A DNA stretch of 64,000 nucleotides from Thermodesulfovibrionales bacterium (GTDB taxonomy: Bacteria; Nitrospirota; Thermodesulfovibrionia; Thermodesulfovibrionales; SM23-35). The position numbers were made by a program, and so were the translations under genes. Below, piece after piece: positions 1 through 64,000 of this stretch (within the stretch, counting starts at the first letter, position 1; each line of letters starts with the position of its first letter). The stretch lies in NCBI GenBank assembly GCA_041660325.1, contig JBAZWR010000001.1:702-64701 (forward strand), read 5' to 3'. The notes below the pieces were generated by a model that was given only the letters and a program-made list of their open reading frames with translations, was not told the DNA's origin and searched no databases.

Positions 1-1187
1 CAACCGTTGGCAAACTTGGTATTATTAATCGTGAAGCTGCAACCAATCAAGCTGTCTGTGCAATATTCCCTCATAAGGAATTAGACACAAAGTATCTATT
101 TTGGTATCTAAAATCTCTTCGTGCTGATTTAATTTCTAAATCACTGGGTGGAGCGCAGCCTAATATAAGTCAAGGTATACTTCGCAATATACCTTTTCCT
201 CTTGCCCCTCTCGATCAACAAAAACTTATCGTTGCTGAAATTGAAAAGCAGTTCTCCCGTCTGGATGAAGCTGTGGCTGCGCTCAAGCGCATACAGGCAA
301 ATCTCAAACGATATAAAGCCTCTGTTCTTAAGGCTGCTGTTGAAGGAAAATTGACAGAAGAATGGCGTTCCCGTAGGCGCGTATTGCAATACGCCCCTAC
401 AAAAGACGAAACCGGTGCGGATTTATTAAAACGCATCCTTACTGAAAGACGAAAAAAATGGGAAGAAGATTATGTCAACAAATATGTAGGGGCGCATGGC
501 CATGCGCCCAAAGATGATTCGTGGAAGAAGAAATATAAAGAACCAGCTGCGCCGGATACATCAAAACTACCGGATTTGCCGATGGGGTGGGTGTGGAGTA
601 CGACTGATCAATTGAGTTGGTATATAACAAGCGGGTCGCGTGATTGGAAAAAATATTACAGTAATAAAGGCGTATTATTCATTAGGACGCAAGATATCAA
701 CAAGAATAAACTTGAGTTAGCAAATGTTGCGTATGTTGATCTGCCCGATACTGCGGAAGGGAAAAGAAGTTTAGTCGAATGTGAAGACATGCTCGTTATC
801 ATAACTGGTGCAAATGTAGGGAAAGTAGCATTAGTTGACAAAGATTTACCTGAAGCATATGTTAGTCAATCGGTAGGCTTAATGAAACTTTCATATAAAA
901 ATATTGCAAAATATCTTCATTTTGCAATGATTGCAGAAGGCGCTGGTAAAACTCAGTTGGAGAAAATGGTATATGGTATGGGCAGACCTGTATTGAACCT
1001 TGAAAACCTTCATGAGCTTCAGATTCCCCTACCTCCACACAATGAACAGCTTCAGATTGTTGCAGAAGTTGAACAGCATCTTTCAATAGTGAATGAAATA
1101 GAATATTCATTAGGAGATAATTTAAGTCGTGCTGAACGCCTGCGCCAGTCTATTTTAAAAAAAGCTTTTTCAGGGAAGCTCGTATGA
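1..1187 (+). CDS. hsdS: Type I restriction-modification specificity subunit HsdS (5' end lies outside the window)
   Basis: The frame-3 ORF is open from the window edge. It reads TVGKLGIINREAATNQAVCAIFP...GGAQPNISQGILRNIPFPLAPLDQQKLIVAEIEKQFSRLDEAVAALKR, a classic HsdS conserved/TRD junction. A second TRD follows, and the C-terminal conserved helix reads PLPPHNEQLQIVAEVEQHLS...RLRQSILKKAFSGKL. Confidence 0.85.
   Translation, partial: TVGKLGIINREAATNQAVCAIFPHKELDTKYLFWYLKSLRADLISKSLGGAQPNISQGILRNIPFPLAPLDQQKLIVAEIEKQFSRLDEAVAALKRIQANLKRYKASVLKAAVEGKLTEEWRSRRRVLQYAPTKDETGADLLKRILTERRKKWEEDYVNKYVGAHGHAPKDDSWKKKYKEPAAPDTSKLPDLPMGWVWSTTDQLSWYITSGSRDWKKYYSNKGVLFIRTQDINKNKLELANVAYVDLPDTAEGKRSLVECEDMLVIITGANVGKVALVDKDLPEAYVSQSVGLMKLSYKNIAKYLHFAMIAEGAGKTQLEKMVYGMGRPVLNLENLHELQIPLPPHNEQLQIVAEVEQHLSIVNEIEYSLGDNLSRAERLRQSILKKAFSGKLV
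373..400 (+). repeat. REP-like palindrome with a 5' GTAG head, in-frame inside the hsdS central linker
   Basis: GTAGGCGCGTATTG/CAATACGCCCCTAC is a 14+14 nt inverted repeat with one mismatch. It encodes RRVLQYAPT. Confidence 0.6.
486..509 (+). repeat. REP-like palindrome with a 5' GTAG head, in-frame inside hsdS
   Basis: GTAG is followed by GGGCGCATGG/CCATGCGCCC, a perfect 20-bp palindrome at 490-509. It encodes VGAHGHAP. Confidence 0.6.
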
Positions 1188-1261
1188 TAAAATTACAACG
1201 ATACGAGACTTCACATCTGAAGGGTGCTCAGGAATCTCTTTGCACATAATAGAGGTCAGAT

Positions 1262-1459
1262 TTAACGGCTTTTATCATGGGATTGCTGGGCTGCTGCAAT
1301 CTCCTGCATCTTCTTTTTTATTTCATTAGTAAGTTTAGGATATTTGATATAAACGCCCTCTATAGCAGTAGAAGATGCGACGCACCGCTCGATCAAGAAA
1401 GCGCGGAGTTCAGGGTCTTTGAGATATGGATTTGTCTGTTTTAATGATTTTTTTGACAT
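1262..1459 (-). CDS. Small protein with a Fic-antitoxin-type inhibitory motif (VbhA/YhfG-like); no Fic partner is visible
   Basis: This 65-aa ORF contains ...CVASSTAIEGVYI..., which fits the S/T-x-x-x-E-G/N inhibitory-helix motif. The recalled comparisons are VbhA ASQRLEGL and YhfG ASRRLEGV. Confidence 0.35.
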   Translation of the reverse strand: MSKKSLKQTNPYLKDPELRAFLIERCVASSTAIEGVYIKYPKLTNEIKKKMQEIAAAQQSHDKSR

Positions 1460-1491
1460 GTACTATTATACCAAAACCATGATATATAAAA

Positions 1492-1514
1492 GGGCGAGGG
1501 CACCTCGCCCCTAC
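1492..1514 (-). repeat. REP-like hairpin with a GTAG head (read on the minus strand), just upstream of the RAYT gene
   Basis: The minus strand reads GTAGGGGCGAGGTGCCCTCGCCC. It forms an 8-bp GC stem GGGCGAGG/CCTCGCCC with a 3-nt loop. Confidence 0.6.
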
Positions 1515-1539
1515 GGGGACGGTCGGTGGAAATATCACT

Positions 1540-2190
1540 ATGACATACAACCCTGAAATCCATCACCGCCGATCAATTCGTTTGAAAGGATATGATTATT
1601 CACAGGCCGGAGCATATTTTGTGACGGTATGTGCAAAAGACCATGCATGTTTATTCGGTGATGTTGAACAAGGGGAAATGATTTTGAATGATGCAGGGAA
1701 TATGATTAAGACATGGTGGTTAGCAATACCGGGTAAATATAGGCATGTTGAATTAGACGAATGTATGATTATGCCGAACCATTTCCATGGAATCATTAAA
1801 AATGTAGGGGCAGACCAATGTGTCTGCCCAGATTTATGTTTATGCCATGATCCATACGTCCCTGAAAATTCCAATGAAACCAGGGAAATGGGCGAACATG
1901 GAGACAACGGTGAATACACAGACAAGGGCGAACACATGGGTTCGCCCCTACCAAGGATAATACAATGGTTTAAAACGATGACCACAAATGCATATATCAA
2001 AAAGGTTCATGAGAAACTGTGGCCACCGTTTAATGGTAAATTATGGCAAAGAAATTATTATGAACATGTTATACGAACTGAAAAAGAATTTAATCAGATC
2101 AGGGAATACATTGTTAATAATCCAATACAATGGGAACTGGATACCGAAAACCCACAAAATACAAAAGGGAGTAAATTGAAAAATGCCTAA
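1540..2190 (+). CDS. REP-associated tyrosine transposase (RAYT, IS200/IS605-type Y1 HUH transposase-like)
   Basis: The N-terminus HHRRSIRLKGYDYSQAGAYFVT is typical of the family. An HUH motif is present in MPNHFHGI, and a catalytic Tyr region in LWQRNYYEHVIR. A variable insert lies between them. Confidence 0.85.
   Translation: MTYNPEIHHRRSIRLKGYDYSQAGAYFVTVCAKDHACLFGDVEQGEMILNDAGNMIKTWWLAIPGKYRHVELDECMIMPNHFHGIIKNVGADQCVCPDLCLCHDPYVPENSNETREMGEHGDNGEYTDKGEHMGSPLPRIIQWFKTMTTNAYIKKVHEKLWPPFNGKLWQRNYYEHVIRTEKEFNQIREYIVNNPIQWELDTENPQNTKGSKLKNA
1804..1829 (+). repeat. REP-like hairpin with a GTAG head, inside the RAYT variable loop
   Basis: The sequence is GTAG GGGCAGAC caatgt GTCTGCCC, an 8-bp perfect stem. 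It encodes VGADQCVCP. Confidence 0.55.
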
Positions 2191-3670
2191 CGGATCATCT
2201 GCGATTGTCCAAAAGCTCTGGAATTACTGTAACGTCCTCCGTGACGACGGGATGAGCTATGGCGATTATGTTGAGCAGCTTACGTATCTGCTTTTTCTTA
2301 AGATGGCTGATGAGCGGGCAAAGCCTCCTTATAATCAGCCGAATCAAATCCCTGCCAAATATGACTGGCAAAGTCTTCTGAAAAAAGACGGCGATGAGCT
2401 TTTTGATCATTACCGTCATGTCCTCGAAAGGCTTGGGAAGGAGAAAGGGCTTTTACGTCTCATATTTAACAAAGCCCAGAACAAATTTCAGGACCCAGCC
2501 AAGCTCCGCCGTCTTATTGTTGACCTGATTAATAAAGAAAATTGGTCGTCAATGAGTGCTGATGTGAAAGGGGATGCATACGAAGGGCTTCTTGAAAAGA
2601 ATGCACAAGATACAAAATCCGGGGCTGGACAATACTTTACCCCTCGTCCACTCATTCAGACGATCGTTGATGTAATGGCCCCTAAGCCAAATGAGACGAT
2701 TTGTGACCCTGCTTGTGGGACTGGCGGTTTTCTTATCGCTGCACATGACTTTATTGCAGATCATTACAGACTGACTAAGGATCAAAAAAGATTTCTCGAT
2801 GAAAAAGCCTTATGGGGCTGGGAACTGGTACAGAATACTGCCCGGCTTTGTGCGATGAACTTTATGCTTCACGGCATCGGCGGTGACACCCTTCCTATCA
2901 TAGTTATCGATTCATTAGCCGGCCACCCCGGAGATTATTTCGACATAGTTCTTACGAATCCCCCCTTCGGAAAGAAAAGCAGTATCACGATCGTAAATGG
3001 TGAGGGAAAGGCGGACAGAGAAACCTTGATTTATGAGCGTCAGGATTTCTGGGCGACAACATCGAACAAACAGCTTAATTTCCTTCAGCATGTGAAGACA
3101 TTGCTAAAACAACACGGCCGGGCATCTATAGTCGTTCCCGATAACGTGCTGTTTGAAGGCGGCGCTGGAGAAACAGTAAGGCGTAAACTCCTTCATGAAT
3201 GCGATGTGCATACACTATTAAGACTGCCGACAGGTTTATTTTATGCCCAGGGAGTAAAGGCGAATGTTTTCTTCTTTGACAAAAAGCCTGCCTCGGAAAA
3301 ACCCTGGACAAAGAAGCTCTGGATCTACGATTTCCGGACAAACAAGGATTTCACTCTCAAGACGAATCCCCTCAAGCACAGCGATCTTGATGAATTTGTA
3401 AAATGTTACAACCCGGAGAACCGTCATAACAGAAAACCCACATGGTCCGAGAAAAACCCTCAAGGCCGCTGGCGGGCCTTTGATTACGAAGAACTAATCA
3501 ACCGCGACAAGGCAAGCCTCGATATCTTCTGGCTGAGAGACGAAAGCCTCGAAGATTCCGACAACCTCCCCGAACCCGATATCCTCGCCCGCGAGATTGT
3601 CGAAGACCTCCAGGCTGCCTTAGTCCAATTTCAAGCTATTGCAGAAGATTTGGGAGAAACGGCCCAATAA
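2183..3670 (+). CDS. hsdM: Type I R-M DNA methyltransferase subunit HsdM (N6-adenine)
   Basis: The N-terminus LWNYCNVLRDDGMSYGDYVEQLTYLLFLKM is HsdM-like. An AdoMet motif is present in DPACGTGGFL and a catalytic motif in LTNPPFGKK. The start overlaps the RAYT stop by 8 nt. Confidence 0.92.
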   Translation: MPNGSSAIVQKLWNYCNVLRDDGMSYGDYVEQLTYLLFLKMADERAKPPYNQPNQIPAKYDWQSLLKKDGDELFDHYRHVLERLGKEKGLLRLIFNKAQNKFQDPAKLRRLIVDLINKENWSSMSADVKGDAYEGLLEKNAQDTKSGAGQYFTPRPLIQTIVDVMAPKPNETICDPACGTGGFLIAAHDFIADHYRLTKDQKRFLDEKALWGWELVQNTARLCAMNFMLHGIGGDTLPIIVIDSLAGHPGDYFDIVLTNPPFGKKSSITIVNGEGKADRETLIYERQDFWATTSNKQLNFLQHVKTLLKQHGRASIVVPDNVLFEGGAGETVRRKLLHECDVHTLLRLPTGLFYAQGVKANVFFFDKKPASEKPWTKKLWIYDFRTNKDFTLKTNPLKHSDLDEFVKCYNPENRHNRKPTWSEKNPQGRWRAFDYEELINRDKASLDIFWLRDESLEDSDNLPEPDILAREIVEDLQAALVQFQAIAEDLGETAQ

Positions 3671-3860
3671 TGTGTGAAGATTTTCATGGCAACATATAGA
3701 GCAATGAAGAGAAGCAGGAGGGGACGTTGATGAATTAGTTGACTTATTAGATGTAATTCATGGCAAAACTTCCGAATGCATGTTTCGAATGATATTCTTT
3801 ATTTTTGTTCACATGCCAGAGGCGCGTCTTTGCAGTCAACTAAATAATAGGCATCATATT

Positions 3861-4166
3861 TTATGCAACCTGTGAAAATACCCTGACTTCTTTCTCAAGG
3901 CGCTCACCGAGTGCATCGGCAGTAACGTCAAGGTCGTATTGAGACTGCAACCCAATCCAGAACTCCGAGGATGTTCCGAAGAACCGTGCAAGTCTGAGGG
4001 CCGTATCGGCAGTTATTCTTCTCTTTTCGAGGACTATTTCGTTTATTCTCCGTGCAGGCACACCGATATTCAATGCCAGTTTGTTCTGACTCAAACCCAT
4101 AGGCTTAAGAAATTCTTCAAGAAGAACCTCTCCCGGATGTATGGGGTGCAATTTTTTCTTTTTCAT
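3861..4166 (-). CDS. higA: HigA-family antitoxin (XRE HTH)
   Basis: The sequence IHPGEVLLEEFLKPMGLSQNKLALNIGVPARRINEIV...FWIGLQSQYDL is HigA-like. The gene lies directly downstream of a HigB-like toxin. Confidence 0.88.
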   Translation of the reverse strand: MKKKKLHPIHPGEVLLEEFLKPMGLSQNKLALNIGVPARRINEIVLEKRRITADTALRLARFFGTSSEFWIGLQSQYDLDVTADALGERLEKEVRVFSQVA

Positions 4167-4177
4167 ATGCTTACTCC

Positions 4178-4459
4178 TTAATGGTAGTCGGTTATTTCGA
4201 CATAATAGGCGTTATTATCTTTCCATACAAAACAGATTCGCCACTGGTCATTAATTCTTATGCTATATTGCCCGGCTCGATCTCCACTCAGCTTCTCCAA
4301 TCTGTTCGATGGTGGTATTCTTAAATCATTTATATTCCGAGCATTATTGATCATTCTTAGTTTTCTCAGGAAAATTTGTTGTATATCTCCGGGCAATTTT
4401 GCCGATCTTTCCCTGAAATATACCTTCTCGGTCTCTTTGTCCCTGAATGATTTTATCAC
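4178..4459 (-). CDS. higB: HigB-family toxin (RelE/ParE superfamily, 'plasmid maintenance system killer')
   Basis: This 93-aa ORF reads ...RLEKLSGDRAGQYSIRINDQWRICFVWKDNNAYYVEITDYH. The toxin-first operon order is typical of higBA. Confidence 0.85.
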   Translation of the reverse strand: MIKSFRDKETEKVYFRERSAKLPGDIQQIFLRKLRMINNARNINDLRIPPSNRLEKLSGDRAGQYSIRINDQWRICFVWKDNNAYYVEITDYH

Positions 4460-4693
4460 TTTCTTAGTTTATAACGCCACGCGTTAAACGTCAAGGGTTA
4501 TAGTTTGGCGATCAGATTTGTCATATGGAACAATCCATAACGTTATAGTGCGTGGAATAGTGCGATAATGTAAAAGAGCAGGAGGATTTCATATCCAGAG
4601 TCGGAGGTATTGTAAAGAAAGACCATTATCAAAAGAATCGTCAATGGCACAAACCCCCATGCTGTTACAAACGCTGGTTCACACAATGGTATA

Positions 4694-4722
4694 TTGACAC
4701 CTGTTACGATATAGGTTACACT
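4694..4722 (+). promoter_or_regulatory. Sigma70-like promoter of the second higBA; geometry suggests a leaderless mRNA
   Basis: TTGACA (4694-4699) is followed by a 17-nt spacer and TACACT (4717-4722). The GTG start at 4730 sits about 7-8 nt after the -10 element. Confidence 0.4.
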
Positions 4723-4729
4723 AAGTCCG

Positions 4730-5008
4730 GTGATAAAAAATATAAAGCATAAAGGGCTGAACAAATTATATGAATACGGGCATACAAAAGGAGTCAGGAC
4801 AGAACATGTAGAACGTTTAAGGAAAATGCTTGCACTTCTTGAAACAGCGGAAACGTTTGATGACATGGATTTGCCCGGTTTGAAATTGCTTGAGTTAAAA
4901 GGGAATAGAAAAGGAACATATGCTGTAAGTGTCAGCGGAAATTGGCGTATTACATTTAAGCTTCAGGACGGAGACGTTTCAGATGTTGATTATGAAGATT
5001 ATCATTAA
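4730..5008 (+). CDS. higB: HigB-family toxin (second copy, divergent from the first)
   Basis: This 92-aa ORF reads ...LKGNRKGTYAVSVSGNWRITFKLQDGDVSDVDYEDYH and is followed by a HigA-like gene. Confidence 0.8.
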   Translation: MIKNIKHKGLNKLYEYGHTKGVRTEHVERLRKMLALLETAETFDDMDLPGLKLLELKGNRKGTYAVSVSGNWRITFKLQDGDVSDVDYEDYH

Positions 5009-5020
5009 AAGGAGAATATA

Positions 5021-5305
5021 ATGAGTATGTACAATCCACCTCATCCCGGGGTAATTATAAGAGAATTTTGTATTGATCCTTTGAATTTGACCGTCACAGA
5101 GTCAGCAGCTTGTCTTGGTGTAACCCGTAAAACTCTTTCAGTGCTTTTGAATGGAAAAGCAGGCATAAGCCCTGAAATGGCCATAAGACTTTCAAAAGTT
5201 TTTGGGAGAACGCCGGAAGGATGGTTAAGACTTCAACTGCAGTATGATTTATGGAAAGCACGGAAAAGCATAAATATCCGGCATCTAAAACGAATAGCTG
5301 CCTGA
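5021..5305 (+). CDS. higA: HigA-family antitoxin (XRE HTH)
   Basis: The sequence [56 protein letters not shown]...[11 protein letters not shown] is HigA-like. Confidence 0.85.
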
Positions 5306-5391
5306 TATCCTTTAATAATTCGTCATTTTCGCGAAGGCGGGTCACCTCAGCGACTCGCCAAGGCGAGAATTCAGTCTTTTCAATAGGTTCT

Positions 5392-5411
5392 GTCCCGAAA
5401 GCTTTCGGGAC
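5392..5411. repeat. Perfect 20-bp palindrome GTCCCGAAAGCTTTCGGGAC within a hairpin-rich intergenic patch
   Basis: The palindrome was read directly. Its core TCCCGAAA-N2-TTTCGGGA recurs at 46838-46877. The neighbouring hairpin CTCGCCaaGGCGAG (5354-5367) and the motif GGGTCACCTCA also recur near 46890. Confidence 0.6.
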
Positions 5412-5704
5412 CGGTCAAGCCGGAGGATGACAAAACCTGAGTTTATGGACAGACACTAATTAGTCAAGAACTTCCCCTTATTTCCTTGTTACTAAGTCTT
5501 AGTAATGTCATACCACGTCGCCTTACGGTCGCCGTGTTTCGTGAGATATCCCTTATAGCCCAAATGTCGTTAAATATGTCGTTAAATGTCGATAAGGATC
5601 AGGTTGCGCCGGGGCCGGAAGGGTTGTGATTTAACTTCATGCAGCTTTTTAAATTGTAGTTGTTGCAATTTGATCCGTCAGCCGGTAGAAAAATAGGACT
5701 CAGT

Positions 5705-5977
5705 TTAAATTTTGAACTCTAATCCTACGTTATATATAGAATTACCTGTATCTCTACACCAGCGAACGGCAGCAGTTATTGAATTGCTCATTAGGGTACT
5801 GTTTACCAGTATCTCTTGACCCTCTTGAAGAGGACGATGCGTTCTTATACACAATCCGGTATAACTGAAATCTTGAAGCAATCCTGTTGTAACTTCATCA
5901 TCAGTATGAGGGAGGAGATAATACAGGATTATTTGAGAGCAATCGCATCTTGAATACTTTCTTTTCTCCAATTCCAC
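5705..5977 (-). CDS. Single-domain PilZ protein (putative c-di-GMP receptor)
   Basis: An RxxxR motif is present (RKYSR) together with D-x-S-x-x-G (DFSYTG). The start codon is GTG. Confidence 0.7.
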   Translation of the reverse strand: MELEKRKYSRCDCSQIILYYLLPHTDDEVTTGLLQDFSYTGLCIRTHRPLQEGQEILVNSTLMSNSITAAVRWCRDTGNSIYNVGLEFKI

Positions 5978-6196
5978 GTTTTCCCTCTTATCGGACGGTT
6001 AATTGTCTTATATCAAAAAATTATCTATTTGTCAACTCCCATCCTCATTTTGAGGATGATGCGGCTTAATTGAAAAATTACTTATTATCATTTGAAAGAT
6101 TCAATAACTCATTAGGTTTCCTGTATGCCGCCTTCAGGAAGAAGCGGACATTGGCTAAAACCTTTAAAACGAGGACTTCAATGATAAAAGTATCAA

Positions 6197-6553
6197 TCAG
6201 AAATTAATCTGTTGGAAGGAATTTTGAAGGTGTTTAAATAATGAAGGCTGATTTCGAGCATTTATTTCTTCATTAAATTGGATACCTATAAAATAAGTAT
6301 TGTCTATTTTTTTGTTGCGTATAACACATCCTTCAATGGAATTAGTTTTTAATATGCCATCTGCAGATATGAAATTAATGGTAATTGAAACAGATGTTTT
6401 AACTTTTATTGAATTATAGGAATACAATCCAATTCCTCGTAAAGATATATTAGCTATCACAGTTTGAATTGAGTGAATCTCGCCTTTCTCTTCCAATACA
6501 AGTGCGGCAAGACCCGATATGGGAACTCGTGTATACCGACGCTTATTTATCAT
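6197..6553 (-). CDS. Single-domain PilZ protein (putative c-di-GMP receptor)
   Basis: An RxxxR motif is present (RRYTR) together with N-x-S-x-x-G (NISLRG). The start was chosen at MINKRRY, which has AGGA about 9 nt upstream. The ORF track extends to a TTG at 6595. Confidence 0.7.
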   Translation of the reverse strand: MINKRRYTRVPISGLAALVLEEKGEIHSIQTVIANISLRGIGLYSYNSIKVKTSVSITINFISADGILKTNSIEGCVIRNKKIDNTYFIGIQFNEEINARNQPSLFKHLQNSFQQINF

Positions 6554-6964
6554 ATTTTCCATCCTAAATGTAGCACATCCCGGATAGTATTTCAATGCAT
6601 TTATACAAATGTAATCTTTTATAACCCTACCTTAACATGTCTTTTATCTTCTTTTCCGGGAACCGGTTTGTACTATAGTGTGTTTTCCCCGCTATTATTA
6701 TCGGCGATAAAGTTATCGTTGGGTTTCATGAAAACAAAATCAATCCGGCATTGGGCCTATAAGTTTTAAAGAAAAGGTGGTAAAATTGAAAAATGGAGTT
6801 CATTGGTAACGGTGCGGCATTAGGCAATAAATTTAAAGGAGGTTATGAAAAAATCGATAAGGAAAAAGTTTTTAGCGCAATAGAAAAGAAATAATTGTCT
6901 TAGCAGGCATTCCGGAATAGCATAATAAAGCGGAGATTTTTTTACTCAGGAAAGGAGGCTGTCA

Positions 6965-8245
6965 ATGAAAAAATTAATCGTTCTTGTATCATTTTCTATT
7001 CTCATTTCATGCTGGGGGTTCTTAGATGTATCATTTGCAGACACGGAATCCTGTGTAAGCTGCCATCGGGGCGTCACGCCGGGAATGGTGAAAGACTGGG
7101 AAGCGAGCAACCACAGCAAGAAGGGGGTGACCTGTTCAACATGCCATGGGGACAAACACACCGGCCCGCAGAATGTTGAACTTGCCCAACTTCCGGATGA
7201 ACACCTCTGTGCTCAGTGCCACAAAAAACAGTTTGATGAATTTGCAAAAGGAAAGCACAATTTTGGATGGACTTCGATGAATGCTTTGCCGATCACCCAT
7301 GTTGAACCCGATGAACTTATGGAAGGCGGGAGAGGATGCGGCGGCTGTCATAATATGGGGATCAAAAGCGAGGACCAGAAAAAAGAGCAACGCGCGAAAG
7401 GGTATCGATATCAAAATAATTCTTGCGATGAATGTCATACCAGACATACATTTTCTAAAAAAGAAGCCCTTGATCCCAGGGCCTGTCAGCAATGCCATAT
7501 GGGATATGATCACCCACAGTGGGAGATGTGGAGCAGCGCAAAACATGGATCGAGATGGCACGCTAAGGATTCAGGGAATCTCCCGGCAGACGCTCCGGCT
7601 CCAAAATGTCAGGATTGCCATATGTCAAATGGCAGCCATGAGAACAGAACAGCCTGGGGATTCCTTGGCGTGAGGCTGCCGCTGCCTGAAGATGCTCAAT
7701 GGAAAGCGGACCGGATAACCCTGCTTAAGGCGCTTGGAGTGCTCAATCCGGAAACGGGGCAACCTACCGCTCGCCTCGATGCAGTAAAAGCAGTAGATTT
7801 GGCTCGTTTAACCGAGGAGGCATGGAAAACCGAACGTGAAAAAATGATAAAGATTTGCAGTCAATGTCATTCTTCACGATATGCGCGTGAACAACTTGCA
7901 ATGGGTGACTCCATGATGCAGAAAGCGGACAGACTACTTGCCGAAGCAATAGAGATAGTTGCCGGTCTATACAAAGAAGGTATCATCAAAAAGCCTGATA
8001 ATTATTCCTTTGCTTATCCGGATTTCCTGTACTTCATGCAAACAGGCGGTGGAGACACGGCAAAACTCTCCTATATTGATCAAGTTCTCTTCCAGATGTA
8101 TATGAAGCACCGCATGAGAACATATCAGGCTTTCTTCCATGTCAATCCTGATTATGCATATTGGTATGGCTGGGCAATGATGGTAAAAGACCTTGGAGAA
8201 ATTAAGGAACTTGCGCAAACAATGAGGGCAACGCATAAAAAATAA
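6965..8245 (+). CDS. Secreted octaheme c-type cytochrome, hydroxylamine-oxidoreductase (HAO) family-like
   Basis: The signal peptide reads MKKLIVLVSFSILISCWGFLDVSFA. There are eight CxxCH motifs: CVSCH, CSTCH, CAQCH, CGGCH, CDECH, CQQCH, CQDCH and CSQCH. The size of 426 aa and the C-terminal aromatic region (YAYWYGW) resemble HAO/epsilon-Hao proteins. Confidence 0.75.
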   Translation: MKKLIVLVSFSILISCWGFLDVSFADTESCVSCHRGVTPGMVKDWEASNHSKKGVTCSTCHGDKHTGPQNVELAQLPDEHLCAQCHKKQFDEFAKGKHNFGWTSMNALPITHVEPDELMEGGRGCGGCHNMGIKSEDQKKEQRAKGYRYQNNSCDECHTRHTFSKKEALDPRACQQCHMGYDHPQWEMWSSAKHGSRWHAKDSGNLPADAPAPKCQDCHMSNGSHENRTAWGFLGVRLPLPEDAQWKADRITLLKALGVLNPETGQPTARLDAVKAVDLARLTEEAWKTEREKMIKICSQCHSSRYAREQLAMGDSMMQKADRLLAEAIEIVAGLYKEGIIKKPDNYSFAYPDFLYFMQTGGGDTAKLSYIDQVLFQMYMKHRMRTYQAFFHVNPDYAYWYGWAMMVKDLGEIKELAQTMRATHKK

Positions 8246-8266
8246 ATAATTCTCTCATAGAGTAAC

Positions 8267-8308
8267 AAAAAAGGGCGGGCTAAAGATCCCGCCCTTTTTT
8301 GTTTGTTT
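8267..8308 (+). terminator. Rho-independent (bidirectional-looking) terminator after the cytochrome gene
   Basis: The sequence is AAAAAA GGGCGGG ctaaagat CCCGCCC TTTTTTGTTTGTTT. Confidence 0.85.
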
Positions 8309-8542
8309 AATCCAGCAATCTCCGATTCTAAATCTGTAAGTGACAAATTTGGGGTCGGTTAACTTTAGTGAATAATTAATGGGTCAAAGGTTCTTCTACG
8401 CAGTACACCTGCAAGCATGAATAGTTGCATGTGATAAATAATAATTATTTCTATTTGTACTATGTGGTTGTGAGTTAGAAGCTATTTTTCGGCAAGCGAA
8501 AAGAGTGTTTGCGACATCTTTGAAACAAAAAAGTAATTTCTT

Positions 8543-8571
8543 TTGACAAAATTGTCTAAAAATGATATAAA
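8543..8571 (+). promoter_or_regulatory. Sigma70-like promoter plus palindromic operator candidate for the MerR-rSAM operon; leaderless geometry
   Basis: TTGACA (8543-8548) is followed by a 17-nt spacer and TATAAA (8566-8571). The ATG at 8578 lies 6 nt after the -10 element. The palindrome GACAAaaTTGTC (8545-8556) overlaps the -35 element. Confidence 0.45.
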
Positions 8572-8577
8572 TTTAGT

Positions 8578-9021
8578 ATGAATTTTTTCTTTACCGCTCG
8601 ACATATTGAGTCGATTTTCGGCATCAATAGGAAAATACTTTTCTATTGGAAAAAGATCGGACTCATTACTCCATCTGAGCTGACAAATGGAGGCCATGCG
8701 CGCTACACTTTTTCTGATTTAGTCGCGATCAAGACAATAAATGCATTGCGAGACGCAGGTATTAGCACAAACCAGATCAAGAAAAATGTAGTGGCGTTAA
8801 GAAAAGAGTTTCCAAATGCTCAAAACGTGTTGGCGGAAAAATCATTATATGTGGTTGGTAAAGAAATTATCGTGGCTGATTCCATCGCTGGGTTTAATCC
8901 CATTTCAAAGCAATGTACTTTCATAAACAATAATGATATGAAGGCTTGGGTTATCGATATGACAGTGAAGCAATTCTCGATACCAATTAAAGAAGAAAAA
9001 AGAAAAACAGGAACGGGGTAA
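8578..9021 (+). CDS. MerR-family HTH protein with an uncharacterised ~70-aa C-terminal domain
   Basis: The N-terminal wHTH FTARHIESIFGINRKILFYWKKIGLITPS...GHARYTFSDLVAIKTINALRDAGIS is MerR-like. The stop overlaps the next gene's start (TAATG). Confidence 0.7.
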   Translation: MNFFFTARHIESIFGINRKILFYWKKIGLITPSELTNGGHARYTFSDLVAIKTINALRDAGISTNQIKKNVVALRKEFPNAQNVLAEKSLYVVGKEIIVADSIAGFNPISKQCTFINNNDMKAWVIDMTVKQFSIPIKEEKRKTGTG

Positions 9022-10106
9022 TGTTCACTTTAGAAGAATTATGCATTGAGATTACAGGTAAATGTCTTATGCATTGTCGGCATTGTTCGTCCTCTTGCAC
9101 TGAGTCCAATTTATCTTCACTCTCCTATGACTGCATCTTAAGAATTTTCGATGAAGCTCGCCTGCTTGGTACTAAGACGATAGAAATATCAGGTGGCGAA
9201 CCATTATTGCATCCTCGAATTCTGGATATCATAAGAGAAGCAAAGAAGTATTTCGAGGTCCGACTTTATACTTCAGGCTTCCTCGGGGATTGCGAAGGTA
9301 TTCCCACACTATTAATATCTTCTATGGCCTCTCTGGGCCTTGATCGAATAATTTTCAATCTTCAAGGAGCATCTGCTGAAATTCACGAGCAAATTACGAT
9401 GACACCGGGCAGCTTCGAATGTGTGATTGCAAGCATAAGGCAGGCAAAAGCCGCGGGACTATGGACAGGCGTGCATTTCGTTCCGATGCTTCCCAATGTC
9501 AAAGAGATTGGAGCGCTCGCTGAACTTTGTAGGGCATTCCGTGTCGATGAGCTTGCCATTCTTAGATTCGTCAATCAGGGTAGGGGCTCTATTAACAGCG
9601 GCGAGCTTGAACTTGCAAATGGCGATTTCCAGGCTCTAGTAATGGATATCGTTCGAGAGAAGAGAATGAGTGATAGCTTGTACTTAAGAACTGGCTGTCC
9701 GATGAACTTTTGCTCATTTGTTGACAGCGATATTAGACCAGTTAAGTGCAAGGCTGGGTTGTCAACACTGCTTATCAATTTTGATGGTAGAGTTGTGCCC
9801 TGCCCTGCGTTTAAACAAGAACAGGCATTTACGATAGGAAATATTACGCAATCTTCCCTCACCGATCTTTGGCATCACAGCGATCGATTGCGACAACTAA
9901 GAACTTTCGATTTTCGCAGAATTCGTGTATGCAATGAATGCAATAGACTTGATGTTTGTCAGGGGCGTTGTATGGCACAAAGATTTTATGCAACCGGCTC
10001 TATTTATGAAGGCCCTGATCCATTGTGTCCTTATAAACAAGACAAATCATTGTCGAAGAAAAAGGAAATAGGTTCTTCAGTGCTGGAATTTAGTGGGAGA
10101 AAGTAA
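9021..10106 (+). CDS. Radical SAM enzyme with a complete C-terminal SPASM domain
   Basis: A CX3CX2C motif (GKCLMHCRHC) lies at residues 15-22, with SGGEPLL after it. The SPASM signature is exact: C-x12-G-x4-C (CKAGLSTLLINFDGRVVPC), then CX2CX5CX3C (CNECNRLDVCQGRC), then a final Cys (PDPLCPY). Confidence 0.9.
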   Translation: MFTLEELCIEITGKCLMHCRHCSSSCTESNLSSLSYDCILRIFDEARLLGTKTIEISGGEPLLHPRILDIIREAKKYFEVRLYTSGFLGDCEGIPTLLISSMASLGLDRIIFNLQGASAEIHEQITMTPGSFECVIASIRQAKAAGLWTGVHFVPMLPNVKEIGALAELCRAFRVDELAILRFVNQGRGSINSGELELANGDFQALVMDIVREKRMSDSLYLRTGCPMNFCSFVDSDIRPVKCKAGLSTLLINFDGRVVPCPAFKQEQAFTIGNITQSSLTDLWHHSDRLRQLRTFDFRRIRVCNECNRLDVCQGRCMAQRFYATGSIYEGPDPLCPYKQDKSLSKKKEIGSSVLEFSGRK

Positions 10107-10209
10107 GATTCCTTGGCTGGTTGAACACGGCCCCCTTTTTGACTTGCAATACATGACTGAAATTTCCATCTTCAATGGGTTTGTCAATTGTATTTAAAAA
10201 GAGAAATCC

Positions 10210-11745
10210 ATGATTAAGTGCCCAATTGAGTTTGATGATTTAAAACTGCTCAAATTCCTGACAGAAGGCTTTGATGACGCCTCTTTTTTGTCCGGAGAAA
10301 CTCAAAAATATGTGTTAAACATAAAACAAACACTCGGGAAAAGATCTCAAAAGACTTTAAAAAAAAATGGCTTTAAATCTATATTTAACCCATCACGAAA
10401 AGACAGCATTGATGTCCTAGACTTTTGGGAAAGACTAATAATCGATGCAATAAAGTATCTTAAATGGCATGATTCTAAAGAATTTACGAAGCCAGATGAA
10501 ATTGGAGATAAAAAAAATGCGTATGATAAAATCAGCGAGGGCTCTTTAGGCGTATATAATTTAAAAGATTACTTTAAGGCTTTTATTGAATTTGAGCGCT
10601 TACTGTATGGCGCCGAGCAATTCTATCGCGATCATGTATATCATATTTTGAAAGTCTGGCTTATCGGCCAATATATCATAAAGAATATTATGGATTGCGA
10701 TTTTCCTGTCTCGATAGTTGAGGATGATGAAAAACTTGCCTCCAATAAGTTCCCTTGCTCAGCGAAGAATGACGGCACTCTTTATGCTGGTGAGGAAGAT
10801 GCTATCTGGTGTTTGATAGCGTTGACACACGATTTGGGGTATCCACTTAGCAAAGTGGAGAACATAAATACGAGCCTGAGAAAAATGATGCAATATTATG
10901 CTAAAACTGGGCTGGAAGAATTTTCCTTTTCTTTCCCTCAGCAGAATCAGTTCATTAATGACGCAATATTGAAATACATTAGTTCCAGGATTGAGTGTAT
11001 ACCTCGTAAAAATGATTTGGGGAATCACTACGATACTCATATTCAAGCAAAGTTCTACCTCAAGTTTTCTCGATCTTTCGAGCTTTTCAAACACGGTCTT
11101 ATCAGTTGCATAGTTTTGGTAAAGAATCTAATATATTTTCTAGAAACGAATTTTGATCATAATCCTTCAACTAATCTAGGCGACGCAGAAGACGCTCGGC
11201 AATTTGTAATTCGTAGGGAGATTTTGAGAGCAATTGCGTCACATACATGCGAAGAAATTTATCATTTTGAACCTAATTCTTTCTCGTTTATTTTGTTGCT
11301 TGCAGACGAAATACAAACATGGGGAAGACCGACCTTTGAGGATATGGCACTCGGTACTGATAAGCAGTATACTGTGACGCTGAATGAATTCAGCTATAAT
11401 CGAGTCTCATTTACCATGAAATGCAATAAAAAGCGCGGTGAGAAGCCTATCTCTTTGCTTGGGCTTTTCAAAGAAAAAGCGGAATTGTTTAAGAAAATAT
11501 TAAGAGTCGCAGTCGATACATCTCAACGACAATTTACTTTTGATTTTTCCATAATTGACGAATTAGATGAAAAATATGAATTCATTGCGAGGCCGCGCGA
11601 TCGAGCAGAAATGAGAATTAATGGCTCTGAAATTGAACACAGGGATTTGCAAAAGTTAGTGGAGATTCATAAGAAGAATATCTTCGACTTCAAGAAAACC
11701 ACAACAAAATATATCACAAAGTTTAAACTTAAGAAGCGCTCCTGA
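10210..11745 (+). CDS. HD-domain phosphohydrolase-like protein (511 aa) with unassigned N- and C-terminal regions
   Basis: The metal-ligand pattern H...HD...H...D is present: RDHVYHILKV, ALTHDLGYPLS (HD at 10828-10833), FKHGLIS and LLLADEIQTWGR. The HDLGYP context loosely recalls dNTP triphosphohydrolases (HD[IL]G[HN]PPFGH). Confidence 0.6.
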   Translation: MIKCPIEFDDLKLLKFLTEGFDDASFLSGETQKYVLNIKQTLGKRSQKTLKKNGFKSIFNPSRKDSIDVLDFWERLIIDAIKYLKWHDSKEFTKPDEIGDKKNAYDKISEGSLGVYNLKDYFKAFIEFERLLYGAEQFYRDHVYHILKVWLIGQYIIKNIMDCDFPVSIVEDDEKLASNKFPCSAKNDGTLYAGEEDAIWCLIALTHDLGYPLSKVENINTSLRKMMQYYAKTGLEEFSFSFPQQNQFINDAILKYISSRIECIPRKNDLGNHYDTHIQAKFYLKFSRSFELFKHGLISCIVLVKNLIYFLETNFDHNPSTNLGDAEDARQFVIRREILRAIASHTCEEIYHFEPNSFSFILLLADEIQTWGRPTFEDMALGTDKQYTVTLNEFSYNRVSFTMKCNKKRGEKPISLLGLFKEKAELFKKILRVAVDTSQRQFTFDFSIIDELDEKYEFIARPRDRAEMRINGSEIEHRDLQKLVEIHKKNIFDFKKTTTKYITKFKLKKRS

Positions 11746-11816
11746 CAAATGATCATGAAAGAATTTTCTGACATCTCACTTGTGAGCTGTCTCTACTCGC
11801 ATATCGTACCGCGTAG

Positions 11817-12890
11817 TTATTTCATAATGAATTCGTTTATCCCCCATTTCGGCGGATACCAGTAATCTATTGGTTGTGGATTCATGCGATATTTCTGCTT
11901 AATACGCATTCGCCTTGAAAGTCCTTTAAACTGTGGATGTTTTATTCGAGCGTATTTGTCGACTTCACAAAACAGGTTTTGACAGTCTATCAGATGTAAA
12001 GGACGTCCCCAAAGTGTTTGGAACTTAATCCCTAATCGAGAGCACTCTTCTTCTTGACGATCAACCATGCATTTGATTAAATCAATCTCTGATAGGCCCC
12101 CATAGTCTGAAAAGCATTTACGAATGCCGTCCTTCGCACCTGGACCAGGCATAACAAATGAGTTTTCACTATAGTCAATTAATTCACTGTAATTAATATC
12201 AATAGCGTATTGATAAGCGAGAAAATCTCCGATCATTGGGTATCCTCTCAATAATTCAAATACATGTTGCATTGATTTTGCGTTGCAGATATGATTCGGC
12301 AAGTTGTCATGCATCATTTTTTCAATTAGCTTTAAATGATTGCGATGTTTATATTTATGTCCAAAACTTCCGGAGCCAGAAGGCATGATGTAAGCAGCTG
12401 AATAAATGCTACGCCGTTCTTCCAATGCCTTAGTTAAAATCCGGTCATAGTGAATAAAGTCGTATTCTTTATAAGATATTTCCCCAATTTTTTCTCTAAG
12501 CATTTTCCATGTTTCGATTTTGTTAAATGTCTTAAATAAAATAATCCGAAAAAAAACCTCATTAGGACTTTGATCGCCTTCATAAATTACATGTCGAATT
12601 AGATATTGGCTTACTCGATCGGAAGCCCTATAAGCATTTGTAAACTTATAGGTTTGCAGAATGGCATCTTCGGTTAAGCATCCATCATTTCTGTAAAGCC
12701 TATTGAAGAAAATAGACTGTCGTTCGGTTGCAAATTTCCAATATGTATCAAATACTGGGGTTATTTTAGTAGGCAACCACCGGTCATACAAATTTTTTGC
12801 TTTTCCAACTGGGTAAATAGAAGCAGCTTCTCTTCCACCATCAAGCCCTTCGTCGAACAAATTCATAACTATGTCATTGTATTTTTTCAT
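11817..12890 (-). CDS. Homologue of the 'DNA base hypermodification' family (5-hmdU DNA kinase helical domain / aGPT-pyrophosphorylase-like); assigned from memory
   Basis: The block FDTYWKFATERQSIFFNRL...YKFTNAYRASDRVSQYLIRHVIY matches my recollection of proteins annotated as nucleotide kinase domain / putative DNA base hypermodification protein. No P-loop is visible in this ORF. Confidence 0.45.
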   Translation of the reverse strand: MKKYNDIVMNLFDEGLDGGREAASIYPVGKAKNLYDRWLPTKITPVFDTYWKFATERQSIFFNRLYRNDGCLTEDAILQTYKFTNAYRASDRVSQYLIRHVIYEGDQSPNEVFFRIILFKTFNKIETWKMLREKIGEISYKEYDFIHYDRILTKALEERRSIYSAAYIMPSGSGSFGHKYKHRNHLKLIEKMMHDNLPNHICNAKSMQHVFELLRGYPMIGDFLAYQYAIDINYSELIDYSENSFVMPGPGAKDGIRKCFSDYGGLSEIDLIKCMVDRQEEECSRLGIKFQTLWGRPLHLIDCQNLFCEVDKYARIKHPQFKGLSRRMRIKQKYRMNPQPIDYWYPPKWGINEFIMK

Positions 12891-13192
12891 CGCACTCTAT
12901 CATTATTGGAACGTATAAAAGGGGGTACATCCCAATGGTCATATTATAACAGCAGATAATATGGAAGGTATCCCTACTTTCCCTCCAGATGTCTAAATTA
13001 ATAATATTCGATCTTGACTTTGGCATGATAGCAAGAGCTAAAATAGCTCATATTGTTGGGGAAACCCAGATGGGGCATTGCATATCGACCTGAAAAACTT
13101 CGATCTGGCAAATATATCAAATCAAGCAGTTGTGAGGATCTCGATCTTATAATGGCGAGGCAGGCATGGCCAGAGTATAGCGAGGGGATAAA

Positions 13193-13684
13193 ATGAGTGA
13201 CAATAAGACGAAGAACGTTTTCATCAGTCACCACCACAAAGATGATGTCCATGTGGACAAGTTGACAGACTTGCTTGGGAAGAAAGGATTTGAAATAAGG
13301 AATAGTTCCATCCGAGCAAAACCCGCAAACCAGAAGCGTTTAGATAAGGGACTTGTCAAGGATGCAACAATTAAACGTCTGCTCAGAATGAAAATATCTT
13401 GGGCAGGATCGGTTATAGTCCTTATTGGTAAGGAGACCTATTCACGCCCGTGGGTAAACTGGGAAATTGAGCAAGCGCATAGTCAGGGAAAGAAAATCAT
13501 AGGTGTTTACGAGAATGGACTAAAAGACAAAGTTGATCTTCCCCAATCTCTTGAGAAGTATAGCACATCAATTGTTGGCTGGGATTCCGGGGCAATTATG
13601 GCTGCCATTGAAGGCGAACCAATCTTTCAAAACCCTGACGGAACACCTTCACCCCGGAAAGATGGTTCTCATGCTGTATGTTAG
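13193..13684 (+). CDS. ThsB-like TIR-like domain protein (DUF1863/MTH538-type TIR)
   Basis: NVFISHHHKDD and SVIVLIGKETYSRPWVNWEIEQAHSQGKKIIGVYENG align closely with recalled Bacillus ThsB (RVFFSFHYQD ... SVTCVLIGSQTFNRRWVRYEIMKSIEKGNKIIGIHIN). The conserved Glu is included. Confidence 0.75.
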   Translation: MSDNKTKNVFISHHHKDDVHVDKLTDLLGKKGFEIRNSSIRAKPANQKRLDKGLVKDATIKRLLRMKISWAGSVIVLIGKETYSRPWVNWEIEQAHSQGKKIIGVYENGLKDKVDLPQSLEKYSTSIVGWDSGAIMAAIEGEPIFQNPDGTPSPRKDGSHAVC

Positions 13685-14337
13685 ACGAATCCAGAAAATA
13701 CCTCTACATCTATGTTGTCGCTCGAGATTTCGGTTTTGCACCAAACCCTTTTCATGGATACTGCACGTTGGCGACATGTAAACCAGGGATCAGAAAAGTT
13801 GCTCAAATTGGAGACTGGGTGATGGGCGTTGGTGGGGCGCGTTTACATGCGACGGGACGGTGTATATATTTGATGAATGTGTCAGAGATTCTCACTTTTG
13901 ATACATATTGGTCTGATAGCAGGTTTCGAGTTAAAAAACCCGTCCGTAATGGAAGTCCTGTGATGATGGTTGGGGACAACATATACCACAAGAACGTCAT
14001 AACAGGTAAGTGGGTACAAGAGGATTCGCATCATAGCAACCCAGATGGCTCCACGAACATTACGAACCTTCAGACTGATACAATGTCTGTTAATGTTCTT
14101 GTTTCCAGCCACTTCTATTATTTCGGCAGACAAGCTCCTGTTGTGGACCTCTCAGCTATCAATTATAAGAATGTAAGGAACTATGGTAAGAGGTTGATAG
14201 AAGAGGCCAATGTGGTTGCCTTTGTCAATAATATAGAAGACACTTATCGGAGAAAAAGGAACATTGTTATTGCTGACCCTTTTGATTTTGGGCAGGCAGC
14301 AAAGCGAGTCGATCAGGGTTCTGGAAAGATTGAGTGA
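13678..14337 (+). CDS. Nmad2-like protein (nucleotide-modification-associated domain 2 family; from memory), translationally coupled to the TIR gene
   Basis: The N-terminus YLYIYVVARDFGFAPNPFHGYCTLATCKPGIRKVAQIGDWVMG matches the recalled Nmad2 signature (GFAPNPF..CTLA.CKP.IR). Its ATG overlaps the TIR stop by 7 nt. Confidence 0.5.
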   Translation: MLDESRKYLYIYVVARDFGFAPNPFHGYCTLATCKPGIRKVAQIGDWVMGVGGARLHATGRCIYLMNVSEILTFDTYWSDSRFRVKKPVRNGSPVMMVGDNIYHKNVITGKWVQEDSHHSNPDGSTNITNLQTDTMSVNVLVSSHFYYFGRQAPVVDLSAINYKNVRNYGKRLIEEANVVAFVNNIEDTYRRKRNIVIADPFDFGQAAKRVDQGSGKIE

Positions 14338-14393
14338 GTAATACTGAGTGCAGGGCATTGTTCAAGGTTACCGGTTTCTCAACACATTACAAC

Positions 14394-14867
14394 TTAGGCA
14401 TCCTCCATTTCAGTCATATCTTCGACATCCGCCAACTCAGACAACATCCTTGTGTAAGCCCTAAGTTTGTTCTGAAGTTGAAACAGCTCATCTCTAAACT
14501 CAGTACATTTATCTTTATCAATAAAGACTTCCTGTTCACTGAGGCGGTGCCATTTTGCCGTAAAGGGCCTGATAACCTGATTAAGGACTATGATGGCAAT
14601 TTTCGTGAAGTTCTCAGCCTTGCGTCCATGTTCTTTCAGAGTGGTCCTAGTCAACTCAAAGATCTTGTATACGCTTTCAAGCGCAGCCTCTTCTATGCCG
14701 TGCTCTTCCGGTAGTCGTTGTGTCGTAATTCTTGTTAAGAGTTCGACATATAGATCCCATGCTGCATTCTTGTCATAGTCACTTGGTTCCCACTCCATTT
14801 CCAAAATGGGAGTTTTCACCCTGAGGCCGGTCATGCCCCATTTCTCGAAGAGTTCCTTCATTCGCAT
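14394..14867 (-). CDS. Uncharacterised soluble helical protein, overlapping partner of the second TIR gene
   Basis: This is a 157-aa ORF with no TM segments. It has a helical composition and an acidic tail (VEDMTEMEDA). Its ATG overlaps the upstream TIR stop by 10 nt (ATGCGAATGA). Confidence 0.6.
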   Translation of the reverse strand: MRMKELFEKWGMTGLRVKTPILEMEWEPSDYDKNAAWDLYVELLTRITTQRLPEEHGIEEAALESVYKIFELTRTTLKEHGRKAENFTKIAIIVLNQVIRPFTAKWHRLSEQEVFIDKDKCTEFRDELFQLQNKLRAYTRMLSELADVEDMTEMEDA

Positions 14868-15418
14868 TTTCTATCCCCCGTTAGCCATCGTCTTAAAGTG
14901 ATGGCTGTGTTTTCTGTGTGATTCCAAACAATCCATCCATCGTTAGCGGTGACATCCTTAATTTTCCCCCAGACAATGCGTTGGCACAAACCAAGATACT
15001 CTGTCTCGGACCATTTCTGTTCATACGATTTTTCTGCTGTTGGGAACGGGGCGACAGGCCAGTGCCCTTTTTCGCAGTCTGATAGACCCAGCTCCCAAGA
15101 TATCCAGTTACTATCCTTGCTGCTTGTGGTAACAAACAGCAAGGATCTGCTGCAGATTTTGACACTTCCGCGTAAGATGTCCGCTGTTTCTCGATTCGGG
15201 GTATTAGGTAGGCTATCGTCTTCGCTGTCAACGTAGACTCGACCACCATGGTTCTGGAGGATGGAGATAACAGCCGGTAAATGTTCATTATCTTTGGACG
15301 AATGAGAGAGGAACACTTGCTTGCCAGTTAGGGAGCGAGAGGCTTCACTCAAGATAACTGCTTTTTGCAGTTCTCTATTAAAGCGGCTTAAATCATTAAA
15401 AGTGGCAAATTGTGGCAT
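14858..15418 (-). CDS. TIR domain protein
   Basis: The sequence KQVFLSHSSKDNEHLPAVISIL...SLLFVTTSSKDSNWISWELGL shows the TIR hallmarks: an (F/V)FLSH start and W-x-x-W-E-L with the conserved Glu. Confidence 0.75.
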   Translation of the reverse strand: MPQFATFNDLSRFNRELQKAVILSEASRSLTGKQVFLSHSSKDNEHLPAVISILQNHGGRVYVDSEDDSLPNTPNRETADILRGSVKICSRSLLFVTTSSKDSNWISWELGLSDCEKGHWPVAPFPTAEKSYEQKWSETEYLGLCQRIVWGKIKDVTANDGWIVWNHTENTAITLRRWLTGDRKCE

Positions 15419-15883
15419 TTCTCATTCATCACATGTCTGGCCAACTGGTCGTTTTAACCTGCCATTAACTAAATACTGATATCGAAAACGACTGATTCCC
15501 GGCGGTCAGATTGAAAAACGATGGTATCCATGACATGTTCATCAAATAGTTTCCCCTGGTTACTTCCCCACTAAGACAGTAATGTTATACCTTTTCGGTA
15601 AGAGTATCGTCAAGGACGATTGAGAACGTCGCACCGAAAGTCTGAGAAGCGCACCATTTCTTTACTATGTGAAGCCCTTAACTGATACTTAATATGACAT
15701 GTTTGTAACCTCAAATCTAATCTATTACAGTTTATTCCGGTGACTGATGTATTTTTTCCATTTGCCGAGACAAGCGGGTATCTGTTGCTCCTCCGGCAAA
15801 AATAGAGTTTGAAAAGATTTCACAAATTGCGATTGTGGAGAGGAAGGGGTAAAATAGATTATTAAAATTGAAGGAAAAAGCTT

Positions 15884-16089
15884 ATGAGCGCAAAAGGAGC
15901 AACTGCCGAAATATTTCTCACAGCATTTAAGACAATGGCAAAAAAGAACAAGATATATTTCTATTAAAAATATTAAAAGAAAAGAAATTTTGTGAAGACC
16001 TGATAGACATGGCTATAGCTGAAAGCAGGGTAAAGGACAGAAGCAGGTCGTTCAGAGATTTATTAAAAGAACATGGGAGTCAACTATGA
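15884..16089 (+). pseudogene. Frameshifted antitoxin-like remnant, followed by a 6-codon toxin stub
   Basis: The ATG frame gives MSAKGATAEIFLTAFKTMAKKNKIYFY*. A different frame continues KFCEDLIDMAIAESRVKDRSRSFRDLLKEHGSQL*. The break falls in an A-rich run. The overlapping ATGA start gives only MTLNIV* (16086-16106). Confidence 0.45.
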
Positions 16090-16163
16090 CATTAAATATC
16101 GTATAGGCAAGGATTTGGAGGCAGAGGAGGAATAAGTGCTAAAATACAAAAAAGGAGGGCATT

Positions 16164-16385
16164 ATGGGAACGAATAGCAAAGAGCTTTCAGCGAAGATTA
16201 AATCTTTGCCGGACAATGAGAAGATTGAACTGGTAGATTCTATCCTGATGCAGCTCGACAAACCAGACCCTGAAATTGACCGCATTTGGGCTGAAGAAGC
16301 AAGAAACAGATGGAAAGCGTATAAGGCAGGTAAAGTAGAAACGGTTTCTTATGAACAGGTAATGAAAAAACATAGCGCCAGATGA
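16164..16385 (+). CDS. Addiction-module antitoxin component (TIGR02574-like)
   Basis: The sequence LSAKIKSLPDNEKIELVDSILMQLDKPDPEIDRIWAEEARNRWKAYKAGKVETVSYEQV fits this family. An ATGA overlap links it to the downstream toxin frame. Confidence 0.75.
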   Translation: MGTNSKELSAKIKSLPDNEKIELVDSILMQLDKPDPEIDRIWAEEARNRWKAYKAGKVETVSYEQVMKKHSAR

Positions 16386-16690
16386 AAGTTCGTTTTTTAA
16401 TACCTGCACAATCTGAGGTTGACGATGCCGTTGCATGGTATGATTCCCAGTCATGCAGCCTCGGCACATAATTTTTGGATGATCTTGATCGTACAGTCAG
16501 AAGAATCGTGGCATATCCCCTTGCAAGCATAAAAATAGAAGAGGGTCTTCGGCGCTGTCTTTTATCAAGATTCCCATATGGCATAATCTACGGCATTGAT
16601 TCTGAAACTGTCATTGTAATCGCAGTTGCCCATCTGCACAGAGAGCCACGATATTGGATTGACAGATTGCTTGATTCTAAAACTAAATGA
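16382..16690 (+). pseudogene. ParE/RelE-family toxin inactivated by an in-frame TAA (16469-16471)
   Basis: The single frame reads MKVRFLIPAQSEVDDAVAWYDSQSCSLGT*FLDDLDRTVRRIVAYPLAS...LLSRFPYGIIYGIDSETVIVIAVAHLHREPRYW. Toxin homology is continuous across the stop codon. Confidence 0.8.
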
Positions 16691-16924
16691 AGAAAATAGT
16701 GCCTTTCTCAACCTTCAGCAATGCTGAAATCTTAAAGCAACATAAGGGCGCCTTTCTTTAGAGCATCGGGTCAATCTTCATTATTCACACAATTCATTTC
16801 TGAAAGAAATATGCAGAATTGACAAGTTACGCAAAAACGTTTACTTCTGTGAGAAAGCAAAAGAGCTATCCGGGAGTCTTCGTTAAAGCTTGAGAGAGAA
16901 ATACGGTAAAGGTTACAATAATTT

Positions 16925-17605
16925 ATGCGCTTAATACTTTTTGATATAGACGGAACATTGATTGATTCGGGCGGGGCGGGGGTCCGTTCGCTGGACCTCG
17001 CATTCAGGAAGGTCTTCTCGGTTCTCAATGCCTTTCAGGGTATAAGCATGGCGGGCAAGACGGACACTCAGATAATTAAAGAAGGCTTGATAAAACACGG
17101 GCTTTCAATGGACGATTTTGATGCGATTATTGAAGCCTATCTTTTGCATCTCCGGCAAGAGATACGGAATGACGGAAAACATACAAAACCCGGTATTTAT
17201 GAGATATTAAAGCAATTAAATCCCATGGAAGATATCGGATTAGGACTTCTCACGGGAAATCTTGAACAGGGCGCAAGGATAAAACTTGAGCCATTTGATC
17301 TCAATAAATATTTCCCTTCAGGGGCGTTTGGAAGCGACGATGAAGACAGGAACAAACTTTTGCCTTTTGCAGTAAACAGGTTTGAGAAAATTTTTAATAA
17401 AAGGATAGATATTGAAAAAAGCATCGTGATTGGCGATACCCCCCGCGATGTCGAGTGCGCCCATATCTACGGCGCCGTCTGTATCGGCGTGGCTACCGGC
17501 CCGTATTCCATTGACGAGCTGACAGAAGCAAAGGCGGATTATGTGGTAAAGGATTTGTCGGACCATATGGGCCTGCTTAGATCGCTCAACTTTTTGTTTT
17601 CCTGA
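16925..17605 (+). CDS. HAD-superfamily hydrolase (phosphoglycolate phosphatase-like)
   Basis: Motif I (LILFDIDGTLIDS), motif II (LLTGN) and motif IV (VIGDTPRDVECA) are present. Confidence 0.8.
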   Translation: MRLILFDIDGTLIDSGGAGVRSLDLAFRKVFSVLNAFQGISMAGKTDTQIIKEGLIKHGLSMDDFDAIIEAYLLHLRQEIRNDGKHTKPGIYEILKQLNPMEDIGLGLLTGNLEQGARIKLEPFDLNKYFPSGAFGSDDEDRNKLLPFAVNRFEKIFNKRIDIEKSIVIGDTPRDVECAHIYGAVCIGVATGPYSIDELTEAKADYVVKDLSDHMGLLRSLNFLFS

Positions 17606-17606
17606 A

Positions 17607-20276
17607 TTATCCCGACAGATTTTTCACCCGCTCCTTCAGTTCATTGACAAAGAATTGGTAGTTATCGGTACCCGCCGGTTTCTTCGACATATCTGCATTG
17701 TATGGAAATAGCGGTTTCCCAAAGGCTACTTTTATCTGCCTGAATTTGGGCCATGCTGCACTCCTCGGCAAGGCTTCAAATGAGCCTTCGATATATGCAG
17801 GGATGACGGGTATATTCAACTCTATGGCGAGTATGCCTACGCCTTTCTTGAACTCCATAAGTTTCCCGTCAAAGGACCTGCCTCCTTCAGGGAAAATCAG
17901 AAGCGATTTTCCGTTTCTTAATACATATGATGACATCTGCAGGGCTTTATTGAGATATTTTTCCTGGTCGATAGGTATAACGTTGGCAAGCCTTGCAAAG
18001 GATTTCCCGGCATTGCCGGTAAAATATTTCTGAATGCCCAGGGTATATAAGTCCCTGAATGTTTTTGACGGCATTCCCGAAACAACTGCAAAGGCGTCGA
18101 GATAGCTTGCATGGTTCGGTGTGATGATATACGGCCCTTGTTCCGGTATATTGTGAAGACCCTCGGTTTTCAGGCTGAAAAATATTTTTGAGACGATCTT
18201 TACTAATTGCAGCCCCATGAATATAATCAGCCGGTCAAATGAATTGTGATGAAACCCGACCTTTTTTCTGTCATTAAAAGGAGGTTCGGTTGTTAAAATG
18301 TCTTTCCAGGCCGGCATCTTATTAACAGATCTGATTCCGCCGGAGTCATATTCCTTAATCCTCACAATTAATTCTGCAACCGTCTGCGCCTCCGCAGTCA
18401 GGGTTTCAGGCAGTTTCATCGAGAAAACCTTTTCGAGCATAACGACAAGTTCGATCTTGGCCAATGAGTCGAGCCCGAGATCAAGCTCAAGATTATCCGT
18501 TGCCTGAATAGGAATTTTTTCTTTTAAAAGAGGCCGGATACATTCGGCTACTTTTCCACCTATTTCATCCTGTATCAGGCTTTGGTCTTCTCCCTTCTCT
18601 CTCTGCTCCTTATCCTTAGCCTGCAGCAGGTCTTTGACCATAAACCTCCGGATTTTTCCAAGCGGGGTCCTTGGCAGAGGTTCGGGATACAGAGTGTATC
18701 CTTTAAGCCTCATGTATGACGGCAGATGGGTGGAAGCATTATTTATCTCCCATTTCAGGGCTTCCTGTATATGGCTGATCTGCGCTGTTTTGGCATATTC
18801 CGTATCCGGAACGATAACCGCCTGAAGGGATTCGATCATTCCTTTCTCCTCGACTCCCATTACGCATATCTCTTTGATCAACGGTATTTTCAGATACTGT
18901 TTTTCGACCTCATCCGGATAGATATTCTTCCCCGAACTTAAAACGATCACCTCTTTTATCCTGCCGGTTATAAAGAGATAGCCGTCATTATCAATGTACC
19001 CGAGATCTCCGCTGTGGAACCATCCGTCTTTTAGAACATCGGATGTTGCTTCCGGGTTTTTGTAATATCCTTTCATCACCATCGGGCCTCTGATAATAAT
19101 CTCGCCTTCCCGCATAATACCCGTCTCTTTACCGCTTTCAGGGTCGATTATCTTTATCTCTGCCGATGGTAAAGGCTTCCCGACAGAAGCCGGTTTCCTC
19201 TTTTCAATCGGATTAAAGGCGACAACCGGAGACGTCTCTGTAAGGCCGTACCCTTCAAGTATTGTCAACCCAAGCGCCTCAAGGTCTTTCATAACCTGCG
19301 GGTCGAGCTTCGCGCCGCCGCAGGCGGAGAACCTGAACTTCTCGCCGAGGGATCTGTGGACTGATTTAAAAACAACCTTGCCGAGGTTTATGTCGAATTT
19401 TCTCCTCAGCGTTCCCGAGATATTCAATATCCTGAACATTATTTTCGGCAGCGGTCCGGGCAATCGGCTGATCTTGTTAAAAATACCGTTCCGTATCAAT
19501 TCAAGCAACTGAGGCACGCTGACAAGCATGGTCACGCCGAAATCTCTCATTGCAGCCATAAGGTCGGGACCTTTCAGGCTTTGAGGATAGGTGATGGCTG
19601 TTCCCAAAAAAACGGGAAGGATGCAATTGCCCAAAAAAGGATAGGTATGATGCAAAGGAAGCACTGAAATAACACTGTCATCATGCGAAAGGATCCCCGC
19701 CTCAATAAGCGAATCGGCGTCCGAACAGAAATTCTTATGGGTAAGCATAACCCCTTTTGGTTTGCCGGTCGTACCGGATGTATAGATGATAGATGCAAGG
19801 TCTTCCTCTGAAATATCCGGATATTTGCCTATATCGGGCGTCTGCAGGATTTTATTGAAGTCAGGTGAGTCAAAATTTATTTGAACAACTTGCGGCTTGC
19901 CGGGTTGTTTTAATGCTTTTTTGACATTTTCTTCCGTTTTAGAGCTGTGGAATATGACCTTTGCTTCGGAATCGTCAAGCAGGTTTTTTATTTCATTCGG
20001 ACCAAGCTGTACATCAATAGGTACGCCTATGCCGCCTGACATAGACAGCGCCAGATATGCCGTGCACCATTCGGGTCTGTTTTCGGAATGGACCGCAACC
20101 CTGTCGCCTTTTTGAATGCCGCTATTAATAAGATGGGATGCAATCGCTTTGGTATTGCTCAGAAGCTCATGGTACTTAATGCTTTTCCATTCCCGATCGA
20201 AATAGTTGAAGGCAATCTTGTCCTTATATTCCCCGGCGGATTTTAAAAATATTTCCGGAATAACTTTTTTAACCAT
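17607..20276 (-). CDS. Tri-domain fusion: acyl-AMP ligase (AMP-binding) - acyl carrier domain - PlsC-type lysophospholipid acyltransferase
   Basis: The domains are an AMP-binding motif (IIYTSGTTGKPKGVMLTH), a phosphopantetheine site (LDLGLDSLAKIELV) and acyltransferase motifs (NHASYLDA for H-x4-D, and FPEGGRS). Confidence 0.85.
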   Translation of the reverse strand: MVKKVIPEIFLKSAGEYKDKIAFNYFDREWKSIKYHELLSNTKAIASHLINSGIQKGDRVAVHSENRPEWCTAYLALSMSGGIGVPIDVQLGPNEIKNLLDDSEAKVIFHSSKTEENVKKALKQPGKPQVVQINFDSPDFNKILQTPDIGKYPDISEEDLASIIYTSGTTGKPKGVMLTHKNFCSDADSLIEAGILSHDDSVISVLPLHHTYPFLGNCILPVFLGTAITYPQSLKGPDLMAAMRDFGVTMLVSVPQLLELIRNGIFNKISRLPGPLPKIMFRILNISGTLRRKFDINLGKVVFKSVHRSLGEKFRFSACGGAKLDPQVMKDLEALGLTILEGYGLTETSPVVAFNPIEKRKPASVGKPLPSAEIKIIDPESGKETGIMREGEIIIRGPMVMKGYYKNPEATSDVLKDGWFHSGDLGYIDNDGYLFITGRIKEVIVLSSGKNIYPDEVEKQYLKIPLIKEICVMGVEEKGMIESLQAVIVPDTEYAKTAQISHIQEALKWEINNASTHLPSYMRLKGYTLYPEPLPRTPLGKIRRFMVKDLLQAKDKEQREKGEDQSLIQDEIGGKVAECIRPLLKEKIPIQATDNLELDLGLDSLAKIELVVMLEKVFSMKLPETLTAEAQTVAELIVRIKEYDSGGIRSVNKMPAWKDILTTEPPFNDRKKVGFHHNSFDRLIIFMGLQLVKIVSKIFFSLKTEGLHNIPEQGPYIITPNHASYLDAFAVVSGMPSKTFRDLYTLGIQKYFTGNAGKSFARLANVIPIDQEKYLNKALQMSSYVLRNGKSLLIFPEGGRSFDGKLMEFKKGVGILAIELNIPVIPAYIEGSFEALPRSAAWPKFRQIKVAFGKPLFPYNADMSKKPAGTDNYQFFVNELKERVKNLSG

Positions 20277-20282
20277 TATTCA

Positions 20283-21623
20283 TTATCCAAAAAAACCCTT
20301 GAAATAGCAATGGATTCGGAGACAACGGGGAGGGTGTTTAAATATGTCCTTCCGGATTCTGCTTATGCCCAATGCAGCAAAAATGCTGATATAAGGCATT
20401 ACAGGTATTTTGAATCGAGGGTACCCAACAAATCCCGGAATAAAAGCGAGATATAATATCAGAAAAAACATAGCGACGGTTATGAACCTGCCTGTTCCTA
20501 TGTTTAAAGACCCCCTTAAGGCGAAAACTATTCCGAATAATGAAAGTCCCATGATAAACGCATCTATCAGAAAGGCAAGCAACTTCACTATCGATACAGG
20601 ATATCCCGTCAGCTTTTCAAAATGCGGGGGATAGGGGCATAGTGTCCGGCCTATCCCTGCGGTATGAGACAACAAAACAAGGAGGATGTTTTCCTTTATA
20701 ATTAGTTTTCCTTCTTTTTTTAAGATTGCGAGCTTTTCAGTATCCTCATTTACTCCACTTGGAGATTCTATCTCCCATCCATGTTGCTTTTTTACCCTCT
20801 CCCAGAAATACATTTGGTATTTATACAATGGCTCGTTAATACTTGGCTGAATTATTGATAGAAGGTTATCTTTCATCATCAGAACAGTTGGAGCTTCAAA
20901 ACAAGACATATTTTTATCCTTAACCGTGGCTATCCCAAGGTATTCATACTGCTGATAGTTTCTGACATACCACGGGATGAGGACTATATAAAACGAAAAC
21001 AAGAATATCAAACAATTAATCAATCTGTCTCTCAACCGGGATCCACTCATAAAGACAAAAGCTGCCAAAAGCAATGGAAGATACAATGCTATCGGCCTGC
21101 AGAGAACCCCCACCCCGAGAAAAACAGACGATGCGATAAGATATCCTCTTTTTTTATGATTGAGGAAAAGGATAAAGCAATATACTGATACAATAAGAAT
21201 AAACGCAAAGAGCGTTTCAGAAAGAAGCATAAGGGAGTAAAAGACGGAAAACGGACTGACGGCATAAAAACCTCCTGCTACATATGCATATGATTTCTGT
21301 CCGGAAATCTTAAGAAAAATCAGGACGACAAAAATAGCAGTTAGACTGTCTATGAAAATCTGTGCCGCGATAACAGCTTGGGGGAAATGACCAAAAACTG
21401 CATAGACAAGGGCAATAAAGGACGGGTATACAGGTGTCCTGAAGACACTTGGGAAGGTATATGAACCAAGCAGGCTTTCAGCAAGTTTTATATATATGTC
21501 CGAATCAATATCAAAAAGCCTTTCAGGATGGTTATAGGCAAAAAGGAAAAAAGCCGTCCTTAACGTGATGGAAAATAAAAAGATAAGGCTCACATGTTTT
21601 GTTGATATAGAGCGCTCTTTCAT
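20283..21623 (-). CDS. Polytopic membrane glycosyltransferase, ArnT/GT39(GT83)-like
   Basis: This 446-aa ORF has about 10 or more hydrophobic segments. The N-terminal loop pattern is typical of lipid-linked-sugar transferases. The neighbouring Arn-like genes support the call. Confidence 0.5.
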   Translation of the reverse strand: MKERSISTKHVSLIFLFSITLRTAFFLFAYNHPERLFDIDSDIYIKLAESLLGSYTFPSVFRTPVYPSFIALVYAVFGHFPQAVIAAQIFIDSLTAIFVVLIFLKISGQKSYAYVAGGFYAVSPFSVFYSLMLLSETLFAFILIVSVYCFILFLNHKKRGYLIASSVFLGVGVLCRPIALYLPLLLAAFVFMSGSRLRDRLINCLIFLFSFYIVLIPWYVRNYQQYEYLGIATVKDKNMSCFEAPTVLMMKDNLLSIIQPSINEPLYKYQMYFWERVKKQHGWEIESPSGVNEDTEKLAILKKEGKLIIKENILLVLLSHTAGIGRTLCPYPPHFEKLTGYPVSIVKLLAFLIDAFIMGLSLFGIVFALRGSLNIGTGRFITVAMFFLILYLAFIPGFVGYPRFKIPVMPYISIFAALGISRIRKDIFKHPPRCLRIHCYFKGFFG

Positions 21624-21851
21624 TTACACAAAGTTCCGTTCAGCACTATCATGCTACCTCAATATTCTTTCAAATATCTATGATTATGTTCTTAATTGTA
21701 TGTGTGATTCAAAGTATGTTTATTAATTTAGTATTATATATTAATTGGATAGGATCGATATTTCGATTAAATATATAGATAGATATTTTATCTGATAAAA
21801 TTTTAGAATTAATATTTACATAATCTGCAGCCTTATGAGGGTTAAAAAAAC

Positions 21852-22979
21852 ATGAGAGTTCTAAGTTTAGGTTGTTCCGGCTTTATCGGTTCACATCTCA
21901 CAAGAAGGCTGCTGGCGGAAGGTCATTCCGTGAACGGCATAGATATATACGACGATAAAATAGAAGAATTCCTTAGTCACGACAATCTCAATTTTATCAA
22001 GTGTGATATTAGAAATCCCGGGTTTAATATGGATGAAATTATCTCGGATGCCGATGTCGTTATTGACCTTATAGCTTATGCAAATCCCGGACTTTATATA
22101 AAAATGCCTCTCGAAGTTTTCCGGCTTAATTTTACCGAGAACCTTAAGATCGCCGAAGCCTGTGTCCGTCAAAACAAACGGCTCATCCAGTTTTCGACTT
22201 GTGAAGTGTATGGCAAGACCGTGGTAAGCATACTGAAAGATGAATTGCGGAATCCTGAAGACCCGAAATATGCATTATTCTCGGAGGATAAAAGCGACTT
22301 TATCCTCGGGCCTCTGAAAAAGCACCGATGGATTTATGCATGCGCCAAGCAACTCCTGGAACGTGTTCTTCATGCTTACGGCATTGAACACGGCTTTAAC
22401 TATACTATTATTCGTCCTTTCAACTTCATAGGACCCAAGATTGATTATCTCCTGAACGAGACCGACGGCATACCGCGGGTATTTTCGTTCTTCATGGATT
22501 CACTCCTCGGCGGGAAGCCTATGCAATTAGTTGACGGCGGACGCCACCGAAGATGCTATACCTATATTGACGACGCCATTGAATGTATCTACCGTATAAT
22601 CATAAATCCTGAAGGCGTATGCAACCAACAGGTATTTAACATCGGCACCCCTGAAAACGAAGTAACTATCCGGCAACTGGCTGAACTAATGCGTGAAATA
22701 TATTGCGATAAATTCTCCGATAAAACAACCCCTTTGTCGGATATTATAGAGGTTCCTTCCTCAGAGTTCTACGGTGAAGGATATGAAGATTCCGACCGCA
22801 GGATACCCGACATTACAAAGGCCCGCACTCTGCTGGGCTGGGAGCCTCAATGGAAATTAAGACAATTGCTGGAAACCACCATGCATTACTATATTAACGA
22901 TTATATCGAGCATTACCGGAAACAGACGACGCATGCTCATTTTCACGACATTGTACAAAAGGCGTTAGAGATAACCTAA
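21852..22979 (+). CDS. NAD-dependent sugar-nucleotide dehydratase/decarboxylase, ArnA C-terminal-domain-like (UDP-glucuronate decarboxylase type)
   Basis: A Rossmann motif is present (GCSGFIGSHL). The block VVIDLIAYANPGLYIKMPLEVFRLNFTENLKIAEACVRQNKRLIQFSTCEVYGK parallels recalled ArnA sequence. The catalytic motif YACAK is present. Confidence 0.7.
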   Translation: MRVLSLGCSGFIGSHLTRRLLAEGHSVNGIDIYDDKIEEFLSHDNLNFIKCDIRNPGFNMDEIISDADVVIDLIAYANPGLYIKMPLEVFRLNFTENLKIAEACVRQNKRLIQFSTCEVYGKTVVSILKDELRNPEDPKYALFSEDKSDFILGPLKKHRWIYACAKQLLERVLHAYGIEHGFNYTIIRPFNFIGPKIDYLLNETDGIPRVFSFFMDSLLGGKPMQLVDGGRHRRCYTYIDDAIECIYRIIINPEGVCNQQVFNIGTPENEVTIRQLAELMREIYCDKFSDKTTPLSDIIEVPSSEFYGEGYEDSDRRIPDITKARTLLGWEPQWKLRQLLETTMHYYINDYIEHYRKQTTHAHFHDIVQKALEIT

Positions 22980-23056
22980 ATGTTGCATAAACGGCCCTGC
23001 CGTTTGTAATAAGTTTTTACAACTGGTGAGTTTCCTTTCATATTGTAAAGGCTTAA

Positions 23057-23794
23057 ATGGTTGACAAAATCTTTATCATAATGCCGGCTTACAATGCCGG
23101 GAAGACTATCGAACGAGTTTTTGCCAGGATACCCGACTATGCAAAAAAACGCGTCAGGCAATACGTTGTGGTAAATGACGGCAGCTCTGATGATACTGAA
23201 GAAGCTCTTAACCGTCTGGAGAAACAGTATCCGGACCTTGTAGTTCTGAAACATGAAAAAAACCGCGGGTATGGAGCTGCGGAAAAGACTCTCCTTAATT
23301 ATGCGGTAAAAGAAGGAGCCGAGGTTGCAATCCTCCTGCATTCGGACGGACAGTATTCCCCGGAAAAAATACCCGACCTTATTAAGCCTTTTGACAACAA
23401 TCAGGCCGATATTGTCCAAGGGTCAAGGATGATGGGAGGCGGCGCCTTAAAGGGCGGGATGCCTTTATATAAATTCGCGGCGAATAAAGCTTTGACCTTT
23501 ATTGAAAATCTTTCCTTTGGCATGAAAATGGCCGAGTTTCACAGCGGCTATATGATATATGCGCGGAAGGCGCTTCTTGAAATACCATTCAACAAGCTCT
23601 CCGACTCTTTTGATTTCGATCTTGAGATGCTTGTTATGGCAAAGATAAAGGGTCTGAGGATCGTCGAGGCGCCCGTCCCGACAATTTATGCCGATGAGAC
23701 TTCAAATCTTAATCCCGTTAAATACGGGTTTGACGTCCTTGCCGTAGTAAGGGATTATTTGGGAGGAAAATATCACAGGTTATTTGAGAAATAG
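23057..23794 (+). CDS. Family 2 glycosyltransferase (ArnC / polyprenyl-phosphate sugar synthase-like)
   Basis: The GT2 hallmarks are IIMPAYNAGKTIERV..., VVNDGSSDDT and LHSDGQY (DxD-like). Confidence 0.8.
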   Translation: MVDKIFIIMPAYNAGKTIERVFARIPDYAKKRVRQYVVVNDGSSDDTEEALNRLEKQYPDLVVLKHEKNRGYGAAEKTLLNYAVKEGAEVAILLHSDGQYSPEKIPDLIKPFDNNQADIVQGSRMMGGGALKGGMPLYKFAANKALTFIENLSFGMKMAEFHSGYMIYARKALLEIPFNKLSDSFDFDLEMLVMAKIKGLRIVEAPVPTIYADETSNLNPVKYGFDVLAVVRDYLGGKYHRLFEK

Positions 23795-23812
23795 AGGAGG
23801 GTATAATAAACC

Positions 23813-24715
23813 GTGAAAATACTTGTTTCCGGCGGAACTGGAGTTATGGGTTCACGGCTTGTAAAAGGCCTTGTCGAGGCAGGCCACAAGACGCGTATCC
23901 TTACTCTTCCGGATGATCCCTTTGTCTCGTGCCTGAAGGATGTGGATTGTGAAATTGTCTATGGCGACATATCCGACAAAGATTCTCTCAAGGGCATTTT
24001 CAATAATATTGATGTTGTCTATCATCTGGCAGCCATAATAATTGCCCACGAACCCTCTCTTTTTGAGAAAATTAATACTAACGGCACGAAGAACATGGTC
24101 GAAGGAGCGGCGTCTGCAGGTATGAAACATTTTATTTACATCTCTTCCGCTTCAGTCGTCTATCCCAATGCTACTGATTATTCTCTTTCCAAAAGAGAAT
24201 GCGAGAGAATTGTTCGGGAACAAAGTAAAATGCCTTACACCATCATCCGTCCTACCCTTGTTTATGATAGAAACGGCGGACAGGAATTTATGATGTTTAT
24301 GGATTATCTTATGAAATACCCCGTCGTTCCCTTTATCGGAACCGGGAAATCTTTGAAAAACCCTGTAGATGTTGACGACCTCATGAAAGGAATGCTTGCT
24401 ATTCCCGGCAACAAAAGAAGTTACGGGAAGATATATAATTTCAGCGGCGGCGAAGAAATAAGCATACTGGATTTAGGAAAGCTGATGCTGAAACATAAAG
24501 GGGAAATGAAGATCTTTATTCCGATACCTGTCTGGCTTTGTAAAAAAATTGCCGCCGTCATGAAAATCTTAATGAAGCGGCCCCCCCTCACATGGAATGT
24601 CATCGCCGGCATAACTCAGGATGGAAACCTCGACCATTCTTCCGCAACCCGCGATATTGGGTATAGTCCGATCGGTATACAAGAAGGCATGAAGAAATAT
24701 TTTTCGATAGATTAA
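23813..24715 (+). CDS. NAD-dependent epimerase/dehydratase (SDR)
   Basis: The start is GTG. A glycine motif is present (ILVSGGTGVMGSRL) with a YSLSK active-site region. Confidence 0.8.
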   Translation: MKILVSGGTGVMGSRLVKGLVEAGHKTRILTLPDDPFVSCLKDVDCEIVYGDISDKDSLKGIFNNIDVVYHLAAIIIAHEPSLFEKINTNGTKNMVEGAASAGMKHFIYISSASVVYPNATDYSLSKRECERIVREQSKMPYTIIRPTLVYDRNGGQEFMMFMDYLMKYPVVPFIGTGKSLKNPVDVDDLMKGMLAIPGNKRSYGKIYNFSGGEEISILDLGKLMLKHKGEMKIFIPIPVWLCKKIAAVMKILMKRPPLTWNVIAGITQDGNLDHSSATRDIGYSPIGIQEGMKKYFSID

Positions 24716-24800
24716 AGGATTCTCACACGTATTGAGCGGAAAAGGAATTGAGCAGAGGCTGACCGGCGTTTCTCAGGAAAAATATGGGATTTTCTGTAAC

Positions 24801-25367
24801 TCAGTAATCAATCCCCTTCTGCGGTTCAATCCCCTGCCGGAAGGCGTGTTTTATTTCTTTCATTTCCGTAACAATATGGGCTCGTTTGATTATTTCAGGA
24901 TGTGCTTCTCTACCGGTAAGGATTAAATGCATCAGCGGCGGCTTGACGTCTATTAATTCCATAATCTGCCGGAGGTCAACGAGTTTCAGTTTGACGGCAT
25001 TGTTGATTTCATCGAGGATCAGGATATCGAATTTTCCTGAAAGCAGCTTCTCCTTTGCAAGTTTTATCGCGGCCTGCGCATTGTCGCGATGTTCTTTAAA
25101 TGGATAAGGGTCACCCTTTATTCCGCAGAATCCCATGCCTGTAATATGGAACTCCACATTCGGGGCAAGTTTCCTGACGCCGTCAATCTCACCGGAGTAC
25201 ATGTCGCCCTTCATGAACTCTATGATGCAGACCTTCATGTCGTGTCCGGCAGCCCGGAGGACGATCCCCAAGGCAGCGGTAGTCTTCCCTTTGCCGTCAC
25301 CGGTCAGGACGATAATAAGGCCGGTTCTTTCTACGGGTTCTAATAAACGGAGCGTGGTCTCTTTCAA
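24801..25367 (-). CDS. cobO: Cob(I)yrinic acid a,c-diamide adenosyltransferase
   Basis: The sequence LIIVLTGDGKGKTTAALGIVLRAAGHDMKVCIIEFMKG...ILDEI is a CobA/CobO/BtuR signature. Confidence 0.85.
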   Translation of the reverse strand: MKETTLRLLEPVERTGLIIVLTGDGKGKTTAALGIVLRAAGHDMKVCIIEFMKGDMYSGEIDGVRKLAPNVEFHITGMGFCGIKGDPYPFKEHRDNAQAAIKLAKEKLLSGKFDILILDEINNAVKLKLVDLRQIMELIDVKPPLMHLILTGREAHPEIIKRAHIVTEMKEIKHAFRQGIEPQKGIDY

Positions 25368-25375
25368 TGTTATAT

Positions 25376-28300
25376 TTATTTTTTCGGTTTGATTCCGTGA
25401 TACTCCTGAATCGACTTTATGTTCATCCGTTTCTTTTTCAGCATCTCTATGGCGTTTACTGCCGCGGTTGCACCCGATATGGTTGTCGTAAACGGCACCC
25501 TGTACTGAAGCGCGCTCTGTCTTATCGAAAACGAGTCTTTCTGTGCCTGCGCGCCGCTTACGGTGTTTATGACGAAGTGTATCTCCTTGTTCTTGATCTT
25601 ATCCACAATGTGGGGCCTGCCCTCTGCAACCTTATTCACAACCTCCACATCAAGACCGCGGTCTTTCAGATATTCGGCAGTCCCTTTGGTTGCGATGACC
25701 GAAATGCCGAGTTCAAGCATTTTTTTCACTATCGGAACGGAAGCAGGCTTGTCCTTATCTTTCAGGCTGATAAAGATCCTGCCTTCCAAAGGTATCCTGT
25801 TGCCGCAGGATATCTGGGATTTTCCAAAGGCAATGCCGAAATCCTTGTCTATACCCATTACCTCGCCGGTAGATTTCATCTCAGGGCCGAGGATGGAATC
25901 GACTCCGTGGAACCTGTCAAACGGAAAAACGGCTTCTTTCACCGCAATATGTTTGATATTTTTATCTTTCGTAACCCCTAATTCCTTTAATGTCCTGCCG
26001 ACTATAACCTTGGCGGCAAGCTTTGCCAATGGAACGCCGGTTGCCTTTCCGACAAAGGGGATTGTCCTTGATCCCCTTGGATTGACTTCAAGGATATAAA
26101 TGTCCTGATTCTTGACGGCGAACTGAACGTTCATAAGACCTATGACATTTAGTTCCCTGGCAAGGGCCTTTGTCTGGCGTTTTATATCTCTGACGATTTT
26201 TTTAGGCAGAGAATGCGGGGGAAGGGAACAGGCTGAATCGCCCGAGTGGATGCCCGCCTCCTCGATATGTTCCATAACGCCGCCGATGATTACATCTTTG
26301 CCGTCCGAGATAGCATCTACGTCTACTTCTATGGCGTCTTCAAGATATTTGTCCACGAGCACGGGATGCTCCGGAGAGGCCTTGACAGCCCTCTTCATAT
26401 ATTCACTGAGTGAATTCTCGTCATAGACGATCTCCATTGCCCTGCCGCCGAGCACATATGACGGCCTTACCATAACCGGATACCCGATCCTCCCGGCAGC
26501 GGACAAAGCCTCGTCAACCGACATCGCCGTATCGCTGTCGGCCTGGTTGAGGTTTAGTTTATGAAGGAGTTTTTTAAAGCGTCTCCTGTCCTCCGCCCTG
26601 TCAATAGAATCAGGCGAAGTGCCGAGGATTTTAACACCTTCCCTTTCAAGAGGCACTGCAAGTTTCAACGGAGTCTGGCCTCCGAACTGAACAATAACAC
26701 CTTCCGGTTTTTCGGCGTCTATAATGTTCAAAACATCTTCTATAGTTAAGGGTTCAAAATATAATCTGTCGGCAGTGTCATAGTCGGTGCTGACCGTCTC
26801 GGGATTGCAGTTGACCATAATCGTTTCATAACCGAGTTCTTTCAATGCAAACACTGCATGGACGCAGCAATAATCGAATTCAATGCCCTGGCCGATCCTG
26901 TTCGGACCCGAGCCGAGTATAATGACCTTTTTCCTGTCCGAGGGGTTGGCTTCGCACTCGACCAAAGGATGAAGGGTGAGGGATGAGGGATGAATTGTGT
27001 GAAATGGTATTTCATAAGTCGAATACAGATAAGGGGTGTAAGCGGCAAACTCTGCGGCGCAGGTATCGACCATCTTGTAAACAGCTTTTATGCTGTTCCG
27101 CTTTCTTAAATGCCTTATGTCGGCTTCCTGCAGATTGAGAAGTTGGGCAATCCTCCTGTCGGAGAACCCGAGCTGCTTGGCCTCCTTCAGCAAAGGCAGG
27201 AAGTTATGAAGATGAGAAGCCGGGAAGACCGGGTCAGGGTCCAAACTTCCGAACTTCCGGGCTTCCGCGGAAATTCGCCCTTCCATCTCTATAATCTGTC
27301 TTATATTCTCCAGAAACCACGGGTCGATCCATGTGAGATCATGGATTTCCTGAATGCTCATTCCCTCCCGCATTGCCTGTGCAATGTACCAGACCCTTTC
27401 AGCGTTAGGCGTCTTGAGTCTGGATTTAATAACGCTCATATCAGCCTGGACTTCTTCAAGACCGCGTGTTCCGATCTCGAGGCTCCTTATCGCCTTTTGG
27501 AGGGATTCTTTGAACGTCCTCCCGATTGCCATAACCTCGCCGACGGATTTCATCTGCGTAGTAAGGGTCGGGTCGGCTTCCGGGAATTTTTCAAAGGCAA
27601 ATCGGGGAAACTTTGTTACGACGTAATCTATCGTCGGTTCAAAAGAAGCCGGGGTTTCTCTTGTTATGTCATTCGGGATCTCATCGAGAGTCAACCCTAC
27701 TGCGAGCTTTGCCGCGATCTTTGCTATGGGGAAACCGGTCGCTTTCGATGCAAGGGCCGAGCTTCGTGAGACCCTTGGATTCATTTCTATAACTATCATT
27801 TTGCCGTTATCCCGGTTCAGGGCGAACTGGATGTTCGAACCGCCGGTATCGACCCCGATCTCGCGTATGATCGCGATAGACGCATCGCGCATCCTCTGGT
27901 ATTCTTTATCTGTAAGGGTTTGCGCGGGCGCAACAGTGATCGAGTCGCCGGTGTGGACCCCCATCGGATCAAAGTTCTCTATCGAACATATTATCACGAC
28001 ATTATCTTTCACATCCCGCATGACCTCAAGCTCGTACTCTTTCCAGCCGAGGGCGGACTCTTCCACCAGCACCTGCCTGACGGGACTGAGCTTTAACCCA
28101 TGCTCAAGCAATACCTGATATTCTTCTATGTTGTACGCAATGCCGCCTCCGGTCCCTCCAAGGGTAAAAGAAGGTCTGAGGATAGCCGGGAAACCTATAT
28201 ATTCGACCGCTTCAAGCCCGTCTTTCATAGACCCGATATGTGCGGATACCGGGACCTCAAGCCCGATCTTTTTCATGGCCTCTTTAAAAAGCTCTCTGTC

Positions 28301-28681
28301 TTCAGCCTTCCTGATAGCGTCAAGCTTTGCTCCGATGAGTTCAACCTTATATTTATCAAGTATGCCTTTTTCGGCAAGTTCGACAGCGAGGTTCAGTGCG
28401 GTCTGGCCGCCCATTGTAGGGAGGATGGCATCCGGTCTTTCTTTCTTTATTATCATTTCAAGGACTTCGGCAGTTAACGGCTCGATGTATGTTACATCGG
28501 CAGTCTCAGGGTCCGTCATGATGGTTGCGGGATTGGAATTGACCAGGACGACCTTATATCCCTCTTCCCTTAAAGCCTTGCAGGCCTGCGTGCCGGAATA
28601 GTCGAACTCACATGCCTGGCCGATGATGATAGGGCCGGAGCCTATGAGGAGTATTTTTTTGATATCAGTTCTTTTCGGCAT
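25376..28681 (-). CDS. carB: Carbamoyl-phosphate synthase large subunit
   Basis: The N-terminus [42 protein letters not shown] is CarB-like. Two ATP-grasp halves and a C-terminal MGS-like domain are present. Length is 1101 aa. Confidence 0.97.
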
Positions 28682-29867
28682 AAACTCCCTCTATCAAATC
28701 TCTGAATCTTTTAAAAATATGCGCGGCGTCGTTCGGTCCCGGGCCTGCTTCCGGATGGTGCTGGACGGAAAATACCGGCAGTTCCACATGCTCCATGCCT
28801 TCTTCAGTCCCGTCGTAGAGGTTTTTATGGGTAAGTCTGACCCGGCCGTGAAGACTGTTGATATCAACGCAGTAGTTATGGTTCTGAGATGTTATCTCAA
28901 CCCTGCCGGTAACTAAATCCCTGACAGGATGGTTGCCGCCGTGATGGCCGAATTTCAGTTTATATGTCCTGCCGCCCATCGCAAGCCCGAGTATCTGATG
29001 TCCCAGGCAGATCCCGAAGACGGGCTTTTTGCCCATGAGCTTTTTTGCGTTCTCGATTGCATAGGTGACAGTCTCAGGGTCTCCCGGGCCGTTACTGAGG
29101 ATAACCCCATCAGGGTCCATCTCAAGCACCGCTTCCGCAGGGGTCTGTGCAGGCACAACTGTAACGTCAAACCCCGCGTCAACAAGATTCCGGAGGATGT
29201 TGAATTTGACTCCGAAGTCATAAACAACCACCCGTTTAAATACGGAGTGCGGAGTGCGGAGTGCGGAGTATTCCTTTTCAACTTCTTTTTCTTCCGGCTT
29301 CCATTTCCATGCTCCGGCTTGCCATTTATATATCTCTTTCGCCGTAACATCCCTGACTAAATCAAAGGCCGATATCCCCGGATGTTTTCTCACCTTTTTC
29401 AAAAGGCTTTCAGGATCAGGATCAACAGTCGAAATTATACCCATCCGGGCGCCGTGGTCCCTCAGATGCCTTGTCAATGCGCGAGTGTCTATATGTTCTA
29501 TGCCGACTATCCCATAAGCCTTTAAATAATCCCCTAACGAGTGTATGACTCCGCGCCCGGCGCTCCGCACTCCGCACTTTTCAGTCCTCCAGTTGCTCGG
29601 GAAATCGATATATTCCCTTACAATAAAACCCTCGACCTTTGGGCCGTTCAGAGATTCAATATCCTCTTCATTCACACCGTAGTTGCCCATCTGTGGATAG
29701 GTCATGTTTACGATCTGACCCCTGTATGAAGGATCGGTAAGTATCTCCTGATACCCTGTCATCGAGGTGTTGAAGACAACCTCGCCAAGCGTCTCTCCGC
29801 TTGCGCCGAAACTCTTTCCTTCAAAAACAATGCCGTCGGAAAGGACCAGCAGCGCCTTACCACTCAT
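28665..29867 (-). CDS. carA: Carbamoyl-phosphate synthase small (glutaminase) subunit
   Basis: The sequence [22 protein letters not shown]...[17 protein letters not shown] is CarA-like, with the GATase active site GICLGHQ. The start was moved to the MSGK ATG, although the ORF track extends to 29972. Confidence 0.95.
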
Positions 29868-31140
29868 AGAGTTTTCCTTTGCAAAACGTGAATACAGGCA
29901 TTCCCTGTAATATCCTTCCTTCAAAAGGCGTGTTTTTACCTTTTGATACAAACCGTTCGGACTTAACCTCAAATTCTTTGTTCTCGTCTATCACGACCAA
30001 CTCCGCCTCGGAGCCGGGCTTTAGAAAGCCTTTATCAAGCCCGAGTATCTTTGCAGGGTTCATGGTCATCTTTTCAACGAGTTCTTTTATTCTCAGAACA
30101 CCTTCTCTTGCGAGCTGCAGGCTCAGGCTCAGCGCGGTTTCAAGTCCCGATATCCCGAAAGGGGCCATGTCAAAGGGTTGCAGTTTTTCATCAACATGAT
30201 GAGGCGCATGGTCGGTTGCAATAGCATCGATAGCGCCGTCCCTCAACCCCTCCTTTATAGCTTCTAAATCACGGCTTGTTCTTAGGGGGGGGGTAACCTT
30301 CGCGTTTGTGTTATATCCTTTAACGGCGTCCTCAGTGATACTGAAATAATGAGGACACGTTTCAGCAGTCACGTTTATCCCCCTTTGTTTGGCCTCTCTG
30401 ATAAGATGTACCGAACCGGCAGTTGATACATGGGCTATATGCAATCTTCCGCCTGTAAGCTCTGCCAGTAGGATATCCCTGAAAATCATTATCTGTTCAG
30501 CCTCTGCCGGGATCCCTTTTAGTCCGAGAGTTACGGACGTCAGTCCTTCGTTCATTACTCCGCCGTCTGAAAGGGTCAGATCTTCACTGTGCGAGATGAC
30601 CGGCACTTTGAAAGCCTTTGAATACTCAAGCGCCCTGCGCATCATGGCGCTGTTCATCACAGGCCGGCCGTCATCGGAGAAGGCAATACATCCCTCATTC
30701 TTCATCGTCCCTATCTCCGCAAGCTCTTCGCCTTTCTGGCCTTTGGTTATTGCGCCGATAGGATGAACGGTGCAGTGACCTTCCTGTTTAGCTTTTCTTA
30801 TGATGAATTCGGTAACGCTTGCATGGTCATTGACGGGGTTTGTATTCGGCATACAGCAGACGGTCGTAAAACCGCCTTTGACTGCAGCGAGAGTCCCGGT
30901 TCTTATCGTCTCCTTGTATTCAAACCCCGGCTCTCTCAGATGCACATGCATATCGATGAGACCGGGGACAATCAGAAGCCCGCTTGCGTCAATAATCCGG
31001 ACGTCGGATGATTGCGGTTTTTGCCCCATGCTCTTCATGTTTATTTCTTTTATCTTTCCGCTTTCTATATATATGTCCCCAACTCCGTCAATCCCCTGTG
31101 ACGGGTCAATAATATGTCCATTCCTTATTACGATATTCAT
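29857..31140 (-). CDS. pyrC: Dihydroorotase
   Basis: The sequence [17 protein letters not shown]...DHAPH sits within the pyr operon. Confidence 0.93.
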
Positions 31141-32057
31141 CTCTTGACTCCTGCAAGTAAATACATGACCGCCATTCTTACGGCAATACCGTTTGTAACC
31201 TGCTCAAGGATTACGGACTTCGGCCCGTCCGCAATTTCAGAGACGATTTCGATCCCACGGTTCATCGGCCCCGGGTGCATCACAATAGCATCGTCTTTTG
31301 CGAGGGAAAGCCGGTCCGTTGTCAGACACCAGTTTTTGGAATACTCTTCCGTTGACGGAAAGAACCCCTTGTCCTGTCTTTCCATCTGAATCCTGAGCAT
31401 CATCAGAACATCCACGCCCCTGACGCCGTCTTCCATATTATGAAAAATACCGACGCCGAGTTCTTCTATCTCTTTCGGTATCAGGGTCGGAGGACCGATC
31501 AGTCTCACCTTTGCGCCAAGTTTTGTCAAACAATATATATTCGACTTGGCAACCCTGCTATGGGCAATATCTCCCACGACTGCTATTTGAAGACCTTCGA
31601 TTTTACCCTTCTTTTCTTTTATAGTAAAGGCGTCAAGCAGCGCCTGTGTCGGATGCTCGTTCGTGCCGTCACCGGCATTGATAATAGACGCCTTCATTTT
31701 CTTTGCAAGAAGGTGCGGCGCCCCGGATGAGGAATGCCTGATGATGATAAAGTCCGCGCCAAGAGCCTGGACAGTGAGCGCCGTGTCAATCAGGCTTTCG
31801 CCCTTGACCACACTGCTTGTCGGGACCGAAAAATTAATAACATCCGTGCTTAGTCTTTTTGCGGCAAGCTCAAAGGACGTCCTTGTCCTGGTAGACGGCT
31901 CAAAGAAGAGATTGACGGTCGTCTTGCCCCGGAGGGCGGGGACCTTCTTGATATCCCTTCCGATAACATCCTTAAAACCTGCTGCGGTATCGAGGAAAAG
32001 GTATATCTCTTCCTTTGAAAGTTCCTTTATACCTAAAAGGTCTTTACTGTTTAGCAC
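31137..32057 (-). CDS. pyrB: Aspartate carbamoyltransferase catalytic subunit
   Basis: The motifs [21 protein letters not shown] and HPGPMNRG are present. Confidence 0.95.
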
Positions 32058-32604
32058 TCTTTACTTCTCCGGCATCGGGTTTCTCAAGCATGACCCTGTC
32101 TTCAAACCCTTCTTCTTCAAACTGTACAATAACGGTTTCACTTGTTGAAGTAGGGATATTTTTGCCGACATAATCAGCCTTAACAGGCAATTCCCTGTGG
32201 CCTCTGTCTACCAGCACGGCAAGCTGAATCAGCGACGGTCTGCCTATGTCCATCAATGCATCCATCGCAGCCCTTATAGACCTGCCGGTAAAGAGGACGT
32301 CATCAACGAGAACTATCTTTAAATCCGTTACCTCAAAGGCAATTTCCGTCCTCCTGACCATAGGCTGTTCTTTTCGTATATTTAGATCGTCACGGTAAAA
32401 AGCTATATCGAGCGAACCGACCGATATGTCCTTCTTTTCGATCTGTTTTATTTTTGCCGCAAGCCTTTGCGCCAGTAAAACCCCGCCCCGCTGTATCCCG
32501 ACAAGACAGAGTTTTTCCATGCCCTTGTTTTTTTCAAGGATTTCATGGGCCATTCTTGTTATGGCCCTGTCGATGTTTTTTTTGTTCATTAATTCTTTAG
32601 GCAT
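32044..32604 (-). CDS. pyrR: Bifunctional pyrimidine operon regulator / uracil phosphoribosyltransferase PyrR
   Basis: The sequence [18 protein letters not shown]...[21 protein letters not shown] is PyrR-like. The start was set at MPKELMN, which has GGAG upstream, because the ORF-track start at 32673 lies inside the attenuator hairpin. Confidence 0.9.
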
Positions 32605-32639
32605 ACTATTACAACTCCATGGGGACAATAAATAGGCAT

Positions 32640-32671
32640 AAAAAAGCCTTCCCCTCAATTGAGTGGAAGGC
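32640..32671 (-). terminator. Attenuator terminator in the pyrR leader
   Basis: The mRNA sense reads GCCUUCC acucaauugagg GGAAGGC UUUUUU, located 30-35 nt upstream of the pyrR start. Confidence 0.75.
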
Positions 32672-32714
32672 ATATCTCTTTTGTTAACCCTTGCAGCTCA
32701 CGCTGCCTCCTTTA

Positions 32715-32746
32715 CCTTTTCAGCCTCACAGGGCCGTCTTTAAAGG
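32715..32746 (-). promoter_or_regulatory. PyrR-binding (anti-antiterminator) RNA hairpin
   Basis: The mRNA sense CCUUUAAAGACGGCCCUGUGAGGCUGAAAAGG closely resembles the recalled B. subtilis binding loop UCCUUUAAAACAGUCCAGAGAGGCUGAGAAGGA. Confidence 0.7.
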
Positions 32747-32810
32747 TGAATTTATTAAAACACAAATCCGGTAAAGCTGTCAAATTCCACAATCCGGCGA
32801 AGGGTTAACC

Positions 32811-34295
32811 CTAACTTTGCTTCTCTTCCAGTTTGGCCTTGAGTATGTCTCCAAGACTACCGAGGCTGCCCGAGGCTTCAGCGGAGTTTTTTACGGATTC
32901 CCTATATTGGTTGAACTCATCCTGCGCCGCCTTTTCTATAATGTTTTTGCGGCTGAGGCCGACTTTATTGTTTGCAATATCCACATCGATTACGGTAACC
33001 TGCATCTTTGTGCCGGGAGGAAACATGCGTTTGTGGTCCGTGCCTGCAGGCGTTCCCATTTCAGGGTTGGGAATCAGTCCCGTTATCCCGTTATTTATCT
33101 TCAGAAAAATCCCGTAGGGCATTACCTTCTCAACGGTGCCTTCGAGGATTTCTCCCACAGCGGGAAGGGCAATCTTTGCAGGCTCAACCTTGGGCTGCAT
33201 CGAGAGAGAGAGCTTCCTGTTCTGTTGGTCCACTGAAAGAACATAGACCTCTACCCATTGTCCTGCCTCGACAACTTCCCTCGGATGGTTAATCCGCCTG
33301 CCTGCACCGAGATTAGAGATATGGACCAGGCCGTCAACCCCCGGTTCAAGCCTCACAAAAGCGCCGAAGGGGGCGAGACGGACAATGGAACCGCTTACCC
33401 TTGCGTCTACCGAATATTTTTCAGCGGCTGAAGCCCAGGGGTCCGGCTGCATTGCCTTTAAACTCAACGCGAGACGGTTGTTCTCCCAGTCTAAAGAGAT
33501 GATCTTTGCGGTTATGTTCTGCCCGATGGACAGCATATCAACAGGGTTTACATTCCTGTCCCATGACACTTCGCTCATGGGAATTAGACCGTCAATGCCT
33601 CCCAGGTCCACAAAAACCCCGAAATTCCGTATGGACTTTACTTCGACACTGACATCCATTCCTACTGCAAGCCTCTCCTTAAGCTTTTCGACCTTTGCTT
33701 CTTTCTCCTGTTCGAGGAGCGCTCTTCTGGAGAGGACTATTTTTTTCCCGTCTTCTCCGTATTCCAATATCTTAAAGGGGAATGTGCGGCCGAGATATCC
33801 GTCGCCTTCGTGTTGGCCCTTCATGTCGATCTGGGAAAAAGGACAGAAACATCTCACCCCGCCTACCGATACCTCAAAGCCTCCCTTGGTCTCCTGTTTT
33901 ACCTCGCCGTTCACCGGCGCCCCGGCCTCGTATGCGTCACTGATAGAGTTCAATGTTAAGGCCGAGTATCCGCCTATCATGGTTGTCAGTTTCATTAACC
34001 CGTCCTCGACGGTCACAAAAAATGCCTCTATCTCATCACCTTCCCGAACACCGGCTACTCCCTCTTTATCGATGAATTCGGTCAGATCCACGACCCCTTC
34101 ACTTTTCCCCCCGAGATTGATATACACACGGCCCCCCGATACACTTACGACCTTTGCTCTGACCTTCTGCCCGGGATAAAGTCTTTTACCCATAGTGTAT
34201 TGGTCGAGCATTGCAGCGAAGTTTTCTTCCTGCTCTTCCTTTAAATCCGTATTTTCAGTATCCGGGGGATTATTTTCGATATTCTCATCAAGCAT
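32811..34295 (-). CDS. Multi-S1-domain RNA-binding protein (ribosomal protein S1-like)
   Basis: An acidic N-terminus is followed by about five S1 repeats. Examples are GQKVRAKVVSVSGGRVYINLGGKSEGVV, GMDVSVEVKSIRNFGVFVDLGGIDGLIPMSEVS and VSGSIVRLAPFGAFVRLEPGVDGLVHISNL. Confidence 0.8.
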   Translation of the reverse strand: MLDENIENNPPDTENTDLKEEQEENFAAMLDQYTMGKRLYPGQKVRAKVVSVSGGRVYINLGGKSEGVVDLTEFIDKEGVAGVREGDEIEAFFVTVEDGLMKLTTMIGGYSALTLNSISDAYEAGAPVNGEVKQETKGGFEVSVGGVRCFCPFSQIDMKGQHEGDGYLGRTFPFKILEYGEDGKKIVLSRRALLEQEKEAKVEKLKERLAVGMDVSVEVKSIRNFGVFVDLGGIDGLIPMSEVSWDRNVNPVDMLSIGQNITAKIISLDWENNRLALSLKAMQPDPWASAAEKYSVDARVSGSIVRLAPFGAFVRLEPGVDGLVHISNLGAGRRINHPREVVEAGQWVEVYVLSVDQQNRKLSLSMQPKVEPAKIALPAVGEILEGTVEKVMPYGIFLKINNGITGLIPNPEMGTPAGTDHKRMFPPGTKMQVTVIDVDIANNKVGLSRKNIIEKAAQDEFNQYRESVKNSAEASGSLGSLGDILKAKLEEKQS

Positions 34296-34359
34296 GATTT
34301 ATTACCTCTCTATGAAAATTGGATAATTGATTTCTCAACGCGCAAACTACGGAAATGAA

Positions 34360-34457
34360 TGGCGGGAGTGTGTGGGAATCGAACCCACCCTGCCCGTTTG
34401 TAACAGGCAACATTGGATTTGAAGTCCAAGAGGGACACCGGAACCCTATACACTCCC
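34360..34457 (-). tRNA. selC: tRNA-Sec (anticodon UCA), with encoded CCA
   Basis: The RNA sense is GGGAGUGUAUAGGGUUCCGGUGUCCCUCUUGGACUUCAAAUCCAAUGUUGCCUGUUACAAACGGGCAGGGUGGGUUCGAUUCCCACACACUCCCGCCA. It has an 8-bp acceptor stem, an anticodon loop CUUCAAA, a long variable arm (GCCUG/CGGGC) and a T arm GUGGG-UUCGAUU-CCCAC. Confidence 0.9.
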
Positions 34458-34506
34458 GTTATGATACAATTATTTATAATATCATATTTAAGGGGTAATA
34501 AGGGGA

Positions 34507-34845
34507 ATGGTCGAACATTACACCTTTGGCAAAATAAAGATTGACGGTAAAACCTATACTTCTGACGTGATCATCTATACGGAAAGGGTCGATGCTTCCT
34601 GGTGGAGGAAAGAGGGGCATAATCTGCAGATTGAAGATCTGACGGGTGTTCTCAGGGCCGAGCCCGCGGTAGTGATAATCGGAACAGGTTTTTTCGGGGT
34701 AATGAAAGTATCGAAGGAAACCATTTCACATCTTGAAGCAAAGGGCATTATGGTTTATGTGGAGCGGACCGGAAAAGCGGTTGAGTTGTTCAACGAATTA
34801 CAAAAAAACAAAACAGTCATTGCAGCTTTACATCTGACCTGCTGA
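34507..34845 (+). CDS. Mth938-like domain protein (DUF498)
   Basis: The motifs FGKIKIDGKTYTSDVIIY, WWRKEGHNLQIEDL, VVIIGTGFFGVMKV and a terminal ALHLTC are present. Confidence 0.75.
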   Translation: MVEHYTFGKIKIDGKTYTSDVIIYTERVDASWWRKEGHNLQIEDLTGVLRAEPAVVIIGTGFFGVMKVSKETISHLEAKGIMVYVERTGKAVELFNELQKNKTVIAALHLTC

Positions 34846-35010
34846 GTTGTAAATAACACTAACCCGTCTTTCTCAAAGGAGGGGACCCGAAAGTCTTTAA
34901 CTTATACGGTGATTAGACAATTGTTATAAAATGTGATATAAGAATTATAAGTAAACCGTTGGGGGGAAAGTCTGCAATGCTTTCAACAGACACTCACACA
35001 GGAGGCGGTT

Positions 35011-38000
35011 TTGCAGGATAGACAAAAGACAATCCCATATCACCTCCTCGCAATTTTTTTTCTGCTTTCCTTTAGCATTGCAATAACCGGATACCTGTAC
35101 TATAAAAATCAGAAAGAACACATTAAAAAGGAAAAACATGAAGAACTTAATGCAATTGCAGACTTAAAGGTTGATCAGATCAGAGACTGGCGTGAAGAAC
35201 GCTTTAGGGACGCCAGCTTTATCTACAATAACCCGCAGATAGCCCGGCAGATAAAAGAGTCCCTTGAGTATCCCGGTTCGCCCGCTCTAAAAAAAGAAGT
35301 CCCCGGCTGGATGACCTCCATGTACAAGAACCGTCAATATAAAAGCATGTGTATTATAGACAGAAACGGCAAGATCATTGTCTCCGTCCATGAGGACAAT
35401 GCCGGAAAACGTTCCCGAGTTTCAAATTATCTGAATGAAGCGCTGAAGACAAAAAAGGTGTTCTTTTCCGATTTATACAGGGATGAAGTCAAAAACATTT
35501 TCATGGACATAGTTGTCCCCATTATATTTTCACAAAACAACGAAGAAGCCCCTGTCGGTTTTGTTGTCCTGCGCATTGACCCTTACCAGTTCCTCTATCC
35601 ACTGATACACTCATATCCCGTTCCAAGCAAAACAGCCGAAAGCCTGTTAGTCAGAAAGGAAGGCAGTGAAGTAGTGTATCTCAATGAGCTGAGGCACCGG
35701 AAAAATATGGCATTTAACTTACGGTTACCGTCAGCTCAAACTGATTTGCCGGCAGTGATGGCTGTGTTCGGCAAAGAGGGTGTAGTTGAGGGAAAAGATT
35801 ATCGCGGAATTCCTGTTCTCGCTGCAATCAAAAAGATTCCGGGATCACCATGGTTTCTGGTTGCCAAAGTGGATATGGAGGAGGTGTTTGCGCCCCACTA
35901 TAATCGTTTCAGGCTCATCACAATTCTCGTCTGGGTATTGATTGTATTGTCAGGCACTGCGGTTATTATGTTCTGGCGTCACCAACAGGCTCAATTCTAC
36001 AAGAAACAATATGACGGCGAGTTTCAGAGAATTACTTTGTTGCAGAAATATGAGCACCTGACAAAACTTGCCAATGATATCGTACTCCTCGTGGATGAAC
36101 AAGGCAGGATTGTCGAGGCTAATGACATGGCGCTTATTACGTATGGTTATGAACTGAATGAAATCCTTGCCCTGAATATAAGAGATCTGCGCACTCCTGA
36201 AGCACGGTCTGAAATTGCTTCGCTGATGAAGACAGTTGAGGAGCGTAACGGCCTTATCTTTGAGACGCTTCATATGAAGAAGGACGGCGCCATCTTTCCG
36301 GTAGAAGTCAGTTCAAGGGTGATAACAATAGCAGAACAGAAGCTCTTTATGAGTATCATCAGGGATATTTCGGAACGCAAGCAGACAGAGGAGGCGTTGA
36401 AAAAGAGCGAAGAGCTCTATCGTTCCTTATTCGAGAACATGCTTAACGGATTTGCTTATTGCAAAATGCTTTTTGAAGAAGGTCGGCCAAAAGATTTTAT
36501 TTACCTTGCTGTTAACAGCGCCTTCGAAATGCAGACAGGGCTGAAGAATGTTATTGGGAAAAAAGTATCCGAAGTTATTCCGGGCATACGAGACTCTGAT
36601 CCTCAATTGTTAGAAATCTATGGTAGGGTTGCTTTGACCGGACTACCGGAAAGGTTTGAGACTTATGTAAATGCATTAGGGATGTGGTTCTGGATTTCGG
36701 TGTATAGCCCGGTGCACGAACATTTCGTGGCTGTGTTCGACGTGATCACCGAGCGCAAACGGGCGGAGGAGGAATTGCGGAAGCTTTACCGTGCAGTGGA
36801 GCAGAGTCCTGCCTCAGTAATCATCACCGACCTGCATGGGGATATTGAATACGTGAACCCAAAATTTACTGAGGTCACAGGCTACAGTCTCGAAGAGGTG
36901 CGGGGAAAGAACCCGAGGATACTGAAGTCCGGTGAAACGCCGCCCGAGGAATACCGGAGGCTCTGGGAAACTATTACTTCAGGAGGTGAGTGGCATGGGA
37001 TGTTTCATAACAAGAGGAAAGACGGAGCGCTCTTTTGGGAGAGGGTCTCAATTTCTGCTGTCCGTGACAACTCGGGCGCCATTACTCACTTCATTGCGGT
37101 TAATGAGGATATAACAAACCGGAAGTGCCTTGAGGACCAGTTCAGGCAAGCCCAGAAGATGGAGGCGGTCGGACAGCTTGCGGGAGGCATTGCCCATGAC
37201 TTCAATAATATCCTAACGGCGATAATAGGATATGGGCATATTATCAAAATGAAGCTGAAGGAAGATAACCCTTTAAGGACATATGCCGATCGTATTCTTT
37301 CACTATCTGACAGGGCGGCTAATCTGACCCAAAGCCTTCTTTCCTTCAGCAGGAAGCGTATAATGAACCCCGAACCGGTAAACCTCAATGAGGTTGTCAA
37401 AAGAATAGATCATTTGCTGTCAAGGATTATCGGTGAGGATATTCGATTACAAACCACGCTTTCAGAGGAAGAGATGATTGTTATGGCGGACTCAGAGCAG
37501 ATAGAGCTGGTGTTGATGAACCTTGCAACAAATGCACGGGACGCAATGCCTGAAGGAGGGCTTTTAAATATCGGGACAGAAAAGATTGATATTGACGAGG
37601 AATTTATAAAGGAGCATGGTTTTGGGCGGAAAGGAGAGCATGTTCTTATATCGGTTGCTGATACGGGCGCCGGTATAGACATAGAGACAAGGGAGAAGAT
37701 ATTCGAGCCTTTCTTTACGACAAAGGAAGTCGGCAAGGGGACGGGGCTTGGGCTGTCCATGGTATACGGGATCATCAAACAGCATGAAGGATATATCAAT
37801 ATTTACAGTGAACCGGGTATGGGGACCACATTCAGGATATATCTGCCGTTGATAGAGGCAAAGGTAGAAGAGATAAAACCTGAAGTTATACAACCTTTTG
37901 AAATAGCCACGGAGACAGTGCTTTTAGCGGAAGATGAAACAGAGGTCAGGGAATTTACAAAGAAATTACTTGAGGAATACGGGTATAAGGTAATAACAGC

Positions 38001-38274
38001 CTCAAGCGGTCAGGAGGCGATAAACGAATTCAAGGCGCATAAGGACAAAATTCAGCTTGTGCTCCTTGACGTAATGATGCCGGATAAGAACGGCAGAGAG
38101 GCGTATGATGAGATAAAGAAGATAAGACCCGATATCAAGGTACTCTTTATGAGCGGGTATCCGGCGGATACCATTCACAAACATAAGATTATTGAAAAGG
38201 GATTTGCATATATCGAAAAACCTGCTTCACCGACAAAGCTTTTGAAAAAAATAAGAGAAGTGCTCGGACAGTAG
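35011..38274 (+). CDS. Hybrid sensor histidine kinase (TM - Cache-like periplasmic domain - TM - 3x PAS - HisKA/HATPase - receiver)
   Basis: The H-box is GGIAHDFNNILTAI, the N/G boxes are NLATNARDAM and DTGAGI...GTGLGLSMV, and the receiver is VLLAEDE...LLDVMMPDKNG. The start is a TTG in the track and is uncertain. Confidence 0.9.
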   Translation: MQDRQKTIPYHLLAIFFLLSFSIAITGYLYYKNQKEHIKKEKHEELNAIADLKVDQIRDWREERFRDASFIYNNPQIARQIKESLEYPGSPALKKEVPGWMTSMYKNRQYKSMCIIDRNGKIIVSVHEDNAGKRSRVSNYLNEALKTKKVFFSDLYRDEVKNIFMDIVVPIIFSQNNEEAPVGFVVLRIDPYQFLYPLIHSYPVPSKTAESLLVRKEGSEVVYLNELRHRKNMAFNLRLPSAQTDLPAVMAVFGKEGVVEGKDYRGIPVLAAIKKIPGSPWFLVAKVDMEEVFAPHYNRFRLITILVWVLIVLSGTAVIMFWRHQQAQFYKKQYDGEFQRITLLQKYEHLTKLANDIVLLVDEQGRIVEANDMALITYGYELNEILALNIRDLRTPEARSEIASLMKTVEERNGLIFETLHMKKDGAIFPVEVSSRVITIAEQKLFMSIIRDISERKQTEEALKKSEELYRSLFENMLNGFAYCKMLFEEGRPKDFIYLAVNSAFEMQTGLKNVIGKKVSEVIPGIRDSDPQLLEIYGRVALTGLPERFETYVNALGMWFWISVYSPVHEHFVAVFDVITERKRAEEELRKLYRAVEQSPASVIITDLHGDIEYVNPKFTEVTGYSLEEVRGKNPRILKSGETPPEEYRRLWETITSGGEWHGMFHNKRKDGALFWERVSISAVRDNSGAITHFIAVNEDITNRKCLEDQFRQAQKMEAVGQLAGGIAHDFNNILTAIIGYGHIIKMKLKEDNPLRTYADRILSLSDRAANLTQSLLSFSRKRIMNPEPVNLNEVVKRIDHLLSRIIGEDIRLQTTLSEEEMIVMADSEQIELVLMNLATNARDAMPEGGLLNIGTEKIDIDEEFIKEHGFGRKGEHVLISVADTGAGIDIETREKIFEPFFTTKEVGKGTGLGLSMVYGIIKQHEGYINIYSEPGMGTTFRIYLPLIEAKVEEIKPEVIQPFEIATETVLLAEDETEVREFTKKLLEEYGYKVITASSGQEAINEFKAHKDKIQLVLLDVMMPDKNGREAYDEIKKIRPDIKVLFMSGYPADTIHKHKIIEKGFAYIEKPASPTKLLKKIREVLGQ

Positions 38275-38395
38275 GCGCTCGGCAGGAAATCCGTATTGCA
38301 ATTCTTTCCAGGGATGATATGATCAAAATCGGCTTAAATGAAACTGCCTATCTCTCTTATTCCATGCTATGTTATGGGTAATTCATGGCTTATTT

Positions 38396-39208
38396 TCACC
38401 CACTCACTCTACACGATGAGCCATTATACATTTCCGGTCTTCTGTCTTTGAAGAGATCATTCAGTGCATTCAGGGATTTATTTCTTGCAGTGAGGGGATC
38501 GATCTCTGCAACCGATAATTCTTCATCGTTCTCCGTTGCCCTGATCAGGATATCCCCTGTCGGTGATGTTATCTGACTCTGTCCGATAAAGCGTAAAGAC
38601 TGCCCGTCTTTTCTGCTTTCCACACCGGTACGGTTTGCGGTTATGGCAAAGACCCTGTTTTCAAGACACCTGACAGGCATAGCACGGGGGCACCAGGGCA
38701 GCACCAGATTTGAAGGATGTGCAATGATATCCGCTCCCGTCAGGGCAAGCGCCCTCATGGATTCAGGGAAAAACCAGTCGAAACAGATCATGACCCCGAT
38801 ACGCCCGAGCTCCGTCTCCCAGACCTTGAAACCCGAATCACCGGGGCTGAAATATAGTTTTTCTTCAAAAAAAAGATGCGTCTTGCGATATGTTCCGATG
38901 AACCCGTGAGGCCCTGTCAGGATAGCGCTGTTGAAAAACCGTTCACCGTCTTTCTCGGGAAGACCTGCTACTATGTAAAGGTTCTTTTGGCGCGATAAGT
39001 CTGCGAGCACCTCGATTGTTCCGCCATCCGGTATCTGCTCTGAAAGTTCCGCCACCTCATCCTGAGAGACGAACTGGTATCCGGTTGCAAAAAACTCGGG
39101 CAGGACAAGGAGGTCCATGTCTGCATCCCTGACGGCAAGCAGGAGCTTTCTTAAATTTTCTTCTTTTTTCCCGAAGGCTGGATTGGATTGATAAAACCCG
39201 GCTTTCAT
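38396..39208 (-). CDS. Carbon-nitrogen hydrolase (nitrilase superfamily)
   Basis: The E-K-C triad contexts are LVLPEFF, YRKTHLF and GVMICFDWFFPE. Confidence 0.85.
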   Translation of the reverse strand: MKAGFYQSNPAFGKKEENLRKLLLAVRDADMDLLVLPEFFATGYQFVSQDEVAELSEQIPDGGTIEVLADLSRQKNLYIVAGLPEKDGERFFNSAILTGPHGFIGTYRKTHLFFEEKLYFSPGDSGFKVWETELGRIGVMICFDWFFPESMRALALTGADIIAHPSNLVLPWCPRAMPVRCLENRVFAITANRTGVESRKDGQSLRFIGQSQITSPTGDILIRATENDEELSVAEIDPLTARNKSLNALNDLFKDRRPEMYNGSSCRVSG

Positions 39209-39220
39209 AAACCCTTAAAT

Positions 39221-39535
39221 TTATCCTGTAACATCTTTCAGCCATGTCAGGTAATCATGAGAGCCTTCAACAAGGGGCATTGCGATGATTTCAGGGACTG
39301 TGTAGCTGTGAAGGTCTTTGACTTTTTTCGAGAGTGATTCAAAAAGATGTTCACGGGTCTTTGCGATCATGAGGACTTCAGGTCCATCTTCTATCTTGCC
39401 TTCCCAGTTGTAGATCGAACGGATTCCTTTGATTATATTTACGCAGCCCGCGAGTTTGGCCTCTACCAATGCCCTGGCGATGTTTGCGGCCTCTTCTTCA
39501 TTTGAGGCTGTTATGAAAACAACAATGTTGTCCAT
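39221..39535 (-). CDS. cutA: Divalent-cation tolerance protein CutA
   Basis: This 104-aa ORF reads VVFITASNEEEAANIARALVEAKLAGCVNII..IRSIYNWEGKIE...HSYTVPEIIAMP. Confidence 0.88.
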   Translation of the reverse strand: MDNIVVFITASNEEEAANIARALVEAKLAGCVNIIKGIRSIYNWEGKIEDGPEVLMIAKTREHLFESLSKKVKDLHSYTVPEIIAMPLVEGSHDYLTWLKDVTG

Positions 39536-39589
39536 ATCTTCACCCTCCTATCCGTCCCGTCCCATCAAGGGAATGGGAAATGAAAGAGG

Positions 39590-40090
39590 CTAACCATTTT
39601 TTGCCTGCTTTATGTAATATTCGATTTCAAGAAGTCTTCTCTTTATATCAATGCCTGCTGAAAAGCCGCCGATATTGCCGTCTGATTCTATAATGCGGTG
39701 GCAGGGGAGGATAATGAGGATCGGGTTTCTGCCGAGAGATTGTCCTACCGCCCTGAAGGCATTCGGCCTGCCGATCTTTTCGGCAAGCCATTTATAGGTT
39801 CTCGTCTCTCCAAAAGGGATTTCTTTTAAGGCCATCCAAACGGAATGATCGAATTCAGTTCCTTTGGTAAAAGATATTGCCTGAGTAAAATCAGCTTTGC
39901 CGTGTTTGAAATATGCTTTGAGTTCCTTGTGCGCGAGAGCGGAGTGAGAGCTTTTGCGGGGCAGGTCAACGGGTTTTGTGAAATCGATCCCGCAAAGGGC
40001 TTCCCCGGCAAATATCAGATACAGGGCGCCTACAGGACTCTCAAATGTATCGTAAAAGGAATCAATACTGCTCAACCTCTTCTTTTTCAT
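39590..40090 (-). CDS. ogt: Methylated-DNA-protein-cysteine methyltransferase
   Basis: The active site IILPCHRII is present, along with FGETRTYKWLAEKIGRPNAFRAVGQSLGRNP. The start was set at MKKKRL; the track ORF extends to 40195. Confidence 0.88.
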   Translation of the reverse strand: MKKKRLSSIDSFYDTFESPVGALYLIFAGEALCGIDFTKPVDLPRKSSHSALAHKELKAYFKHGKADFTQAISFTKGTEFDHSVWMALKEIPFGETRTYKWLAEKIGRPNAFRAVGQSLGRNPILIILPCHRIIESDGNIGGFSAGIDIKRRLLEIEYYIKQAKNG

Positions 40091-43000
40091 GTTGTTCCTT
40101 AGAGTAGACCTCAACCCTGTCGCCGCCTTTGCCAAAGGCGCGGGCCAGGGCTTTTTCAGCGCATAAGATAAATTCTTCGGTTGACTGACCATCAAGGAAG
40201 GTAAGTCCTATGCTGGCGGTTATATGCCCTTTGGGCTGGGAATTCTCATAGATAAAAGGATAGTTTTTTATGATGGCATTAAACCTGTTGCTCATTGAAA
40301 GAGCGGCTGCAATCATGGTGTTCGGCAGCAAGATGGCAAAGGAATCACCGCCGTAGCGCACGACAATATCAGAGCCGCGTATGTTTTTTCGTATCAGGTC
40401 GGCGACCTTTTTTAGTGTTATATTTCCATAATACTCTCCATGCTTTTTTGCATACTGACTGAAATCATCCAGATCAAGCAGAAGGAGGTTGAGAGGCAGC
40501 TTGTACCTCGTTGCCCGCTCTACTTCCTGCGCCAGCCTGATCTGGAAATATCTGTGACTGAAGGCCCCTGTAAGCTCGTCTATCAGTCCGGCCCTTTTCG
40601 GATACAGTATCTCAAGTTCTTTGATGTGGCTGACTAATTCTTTGGTATCAAAAGCGAATTTCTGGACTATTCTCTCGATCTTTCCCACGAGGGACAATCT
40701 TTCTTCAACCGAGATATCCCGTTCGGTCAGGATAAAGATCGGTATGTCTTTTGTAGAAGGGTTTTCTTTAATTTCTTTGATTGCGTCATACCCGAGCATG
40801 TCCGGCAGAGTGAAATCAAGCAGGATGACGGCAGGTCTCAGAGCGGAGGCGAGTTCTATCCCCCTTTGTCCGGTAGCGGCAGTATAGAGAAGAAAACCCT
40901 GCGGCTCAAAGATCTCCTTCAAAGAATTGGTCACCTCGTCCTCTGATTCTATGATCAGGATAGAAATGGGCAGCACCCTTTTACCCTTGGCAATAGTTAT
41001 CTCTTCAAGTTTGGATATCAGGGCCTCCCGGTCCAAAGGCTTCAGCAGGTAGTCTGTAGCGCCGAGTGCAAAGGCCAAATCTTTATTATCAACTATGGAA
41101 TGGATGATTACCGGGATCTTCGCGGTTGTCGGATCGCTTTTAAGCGCCTGCAGCACTTCCCAGCCGTCCTTCTTCGGAAGAAGTACGTCCAGCGTAATAG
41201 CAAAAGGCTGCATTGCAACCGCCTTTTCAATGGCCTCTTCGCCGTTAAAGGCATGGGCGACCTTATATCCTGACTGGGTTAGATGAAGGGTAAGCAATTC
41301 CGCGGTCGAAAGGTCGTCTTCCACAACAAGGATAAGGGGCGCCTCATCCTTCATCCATGGGAAATTGAGGCTTATTGCTTCCGTATCTTCTATAACTGCG
41401 GCCTCGCTGACAGGTGATTCGGCGGGGATTGTAAAGGTAAAGGTGCTTCCCTCGCCAAGGTTGCTTTCAACAAATATACTCCCGCCGTGAAGCTCAACCA
41501 TCTTTTTTGACAATGCAAGGCCGAGACCTACGCCGCCGTATTTCTTGGAAAACGTAGAGGTTGCCTGCTCAAATTCGTCGAATATTTTTTCTTTGTCCTC
41601 AGGTCCGATGCCGATGCCGGTGTCCTGAACAGAGAATCTGATAAATTTGAAACCGGCCCCGTTTCCGGACAATGCAGGAGAGGGGTTTTCTTCCCTCGAA
41701 ACATCAACTCTTACCATGCCGCCTTCAGGCGTGAACTTTATAGCGTTGGAAAGAAGGTTGTACAGTATCTGTTTCAGCTTTATACGGTCTGCAGTCAAGG
41801 AGCTGATACCTTCGCCGATAGATACAAATATCTCGATAAACTTGTTCTCGGCCAGCGATTTCATTATATTGATCACTTCGCCTATTACATCATCAATAGT
41901 GAATGTTTCATAGACCATCTCATATTTACCGGCCTCTATTTTTGCAATATCAAGCACATTATTGATGAGTTCAAGAAGGTGCTTGCCTGAAGTATGGATA
42001 TTTTTAATATATCTTTCCTGGTGTTCGGTGAGGCTACCGAACGTCATGTCCAGAAGCACATCGGAAAATCCGAGGATGGAGTTGAGCGGAGTCCTGAGCT
42101 CATGACTCATATTGGCTATGAATCTGCCTTTGAGCTGGTTTGCATACTCCAGTTCCCTGTTTATCTTCTCAAGCTCTCCGGTCCTCTCGATAACTTTTTT
42201 CTCCAAATTCTCTCTCAGGTCTTTGATCTCTTTTGATTTCTCTTCAACGACCTTTTTTAAATTTATCTCGTCTTTCAGGCTCTTGAACAGGAAAATCAAT
42301 TCGGATGGCATTTCTTTAGCATTTTTCAGGGAAACCGCATTCAACTGCATATCCATTTCCCTGCCGCCGGACCCGACCAATGTAACTTTATGCCCTCTCA
42401 ATACCGAGTTGGCGGAAAGTTCATTATGAACAGACTCCCACCTGCCGTCTTTCATCAAGGATTGAATACCCATTCCGTTCAGATACTGCTTTGAATAGCC
42501 GAGCAGTTCGACGGCCCTGTCATTAAATGCGCTGATTGCTCCGGAAGGGTCCGTTATGAGCACAATATCATTCGAACCTTCCATTATATGAAAGGTTATC
42601 AGATTGAACTTTTCAGCCTTTTGCATAAAAGCGAGCCTATCTATGAACAGAGCGATAATGCCCGTTATAAGCGCTAAAGACGCCTGCTGCCTGTCCGAAA
42701 ATTGACGCGGCTTAAAGTCGTCGATATACAGTATCCCTGCAACCTTGTTTCCAAGCAATACCGGACAGGCAAGGAGGGAGCGTATCTTCTCGCTGATTAA
42801 GGCAGGGTTATTTCTTGTATAATCTACTTTAAGGGTATCCTGAATAATGACGGTCTTTTTGTTCCGGACAATATCATCTGCAAGTCCGCCCGGTATAATG
42901 GCCCAGGTCTTGTTTTCCGTAAAACGCTTGCTTAAGCCTTTATACGCGATCAGTTTCATCTCGTCATGCTCGTGAAGAACAATGCTGCCCGCAGGGGCGT

Positions 43001-43451
43001 CGATCATCTCAAGAGTTTTATCAAGCATATATCCGAGGAAATCCGCAAGCCCTTCACTTCCTCCGAGTTTCTGCATGATGCTGAAAAGGGTCTTCTGATC
43101 TTCGATTGTCTTAAAGGCTTCGATCTTGGCCCTTTTCTGTTTTTCGATGATCTCCCAGATGAGTCTTGCGCCTGTGCCTTCAATTACTTCAATCTTGTAA
43201 GCCGATGCCGCTCTGATTTCATTGCTGAGTTTGACGTCGCCTGTAACATTGATGACCATTTCGGGTGCGGCATTGCAGAAAGATTGAACTTCGGTAAACA
43301 CCGGAAGGTTCCACTTCTTTGCGAGAATGGCGCCGGGGGAGTCAAGTTTTTTTTCGAAAATTCCGACCAGTTCGGTGTTGGCGTCTCCCCGGAGCAACGA
43401 AATAAGAGCGCTTGCTCCTATGTTGCCGCCGGCAATCGCTATTCTAAGCAT
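40062..43451 (-). CDS. Multidomain signalling protein: Rossmann-like N-domain - GAF - PAS - HisKA/HATPase - 2x receiver - degenerate GGDEF
   Basis: The H-box is FIANMSHELRTPLNSILG, with HATPase motifs DTGIGI...GGVGLGLALSKK. Two receiver domains are present (LVVEDD..., LIIESED...). The GGDEF domain reads RYGGDSFAILL, with RGSD (RxxD) five residues upstream. Confidence 0.88.
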   Translation of the reverse strand: MLRIAIAGGNIGASALISLLRGDANTELVGIFEKKLDSPGAILAKKWNLPVFTEVQSFCNAAPEMVINVTGDVKLSNEIRAASAYKIEVIEGTGARLIWEIIEKQKRAKIEAFKTIEDQKTLFSIMQKLGGSEGLADFLGYMLDKTLEMIDAPAGSIVLHEHDEMKLIAYKGLSKRFTENKTWAIIPGGLADDIVRNKKTVIIQDTLKVDYTRNNPALISEKIRSLLACPVLLGNKVAGILYIDDFKPRQFSDRQQASLALITGIIALFIDRLAFMQKAEKFNLITFHIMEGSNDIVLITDPSGAISAFNDRAVELLGYSKQYLNGMGIQSLMKDGRWESVHNELSANSVLRGHKVTLVGSGGREMDMQLNAVSLKNAKEMPSELIFLFKSLKDEINLKKVVEEKSKEIKDLRENLEKKVIERTGELEKINRELEYANQLKGRFIANMSHELRTPLNSILGFSDVLLDMTFGSLTEHQERYIKNIHTSGKHLLELINNVLDIAKIEAGKYEMVYETFTIDDVIGEVINIMKSLAENKFIEIFVSIGEGISSLTADRIKLKQILYNLLSNAIKFTPEGGMVRVDVSREENPSPALSGNGAGFKFIRFSVQDTGIGIGPEDKEKIFDEFEQATSTFSKKYGGVGLGLALSKKMVELHGGSIFVESNLGEGSTFTFTIPAESPVSEAAVIEDTEAISLNFPWMKDEAPLILVVEDDLSTAELLTLHLTQSGYKVAHAFNGEEAIEKAVAMQPFAITLDVLLPKKDGWEVLQALKSDPTTAKIPVIIHSIVDNKDLAFALGATDYLLKPLDREALISKLEEITIAKGKRVLPISILIIESEDEVTNSLKEIFEPQGFLLYTAATGQRGIELASALRPAVILLDFTLPDMLGYDAIKEIKENPSTKDIPIFILTERDISVEERLSLVGKIERIVQKFAFDTKELVSHIKELEILYPKRAGLIDELTGAFSHRYFQIRLAQEVERATRYKLPLNLLLLDLDDFSQYAKKHGEYYGNITLKKVADLIRKNIRGSDIVVRYGGDSFAILLPNTMIAAALSMSNRFNAIIKNYPFIYENSQPKGHITASIGLTFLDGQSTEEFILCAEKALARAFGKGGDRVEVYSKEQHEKEEVEQY

Positions 43452-44448
43452 CTACTTTATAGCCCTTGTTTACTAAAGAGATTATCATGTCCATAAAATA
43501 GCTGAGCAGTTCAGAGTCCCATTGTCCATCGTACCGTTCCGATTTCATGGTCTCTACGGTTGCTTTTACAGACCTCCGATTACGGTATGGGCGCACTGAA
43601 ACCATTGCATCAAAAGAGTCAACAATAGAAAGTATCCTTGCCATGAGAGGGATATCGTCCTCGGCAAGTCCGTCAGGAAATCCCATACCGTCCCAGCGTT
43701 CGTGATGATGGCGTATGGCAGGCAGAATCTTCTTCATGGAAACAAGGGGCCTGCATAATTCCTCTCCAAGGACAACGTGTGTCTTTATCATCTCCACCTC
43801 TTCTTTTGTCAGAGGACCCGGCTTGCGAAGCAGTGATTCACTCAGACATATTTTCCCGATGTCATGCAATATTCCGGCCTTTTTCATCTCCTCTCTGTCC
43901 TTCTCGGATAGCCCGAGATAGAGGACAAAATCGGCGGAGAGCTTGCTCACCCTTGAGGAATGTCCTTTTGTATATGGATCTCTTGACTCCATTGCTACTG
44001 CAAGGGTCATAATGATATTTTCAGAGTGGTCGAGTTCCTCATTTAACGACTTGACCTTCAGCAGTGATTTAATCTTCATAAGGAGTTCTACCGTGTCAAA
44101 GGGTTTACTTATAAAGTCGTCAGCGCCCGACTCCAAGCCCTTCAGTTTGCTCTTTCTATCTGTTAGGGCTGTTAAAAGTATTACCGGGAAGAAACGTTTT
44201 CCGGATATGTCCTTGAGTCTGCAGCAGAGTTCAAACCCGTCGATCCCCGGCATCATAACATCGAGGACAGCGAGATCAACAGGATGATTTTGAAATTTAT
44301 CGATTGCATCAGAGGCCCCAAGTGCGGTATAAACTTTAAAGCCTTCTTTCTGAAAAACCGCCTCCATCAGTTCCAGATTTGATGGGATATCATCAACAAC
44401 CAGGATGGAAGGCTTCTCTCTTTCAATAAGACACGTAAAAGGGCCCAT
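43444..44448 (-). CDS. Response regulator with HD-GYP c-di-GMP phosphodiesterase domain (RpfG family)
   Basis: The receiver is ILVVDDIPSNL...VLDVMMPGIDG. The HD-GYP domain shows HSSRV...LHDIGK...HHERWDGMGFPDGL. The start is uncertain: the ATG at 44448 or the TTG at 44484. Confidence 0.88.
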   Translation of the reverse strand: MGPFTCLIEREKPSILVVDDIPSNLELMEAVFQKEGFKVYTALGASDAIDKFQNHPVDLAVLDVMMPGIDGFELCCRLKDISGKRFFPVILLTALTDRKSKLKGLESGADDFISKPFDTVELLMKIKSLLKVKSLNEELDHSENIIMTLAVAMESRDPYTKGHSSRVSKLSADFVLYLGLSEKDREEMKKAGILHDIGKICLSESLLRKPGPLTKEEVEMIKTHVVLGEELCRPLVSMKKILPAIRHHHERWDGMGFPDGLAEDDIPLMARILSIVDSFDAMVSVRPYRNRRSVKATVETMKSERYDGQWDSELLSYFMDMIISLVNKGYKVDA

Positions 44449-44538
44449 GTAAAAGATTAAACCATTAGAAGAGATTTTTGTCAAGAAAATTCTTTAATAA
44501 TGAAGTGTTACAGTGAAAACTTAACCTTTTTCTTAAAA

Positions 44539-44754
44539 TTAGACCAACCTAAGTCCGGCATAATAGCAACAACTTTCATTATTAAGGTTGTTCATAAAAG
44601 ATCTTTCTACGCCGTCTGCAAACAATATGCGGACGAGGCATATTCCTCCCGGCAGGGTTGAATGTTTCTCCTCAACAACCTCGCCTTCACCCCAGGAATT
44701 ATAGTGTATGTGCCTGACTAAATCTCCGACTTTCAGATATAGTCTTGGTTTCAT
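44539..44754 (-). CDS. DUF3553-like small protein
   Basis: The sequence is MKPRLYLKVGDLVRHIHYNSWGEGEVVEEKH.... The ATG overlaps the TonB-like stop codon. Confidence 0.6.
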   Translation of the reverse strand: MKPRLYLKVGDLVRHIHYNSWGEGEVVEEKHSTLPGGICLVRILFADGVERSFMNNLNNESCCYYAGLRLV

Positions 44755-45707
44755 ATATTGTAAATTATAGTATAAATAAAATGCCCGTCTATAGAATATG
44801 AATCCATCCCCCATGATTCAGGCAGAGGCCAGAAAGGTGAAGCGTCTTTCAGCGCCTTGATGGCGGCGTCATCAAGGTCTTTATATCCGGAGGTCCTGAC
44901 CAGTTCAACCGCACCGAGCTTTCCATTTTTCATTATGGTAAAACGGATTAAGAGGTCGCCGGATATACCCCGGGCAGCGGCGGAAGGCGGATAAATCCAG
45001 ATATGTTCTATTCGCTCTTTTAATTTCCTGTCATACAGCATGAATTTCAGTTCTTTCCCGTCAAAGGAAAGTTTCTTGTCGGCTTCAAATTTCTTATCAT
45101 CCCTGTTTTGTAGTCCTCCTTTAGATCCGTAAGTCTGTTCCTGTCTCGTATCAAGGAGGGGTATTTTGTCTTTTTTTGCCTGCCCCTTTTTTTCCATGTC
45201 ACGTTTTGCAAGGTCGTTGATAACATTCCTGTCAAAAAGTTTTTCTTTTATGGAAGGTTTCGGATTGTCGAGTTTCGGAATACTTTCCCTGCTTTCTTTT
45301 GATTTCATTTCTTTTGAAACATTGTCCTGGTGAGGCTCTTCTTTCACTGTCACAGTCTTCTGTTTGCCTTCCCGGTATGGCTGAGGAGAAGGAACAACGG
45401 GGTTTGGCGCGACCTGCGGTATAACAGTCGCCGGTGTATAAGTCTTCTGCGGAGGCGGTGGAATCGCTGTAGACGGCATTGAAGGCGCAACAGGAGAAGG
45501 CGGCAAAACGGGAAGGGGCTGCCGCATTCTACGCAAAGAAGGTACATTTGGCGCTTGAGTGTAAATATCCGCAGGAGAAACAAGCCTTGCAAGCAAACTT
45601 TCCTGTATATCCCCGCCTTTCCGATCTTGTACGGGAAATAAAAGCACTGATGCAAGAATCACGGCATGAAGGAGAAAGGAGAAGACAAAAAAATGTTTGA
45701 GACTCAA
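44751..45707 (-). CDS. TonB-family protein (N-terminal anchor, Pro-rich spacer, TonB C-terminal domain)
   Basis: The TM segment is FFVFSFLLHAVILASVLLF. A Pro-rich region follows. The C-terminus reads YPPSAAARGISGDLLIRFTIMKNGKLGAVELVRTSGYKDLDDAAIKALK. Confidence 0.8.
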   Translation of the reverse strand: MSLKHFFVFSFLLHAVILASVLLFPVQDRKGGDIQESLLARLVSPADIYTQAPNVPSLRRMRQPLPVLPPSPVAPSMPSTAIPPPPQKTYTPATVIPQVAPNPVVPSPQPYREGKQKTVTVKEEPHQDNVSKEMKSKESRESIPKLDNPKPSIKEKLFDRNVINDLAKRDMEKKGQAKKDKIPLLDTRQEQTYGSKGGLQNRDDKKFEADKKLSFDGKELKFMLYDRKLKERIEHIWIYPPSAAARGISGDLLIRFTIMKNGKLGAVELVRTSGYKDLDDAAIKALKDASPFWPLPESWGMDSYSIDGHFIYTIIYNI

Positions 45708-46795
45708 CGTGCTAATTTCCCGAAGAACCTGATATAACTCATGAGGTTTGATTTGCCGCCGCCTTTCATAGTCCAGATTCTCAGCGCCGCCTCCCGTATT
45801 TCAGGCCTTCCGTGCAATGCAACCAGCCTTTCGGCGGATGCGTCATCTTTCAGGAAATAATCTCTCAGCGCATTCATTAGCATGAATCTTTTCTGAAACT
45901 TCGACCTCCACATCTTTTTATAGTTATCAACCTTATTTTCTATTATAGCTCTTGCGGCAAACTCCCCGGCCTTCATGGCGTAATAGATACCTTCATACGT
46001 AAGCGGCAGTACCTGGCCGGCCGAATCACCGGTAAAAAGTATTTTACTTTTATTATACAAGTCGCCGGTCCAAACTGGAATCCTGTAGACCCTTTTCTCG
46101 CCTTCCGTTTGAATCCCTTTTCTCTCCCTGAACCGCTCGAAAAGGGACTGTATTCTGCCCTGTTCGTACCCTCCGGTCCCGACCGATATACCCTGAGTCC
46201 AAGGGAATACCCATGAATATGACAGCGGCGCATGAGAAGCCCCGAACCAGAATTCACAGCAGTCCGCAGACATACCTTGTATTTTTTCGGACATGGTAAA
46301 GAAGGCGCGCACCGGCTTAATGCCAAGGGCCGTCCTCATCCTTGAATTCACACCGTCGGCGGCAATGATATGTTCGGCAGTGATTTCATATCGGTCCGTA
46401 CCGGATATCGCCTCAACTTTATACCGTTTATTCCGGGAAACATTTACACATTCAGCCTCGATTAGATTTGCTCCGCATCCTTGTGCCTGCCGCCTTAATT
46501 CTCGGTCAAATTCGCCGCGTCCGATGATGGCAAGATTACTCCCTTTCAGAGAGATGTCGACTTTTTGTCCGGCGGGCGAGATGAGCCTGATAACTTTAAC
46601 TTCCGTTTGAATGATATTTTCCGGAATGCCGAATTCGTCAAAGGCATTGATGGAGAGCCCGCCGCCGCAGGGTTTGACGAAGGCAAGGTTTCTTTCGAGA
46701 AGAACAACATCTCTGCCGTTTTTTGAAAGGACTTTGGCGGCTGTTGCTCCTGCCGGTCCCGCTCCGATGACAAGGACGTTTGTGCTCAGTCTCAT
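45704..46795 (-). CDS. FAD-dependent geranylgeranyl reductase family oxidoreductase
   Basis: The sequences VLVIGAGPAGATAAKVLSKNGRDVVLLER and ...LFTGDSAGQVLPLTYEGIYYAMKAG fit this family. Confidence 0.75.
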   Translation of the reverse strand: MRLSTNVLVIGAGPAGATAAKVLSKNGRDVVLLERNLAFVKPCGGGLSINAFDEFGIPENIIQTEVKVIRLISPAGQKVDISLKGSNLAIIGRGEFDRELRRQAQGCGANLIEAECVNVSRNKRYKVEAISGTDRYEITAEHIIAADGVNSRMRTALGIKPVRAFFTMSEKIQGMSADCCEFWFGASHAPLSYSWVFPWTQGISVGTGGYEQGRIQSLFERFRERKGIQTEGEKRVYRIPVWTGDLYNKSKILFTGDSAGQVLPLTYEGIYYAMKAGEFAARAIIENKVDNYKKMWRSKFQKRFMLMNALRDYFLKDDASAERLVALHGRPEIREAALRIWTMKGGGKSNLMSYIRFFGKLAR

Positions 46796-46837
46796 TGATT
46801 AACTAAAAAGGACATGGATATAACATCCTACCCAACC

Positions 46838-46877
46838 CCTCCCATCAATCCCGAAAACTTTCGGGATTGATGGGAGG
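46838..46877. repeat. Perfect 19-bp-stem palindrome (40 nt) related to the 5392 palindrome
   Basis: The sequence is CCTCCCATCAATCCCGAAA ac TTTCGGGATTGATGGGAGG. It is followed by GGTGAgggggTCACC and the motif GGGTCACCTCA, which is also seen at 5338-5349. Confidence 0.65.
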
Positions 46878-46949
46878 AGGAAAAGGTGAGGGGGTCACCT
46901 CATCGTCAGTAGCGCTAAACTTCAGATTGTGATTAAATATTTTGCCCGA

Positions 46950-47402
46950 CTAATATTTCGGTATCCTTACGGTAAGCACCGGGCACGGGGCATTCCTTAC
47001 AACCTGTGCTGCAGTACTCCCGAAAAGAATTCTGTCTATGCCCGTTCTTCCATGTGTTCCTATGATTATCATGTCTATCTTATTTTTAACGGCACAGTTT
47101 ATAATCTCCTGATAGGGAACGCCTGTCCGGACAAGACGCTCAATATTTTTGAGCCCGCCGAGTTCATTAACGCCGAAGTTGTCGAGCTCTTTCTTGGCGC
47201 CTTCCTGAATGTCCTTGTAGATTGCATCCATTGATACATGAGGGACATACCATCCGGAAGCCTTTGCAATATCGTAAATAACATGAAGAACGTAGAGCTT
47301 GGCCCCATAACGATTAGCAAATTCAACTGCATACTTCAACGCCTCTGCCGAGCCCTCTGAAAAGTCTGTCGGGAAAAGAATACTTTTAATTTCCATTATC
47401 AA
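46950..47402 (-). CDS. Universal stress protein (UspA family)
   Basis: The sequence ILFPTDFSEGSAEALKYAVEFA...MIIIGTHGRTGIDRILFGSTAAQVVRNAPCPVLTV is UspA-like. Confidence 0.88.
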   Translation of the reverse strand: MIMEIKSILFPTDFSEGSAEALKYAVEFANRYGAKLYVLHVIYDIAKASGWYVPHVSMDAIYKDIQEGAKKELDNFGVNELGGLKNIERLVRTGVPYQEIINCAVKNKIDMIIIGTHGRTGIDRILFGSTAAQVVRNAPCPVLTVRIPKY

Positions 47403-48397
47403 ACCTCCCTTAAATATTTTGCTGCGTTTTCAGGCGATGTGGGAAGGATATAAAATCCTGAACCCCATTCAAACCCGCTTGTCCTTATAATCCTTGGAAT
47501 TATCTCAATATGCCAGTGATAGTCCTCTCCGAGCGTATGCCAGTGGTTTCTTCTCGGCACCATATTCGGGGCTGTGTGAAGGAAGTAGTTGAAAGGCGGG
47601 TCATGGAAAACCTGCCTCAACTTTTTCAATATTGTCATAAGGATCAGTCCCATATCTTCAATCTCTTCATTGGTAATCTCCTGGAAAGCGCAACTGTGGC
47701 GCTTCGGGAGTATCCATGATTCGAAAGGAAATTGCGCCGCATACGGGCAAAAGGCAAGAAAATGTTTCGTCTCAAAGATGATCCTTTCACCGGTACTAAG
47801 TTCCTCCCTAATGATGTCGCAGAATATACATCGTTCTTTATAGGAAAAATACTGTTTCGAATTATCCAGTTCATCCTTTACAACCTTAGGTATCACCGGG
47901 GTAGCCATTAAAAAAGATACCGGATGAGAAAATATCTGTCCGGCGCTTTTACCGGAGTCTTTATATATAAGAATATATCTGAGTCTCGAATCCTTTTCAA
48001 GATCGGCAAGCCGGGACCTGTAAAGTGTTATGACCCTTATCATCTGTTCAATCCCCATATCTTCCGGCCTAAGGTTGTGCTCCGGGGACTCGACGAGGAT
48101 TTCATTTGCCCCTATGGCGTTCATTTTATCATATATCCCGATTCCTCTTCTCCCAAGGTCTCCTTCTATCTGAAAAATGGGCTTAAAACTCGGCAAAGCC
48201 CTGACCCACCAGTCAGCGTCGGACTTCCGTATAGAGGTTATTTCGGGCGGGGTCTCATGTTCCCTGCCCCGGCAAAAAAAGCAGCTTGTTTCCGCCTTGT
48301 CATCGTCCGGCGGCTTGGTATATTCCGCCGGCGTCCGGGAATCCGACATAACGGCAACCCATCTTCCAAGAAGTATGTCTTTCCTCAGTTCATGCAT
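47399..48397 (-). CDS. GalT-like HIT-superfamily hexose-1-phosphate nucleotidyltransferase
   Basis: A Zn-type CFFCRGRE motif, a second FCDII motif and the histidine motif HWHIEIIP are present. Confidence 0.65.
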   Translation of the reverse strand: MHELRKDILLGRWVAVMSDSRTPAEYTKPPDDDKAETSCFFCRGREHETPPEITSIRKSDADWWVRALPSFKPIFQIEGDLGRRGIGIYDKMNAIGANEILVESPEHNLRPEDMGIEQMIRVITLYRSRLADLEKDSRLRYILIYKDSGKSAGQIFSHPVSFLMATPVIPKVVKDELDNSKQYFSYKERCIFCDIIREELSTGERIIFETKHFLAFCPYAAQFPFESWILPKRHSCAFQEITNEEIEDMGLILMTILKKLRQVFHDPPFNYFLHTAPNMVPRRNHWHTLGEDYHWHIEIIPRIIRTSGFEWGSGFYILPTSPENAAKYLREV

Positions 48398-49154
48398 CCC
48401 TGTTCCTCTTATATATTATCCTCAGCCCCTCAAGCGTAAGTTGCGGGTAAAAATCGTTTTGCCTCTTTAAAAATCCGGCGAGGAGTTTTCCGTATCCGCC
48501 TGTAACGGCAACCTTCAGCTCAAGACCGGTTTCATATTCTATCTCATTGAGAATCCCGTCAACCGCTCCGGCTGTGCCATAGAAGATACCGGATCGGATA
48601 CAGCCTGCAGTGTCAGCGCCGAGCGCCGCTTCAGGCGGGAACAAAGTAACCGCTTGCAGTTTAGAGGTGCCTTTCTCAAGGGATTCGTTCATTAATCGTA
48701 TGCCCGGCATTATGGTACCCCCGATATAGTTTGCATCCTTGCCCACAACGCTGATGGTAGTGGCTGTGCCAAAATCAACGACCGCCACCGGGCGTTTATA
48801 CCGTTCATATGCCGCAACTGCATTTGCAATCCTGTCGGCCCCCAACTCTCCCGGCTCCGGTATAGCAAAGACAATTCCGGTTATAACTTTATAACTTACC
48901 AATAGAGGCTCTCCGGACACCGGACCCGTCAGGGCGTCTTTGATAACATCCGTATGGCCGGGAACAACAGATGATATTATAATCCCTTCCGCTATTTTGT
49001 CTATATTTTTTTCTTTTATAAACCCATTAACAATTGATGAATACTCCCGGAAGGAAAGAAGAGGCCATGTGTCGAAGGTCTTTACAAACAGGTCTGATCC
49101 GGTAAATAAACCGATATGTATTGAAGAATTCCCTATATCAACGGCAATAACCAT
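48390..49154 (-). CDS. coaX: Type III pantothenate kinase
   Basis: The sequence VIAVDIGNSSIHIGLF...GADRIANAVAA...VVDFGTATT is CoaX-like. Confidence 0.9.
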   Translation of the reverse strand: MVIAVDIGNSSIHIGLFTGSDLFVKTFDTWPLLSFREYSSIVNGFIKEKNIDKIAEGIIISSVVPGHTDVIKDALTGPVSGEPLLVSYKVITGIVFAIPEPGELGADRIANAVAAYERYKRPVAVVDFGTATTISVVGKDANYIGGTIMPGIRLMNESLEKGTSKLQAVTLFPPEAALGADTAGCIRSGIFYGTAGAVDGILNEIEYETGLELKVAVTGGYGKLLAGFLKRQNDFYPQLTLEGLRIIYKRNRDA

Positions 49155-49931
49155 CTATCTTACTATCGTCACATCTCCCGAACTGATTCTTTTAACCTCT
49201 CCTGAAGTAAGCTTTATCATAAGCATCCCTTCGCTGTCTAAGTCCAGGGCCAAACCTGTAAGGGTTCCCTGACCGGTAACTACCATAACCTCCCTGCCAA
49301 GGGTAGAAGACAACCGTTTCCATTCAGAAAGGAGCGTGTCCCTATCCATTACCTTCAGGGTTTTATACCACCGGTCTATCTCATTCAGGGTTTCCGCTAC
49401 TATTTCCGTCCTTGAATAAACAATACCCGTCTCATTTTTAAGTGACGTCGCTATATATTTCACATCTTCAGGAAATTCATTGATATCCGCATTCACATTT
49501 ATTCCGATGCCTACAACTGCAAAGATTATTTTATTCCGTTCCGTTTTAAGCTCTGTCAGAATACCACAAAGCTTTTTCTTTTGAATAATCAGGTCATTCG
49601 GCCACTTTATCGTAACATTAAGTCCGGTTACTTTTCTAAGCGCGTTTGCGCATGCAACGGAAGACATGATGGTGATGAGAGTTGCATCCCTTGGCGTGAT
49701 ATCCGGCCTCAGGATAATGCTTATATAGATGTTTACACCGGGTGGCGATACCCAAACCCTTCCGAGCCTGCCCTTGCCTTTACTTTGGGTATCGGCAAGA
49801 ACAACGGCGCCTTCGACAGTCTTCGCGGCAATTTCAGAGGCGACGGCATTGGTGGAACCGACGGTATCGTAAAAGAAAATCTCCCTACCGACGTCGCCCC
49901 TCAGCCTGGATTTTATTTCAGCTATTTTCAA
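49155..49931 (-). CDS. birA: Biotin-[acetyl-CoA-carboxylase] ligase (no N-terminal HTH)
   Basis: The motifs TQSKGKGRLGRVWVSPPG and KWPNDL...KKLCGILTE are present. Confidence 0.88.
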   Translation of the reverse strand: MKIAEIKSRLRGDVGREIFFYDTVGSTNAVASEIAAKTVEGAVVLADTQSKGKGRLGRVWVSPPGVNIYISIILRPDITPRDATLITIMSSVACANALRKVTGLNVTIKWPNDLIIQKKKLCGILTELKTERNKIIFAVVGIGINVNADINEFPEDVKYIATSLKNETGIVYSRTEIVAETLNEIDRWYKTLKVMDRDTLLSEWKRLSSTLGREVMVVTGQGTLTGLALDLDSEGMLMIKLTSGEVKRISSGDVTIVR

Positions 49932-49960
49932 GGCTATACATTAATTGCAAAAAGCAAGGG

Positions 49961-50674
49961 CTATTCCTGTTTCAGTATGACGACTTCTATTTTTCCCTTT
50001 AACCCGTCTGCGAACCTTTTGGCATCATCTTTTGTGCCGACAATCGAATCATAATGCATGGGTATTGCAATTTTGGGCTTGATATCAAGCGCTGCCTGAA
50101 TAGCTTCTTCGGCGGTCATTACATAAGTGCCGGAGACCGGGAGGAGGGCGATATCAGCCTTGAAGGTCTTCATTTCAGGGATATGATCGGTATCTCCGGC
50201 AATATAAATCCTCTTCCCCTTCACCGTAAATATGTAACCAACCCAGCCGTTTGTCTTTGGATGAAACTGTTTGTTGCTGTTATAGGAAGGCACGGCCTCG
50301 ATTTCAACTCCTTCGACACTGATTTTATCTCCGGGACGTACCGTTTTCACCTTTCCGGAAAGCTTCTTTACGCAGTCCTGTGGCGCCACAATCATGGTAT
50401 TCGGCCCCTGAAGCATCCTGACATCCTCAGGAGAGCAGTGGTCAAAATGTTCATGGGTGATCAGGATAATATCTGCGGTATCCTTTTTCTTGAGCTTGAA
50501 CGGATCGGTATAGATTACCTTTTCCCCGACTATCTTAAAAGTGTCATGCCCAAGCCAGTGTATATCCTTAACCATTGAAGTTACCCCCTTCCCTTCCGCC
50601 ATGACGGCACCCGGCAGAAGAGCAATGAAAATTATTGATATTATCGAAAATATTCTTATGAACATAGGACACAA
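49961..50674 (-). CDS. Secreted MBL-fold metallo-hydrolase
   Basis: A signal-like N-terminus, the motif ILITHEHFDHC and the later block IAGDT...LPVSG are present. Confidence 0.8.
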   Translation of the reverse strand: MCPMFIRIFSIISIIFIALLPGAVMAEGKGVTSMVKDIHWLGHDTFKIVGEKVIYTDPFKLKKKDTADIILITHEHFDHCSPEDVRMLQGPNTMIVAPQDCVKKLSGKVKTVRPGDKISVEGVEIEAVPSYNSNKQFHPKTNGWVGYIFTVKGKRIYIAGDTDHIPEMKTFKADIALLPVSGTYVMTAEEAIQAALDIKPKIAIPMHYDSIVGTKDDAKRFADGLKGKIEVVILKQE

Positions 50675-50761
50675 CCCCTCACTTTTTAAGGAAATTATAG
50701 CACAAATCTCCCCTTATTAATATTTAGGAAAAAAGTTCGAACCCGCGGTTTCAAAAAAAGC

Positions 50762-50790
50762 TTGACAACCTCTCTAAATTAGGTTATAAA
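50762..50790 (+). promoter_or_regulatory. Near-consensus sigma70 promoter driving a non-coding transcript
   Basis: TTGACA (50762-50767) is followed by a 17-nt spacer and TATAAA (50785-50790). Confidence 0.6.
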
Positions 50791-50797
50791 TAAATCA

Positions 50798-50960
50798 AGA
50801 AGAGCGGGCTTACCAAAAGTGGTGGACTTGCTTCTCTCAAAATTGGCATGAAGGTTGTAAGGTCGCAGGACGTAAGGTTGCAGACGTAAGAGTCTTAAGC
50901 TGTATGTCTCAAGATGTACAATCTGCCAAGATACGAGAGTAAGCAAGCCCCACTTTTTTT
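50798..50960 (+). ncRNA. Candidate ~160-nt structured sRNA (rod-like, 6S-like architecture; identity unassigned)
   Basis: There is no ORF here. The 5' AAAAGUGGUGGACUUGCUUCUCUC pairs with the 3' GAGAGUAAGCAAGCCCCACUUUUUUU. Inner helices are UUGGCA/UGCCAA and UUGUA/UACAA. The transcript ends in U7 and lies on the strand opposite both neighbouring genes. Confidence 0.45.
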
Positions 50961-51066
50961 GTTTCCATAGTCGTCGGGGTTAGGCAGCGTTTAATTTAGG
51001 TTATTTATCTTTGAAAGCTTGGCCTATGTTGGGACGGAATTCGCGGGGACCGGAAAGACTGACGGG

Positions 51067-51966
51067 TTATGAAAACCCTTCAGTCTTTCCAATAAGGACG
51101 GAGCAATCTGCAACGCTGAGGATATATCTGGATAAACTCTCAACAACACCTCTGAACCCCTTCATGCCTTTGCTGCCGACAACAATAATGTCCGCTTTTA
51201 TTTCATTTGCGGCATTCAGAATTTCTTCTGAAGGGTCGCCCATCGTTGTCAGTCTTTCTATATTTGAGAATTTATTGCTTAAATATTCGGCGGTCCGTGC
51301 AAGAATTTTTTGAGATTTCTGCAATTCCATAGAACGGTATTTTTTCAAATCTTCCCTGACACTTACTTCTATTTTTTCCATAAATCTATCAGGGATGTCA
51401 TAAAAAGCCGGAGTGATTACATGGATGATTGTTATTTCCGTATTATCATGAAACGGGATCAGGGACAAGGTTTCTCCTGCTTTCTCTGCATAATCAGAGC
51501 CGTCTGTTGCAAAGAGTATTTTCATTTTATCCGCCGGCTCTTCCCGGGGAGGTTTAATAATAAGCGCCGGTTTGGAAGAACTGATAGACACGGATTTTGT
51601 GACACTGCCGACAATGCGTGATTTAATGCCCTTAAGTCTTTTGGGTCCCATAACTATTATATCAGCGTTCGAATCAACTGCAGCCTCAAGTATACATTTA
51701 TCGGGATAGCCGTCCATCAATACCGTTTTTATTTGAGCGGGAACGGATTTCAGGACATTCAGGGCAGAGTCGAGTATATTAGACGCGATTGACCGTTTGA
51801 TCTCTTTGATCCTTGCATAATAGTAATCTTCTTTGTCCTGAAAAGGGTCGTCGCTTATGACGTGAAGAATGGTAATTTCATCGTTCCGGGATAAATTAAG
51901 TCTTGTGAGAAATTGTGCCGCCGTTTCAGAATATTCCGAGCCGTCAGTAGGTAGCAATATCTTCAT
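51067..51966 (-). CDS. Tandem-domain universal stress protein
   Basis: There are two Usp repeats: ILLPTDGSEYSETAAQF...VMGPKRLKG.. and ILFATDGSDYAEKAGE...VVGSKGMKGFRGVV. Confidence 0.88.
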   Translation of the reverse strand: MKILLPTDGSEYSETAAQFLTRLNLSRNDEITILHVISDDPFQDKEDYYYARIKEIKRSIASNILDSALNVLKSVPAQIKTVLMDGYPDKCILEAAVDSNADIIVMGPKRLKGIKSRIVGSVTKSVSISSSKPALIIKPPREEPADKMKILFATDGSDYAEKAGETLSLIPFHDNTEITIIHVITPAFYDIPDRFMEKIEVSVREDLKKYRSMELQKSQKILARTAEYLSNKFSNIERLTTMGDPSEEILNAANEIKADIIVVGSKGMKGFRGVVESLSRYILSVADCSVLIGKTEGFS

Positions 51967-52055
51967 AGTATCATCCTGTCTTAAATGGGATTTTAACTAA
52001 AATGTCTATGCATATTATAATACCAATTTTTGTGCGGCTTTTTTCATCCTTCCTT

Positions 52056-52718
52056 CTAATCGACTAATCTCACAATTTCACCTGTCTCAACCCTGTCCGT
52101 TCTGGAGCTGTTCACAGGAGATTCCATGTCCGGGTACCCAATGGAAATGCCGAGTACGATCCTCTTTGATTCCGGAATCCCCAGAAACTTTTTTACATGC
52201 AGTGCGTAGTCGGTCAGAAACGCCTGCGGAACAGTCCCGAGACCGGAGGCATGTGCGGAAAGCATAAGGCTCTGAGCGAATAGACCCATATCAAACAAAG
52301 ACCATAGGGGTAATGATGAATCCTGAAAGATAAACATAGCGTGCGGCGCTCCATAGAAACGGAAGTTGGCAATCTTGGATTTTTTCCTGACTTCCGGAGC
52401 ATTCAGATCTTTTCCGGTCAGCTCGCTCCTTTTCTTAATGAGAGTTGCAATCCTCTCCTCTATAACGGGAGTCCACGACTTAGGCTCGGGAATATCCGGA
52501 CAGGGTTTCTCGTCTTGTTCCAGAAGTCCTACAAGCAGCTTTGACAGCTCTTCTTTTTTATTGCCTGAAACAATAGTAACTTCCCATGGCTGGCTGTTCT
52601 TGTACGAAGGGCTCCATTTTGCCGTATCAATGACTTTTAAAAGAGTTTCGACCGGAACAGTGTCGGGTTTGAATTTCCTGATGCTCATCCTTGTTTTAAT
52701 ACATTCAATAGCATCCAT
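52056..52718 (-). CDS. Nitroreductase-family flavoprotein
   Basis: The sequence RMSIRKFKPDTVPVETLLKVIDTAKWSPSYKNSQPWE fits this family. Confidence 0.85.
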   Translation of the reverse strand: MDAIECIKTRMSIRKFKPDTVPVETLLKVIDTAKWSPSYKNSQPWEVTIVSGNKKEELSKLLVGLLEQDEKPCPDIPEPKSWTPVIEERIATLIKKRSELTGKDLNAPEVRKKSKIANFRFYGAPHAMFIFQDSSLPLWSLFDMGLFAQSLMLSAHASGLGTVPQAFLTDYALHVKKFLGIPESKRIVLGISIGYPDMESPVNSSRTDRVETGEIVRLVD

Positions 52719-52910
52719 TATTGCCTCCTCTGCTAAATTTATTATCTAAATCGCCCATTGTTGTAGAATATATAAAACAACAAAAACATGAAAACATCAA
52801 TAGGCTATCCCGGTAATCCGCATAGCCGTTGCATTTCTGCCGGCTCTATTAGGTATTGACCGGACCGATATAAATACGGAAATGTATAAAGAGGAATCCT
52901 TATAAGATTC

Positions 52911-53291
52911 TTGAAGGATCCAAGGAGATTAGCTGTCATGAAGAGGAAAATGCTATCAAAAGAACAGGCACTAAAAGCCATACAAAACTTAGAATTCAGC
53001 GCGGATGTGACGGCTTCCGATGATAAGGTTGCCGTAGTAATGACACAGAATTGGTGCAGTGAATGGATGGCTATGAAAAGGTGGATGGACTCGATGGAGG
53101 ACATAAAAGGACTGGATATCTATGAACTGATATATAACACAGTTGATTATTGCAATGATTTTCTGCAACTGAAGGAAAAATCCTGGAAGAATTACTTTAT
53201 ACCATATATCAGATACTATGCGGACGGCGTTCTGATCCACGAGTCAAACTACGTTAAAAAAGAAGACTTCCTGAAAATCCTTGAACTATAA
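52911..53291 (+). CDS. Hypothetical protein (possible thioredoxin-like fold; start uncertain)
   Basis: This 126-aa ORF has protein-like composition. VAVVMTQNWCSEWMAM weakly recalls a WCxxC-type site with a single Cys. Confidence 0.4.
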   Translation: MKDPRRLAVMKRKMLSKEQALKAIQNLEFSADVTASDDKVAVVMTQNWCSEWMAMKRWMDSMEDIKGLDIYELIYNTVDYCNDFLQLKEKSWKNYFIPYIRYYADGVLIHESNYVKKEDFLKILEL

Positions 53292-53592
53292 AATAAATAG
53301 AGCCATTTTAAGGATCTTCTTGATTGGGCAACCTTTTACGCAGGCTATTCAACTTCTGCCGTTACGTCTTCAGGATGACCAAGTACCCTTAAATGGCTCC
53401 AGAATATTTCTTGCGACCCCGGTTCCGGGAAACCTTGAGCTCTTTTGTCTAAGTGGGCGCTTCGGCGGATGTTTTAGGCTTCCTCCTCGCTGCCGGAGGC
53501 TTGCACACCGCATCCCGCTCCCGCTCCCTTTACATCATTGATCCTCAGGTTAAATCCCGCTCCGGGTCTCGCAATTTCTTTTCTTGATTATA
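53290..53592 (-). ncRNA. Candidate ~290-nt structured RNA in a 470-bp convergent intergenic gap (strand tentative)
   Basis: Nested long-range helices are AGCCATTTTAAGG (53301)/CCTTAAATGGCT (53387), TTGCGACCCCGG (53411)/CCGGGTCTCGCAA (53562) and AACCTTGAG/CCTCAGGTT. A CGC-UUCG-GCG hairpin is present on the plus strand. The minus strand has TATAAT (53592-53587) and a U-rich tail after the outer helix. Confidence 0.35.
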
Positions 53593-53759
53593 GTTTACTC
53601 TTTTTAAATTTTATTTCAAGAACGGATTGGATTGATATAGAGATGCCTGGGCTTATCAGAGCATTCTAAACACTGTTTTCAGTTATTCTTTGCCTAAATC
53701 AGGAATTATCAATGCTTTTCACAAGCAATGATAATTTTCGATAATCGTGGAAAAAGTAG

Positions 53760-54596
53760 TTAGCCTGAATAACCTACAATTGAAATACCGGCTATTTTGG
53801 CTTCTTCGAGGAGTTTGTCTTTGTTGAGAATCAGACTCTTTTTTGCTTCAACACACAATACCCTTGCTTTGACTTCCTGCATACTGGATAAGGTTTGTAA
53901 TCCCACGGCGGGGACATCGAATCTCATGTCCTGATTCGGTTTGCTGACTTTTACGACAACGGCGCCTTCGCCTGCAAGCTTGCCGCCCCGTTTAATGGCT
54001 TCATCAGTGCCTTCAATGGCTTCGACCGCCATCACAGCCCGGTTCTTCACAACAACCGTTTGACCGATGTCCAGTCTCCCTATTTCTTTAGCTATCTTCC
54101 AGCCGAATTCGATATCTTTACGTTCATCATTTGAGGGTTTATTTTTGGTTAAAACACCTTCGGGCATAAGCAATCCCTTGCTGAATAAGGTTATATCGAG
54201 AAGCTCAATGCCTTCGTCAGCGAGTTCTTTTGCAATTGCCAGGAGTATGGAATCATCCCTTCTGTCTTTAAGGGTGAAGAGAAGTTTTACCGCCCTTAGG
54301 TCGGGCGTAATCTTGCTTTTATAGAGGAGTGTCTTGGATACTTTTCCGGCCATGACTGCTTCTTTAATCCCGGACTTTTTCAGTGAATTGATGAGAGTTC
54401 CTAACTTGCCGACATTCACCCACTTTATCTCATCAACATGGGAAGACAAAGACTTATCTGCCAGCGGTTCGAGAGCTATTGCACAAATGGTATACCCCTG
54501 TGACTTTGCCTCACAGGCAACAGCTATCGGCAGTTCACCCATGCCTGCAATTAATCCGAGTTTTTTATCGCTGTGTTGAATTTTTACCAAATTCAC
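53760..54596 (-). CDS. lpxI: UDP-2,3-diacylglucosamine pyrophosphatase LpxI (DUF1009)
   Basis: The sequence KLGLIAGMGELPIAVACEAK...GKVSK...DIGQTVVVKNRAVMAVEAIEGTDEAIKRGG is LpxI-like. The gene follows lpxA. The start codon is GTG. Confidence 0.8.
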   Translation of the reverse strand: MNLVKIQHSDKKLGLIAGMGELPIAVACEAKSQGYTICAIALEPLADKSLSSHVDEIKWVNVGKLGTLINSLKKSGIKEAVMAGKVSKTLLYKSKITPDLRAVKLLFTLKDRRDDSILLAIAKELADEGIELLDITLFSKGLLMPEGVLTKNKPSNDERKDIEFGWKIAKEIGRLDIGQTVVVKNRAVMAVEAIEGTDEAIKRGGKLAGEGAVVVKVSKPNQDMRFDVPAVGLQTLSSMQEVKARVLCVEAKKSLILNKDKLLEEAKIAGISIVGYSG

Positions 54597-54769
54597 CTGA
54601 TGGCACTTTTAACCTAATGTGCCTTTTAGATAAATGCATATCGAACAGTGATAATAGTGCATTAAGGAGTCGTCCGCACTCAGGCGGATTCGCCGAGGAG
54701 AACCTAAAAGCTTTTTTATCATATCAGTCTTTCAAAATTAGAACCTGTTTAGCAACATTTAGGTTAAGA

Positions 54770-55561
54770 TTACTCTTCCTGTTTTCTGCAGATTCCCCTT
54801 TTATTCTTCTGAATAAACTCGATGAGATACTTGATTTCATCGGAATAAGGGAGTTCTTCCTGGACTTTTTTGATCGCTTCCTTGAGAGTATGTTTTTCTC
54901 TGAAGAGGATCTTGTAAGCTTTTTTGAGTTCGCTGATTGTCTGGTCGGAAAAACCGTGCCGTTTAAGTCCGATCGTGTTAAGGCCGAAGAGTTTTGCCCT
55001 CGGGCCCGAGGCTATTGTATAAGGTGGAATGTCCTGCGATACGCCGCTGAATCCCCCGATCATGGTGTAGGCCCCGATTCTTGCGAACTGGTGTACTGCT
55101 GCAAGTCCGCCTATGACTGTATGATCCTCTACCGTAACATGACCGGCAAGAGTTGCTACATTTGCCATGATAATATGGTTTCCGACTTTGCAGTCGTGGG
55201 CAATATGGACATAAGCCATGAGGAAATTATTGTCCCCGATCGTCGTAGTCCCGTCGCCTGAAACCGACGCCCTGTGAATTGTGATGTATTCACGTATTGT
55301 ATTGTTATTGCCTATCTTTACATTTGTCTTTTCGCCTTTATATTTGAGGTCCTGTGGCGGCAGGCCGATGCTCGTAAAAGGAAAAACCGTGCAGTTTTCA
55401 CCTATCTCCGTATTGCCTTCGATTATTACATTAGAAATAAGTTTCGAGCCCTTTTTAATGTGGACACCTTCTCCGATAATGCAGAACGGGCCGATAACAA
55501 TGTCATCTTCTATCTCTGCATGAGAATCCACAATAGCCATGGGGTGAATTTCTTTTGCCAT
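54770..55561 (-). CDS. lpxA: Acyl-ACP--UDP-N-acetylglucosamine O-acyltransferase
   Basis: IHPMAIVDSHAEIEDDIVIGPFCIIGEGV is followed by hexapeptide repeats and the C-terminal helical domain GLKRHGFS. Confidence 0.93.
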   Translation of the reverse strand: MAKEIHPMAIVDSHAEIEDDIVIGPFCIIGEGVHIKKGSKLISNVIIEGNTEIGENCTVFPFTSIGLPPQDLKYKGEKTNVKIGNNNTIREYITIHRASVSGDGTTTIGDNNFLMAYVHIAHDCKVGNHIIMANVATLAGHVTVEDHTVIGGLAAVHQFARIGAYTMIGGFSGVSQDIPPYTIASGPRAKLFGLNTIGLKRHGFSDQTISELKKAYKILFREKHTLKEAIKKVQEELPYSDEIKYLIEFIQKNKRGICRKQEE

Positions 55562-55565
55562 ATCC

Positions 55566-56003
55566 CTATATCTCCTTATCTATAACCATTGCGGTAAAGT
55601 CAGCTTCAGCCACAATCTTGTCTTCAACTTTCGCATTACCGGAAAATTTCCATACGTTGCTTCTCTGCTGCACTATGTTGACCTCCAATTTTAACTGATC
55701 TCCGGGTACGACGGGTTTCCTGAATTTTGCCTTCTCTATACTTAAAAAATATACGAGCTGCCCGGCTGTCGCCCCTGAACGGAACGAAAGAAGACCTGCC
55801 ACCTGCGCCAGGGCCTCGACTATCAAAACACCCGGCATTATAGGGTTTCCCGGGAAGTGTCCCTGAAAAAACTCTTCGTTTATAGTAATGTTTTTTATAC
55901 CTACGGCCTTTGCTCCGGGATTTATCTCAATGATCCTGTCGACTAAAAGAAACGGATATCGATGAGGCAGAAGCTGCCGTATCTCCTTTATGTCCATCAT
56001 CAT
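55566..56003 (-). CDS. fabZ: 3-hydroxyacyl-ACP dehydratase FabZ
   Basis: The sequence [13 protein letters not shown]...[23 protein letters not shown] is FabZ-like. Confidence 0.95.
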
Positions 56004-57019
56004 GCGCCCCTCCTTTCAAGCTCTCTGATCTTTTCTTCCAGTTCTCTGATTTTCTTCTGCATTTCCGGCAGTCTCGCAAATACGGCCTGTGCCTTCAGCC
56101 ACTCCCTGTGAGGCAGTGCGGGTGATCCGGAATACATTCCCTTTGTAATATGTCCCATAACGCCGGATTGAGCGCCTATCATTGTTTCGGAATCTATCTT
56201 CGTATGGTCCGCAACGCCGACCTGGCCGGCAATAGTCACATAATCGCCTATTTCAGAACTGCCTGCTATACCGACCTGCGCAATAATAATCGAGTTTTTC
56301 CCGATCCTGACATTATGCGCTATCTGGCTGAGGTTGTCTATCTTTGACCCTTTGCCGATAACGGTATTGCCTGTTGTTGCCCTGTCGATTGACACATTTG
56401 AACCTATCTCAACATCGTCCTCAATGCTGACCCCCCCTACCTGGGGGATCTTGTGGTAAATGCCTCCGTCAAAGACATAGCCGAAGCCGTCCGAGCCGAT
56501 TACGGACCCGGAATGTATAATGACCCTGTCGCCAACTTTAATTCCCTCTCTCAATGTGACATTCGGATAGATAATGCAGTTTTCACCTATTGAGGTTTTT
56601 TCTCCAATATAAACATAAGGATGAATAACGGTCCCTTTGCCGATCGAGGCGTTATCCGAGATATATGAGTAAGGGAAAACGGAGACGTTTTCAGAAAGCA
56701 TTGCCTTGTCGGATACGATCGCATCCTTGCTTATGCCTATAGGTTCCCGAGGTTTTACATAGAAAAATCCGAGCAGTTTTGCAAAGGCAAGATAGGGGTT
56801 GGGCACTTTAAGCTGCGTCATGTTTATGTCCGGAACCGGCTCTTTAATAATCAAACATGAAGCCCTGCATTGAGGAAGGTCCTTCAGATGTTTCTTGGAT
56901 GACAGAAAGGTTATATCGCCTTTTTCCGCCTCAGGAATGCCGGATACACCGGTGATATCGATGTCCTTATCGCCGATAATCTCTCCATCCACAATATCTG
57001 CGATTTCTTTTAGTTTCAT
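56000..57019 (-). CDS. lpxD: UDP-3-O-acylglucosamine N-acyltransferase
   Basis: The N-terminal domain is [17 protein letters not shown]. Hexapeptide repeats follow, with a C-terminal coiled tail. Confidence 0.93.
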
Positions 57020-57062
57020 ATTTTGACGGGGTCCTTTTCAGGCGAAGTAACTACGGACTTTT

Positions 57063-57788
57063 TTATTTCTCCGGTTGAGTCCCGGGCTTGAGTTTGTCAG
57101 CTTCTTTTAATTCGTCATATTCTTTTGTAAAAGGGTCTGTTATATCTAAATTTTTATCGCAATACAGTATGCCGCCTTTATCAATAATTACCGTATAGTT
57201 CTCTGCCGCGCCAATCTTCCCGGTCAACTCAAGAACCTCCCGAAGTATGTTACTGTAAAGTTCCTCATATTTCCTGCCAAGTTCGGCTTCCGCATCCTGA
57301 CCAAAGCGGGACAGTTCGGTCTCCAGCTTTTCAAGTTCTTCCAGATTTTGTTTCAGCGCTTTTTCCGAAATATCCTGTTTTTGTTGTTCAAGTTCGCTTC
57401 CGAGTTTTCCTATAGCTTTATTTTTTTCCTCAATCGATGCCTGCTTTGCTTTTGCCAAAATATTATATTCAACCGTAGACTTCTTTCCGGCAAGAGATTC
57501 TTCGGCAACTTTTTGCAAATCTATGACCCCCATCTTTACGGAAATATCAACTTTTTTTGCGGTATCTTTAATTGCCCGATCAGGCATGGTCTTTGCGGCA
57601 TCTTCAACCTTTGCGGCGCCCCTTGTCTCCGGAGCGGTCTCAACCACGGCAGTATCTTCAATCTTTACAGGATTATCAACCTTTACGGAACGGGCGGAGC
57701 ATGAAAAGGACGCGATGCTAATAGCCAAGACCGGCGCTAATAACAGTGCATGAATAAATCTGCGAGGCGTTTTGTAAGGCAAATACAT
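57063..57788 (-). CDS. OmpH/Skp-family periplasmic chaperone-like protein (long N-terminal extension)
   Basis: A lipoprotein-like signal ending in SFSC is followed by a coiled-coil Skp-like region. The gene lies in the bamA-skp-lpxD context. Confidence 0.65.
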   Translation of the reverse strand: MYLPYKTPRRFIHALLLAPVLAISIASFSCSARSVKVDNPVKIEDTAVVETAPETRGAAKVEDAAKTMPDRAIKDTAKKVDISVKMGVIDLQKVAEESLAGKKSTVEYNILAKAKQASIEEKNKAIGKLGSELEQQKQDISEKALKQNLEELEKLETELSRFGQDAEAELGRKYEELYSNILREVLELTGKIGAAENYTVIIDKGGILYCDKNLDITDPFTKEYDELKEADKLKPGTQPEK

Positions 57789-57842
57789 ATGTTCCCTCTA
57801 ATGGATATTATTGCTATATGGGCTTGTTTATTGCCGTGCCGG

Positions 57843-58379
57843 TTATTTTGCCTTTGTCTCGTTATATTTTTTCATCACGGTGTCGGTAATATCGATTCCT
57901 TTGCTTGAATATAGGATTACTGTTGAAGGCAGAATAAGGGTATAGTCCCCTTCCTGTCCCAATTTATGGACTATGCCCACCAGTTCGGTCAAGATTGAAT
58001 TTTCCATTTCCCTCTGCTTTTTAGCCAATTCGGCCTCGGAATCGGATACAAATCTCCTGATATCCCTGTCCATTTTTTCAAGTTCATCTACCTTTGTTTT
58101 TTTGGCATCGTCGGAGAGAATGTTGATCTGTTTTTTCAAGTCTTCTTCCAGTTTCTTGGCTGTTGCAATCATTTTTTCCAGATCTTTTTCCTTTGACGCT
58201 TTCAGAGATTCGAGCGTGCTTCTTACTTTTTTGGCTTCATCGGATTGGTCTATCAGCTTCTGCATATCAACATAGCCTATTTTTATGGAATCGGCGGCGG
58301 AAGCAATGCCTGAAAAAAAACAAAAGACGACAAGCGCTGAAAAAAGAACAAAATACCTTCCTGCAATACTATTTCTCAT
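57843..58379 (-). CDS. skp: OmpH/Skp periplasmic chaperone
   Basis: A signal peptide is followed by KIGYVDMQKLIDQSDEAKKV... and a coiled coil. The gene is immediately downstream of bamA. Confidence 0.8.
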   Translation of the reverse strand: MRNSIAGRYFVLFSALVVFCFFSGIASAADSIKIGYVDMQKLIDQSDEAKKVRSTLESLKASKEKDLEKMIATAKKLEEDLKKQINILSDDAKKTKVDELEKMDRDIRRFVSDSEAELAKKQREMENSILTELVGIVHKLGQEGDYTLILPSTVILYSSKGIDITDTVMKKYNETKAK

Positions 58380-58402
58380 GTGCCCTCCTGAAATTTTATA
58401 GA

Positions 58403-60772
58403 TTAAAAAAATGTGCCAAAGGCGAATTCAAACCTGCCGGCTTTTTCTCCCGGCTTCTTGTCAAGATTATAACCCCATTCAAGCCTTATAGGCCCCATAG
58501 GTGAAATCCATCTTACGCCTAATCCTGCGGTATACCTCAACTTTATATCATTAAATGAATCAAAAGAACTCCCCGCATCTACAAACGCCACGCCCTTTAG
58601 TCTTATATCACTGACGAGGGGAAAGATATATTCCAGATTGAATATGAGTTCATTCTCTCCTCCAATGTAATCTCCACCTTTTTGTTTCCCTATACACTTT
58701 CCATCCTTAAGCGTTGTCCCTTCTTCGCACGTTCCATCTACGGGAGGATCAGCCACACATTGTCCGTTTACCATCGTTCCTTTTGCGCAGGTTATCGGTT
58801 GCTTTGGCCCACCTTCCCCATATCCAAGACCTCTTACCGTATAAATACCGCCGACATAAAATCTCTCATACAAAGGCAGTTCTTTGCCTCCCAGTCCGGA
58901 GGCGCTGCCAAGTCTGCCTCTTAACATAACCGTTGTGCTGCCGATCGGCAGATACCAGGCGGAATCAAGTTCGCCTTTCGCGAAATTATTCGTCCCTCCC
59001 AGTCCGGCATAGGTTATATAGACGGAATTTCTCGAACCTTTTGAAGGGTCAAGGTAATTGTCTCTTGAATCTCTTGCCAGTGAAGGGGTAATGCTGCTTG
59101 TGGTTTTTGTGCCTTCCTGATCCTTGATAATATCCGAGGCGGTGTCGGAAATATTGGTGATATTAGCATTCTCAAAATTGTAGCCGATATCGCCGGACCA
59201 GTATTCAGAAAACCTTTTGCCAAAGCTGAATCCGAAGCCTGTCGCCCTTTTATCGTAATCAATATACGTTTTTGTCGTCCTGTAAATATTCGTTGAAAAC
59301 GATATGGGTTTGTCTAAAAACCAAGGGTCTCTGAAGGAAATGTCATAATATTTTGTCATGCCGCCAAGCTCCGCGCGCAGTTTTATATACTGCCCTCTCC
59401 CGAACAGGTTGCCCTGTGACAGCTCAACCATGGCAATAAATTTTTCAACCGAGCTATACCCGCCGCCTACACTGAAAAATCCCGTCGGTTTCTCTTTTAC
59501 TTTAATATCGATGTCTACTACCTTTTCCTCCGGCTGAGGCTTCGGCGCCAGATCAACATTCTCAAAAAAGTTGAGGTTATTGATTCTTTCATAGCTTCTT
59601 TTTATAAGTGCGCTGTTAAAGGTTTCACCCTCATCAAACCGGACCTCTCTCCTGATAACCTTATCCCTGGTTTTCGTGTTGCCGATAATCTCTATCCTGC
59701 CTACTTTGTATTTTTCCCCTTCATCGATTTTCATTGCAAGTTTAACCAGTTTAGTATTGTCATCCGGGAAAAGATCGGGAGTAACGGTTATAAGGGCATA
59801 TCCGTTTTCCGAATAGAGTTCCGATATGGATATCATGTCTTTTTTCAGAGTCTCTTTACTGAAAGGCTTGCCGGCAGCCATAGTGATCCGCTTTCTGACG
59901 GCGTCATCAGAGTATGCCTTATTGCCGGATATTTGAATGGAAGATATTTTATACTGGTCGCCTTCCGAAACCGGGATGGAGATAAGCATTTTTCTCCCGC
60001 CATCCGCAAGCTCGATTTTCGGTTCGCCGATTGCTACTTTTATGTAACCATTATTCAGGTACAGGTCCCGGATTCTCTCAATATCCGTGTCCATGCGTTC
60101 TTTTTGAAAATATCCGGACGAGCTGATAAAGGAGAAAAGCCACCATTCCTTTGTCTCCATAACACCCTTTACCTTGCTTTCTTTCAATGCCTTGTTCCCG
60201 TCAATAGCGATCTTTTTGATCTTCACCTTGGGGCCTTCTTCTATCTGATAGGTAAGACCCGCCTCATTCGGTCCCAATGTTTTGACAACCGGAACAATAT
60301 GTGACAGCCAGTATCCTTCTTCTTCATAGAAGGCCCTGAGTTTATTTGCATTGTCCTGAATGAGGACCGAGTCGGCAATAGCGCCTGTTGTAACGGTTAT
60401 TTTTTCCTTCAGTTTTGCATCATCAAATTCTTTATTGCCCTGGAATTCAATTTTGACGATGGTGGGTTTCTCCTTCACGGAATAGATGAGTTTTATGCCG
60501 CCCTCGAAAGATTCAATCTCCGCCTTTACATCATCAAAATATCCCATTTTGAAAATGCTTTTGATATCTTCATTTGTTTTGTCCTGCGAGAGCGGTTCCC
60601 CGGCCTTTTGAGTGATTTTAGTTTTAACCGAGGATTCTTCTATTCTCTTGAGCCCTTGTATCTCTATCGAGTTGATAAGCGGCTGGACCTGGGCTAAAAG
60701 AGTTCCCGGCAGTATAAGTAAGGCGGTAATTATGAATAATATTCTTATATAACGCATTAGTATTTTAGGCAA
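58403..60772 (-). CDS. bamA: Outer membrane protein assembly factor BamA
   Basis: Five POTRA-like repeats (IEIQGLKRIEESSV...) precede a C-terminal beta-barrel that ends in ...RFEFAFGTFF. Confidence 0.93.
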   Translation of the reverse strand: MPKILMRYIRILFIITALLILPGTLLAQVQPLINSIEIQGLKRIEESSVKTKITQKAGEPLSQDKTNEDIKSIFKMGYFDDVKAEIESFEGGIKLIYSVKEKPTIVKIEFQGNKEFDDAKLKEKITVTTGAIADSVLIQDNANKLRAFYEEEGYWLSHIVPVVKTLGPNEAGLTYQIEEGPKVKIKKIAIDGNKALKESKVKGVMETKEWWLFSFISSSGYFQKERMDTDIERIRDLYLNNGYIKVAIGEPKIELADGGRKMLISIPVSEGDQYKISSIQISGNKAYSDDAVRKRITMAAGKPFSKETLKKDMISISELYSENGYALITVTPDLFPDDNTKLVKLAMKIDEGEKYKVGRIEIIGNTKTRDKVIRREVRFDEGETFNSALIKRSYERINNLNFFENVDLAPKPQPEEKVVDIDIKVKEKPTGFFSVGGGYSSVEKFIAMVELSQGNLFGRGQYIKLRAELGGMTKYYDISFRDPWFLDKPISFSTNIYRTTKTYIDYDKRATGFGFSFGKRFSEYWSGDIGYNFENANITNISDTASDIIKDQEGTKTTSSITPSLARDSRDNYLDPSKGSRNSVYITYAGLGGTNNFAKGELDSAWYLPIGSTTVMLRGRLGSASGLGGKELPLYERFYVGGIYTVRGLGYGEGGPKQPITCAKGTMVNGQCVADPPVDGTCEEGTTLKDGKCIGKQKGGDYIGGENELIFNLEYIFPLVSDIRLKGVAFVDAGSSFDSFNDIKLRYTAGLGVRWISPMGPIRLEWGYNLDKKPGEKAGRFEFAFGTFF

Positions 60773-60938
60773 TTACGGATTCAAAAAGTATAGCACAAAA
60801 TGAACGAGAAATAACACAACTCCTGTAGGCCGTTCGGAACGCTTGCAGATAAATCTTGATTGCGGCAGGAATTTGGTTAAAATAGAATGCAAATATAACG
60901 CATTGTTTGGGTAACTTTAAGATTAACCGGATTGTACA

Positions 60939-61601
60939 ATGGATGAATTAGTAGTAAAACGGCAGGTTGATGACCTTCTCATAAAAAGGGATTTTGAAAC
61001 TCTCGTTGTTTTGTGTGAAAAAGACAGGCGCGCCTGGCAAGAGGTACGCTATCGTCTTTATTCCCTTGACGAGAGACTCCGCTGGACGGCAATAGAGGCA
61101 ACGGCAAAGCTGATGGAAAAATGGTGGAAGTCCGGCAGTGAAGAAAAGGTAAGAAATCATATCAGGACTCTGTTTTGGTCAATGACCGATGAATCAGGAG
61201 GGATCGGATGGAGCGCTCCCCAGACCGTAGCGGAAATTATTGTAAATATTCCCGAAATAATAGACCCCTATGGCGGCATGATGATAGCTCATACAATTGA
61301 TGAGCCGCCTCTCATAAATGGCTGCTTGTGGGGAATCGGCCGTTTGGGAAGGCTCATTACCGGCTCTATAGATTTTTTTCAGGAGCGGATTTTGGCAGCT
61401 TTTCAGATTGACGATGCCGAAACCCTCGGCCTGGCATCCCGGGCAATGGGAGAGGCAGGTTTTTACCCTGCAATACCTTACCTTAAAAAAATATCTTCCC
61501 GTACCGAACCTGTCCGGATTTACGTAATGGGTGATTTTCTTGTGAAGCCATTGTGCGGCTGGGTCGAAGAAGCTTTGTCAAAATTAATTGTAATCTATTG
61601 A
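60939..61601 (+). CDS. Hypothetical alpha-helical (HEAT-like) protein upstream of dsrAB
   Basis: This 220-aa ORF has helical repeat-like composition (RWTAIEATAKLME..., GIGWSAPQTVAEII...). No motif was recognised. Confidence 0.5.
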   Translation: MDELVVKRQVDDLLIKRDFETLVVLCEKDRRAWQEVRYRLYSLDERLRWTAIEATAKLMEKWWKSGSEEKVRNHIRTLFWSMTDESGGIGWSAPQTVAEIIVNIPEIIDPYGGMMIAHTIDEPPLINGCLWGIGRLGRLITGSIDFFQERILAAFQIDDAETLGLASRAMGEAGFYPAIPYLKKISSRTEPVRIYVMGDFLVKPLCGWVEEALSKLIVIY

Positions 61602-61748
61602 TATTAAAGAATAAAGCTTCTCAAGATAAAAGCAGGAATACTCTGAAAGCCCTCTATTGCAAATGAACATTATCGCCTGCTTAAAAAAGGCGGGTATTTT
61701 TGCGCTTATTCAATCAATTCCATTAATTTGCCTATAAATATTCTATAC

Positions 61749-61777
61749 TTGACAAAAGAAAACGAGTTGAGTATCAT
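61749..61777 (+). promoter_or_regulatory. Candidate sigma70 promoter for dsrAB
   Basis: TTGACA (61749-61754) is followed by a 17-nt spacer and TATCAT (61772-61777). Confidence 0.4.
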
Positions 61778-61935
61778 TAAACACTTTTCTAAAGAAAGCT
61801 TAAAAAAAGCAGCAGGCATATTTCCGTTTAAACGTTAGTGAAAATATTCATAAGAAGGAAGGGGGTGACAAGCAGCGATACTTTTGATTCTGGTTGCCTG
61901 TATTCTATTAATAACATAGCAGAAGGAGGTAAGCA

Positions 61936-63372
61936 ATGGGAATCCCAGGACAAGAGAAGTTATGGGATAAAGAAGAAAAAGGTCACAGAACGTACAATGA
62001 CATCAGGATTTTTACTGATGAGCAGTTAAAAAATTATACAGAAGAAGAGCTGAAGAATTTTAAGACCAAGCATGACAGTAAAATGTTGGATGAATTAGAG
62101 AAGGGTCCCTGGCCAAGCTTTGTGAGCGACATAAAAAGAGAGGCTTTGCACAGACATAAATTGGGACAGGACGATCTCATGATCCCCGCAGAAATCTGCG
62201 ATGATTTGTTGGGTGTTGTAGAGCTTTCATATAAAGAGGGTGAGACCCACTGGAAACACGGCGGTATCGTCGGTGTCCTCGGTTACGGCGGCGGCATTGT
62301 CGGTCGTTATTGCGACCAGCAGGCTGCCTTCCCGAACATTGCGCATTTCCATACTATCCGTGTTAATCAGCCCAGCGCGAAATTTTATACCACCGATTGG
62401 CTGAGAGGTTTCTGTGATATTGCAGAATACCGCGGAAGCGGATTGACCAACCTGCACGGTTCTACCGGCGACCTCGTTATCCTTGGTTCATTTTCAGACC
62501 AGTTAGAGCCTTTATTCTTTGACCTGACCCATGATCTCGGAGTTGATTTGGGTGGTTCGGGCGGAAATCTCCGTACGCCTTCTGATTGTGTCGGTAAGGC
62601 TCGGTGCGAGTTCGCATGTTACGATACCATGGATCTGTGCTACAACCTGACCATGACCTTCCAGGACGAGCTGCACAGGCCGGCCTTCCCATACAAATTT
62701 AAATTTAAATTTGATGGATGTCCTAATGGCTGCGTGGCATCAATTGCCCGGTCGGATATGTCTTATATAGGCACCTGGAAAGATGACATCCGTATCAATA
62801 AGGATGCGGTGCAGGCATATGTTGCCGGTGAAATCCCGCCTGACGGAGGCGGATTTGCCGGGAGAGATTGGGGTAAATTCGACATACAGAAAGAGGTTGT
62901 AGACCTTTGTCCTACTCATTGTATGCAGTGGGACGGAAAGAAACTCGGCATTAACAATGCGGAATGCAACCGCTGTATGCATTGTATTGACGCCATGCCC
63001 GAGGCATTAAGGATAGGCGCGGATCAGGGTGTGAGTATACTTTTCGGCGCAAAAGCACCGATCCTTGAAGGCGCTCAGATGGCGTGTTTGACCATACCAT
63101 TTATGTACGTGAACAAGCCTTATGACAGCCAAAAAGCTCTTGTTGGAAAGGTTTTTGACTGGTGGATTGAAGAAGGCAAAAACCGTGAGCGTATAGGTGA
63201 AACGATCCAGCGCGTATCCTTAAAGACTTTTATTGAAGTGCTCGGGATTCCGCCTATGCCTCAGATGGTTAAAGCGCCCCGTGCTAATCCTTATGTCTTC
63301 TTTAAAGAGTCGGAAGTACCCGGAGGATGGCAGAGGGATATTAACGCTTACAGAACCAGACATCCAAAATAA
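61936..63372 (+). CDS. dsrA: Dissimilatory sulfite reductase alpha subunit
   Basis: The sequence is near-collinear with recalled Desulfovibrio DsrA: LEKGPWPSFVSDIK, ETHWKHGGIVGV.GYGGG..GRYCDQ, HRPAFPYKFKFKFDGCPNGCVASIARSD and EEGKNRERIGET. A strong SD (GGAGG) lies 7 nt before the ATG. Confidence 0.95.
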   Translation: MGIPGQEKLWDKEEKGHRTYNDIRIFTDEQLKNYTEEELKNFKTKHDSKMLDELEKGPWPSFVSDIKREALHRHKLGQDDLMIPAEICDDLLGVVELSYKEGETHWKHGGIVGVLGYGGGIVGRYCDQQAAFPNIAHFHTIRVNQPSAKFYTTDWLRGFCDIAEYRGSGLTNLHGSTGDLVILGSFSDQLEPLFFDLTHDLGVDLGGSGGNLRTPSDCVGKARCEFACYDTMDLCYNLTMTFQDELHRPAFPYKFKFKFDGCPNGCVASIARSDMSYIGTWKDDIRINKDAVQAYVAGEIPPDGGGFAGRDWGKFDIQKEVVDLCPTHCMQWDGKKLGINNAECNRCMHCIDAMPEALRIGADQGVSILFGAKAPILEGAQMACLTIPFMYVNKPYDSQKALVGKVFDWWIEEGKNRERIGETIQRVSLKTFIEVLGIPPMPQMVKAPRANPYVFFKESEVPGGWQRDINAYRTRHPK

Positions 63373-63390
63373 TACAAAGGAGGATATGTT

Positions 63391-64000
63391 ATGTCGAAAG
63401 GCAAACTTGGTTATTTTAACCCCAAAAAGCCTCAGGAAGGCAGGATAACAGATGTCGGACCGAATCATTACGGACAGATGCTGCCGCCTGTCATTAGAAG
63501 GAATTACGGGAAATGGCTTTCCCACAGAATACTTGAGCCCGGTCTTTTGGTGCATGTTTCCGAGACGGGTGAAAAGGCGTTTACTGTGAGAGCTGGTGCA
63601 CCTCGACTGATGTCAGTTGAGCACATCCGCGAAATCTGTGACATAGCCGATAAACACTGTAACGGTTATCTTAGGTTTACGACGAGAAACAACATTGAAT
63701 TTATATTAGACGATGAAGCAAAGGCAAAGGCGCTCAAGAAAGAACTCGACAGCAGAAAACATGTTGGAGGCTCTTTTAAGTTCCCGACAGGCGGCACAGG
63801 AATGGGCATAACCAATATTGTTCATACACAGGGATGGGTACACTGTCATACCCCTGCAACCGACGCCTCCGGTCCGGTAAAAGCTACCGCAGACGTGTTG
63901 TTTGATGATTTTAAGAATATGAGACTGCCGGCGAAATTGAGAATAGCCCTGGCATGCTGCCTTAATATGTGCGGTGCAGTGCATTGTTCCGATATCGCAC
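63391..64000 (+). CDS. dsrB: Dissimilatory sulfite reductase beta subunit (3' end outside the window)
   Basis: The frame opens at ATG 63391 after an AGGAGG. It reads [42 protein letters not shown]...[10 protein letters not shown]...[14 protein letters not shown]...[18 protein letters not shown] and runs off the window edge. Confidence 0.9.

What the first reader, a model, noticed from the sequence alone, without database searches (positions are those of the whole stretch)
11817..12890. Stand-alone gene resembling the phage thymidine-hypermodification family in a bacterial island
- **The match.** The 357-aa protein carries YKFTNAYRASDRVSQYLIRHVIY and FDTYWKFATERQSIFFNRL. I recall these blocks from proteins annotated as nucleotide kinase domain / putative DNA base hypermodification protein, i.e. 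the helical domain linked to 5-hmdU DNA kinase and aGPT-pyrophosphorylases.
- **What is unusual.** Here it lacks any P-loop kinase module. It is transcribed divergently from the TIR/Nmad2 pair and convergently with the rSAM/HD cassette.
- **Interpretation (inference).** If the family call is right, host DNA in this organism may carry a non-canonical base modification, or the gene is part of a defence system that senses or attacks modified phage DNA.
Basis: partly seen in the sequence, partly recalled or inferred. Interest (0 to 1): 0.6.

Follow-up and report, generated by a model that had tools for sequence, protein, structure and literature searches.

The report
Kinase-less HMUDK_hel gene in defence island
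This is an intact gene for a DNA-glycosylase-like protein from the family linked to phage thymidine hypermodification, and it sits in a cut-down, previously undescribed version of a recently validated but mechanistically unknown anti-phage gene cluster.

Summary
ORF 11817-12890 (minus strand, 357 aa) matches Pfam HMUDK_hel over the full model (E=5e-111) and has no P-loop domain.

Lacking a kinase is not unusual in itself. Stand-alone forms are the commonest in this large family and also occur in phages.

The context is what stands out. In 71 well-flanked relatives, 59 have a thymidylate-synthase-like gene and 58 a P-loop kinase nearby. Here both are missing from the locus, and the genome holds only housekeeping look-alikes.

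A tree and an 81%-identical relative (L082) show that four upstream genes (ACP-like, XRE-HTH, ImmA/IrrE peptidase, TS-like) were lost secondarily. The gene stayed under purifying selection afterwards (dN/dS 0.11).

What remains is TIR, Nmad2, HMUDK_hel, radical-SAM and an HD-like protein. The same five genes form one tight operon in a distant lineage (L171). Three of them match the E. coli system DS-4, which gave weak phage protection.

The predicted fold is an HhH DNA glycosylase. Its nearest structures are the phage amino-acid:DNA transferase PUGT and the queuine-salvage enzyme QNG1.

Defence involvement is likely; self-DNA modification is unlikely. The protein's own chemistry is untested anywhere. 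Earlier agents of this scan linked this same island to DS-4.

The parts
11817..12890 (-). HMUDK_hel gene (357 aa, P0001). Residues 1-36 are predicted disordered; residues 44-348 form an HhH-glycosylase-like helical fold.
   Evidence: PF18723, E=5.4e-111; pLDDT 88.5, pTM 0.85; Z=10.2 to PUGT and QNG1, then more than 20 HhH glycosylases; dN/dS 0.11 against L001.
12943..12951 (-). Extended -10-like element TGTTATAAT, about 53 nt upstream of the ATG at 12890. L001 has TGGTATAAT at the same place. Possible own promoter.
   Evidence: read directly from the sequence. The consensus scan did not list it because there is no -35 hexamer. This is an inference only.
13193..13684 (+). ThsB-like TIR gene, divergent from HMUDK_hel.
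   Evidence: PF08937, E=1.6e-22; PADLOC ThsB, E=1.5e-58. Co-occurs with HMUDK_hel in 16 loci.
13678..14337 (+). Nmad2 gene, overlapping the end of the TIR gene.
   Evidence: PF18753, E=1.5e-68. Adjacent to HMUDK_hel in both genomes of a 401-genome phylum sample that carry both families.
14394..14867 (-). 157-aa ORF (cluster c11), conserved next to TIR genes in at least 9 related loci. Has no Pfam match.
14858..15418 (-). Second TIR (ThsB-like) gene.
   Evidence: PDLC00436, E=5.9e-52.
10210..11745 (+). 511-aa HD-like protein (HVYH...THDLG signature), convergent with HMUDK_hel and paired with the rSAM gene.
   Evidence: sequence; no Pfam match; rSAM plus this protein follow HMUDK_hel in L131, L146-148 and L171; the pair also lies beside it, upstream or inverted, in L134, L137, L139 and L082.
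9021..10106 (+). Radical-SAM/SPASM enzyme of the clade that is linked to HMUDK_hel.
   Evidence: PF04055, PF13186. (lies directly downstream of HMUDK_hel in many relatives). (clade-coherent: 8 changes against 24.6 for shuffled labels).
8578..9021 (+). MerR-family regulator heading the rSAM/HD cassette.
   Evidence: Shared with L001 and L082. dN/dS 0.04-0.06.

Best explanation
The gene encodes an intact, selected HMUDK_hel protein. This is a helix-hairpin-helix DNA-glycosylase-fold module of the kind that binds duplex DNA and flips a pyrimidine into a conserved polar pocket.

Across bacteria this protein is the constant hub of a mobile, modular nucleotide-modification cassette. The usual layout is ACP-like, XRE-HTH, ImmA/IrrE peptidase and a TS-like enzyme, then HMUDK_hel with or without a Tmk-like kinase. 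One of MazG/MazG_C, a second TS-like gene, a dCTP-deaminase-like gene or rSAM+HD follows, and TIR-Nmad2 is repeatedly added.

The window carries a reduced derivative. The regulatory genes and the TS-like gene were lost, no kinase is present, and the remaining unit is TIR, Nmad2, HMUDK_hel, rSAM and HD-like protein (plus MerR, a second TIR and c11). This is a relative of the validated E. coli system DS-4.

Inferred mechanism, not shown: within this unit HMUDK_hel is the component that recognises or processes a C5-substituted uracil (5-hmU-type base) in invading DNA. It is not a kinase. It works with the rSAM/HD chemistry and the TIR-Nmad2 arm to block phage replication.
For: - **Family and integrity.** PF18723 over the full model. 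Every family-invariant residue is kept. dN/dS is 0.11 at dS 0.70 against L001, which shares the same reduced layout.
- **Fold.** The model is confident. The top 26 VIA hits are all from the HhH-glycosylase superfamily, led by PUGT at Z=10.2, and Z then drops below 4. Foldseek ranks the same hits on top, though weakly. PUGT flips thymidine out of dsDNA (PMC11472151).
- **Not the kinase part.** SP10 gp186 is an HMUD1 kinase plus HMUDK_hel, and its kinase domain alone still makes 5-PmdU (PMC8989533).
- **Same pocket with or without a kinase.** 105 positions are shared at 90% or more across the kinase-fused, kinase-less and MazG_C groups, and none is group-specific. 35 of them, mostly polar or aromatic, persist in distant viral homologues.
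- **System membership.** DS-4 is TS, kinase, HMUDK_hel, TIR and Nmad2, and it was validated. DS-4 protein fragments align to P0001 at E=3e-10 and E=2e-15.
- **Partner statistics.** TIR+Nmad2 is present in 12 of 71 well-flanked loci and forms 12 separate groups on the tree. Both genomes of a 401-genome sample that hold both families have them within about 1 kb.
- **The five-gene set recurs.** In the distant locus L171 the same five genes form one operon with overlapping ORFs.
- **Secondary loss.** L082 architecture, collinearity, tree.
- **Accessory gene.** 0 of 100 other sampled genomes of the order carry the family.
Against: - No biochemical activity of any HMUDK_hel domain has been measured.
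- DS-4 protection was weak: about 0.9 log against lambda, with smaller plaques. No single-gene requirement was tested.
- The window lacks two of DS-4's five genes.
- The TIR block and the rSAM/HD/HMUDK_hel block have very different divergence from L001 (dS 0.05-0.2 against 0.7-0.8), so they may be two neighbouring systems.
- Nmad2 occurs without HMUDK_hel in 7 of 9 genomes.
- Most partner enzymes in relatives (Tmk-like, MazG, dCTP-deaminase-like, TS-like) normally act on free nucleotides, and QNG1, a nucleotide glycosylase, scores as well as PUGT.
- PADLOC has no model that hits this protein.
Confidence: 0.6

Rival explanations
1. The protein acts on free nucleotides or nucleosides rather than on DNA. 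Like QNG1, it could cleave or transfer a modified base on a mononucleotide. In that case it would shape an antiviral or signalling nucleotide pool together with rSAM/HD and TIR.
For: QNG1/DUF2419 matches at Z=10.2 and 10.1, equal to PUGT. Fusion and operon partners in relatives are Tmk-like dNMP kinase, MazG/MazG_C, dCTP-deaminase-like and TS-like enzymes. TIR enzymes make or consume nucleotides, by established knowledge of Thoeris.
Against: The characterised relatives in phages (5-HMUDK fusions, PUGT/AADT) work on polymeric DNA. An HhH-like hairpin (YPMIGDFLAYQ) is invariant.
Confidence: 0.2
2. Two unrelated neighbours. HMUDK_hel with rSAM/HD (and MerR) is one module, TIR-Nmad2 (plus TIR2 and c11) is a separate defence system, and the two merely share a defence island.
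For: Divergence from L001 is mosaic. TIR+Nmad2 is scattered in 12 groups on the HMUDK_hel tree, close to the shuffled expectation. Nmad2 occurs without HMUDK_hel in 7 of 9 genomes. Most HMUDK_hel loci (59 of 71) lack TIR-Nmad2.
Against: The L171 operon has overlapping TIR, Nmad2, HMUDK_hel and rSAM ORFs. DS-4 was cloned and scored as one five-gene unit. When both families are in one genome they are adjacent. L068 and L070 pair HMUDK_hel with TIR-Nmad2 and nothing else from the panel.
Confidence: 0.15
3. Self-DNA hypermodification. The gene helps install a non-canonical thymidine derivative in the host's own DNA or in a mobile element's DNA.
For: The family takes its name from phage T-hypermodification enzymes. 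Relatives carry the full logic of a phage pathway: TS-like enzyme, kinase and dNTP-pool enzymes. XRE plus ImmA is a typical mobile-element switch, by established knowledge of ICEBs1 ImmR/ImmA.
Against: The window and its genome lack any system-type TS-like hydroxymethylase, HMUD1 kinase or TET/JBP, so no route to 5-hmdU was found in a genome that is 92.7% complete. The gene is linked to TIR genes. DS-4 has a defence phenotype.
Confidence: 0.07
4. Functionless relic. The gene is a leftover of a larger operon that lost its upstream genes.
For: The ACP, HTH, ImmA and TS-like genes were lost. In L001 the neighbouring Nmad2 is split by a 2.3-kb insertion.
Against: The ORF is intact and keeps all invariant residues. 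dN/dS is 0.11 over dS 0.70 accumulated after the shared loss. A conserved extended -10 element lies upstream. L171, L068 and L070 are independent loci that also lack a TS-like gene and a kinase.
Confidence: 0.06

Closest known systems
DS-4 (working ID NTTI) of DefensePredictor, E. coli (DeWeirdt, Mahoney & Laub, Science 2026; PMC13092281)
   Same: It contains a stand-alone HMUDK_hel protein (340 aa), a TIR protein and an Nmad2 protein, with TIR followed by Nmad2. Its HMUDK_hel aligns to the window protein at the same motifs, with 33% and 45% identity on two fragments. It gave experimentally scored phage protection.
   Different: DS-4 also has a TS-like gene and a separate dNMP/adenylate-type kinase. 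The window has neither. Instead it has MerR, rSAM/SPASM and an HD-like protein, plus a second TIR and c11. Its HMUDK_hel is on the opposite strand to TIR-Nmad2. DS-4's mechanism is unknown.
Phage 5-hmdU DNA kinases (5-HMUDK), e.g. SP10 gp186 and M6 gp54 (Lee et al. 2018 and 2021; PMC5889632, PMC8989533)
   Same: SP10 gp186 carries the same HMUDK_hel domain at residues 313-598. ViI-type and M6-type phages have homologues at about 22-25% identity.
   Different: The defining activity lies in an HMUD1-type P-loop kinase domain, which is absent here and in the whole genome. The kinase domain alone suffices in vitro. The phage genes accompany a dUMP hydroxymethylase, which is absent here.
aGPT-Pplase / amino-acid:DNA transferases, structure PUGT gp46 of PaMx11 (8z2m; PMC11472151)
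   Same: It is the best structural match, at Z=10.2 with 228 aligned residues. It has a glycosylase-like helical fold that binds dsDNA and flips the target thymidine.
   Different: Identity in the structural alignment is only 7%. There is no Pfam aGPT-Pplase hit and no profile-level sequence link to the PDB. Transferase activity is untested for HMUDK_hel.
HhH-GPD DNA glycosylases (Mag1, AlkA, OGG, EndoIII, MutY) and QNG1/DUF2419
   Same: They share the fold, with Z from 5 to 10 over about 170-240 residues across more than 20 consecutive hits. An invariant hairpin-like GDFLAYQ motif is followed by a Gly/Pro-rich PGPGA loop.
   Different: There is no detectable sequence homology. The catalytic Asp or Lys equivalents could not be assigned. 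D254, which follows the Gly/Pro loop, is conserved in the 58-sequence stand-alone alignment but did not pass the 90% filter in all three bacterial groups.

Membership tests
Pfam PF18723 HMUDK_hel | HMM score above the gathering cut-off over most of the model | tested here: met
   370.9 bits against a cut-off of 25, covering model positions 1-281 of 281. Confirmed on the genome.
[quoted passage not shown] | P-loop kinase domain (HMUD1/HMUD2 type), either fused or encoded in the same locus | tested here: not met
   P0001 has no P-loop family match. PF18748 was not found in the genome, which is 92.7% complete. Only a housekeeping Tmk-like ORF exists, on contig C62. SP10 gp186 shows what the true architecture looks like.
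[quoted passage not shown] | Co-occurrence with a dUMP hydroxymethylase (TS family) that supplies 5-hmdU | tested here: not met
   There is no TSc1 or TSc8 homologue in the window. The only PF00303 hit is a weak 236-aa ORF on contig C40.
aGPT-Pplase / AADT | Match to the Pfam aGPT-Pplase1/2/3 models | tested here: not met
   The full Pfam-A scan at E<=0.01 returned only HMUDK_hel and one sub-threshold chance hit.
aGPT-Pplase / AADT | PUGT-like fold | tested here: met
   VIA Z=10.2, rmsd 4.2 A, 228 aligned residues to 8z2m_A, the top hit of 48,161 chains. It is also the top Foldseek hit, though weak at E=0.089.
DS-4 defence system | HMUDK_hel, TIR and Nmad2 genes clustered together | tested here: met
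DS-4 defence system | TS-like gene and dNMP/adenylate-type kinase gene in the same cluster | tested here: not met
   Tree and synteny point to secondary loss of the TS-like gene and to a kinase-less subclade.
DS-4 defence system | Protection against phage | not testable with these tools
   Only DS-4 itself was assayed, giving about 0.9 log against lambda with smaller plaques.
HhH-GPD DNA glycosylase superfamily | HhH glycosylase fold | tested here: met
   More than 20 consecutive glycosylase hits at Z 5-9, clearly separated from unrelated rows at Z<4.
HhH-GPD DNA glycosylase superfamily | Catalytic Asp (with or without Lys) after the HhH and Gly/Pro loop, and glycosylase activity | tested here: inconclusive
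   D231 is invariant. D254 follows PGPGA but is not conserved at 90% in every group. No residue-level superposition was available, and activity has not been assayed.

The most novel reading that the evidence does not exclude
HMUDK_hel is itself an enzyme, either a DNA-base transferase or a glycosylase of the HhH fold. In this kinase-less and TS-less TIR-Nmad2-rSAM-HD system it would directly recognise and chemically attack C5-modified thymidine or uracil in phage DNA, or with the rSAM write a lesion into it. That event would be coupled to TIR signalling. This would be an immune system aimed specifically at phages with hypermodified DNA, built from the phages' own modification enzymes.
Probability: 0.15. 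Interest if true: 0.8.

Novelty: new variant of a known kind. Interest (0 to 1): 0.5.

Why it matters
HMUDK_hel is a large family: 3,684 clusters at 50% identity. Its own activity has never been measured, in phages or in bacteria.

This locus, together with L171, L068 and L070, shows that the domain is kept under selection without any kinase or thymidylate-synthase partner. Its role therefore cannot simply be to target a kinase.

It also defines a compact, clonable five-gene unit (TIR, Nmad2, HMUDK_hel, rSAM, HD). That unit could reveal how the DS-4 class of nucleotide-modification defences works.

It could further show whether bacteria turn phage DNA-hypermodification chemistry against phages. 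Enzymes that read or edit 5-hmU-type bases in DNA are also of practical interest for sequencing base modifications.

Tried and rejected
- **NCBIfam and PADLOC.** Neither has a model that hits the protein.
- **Sequence searches of the PDB.** Both the single sequence and the 58-sequence profile found nothing real, so the link to PUGT and the glycosylases is structural only.
- **Phage hypermodification rSAMs.** The island's rSAM gave only 6 weak hits in 50,697 phage records, none to M6 or ViI types. I dropped that link.
- **Remnants of the lost genes.** tblastn and hmmsearch --max on spacer 12800-13300 found no trace of the lost upstream genes. The loss is therefore inferred from synteny and the tree, not from remnants.
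- **Spacer ORF.** ORF 12998-13252 (minus strand, 84 aa) is broken in L001 and is rejected as a gene.
- **Misreading corrected.** I first took cluster c11 to be the second TIR. It is the 157-aa minus-strand ORF 14394-14867. The overlapping 126-aa plus-strand ORF is probably spurious.
- I reached close homologues through the metagenome and viral contig scans instead.
- **Paper not held.** Iyer et al. 2013, the original computational description, is not in the library.
- **Sampling caveat.** Related loci were found with peptide patterns from this protein, so the neighbourhood statistics describe relatives that are mostly 50% identical or more. Short contigs give false absences.
Full report
**1. 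Observation**

ORF 11817..12890 lies on the minus strand and encodes 357 aa (P0001).

[quoted passage not shown] No P-loop family and no aGPT-Pplase family matches. PHROGs gives phrog_2396, of unknown function. NCBIfam and PADLOC give nothing.

- A ThsB-like TIR (13193-13684) and Nmad2 (13678-14337), transcribed divergently.
- A MerR, rSAM/SPASM and 511-aa HD-like cassette (8578-11745), transcribed convergently.

The gene is single-copy in a MAG of 2.85 Mb that is 92.7% complete.

**2. How common the family is and what form it takes**

An exhaustive search finds 3,684 cluster representatives (50% identity) at E<=1e-3, and 566 at E<=1e-30.

Close homologues, at 52-85% identity, occur in Nitrospirota, Cyanobacteria, Chloroflexota, Planctomycetota, Acidobacteriota, Poribacteria and others. 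They also sit on plasmids, where PGAP names them 'nucleotide kinase domain-containing protein'.

Architectures:
- Stand-alone proteins of about 320-370 aa are the commonest.
- Others carry an N-terminal Tmk-like kinase (PF02223).
- Others carry a C-terminal MazG/MazG_C extension.

Phages also encode stand-alone forms. A ViI-type Salmonella phage has a 401-aa protein next to a MazG-like gene. Brevibacterium phage LuckyBarnes has gp38 next to a 517-aa TS homologue and two glycosyltransferases. The absence of a kinase domain is therefore not unusual in itself.

The family is sporadic. It was found in 0 of 100 other sampled genomes of the same order and in 5 of 401 genomes of the phylum.

**3. Neighbourhoods**

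I fetched 78 genome loci, 80 metagenome loci and 41 viral-contig loci. I clustered all flanking ORFs without prior labels, then scanned them with HMMs built from the clusters.

The canonical cassette runs in this order:
- an ACP-like gene,
- an XRE-HTH regulator,
- an ImmA/IrrE M78 peptidase,
- a 270-aa TS-like protein (no Pfam hit; PGAP calls it thymidylate synthase),
- HMUDK_hel, with or without the Tmk-like kinase,
- then one of MazG+MazG_C, a second TS-like gene (PF00303), a dCTP-deaminase-like gene, or rSAM/SPASM with or without the HD-like protein.

Cyanobacterial versions add a 4'-phosphopantetheinyl transferase and DUF1643.

Counts among the 71 non-viral loci with at least 3.5 kb on both sides:

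| Partner within 7 kb | Loci |
|---|---|
| TS-like gene | 59 |
| P-loop kinase (Tmk-like or MazG_C) | 58 |
| XRE-HTH plus ImmA | 49 |
| TIR plus Nmad2 | 12 |
| rSAM | 11 |
| Neither TS-like gene nor kinase | 5 (3 of these have TIR plus Nmad2) |

On the HMUDK_hel tree, rSAM and MazG_C are clade-coherent, with 8 and 12 parsimony changes against about 25 and 60 for shuffled labels. TIR+Nmad2 falls in 12 separate groups, so it is a repeatedly recruited or lost add-on.

In a 401-genome phylum sample, Nmad2 occurs in 9 genomes and HMUDK_hel in 5. Two genomes have both (this one and G298), and in each the two genes lie within about 1 kb.

**4. This locus is a reduced derivative**

L082, an 81%-identical metagenome relative, has TIR, Nmad2 and c11 on one side and p511, rSAM and MerR on the other, exactly as here. 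It also keeps the ACP, HTH, ImmA and TS-like genes directly upstream of HMUDK_hel.

The window DNA is collinear with L082 from MerR up to the 5' end of HMUDK_hel, and homology stops there. With L001 (a Thermodesulfovibrionales MAG, 85% identical) it is collinear across the whole island, including the 300-bp spacer.

On the tree, the window and L001 are sisters. They nest inside an rSAM-linked clade in which the four upstream genes are otherwise universal wherever the contig is long enough to show them. The upstream block was therefore lost before the window and L001 lineages split. The spacer holds no remnant of it.

Since that loss, HMUDK_hel has accumulated dS=0.70 at dN/dS=0.11. It also retains every family-invariant residue.

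A conserved extended -10 element lies 53 nt upstream of the start codon: TGTTATAAT at 12951-12943 here, TGGTATAAT in L001.

The genome has no system-type TS-like, Tmk-like, MazG_C or DCD gene elsewhere, only weak housekeeping matches. It also has no HMUD1 kinase and no TET/JBP.

The same five genes (TIR, Nmad2, HMUDK_hel, rSAM, HD-like) form one co-directional operon with overlapping ORFs in L171. That IMG/VR contig is only 42% identical and sits far away on the tree. L068 and L070 (Poribacteria) pair HMUDK_hel with TIR, Nmad2 and c11 and with no TS-like gene or kinase.

**5. What the protein is**

AlphaFold2, run with a 58-sequence alignment, gives pLDDT 88.5 and pTM 0.85. Residues 1-36 are disordered.

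VIA-align against 48,161 PDB representatives gives these top hits:
- 8z2m, PaMx11 gp46/PUGT, the 5-PmdU glycinyltransferase and an aGPT-Pplase: Z=10.2.
- The queuine-salvage glycosylase QNG1/DUF2419: Z=10.2 and 10.1.
- More than 20 HhH DNA glycosylases (Mag1, AlkA, OGG, EndoIII, NTHL1, AGOG, ROS1, MutY, MBD4, TAG): Z from 4.3 to 8.9.
- Unrelated rows follow at Z<4.

Foldseek puts the same hits on top, but weakly. There is no sequence-level bridge to any solved structure.

PUGT binds dsDNA and flips the target thymidine into its pocket (PMC11472151).

SP10 gp186 is an HMUD1 kinase (residues 35-193) plus HMUDK_hel (residues 313-598). Lee et al. 2021 report that a C-terminal deletion leaving the kinase domain alone still makes 5-PmdU. 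The helical domain is therefore not the phosphotransfer part, and its own role is untested even in phages.

Conservation is the same in kinase-fused, kinase-less and MazG_C-linked members: 105 shared positions and none that is group-specific. Thirty-five positions persist in distant viral homologues, including R57, D75, N85, R88, D91, R115, K181, D231, E242, D302, E309 and K312. That pattern looks like an active site rather than a passive scaffold; this is an inference.

**6. Link to defence**

DefensePredictor (PMC13092281) validated DS-4 ('NTTI') of E. coli. Its five genes are a thymidylate synthase homologue, an adenylate/dNMP-type kinase, a stand-alone HMUDK_hel (340 aa), a TIR and an Nmad2.

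Protection was modest, at about 0.9 log against lambda with smaller plaques, and individual genes were not dissected.

Two fragments of the DS-4 HMUDK_hel printed in the supplement align to P0001 at the conserved motifs (E=3e-10 and E=2e-15). [quoted passage not shown] Those resemble the canonical cassette described above.

I found no other functional work on the bacterial proteins.

**7. Interpretation**

Shown:
- Family membership, integrity and purifying selection.
- The HhH-glycosylase-like fold.
- The modular neighbourhood and the secondary loss of the upstream block.
- Recurrence of the five-gene set.
- Homology to three of DS-4's five genes.

Inferred:
- The protein flips a C5-substituted uracil in DNA.
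- It works together with rSAM/HD and TIR-Nmad2 as one anti-phage unit.

Self-modification of host DNA is unlikely, because no route to 5-hmdU was found. The relic reading is unlikely, given the selection. Action on free nucleotides remains a serious rival, and so does the possibility of two independent neighbouring systems.

**8. Relation to earlier notes of this scan**

Agents working on the adjacent findings e1-2137327 and e1-2137328 reached the DS-4 link for this same island. I had reached it independently from the paper's supplement, and I checked the 'weak protection' statement myself.

Note e1-2137329 made me re-identify cluster c11 as the minus-strand 157-aa ORF.

New here:
- The family-wide cassette architecture.
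- The evidence that this locus is a secondary reduction that is still under selection.
- The L171 operon.
- The fold assignment of HMUDK_hel.
- The point that the domain is dispensable for kinase activity.

Noticed in passing
L001:4532-6832 (point matching window 13931-13934): In the closest relative, the Nmad2 gene is split by an insertion of about 2.3 kb. The rest of the island is collinear with the window.
   Followed up: partly
window 13131-15622 compared with 8509-13135: The island is a mosaic. The TIR1-Nmad2-c11-TIR2 block is 93-95% identical to L001 (dS 0.05-0.2). The MerR-rSAM-HD-HMUDK_hel block is only 71-85% identical (dS 0.7-0.8). This suggests recent exchange of the TIR block. TIR2 shows dN/dS of about 1, based on few changes.
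   Followed up: partly
window 14334-14714 (+) and 14394-14867 (-): Two ORFs overlap here. The 157-aa minus-strand ORF (cluster c11) is conserved next to TIR genes in at least 9 loci. The 126-aa plus-strand ORF finds almost nothing and is probably spurious.
   Followed up: partly
window 12998-13252 (-): This 84-aa ORF in the spacer is broken by stops and frameshifts in L001, so it is not a gene.
   Followed up: yes
L010, L014, L095, L099, L104 and other cyanobacterial loci; NC_019739.1 (L080): The canonical HMUDK_hel cassette includes an ACP-like gene, and often a 4'-phosphopantetheinyl transferase and DUF1643. A carrier-protein link to a nucleotide or DNA modification cassette is unexplained.
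   Followed up: no
L203:2330-3535 (Salmonella phage LPST94) and L204:3501-4355 (Brevibacterium phage LuckyBarnes): These phages encode uncharacterised stand-alone HMUDK_hel proteins. One lies beside a MazG-like gene. The other lies beside a 517-aa TS homologue and two glycosyltransferases, which hints at an undescribed glycosylated hm-pyrimidine pathway.
   Followed up: partly
L171:6868-11508: An IMG/VR contig carries TIR, Nmad2, HMUDK_hel, rSAM and the HD-like gene as one operon with overlapping ORFs. I did not check whether the contig is really viral or a prophage.
   Followed up: partly
G356:C2:878219-879053: A genome of the same order has HMUDK_hel split into two adjacent fragments (model positions 1-115 and 100-279), which is probably a frameshifted copy.
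   Followed up: no
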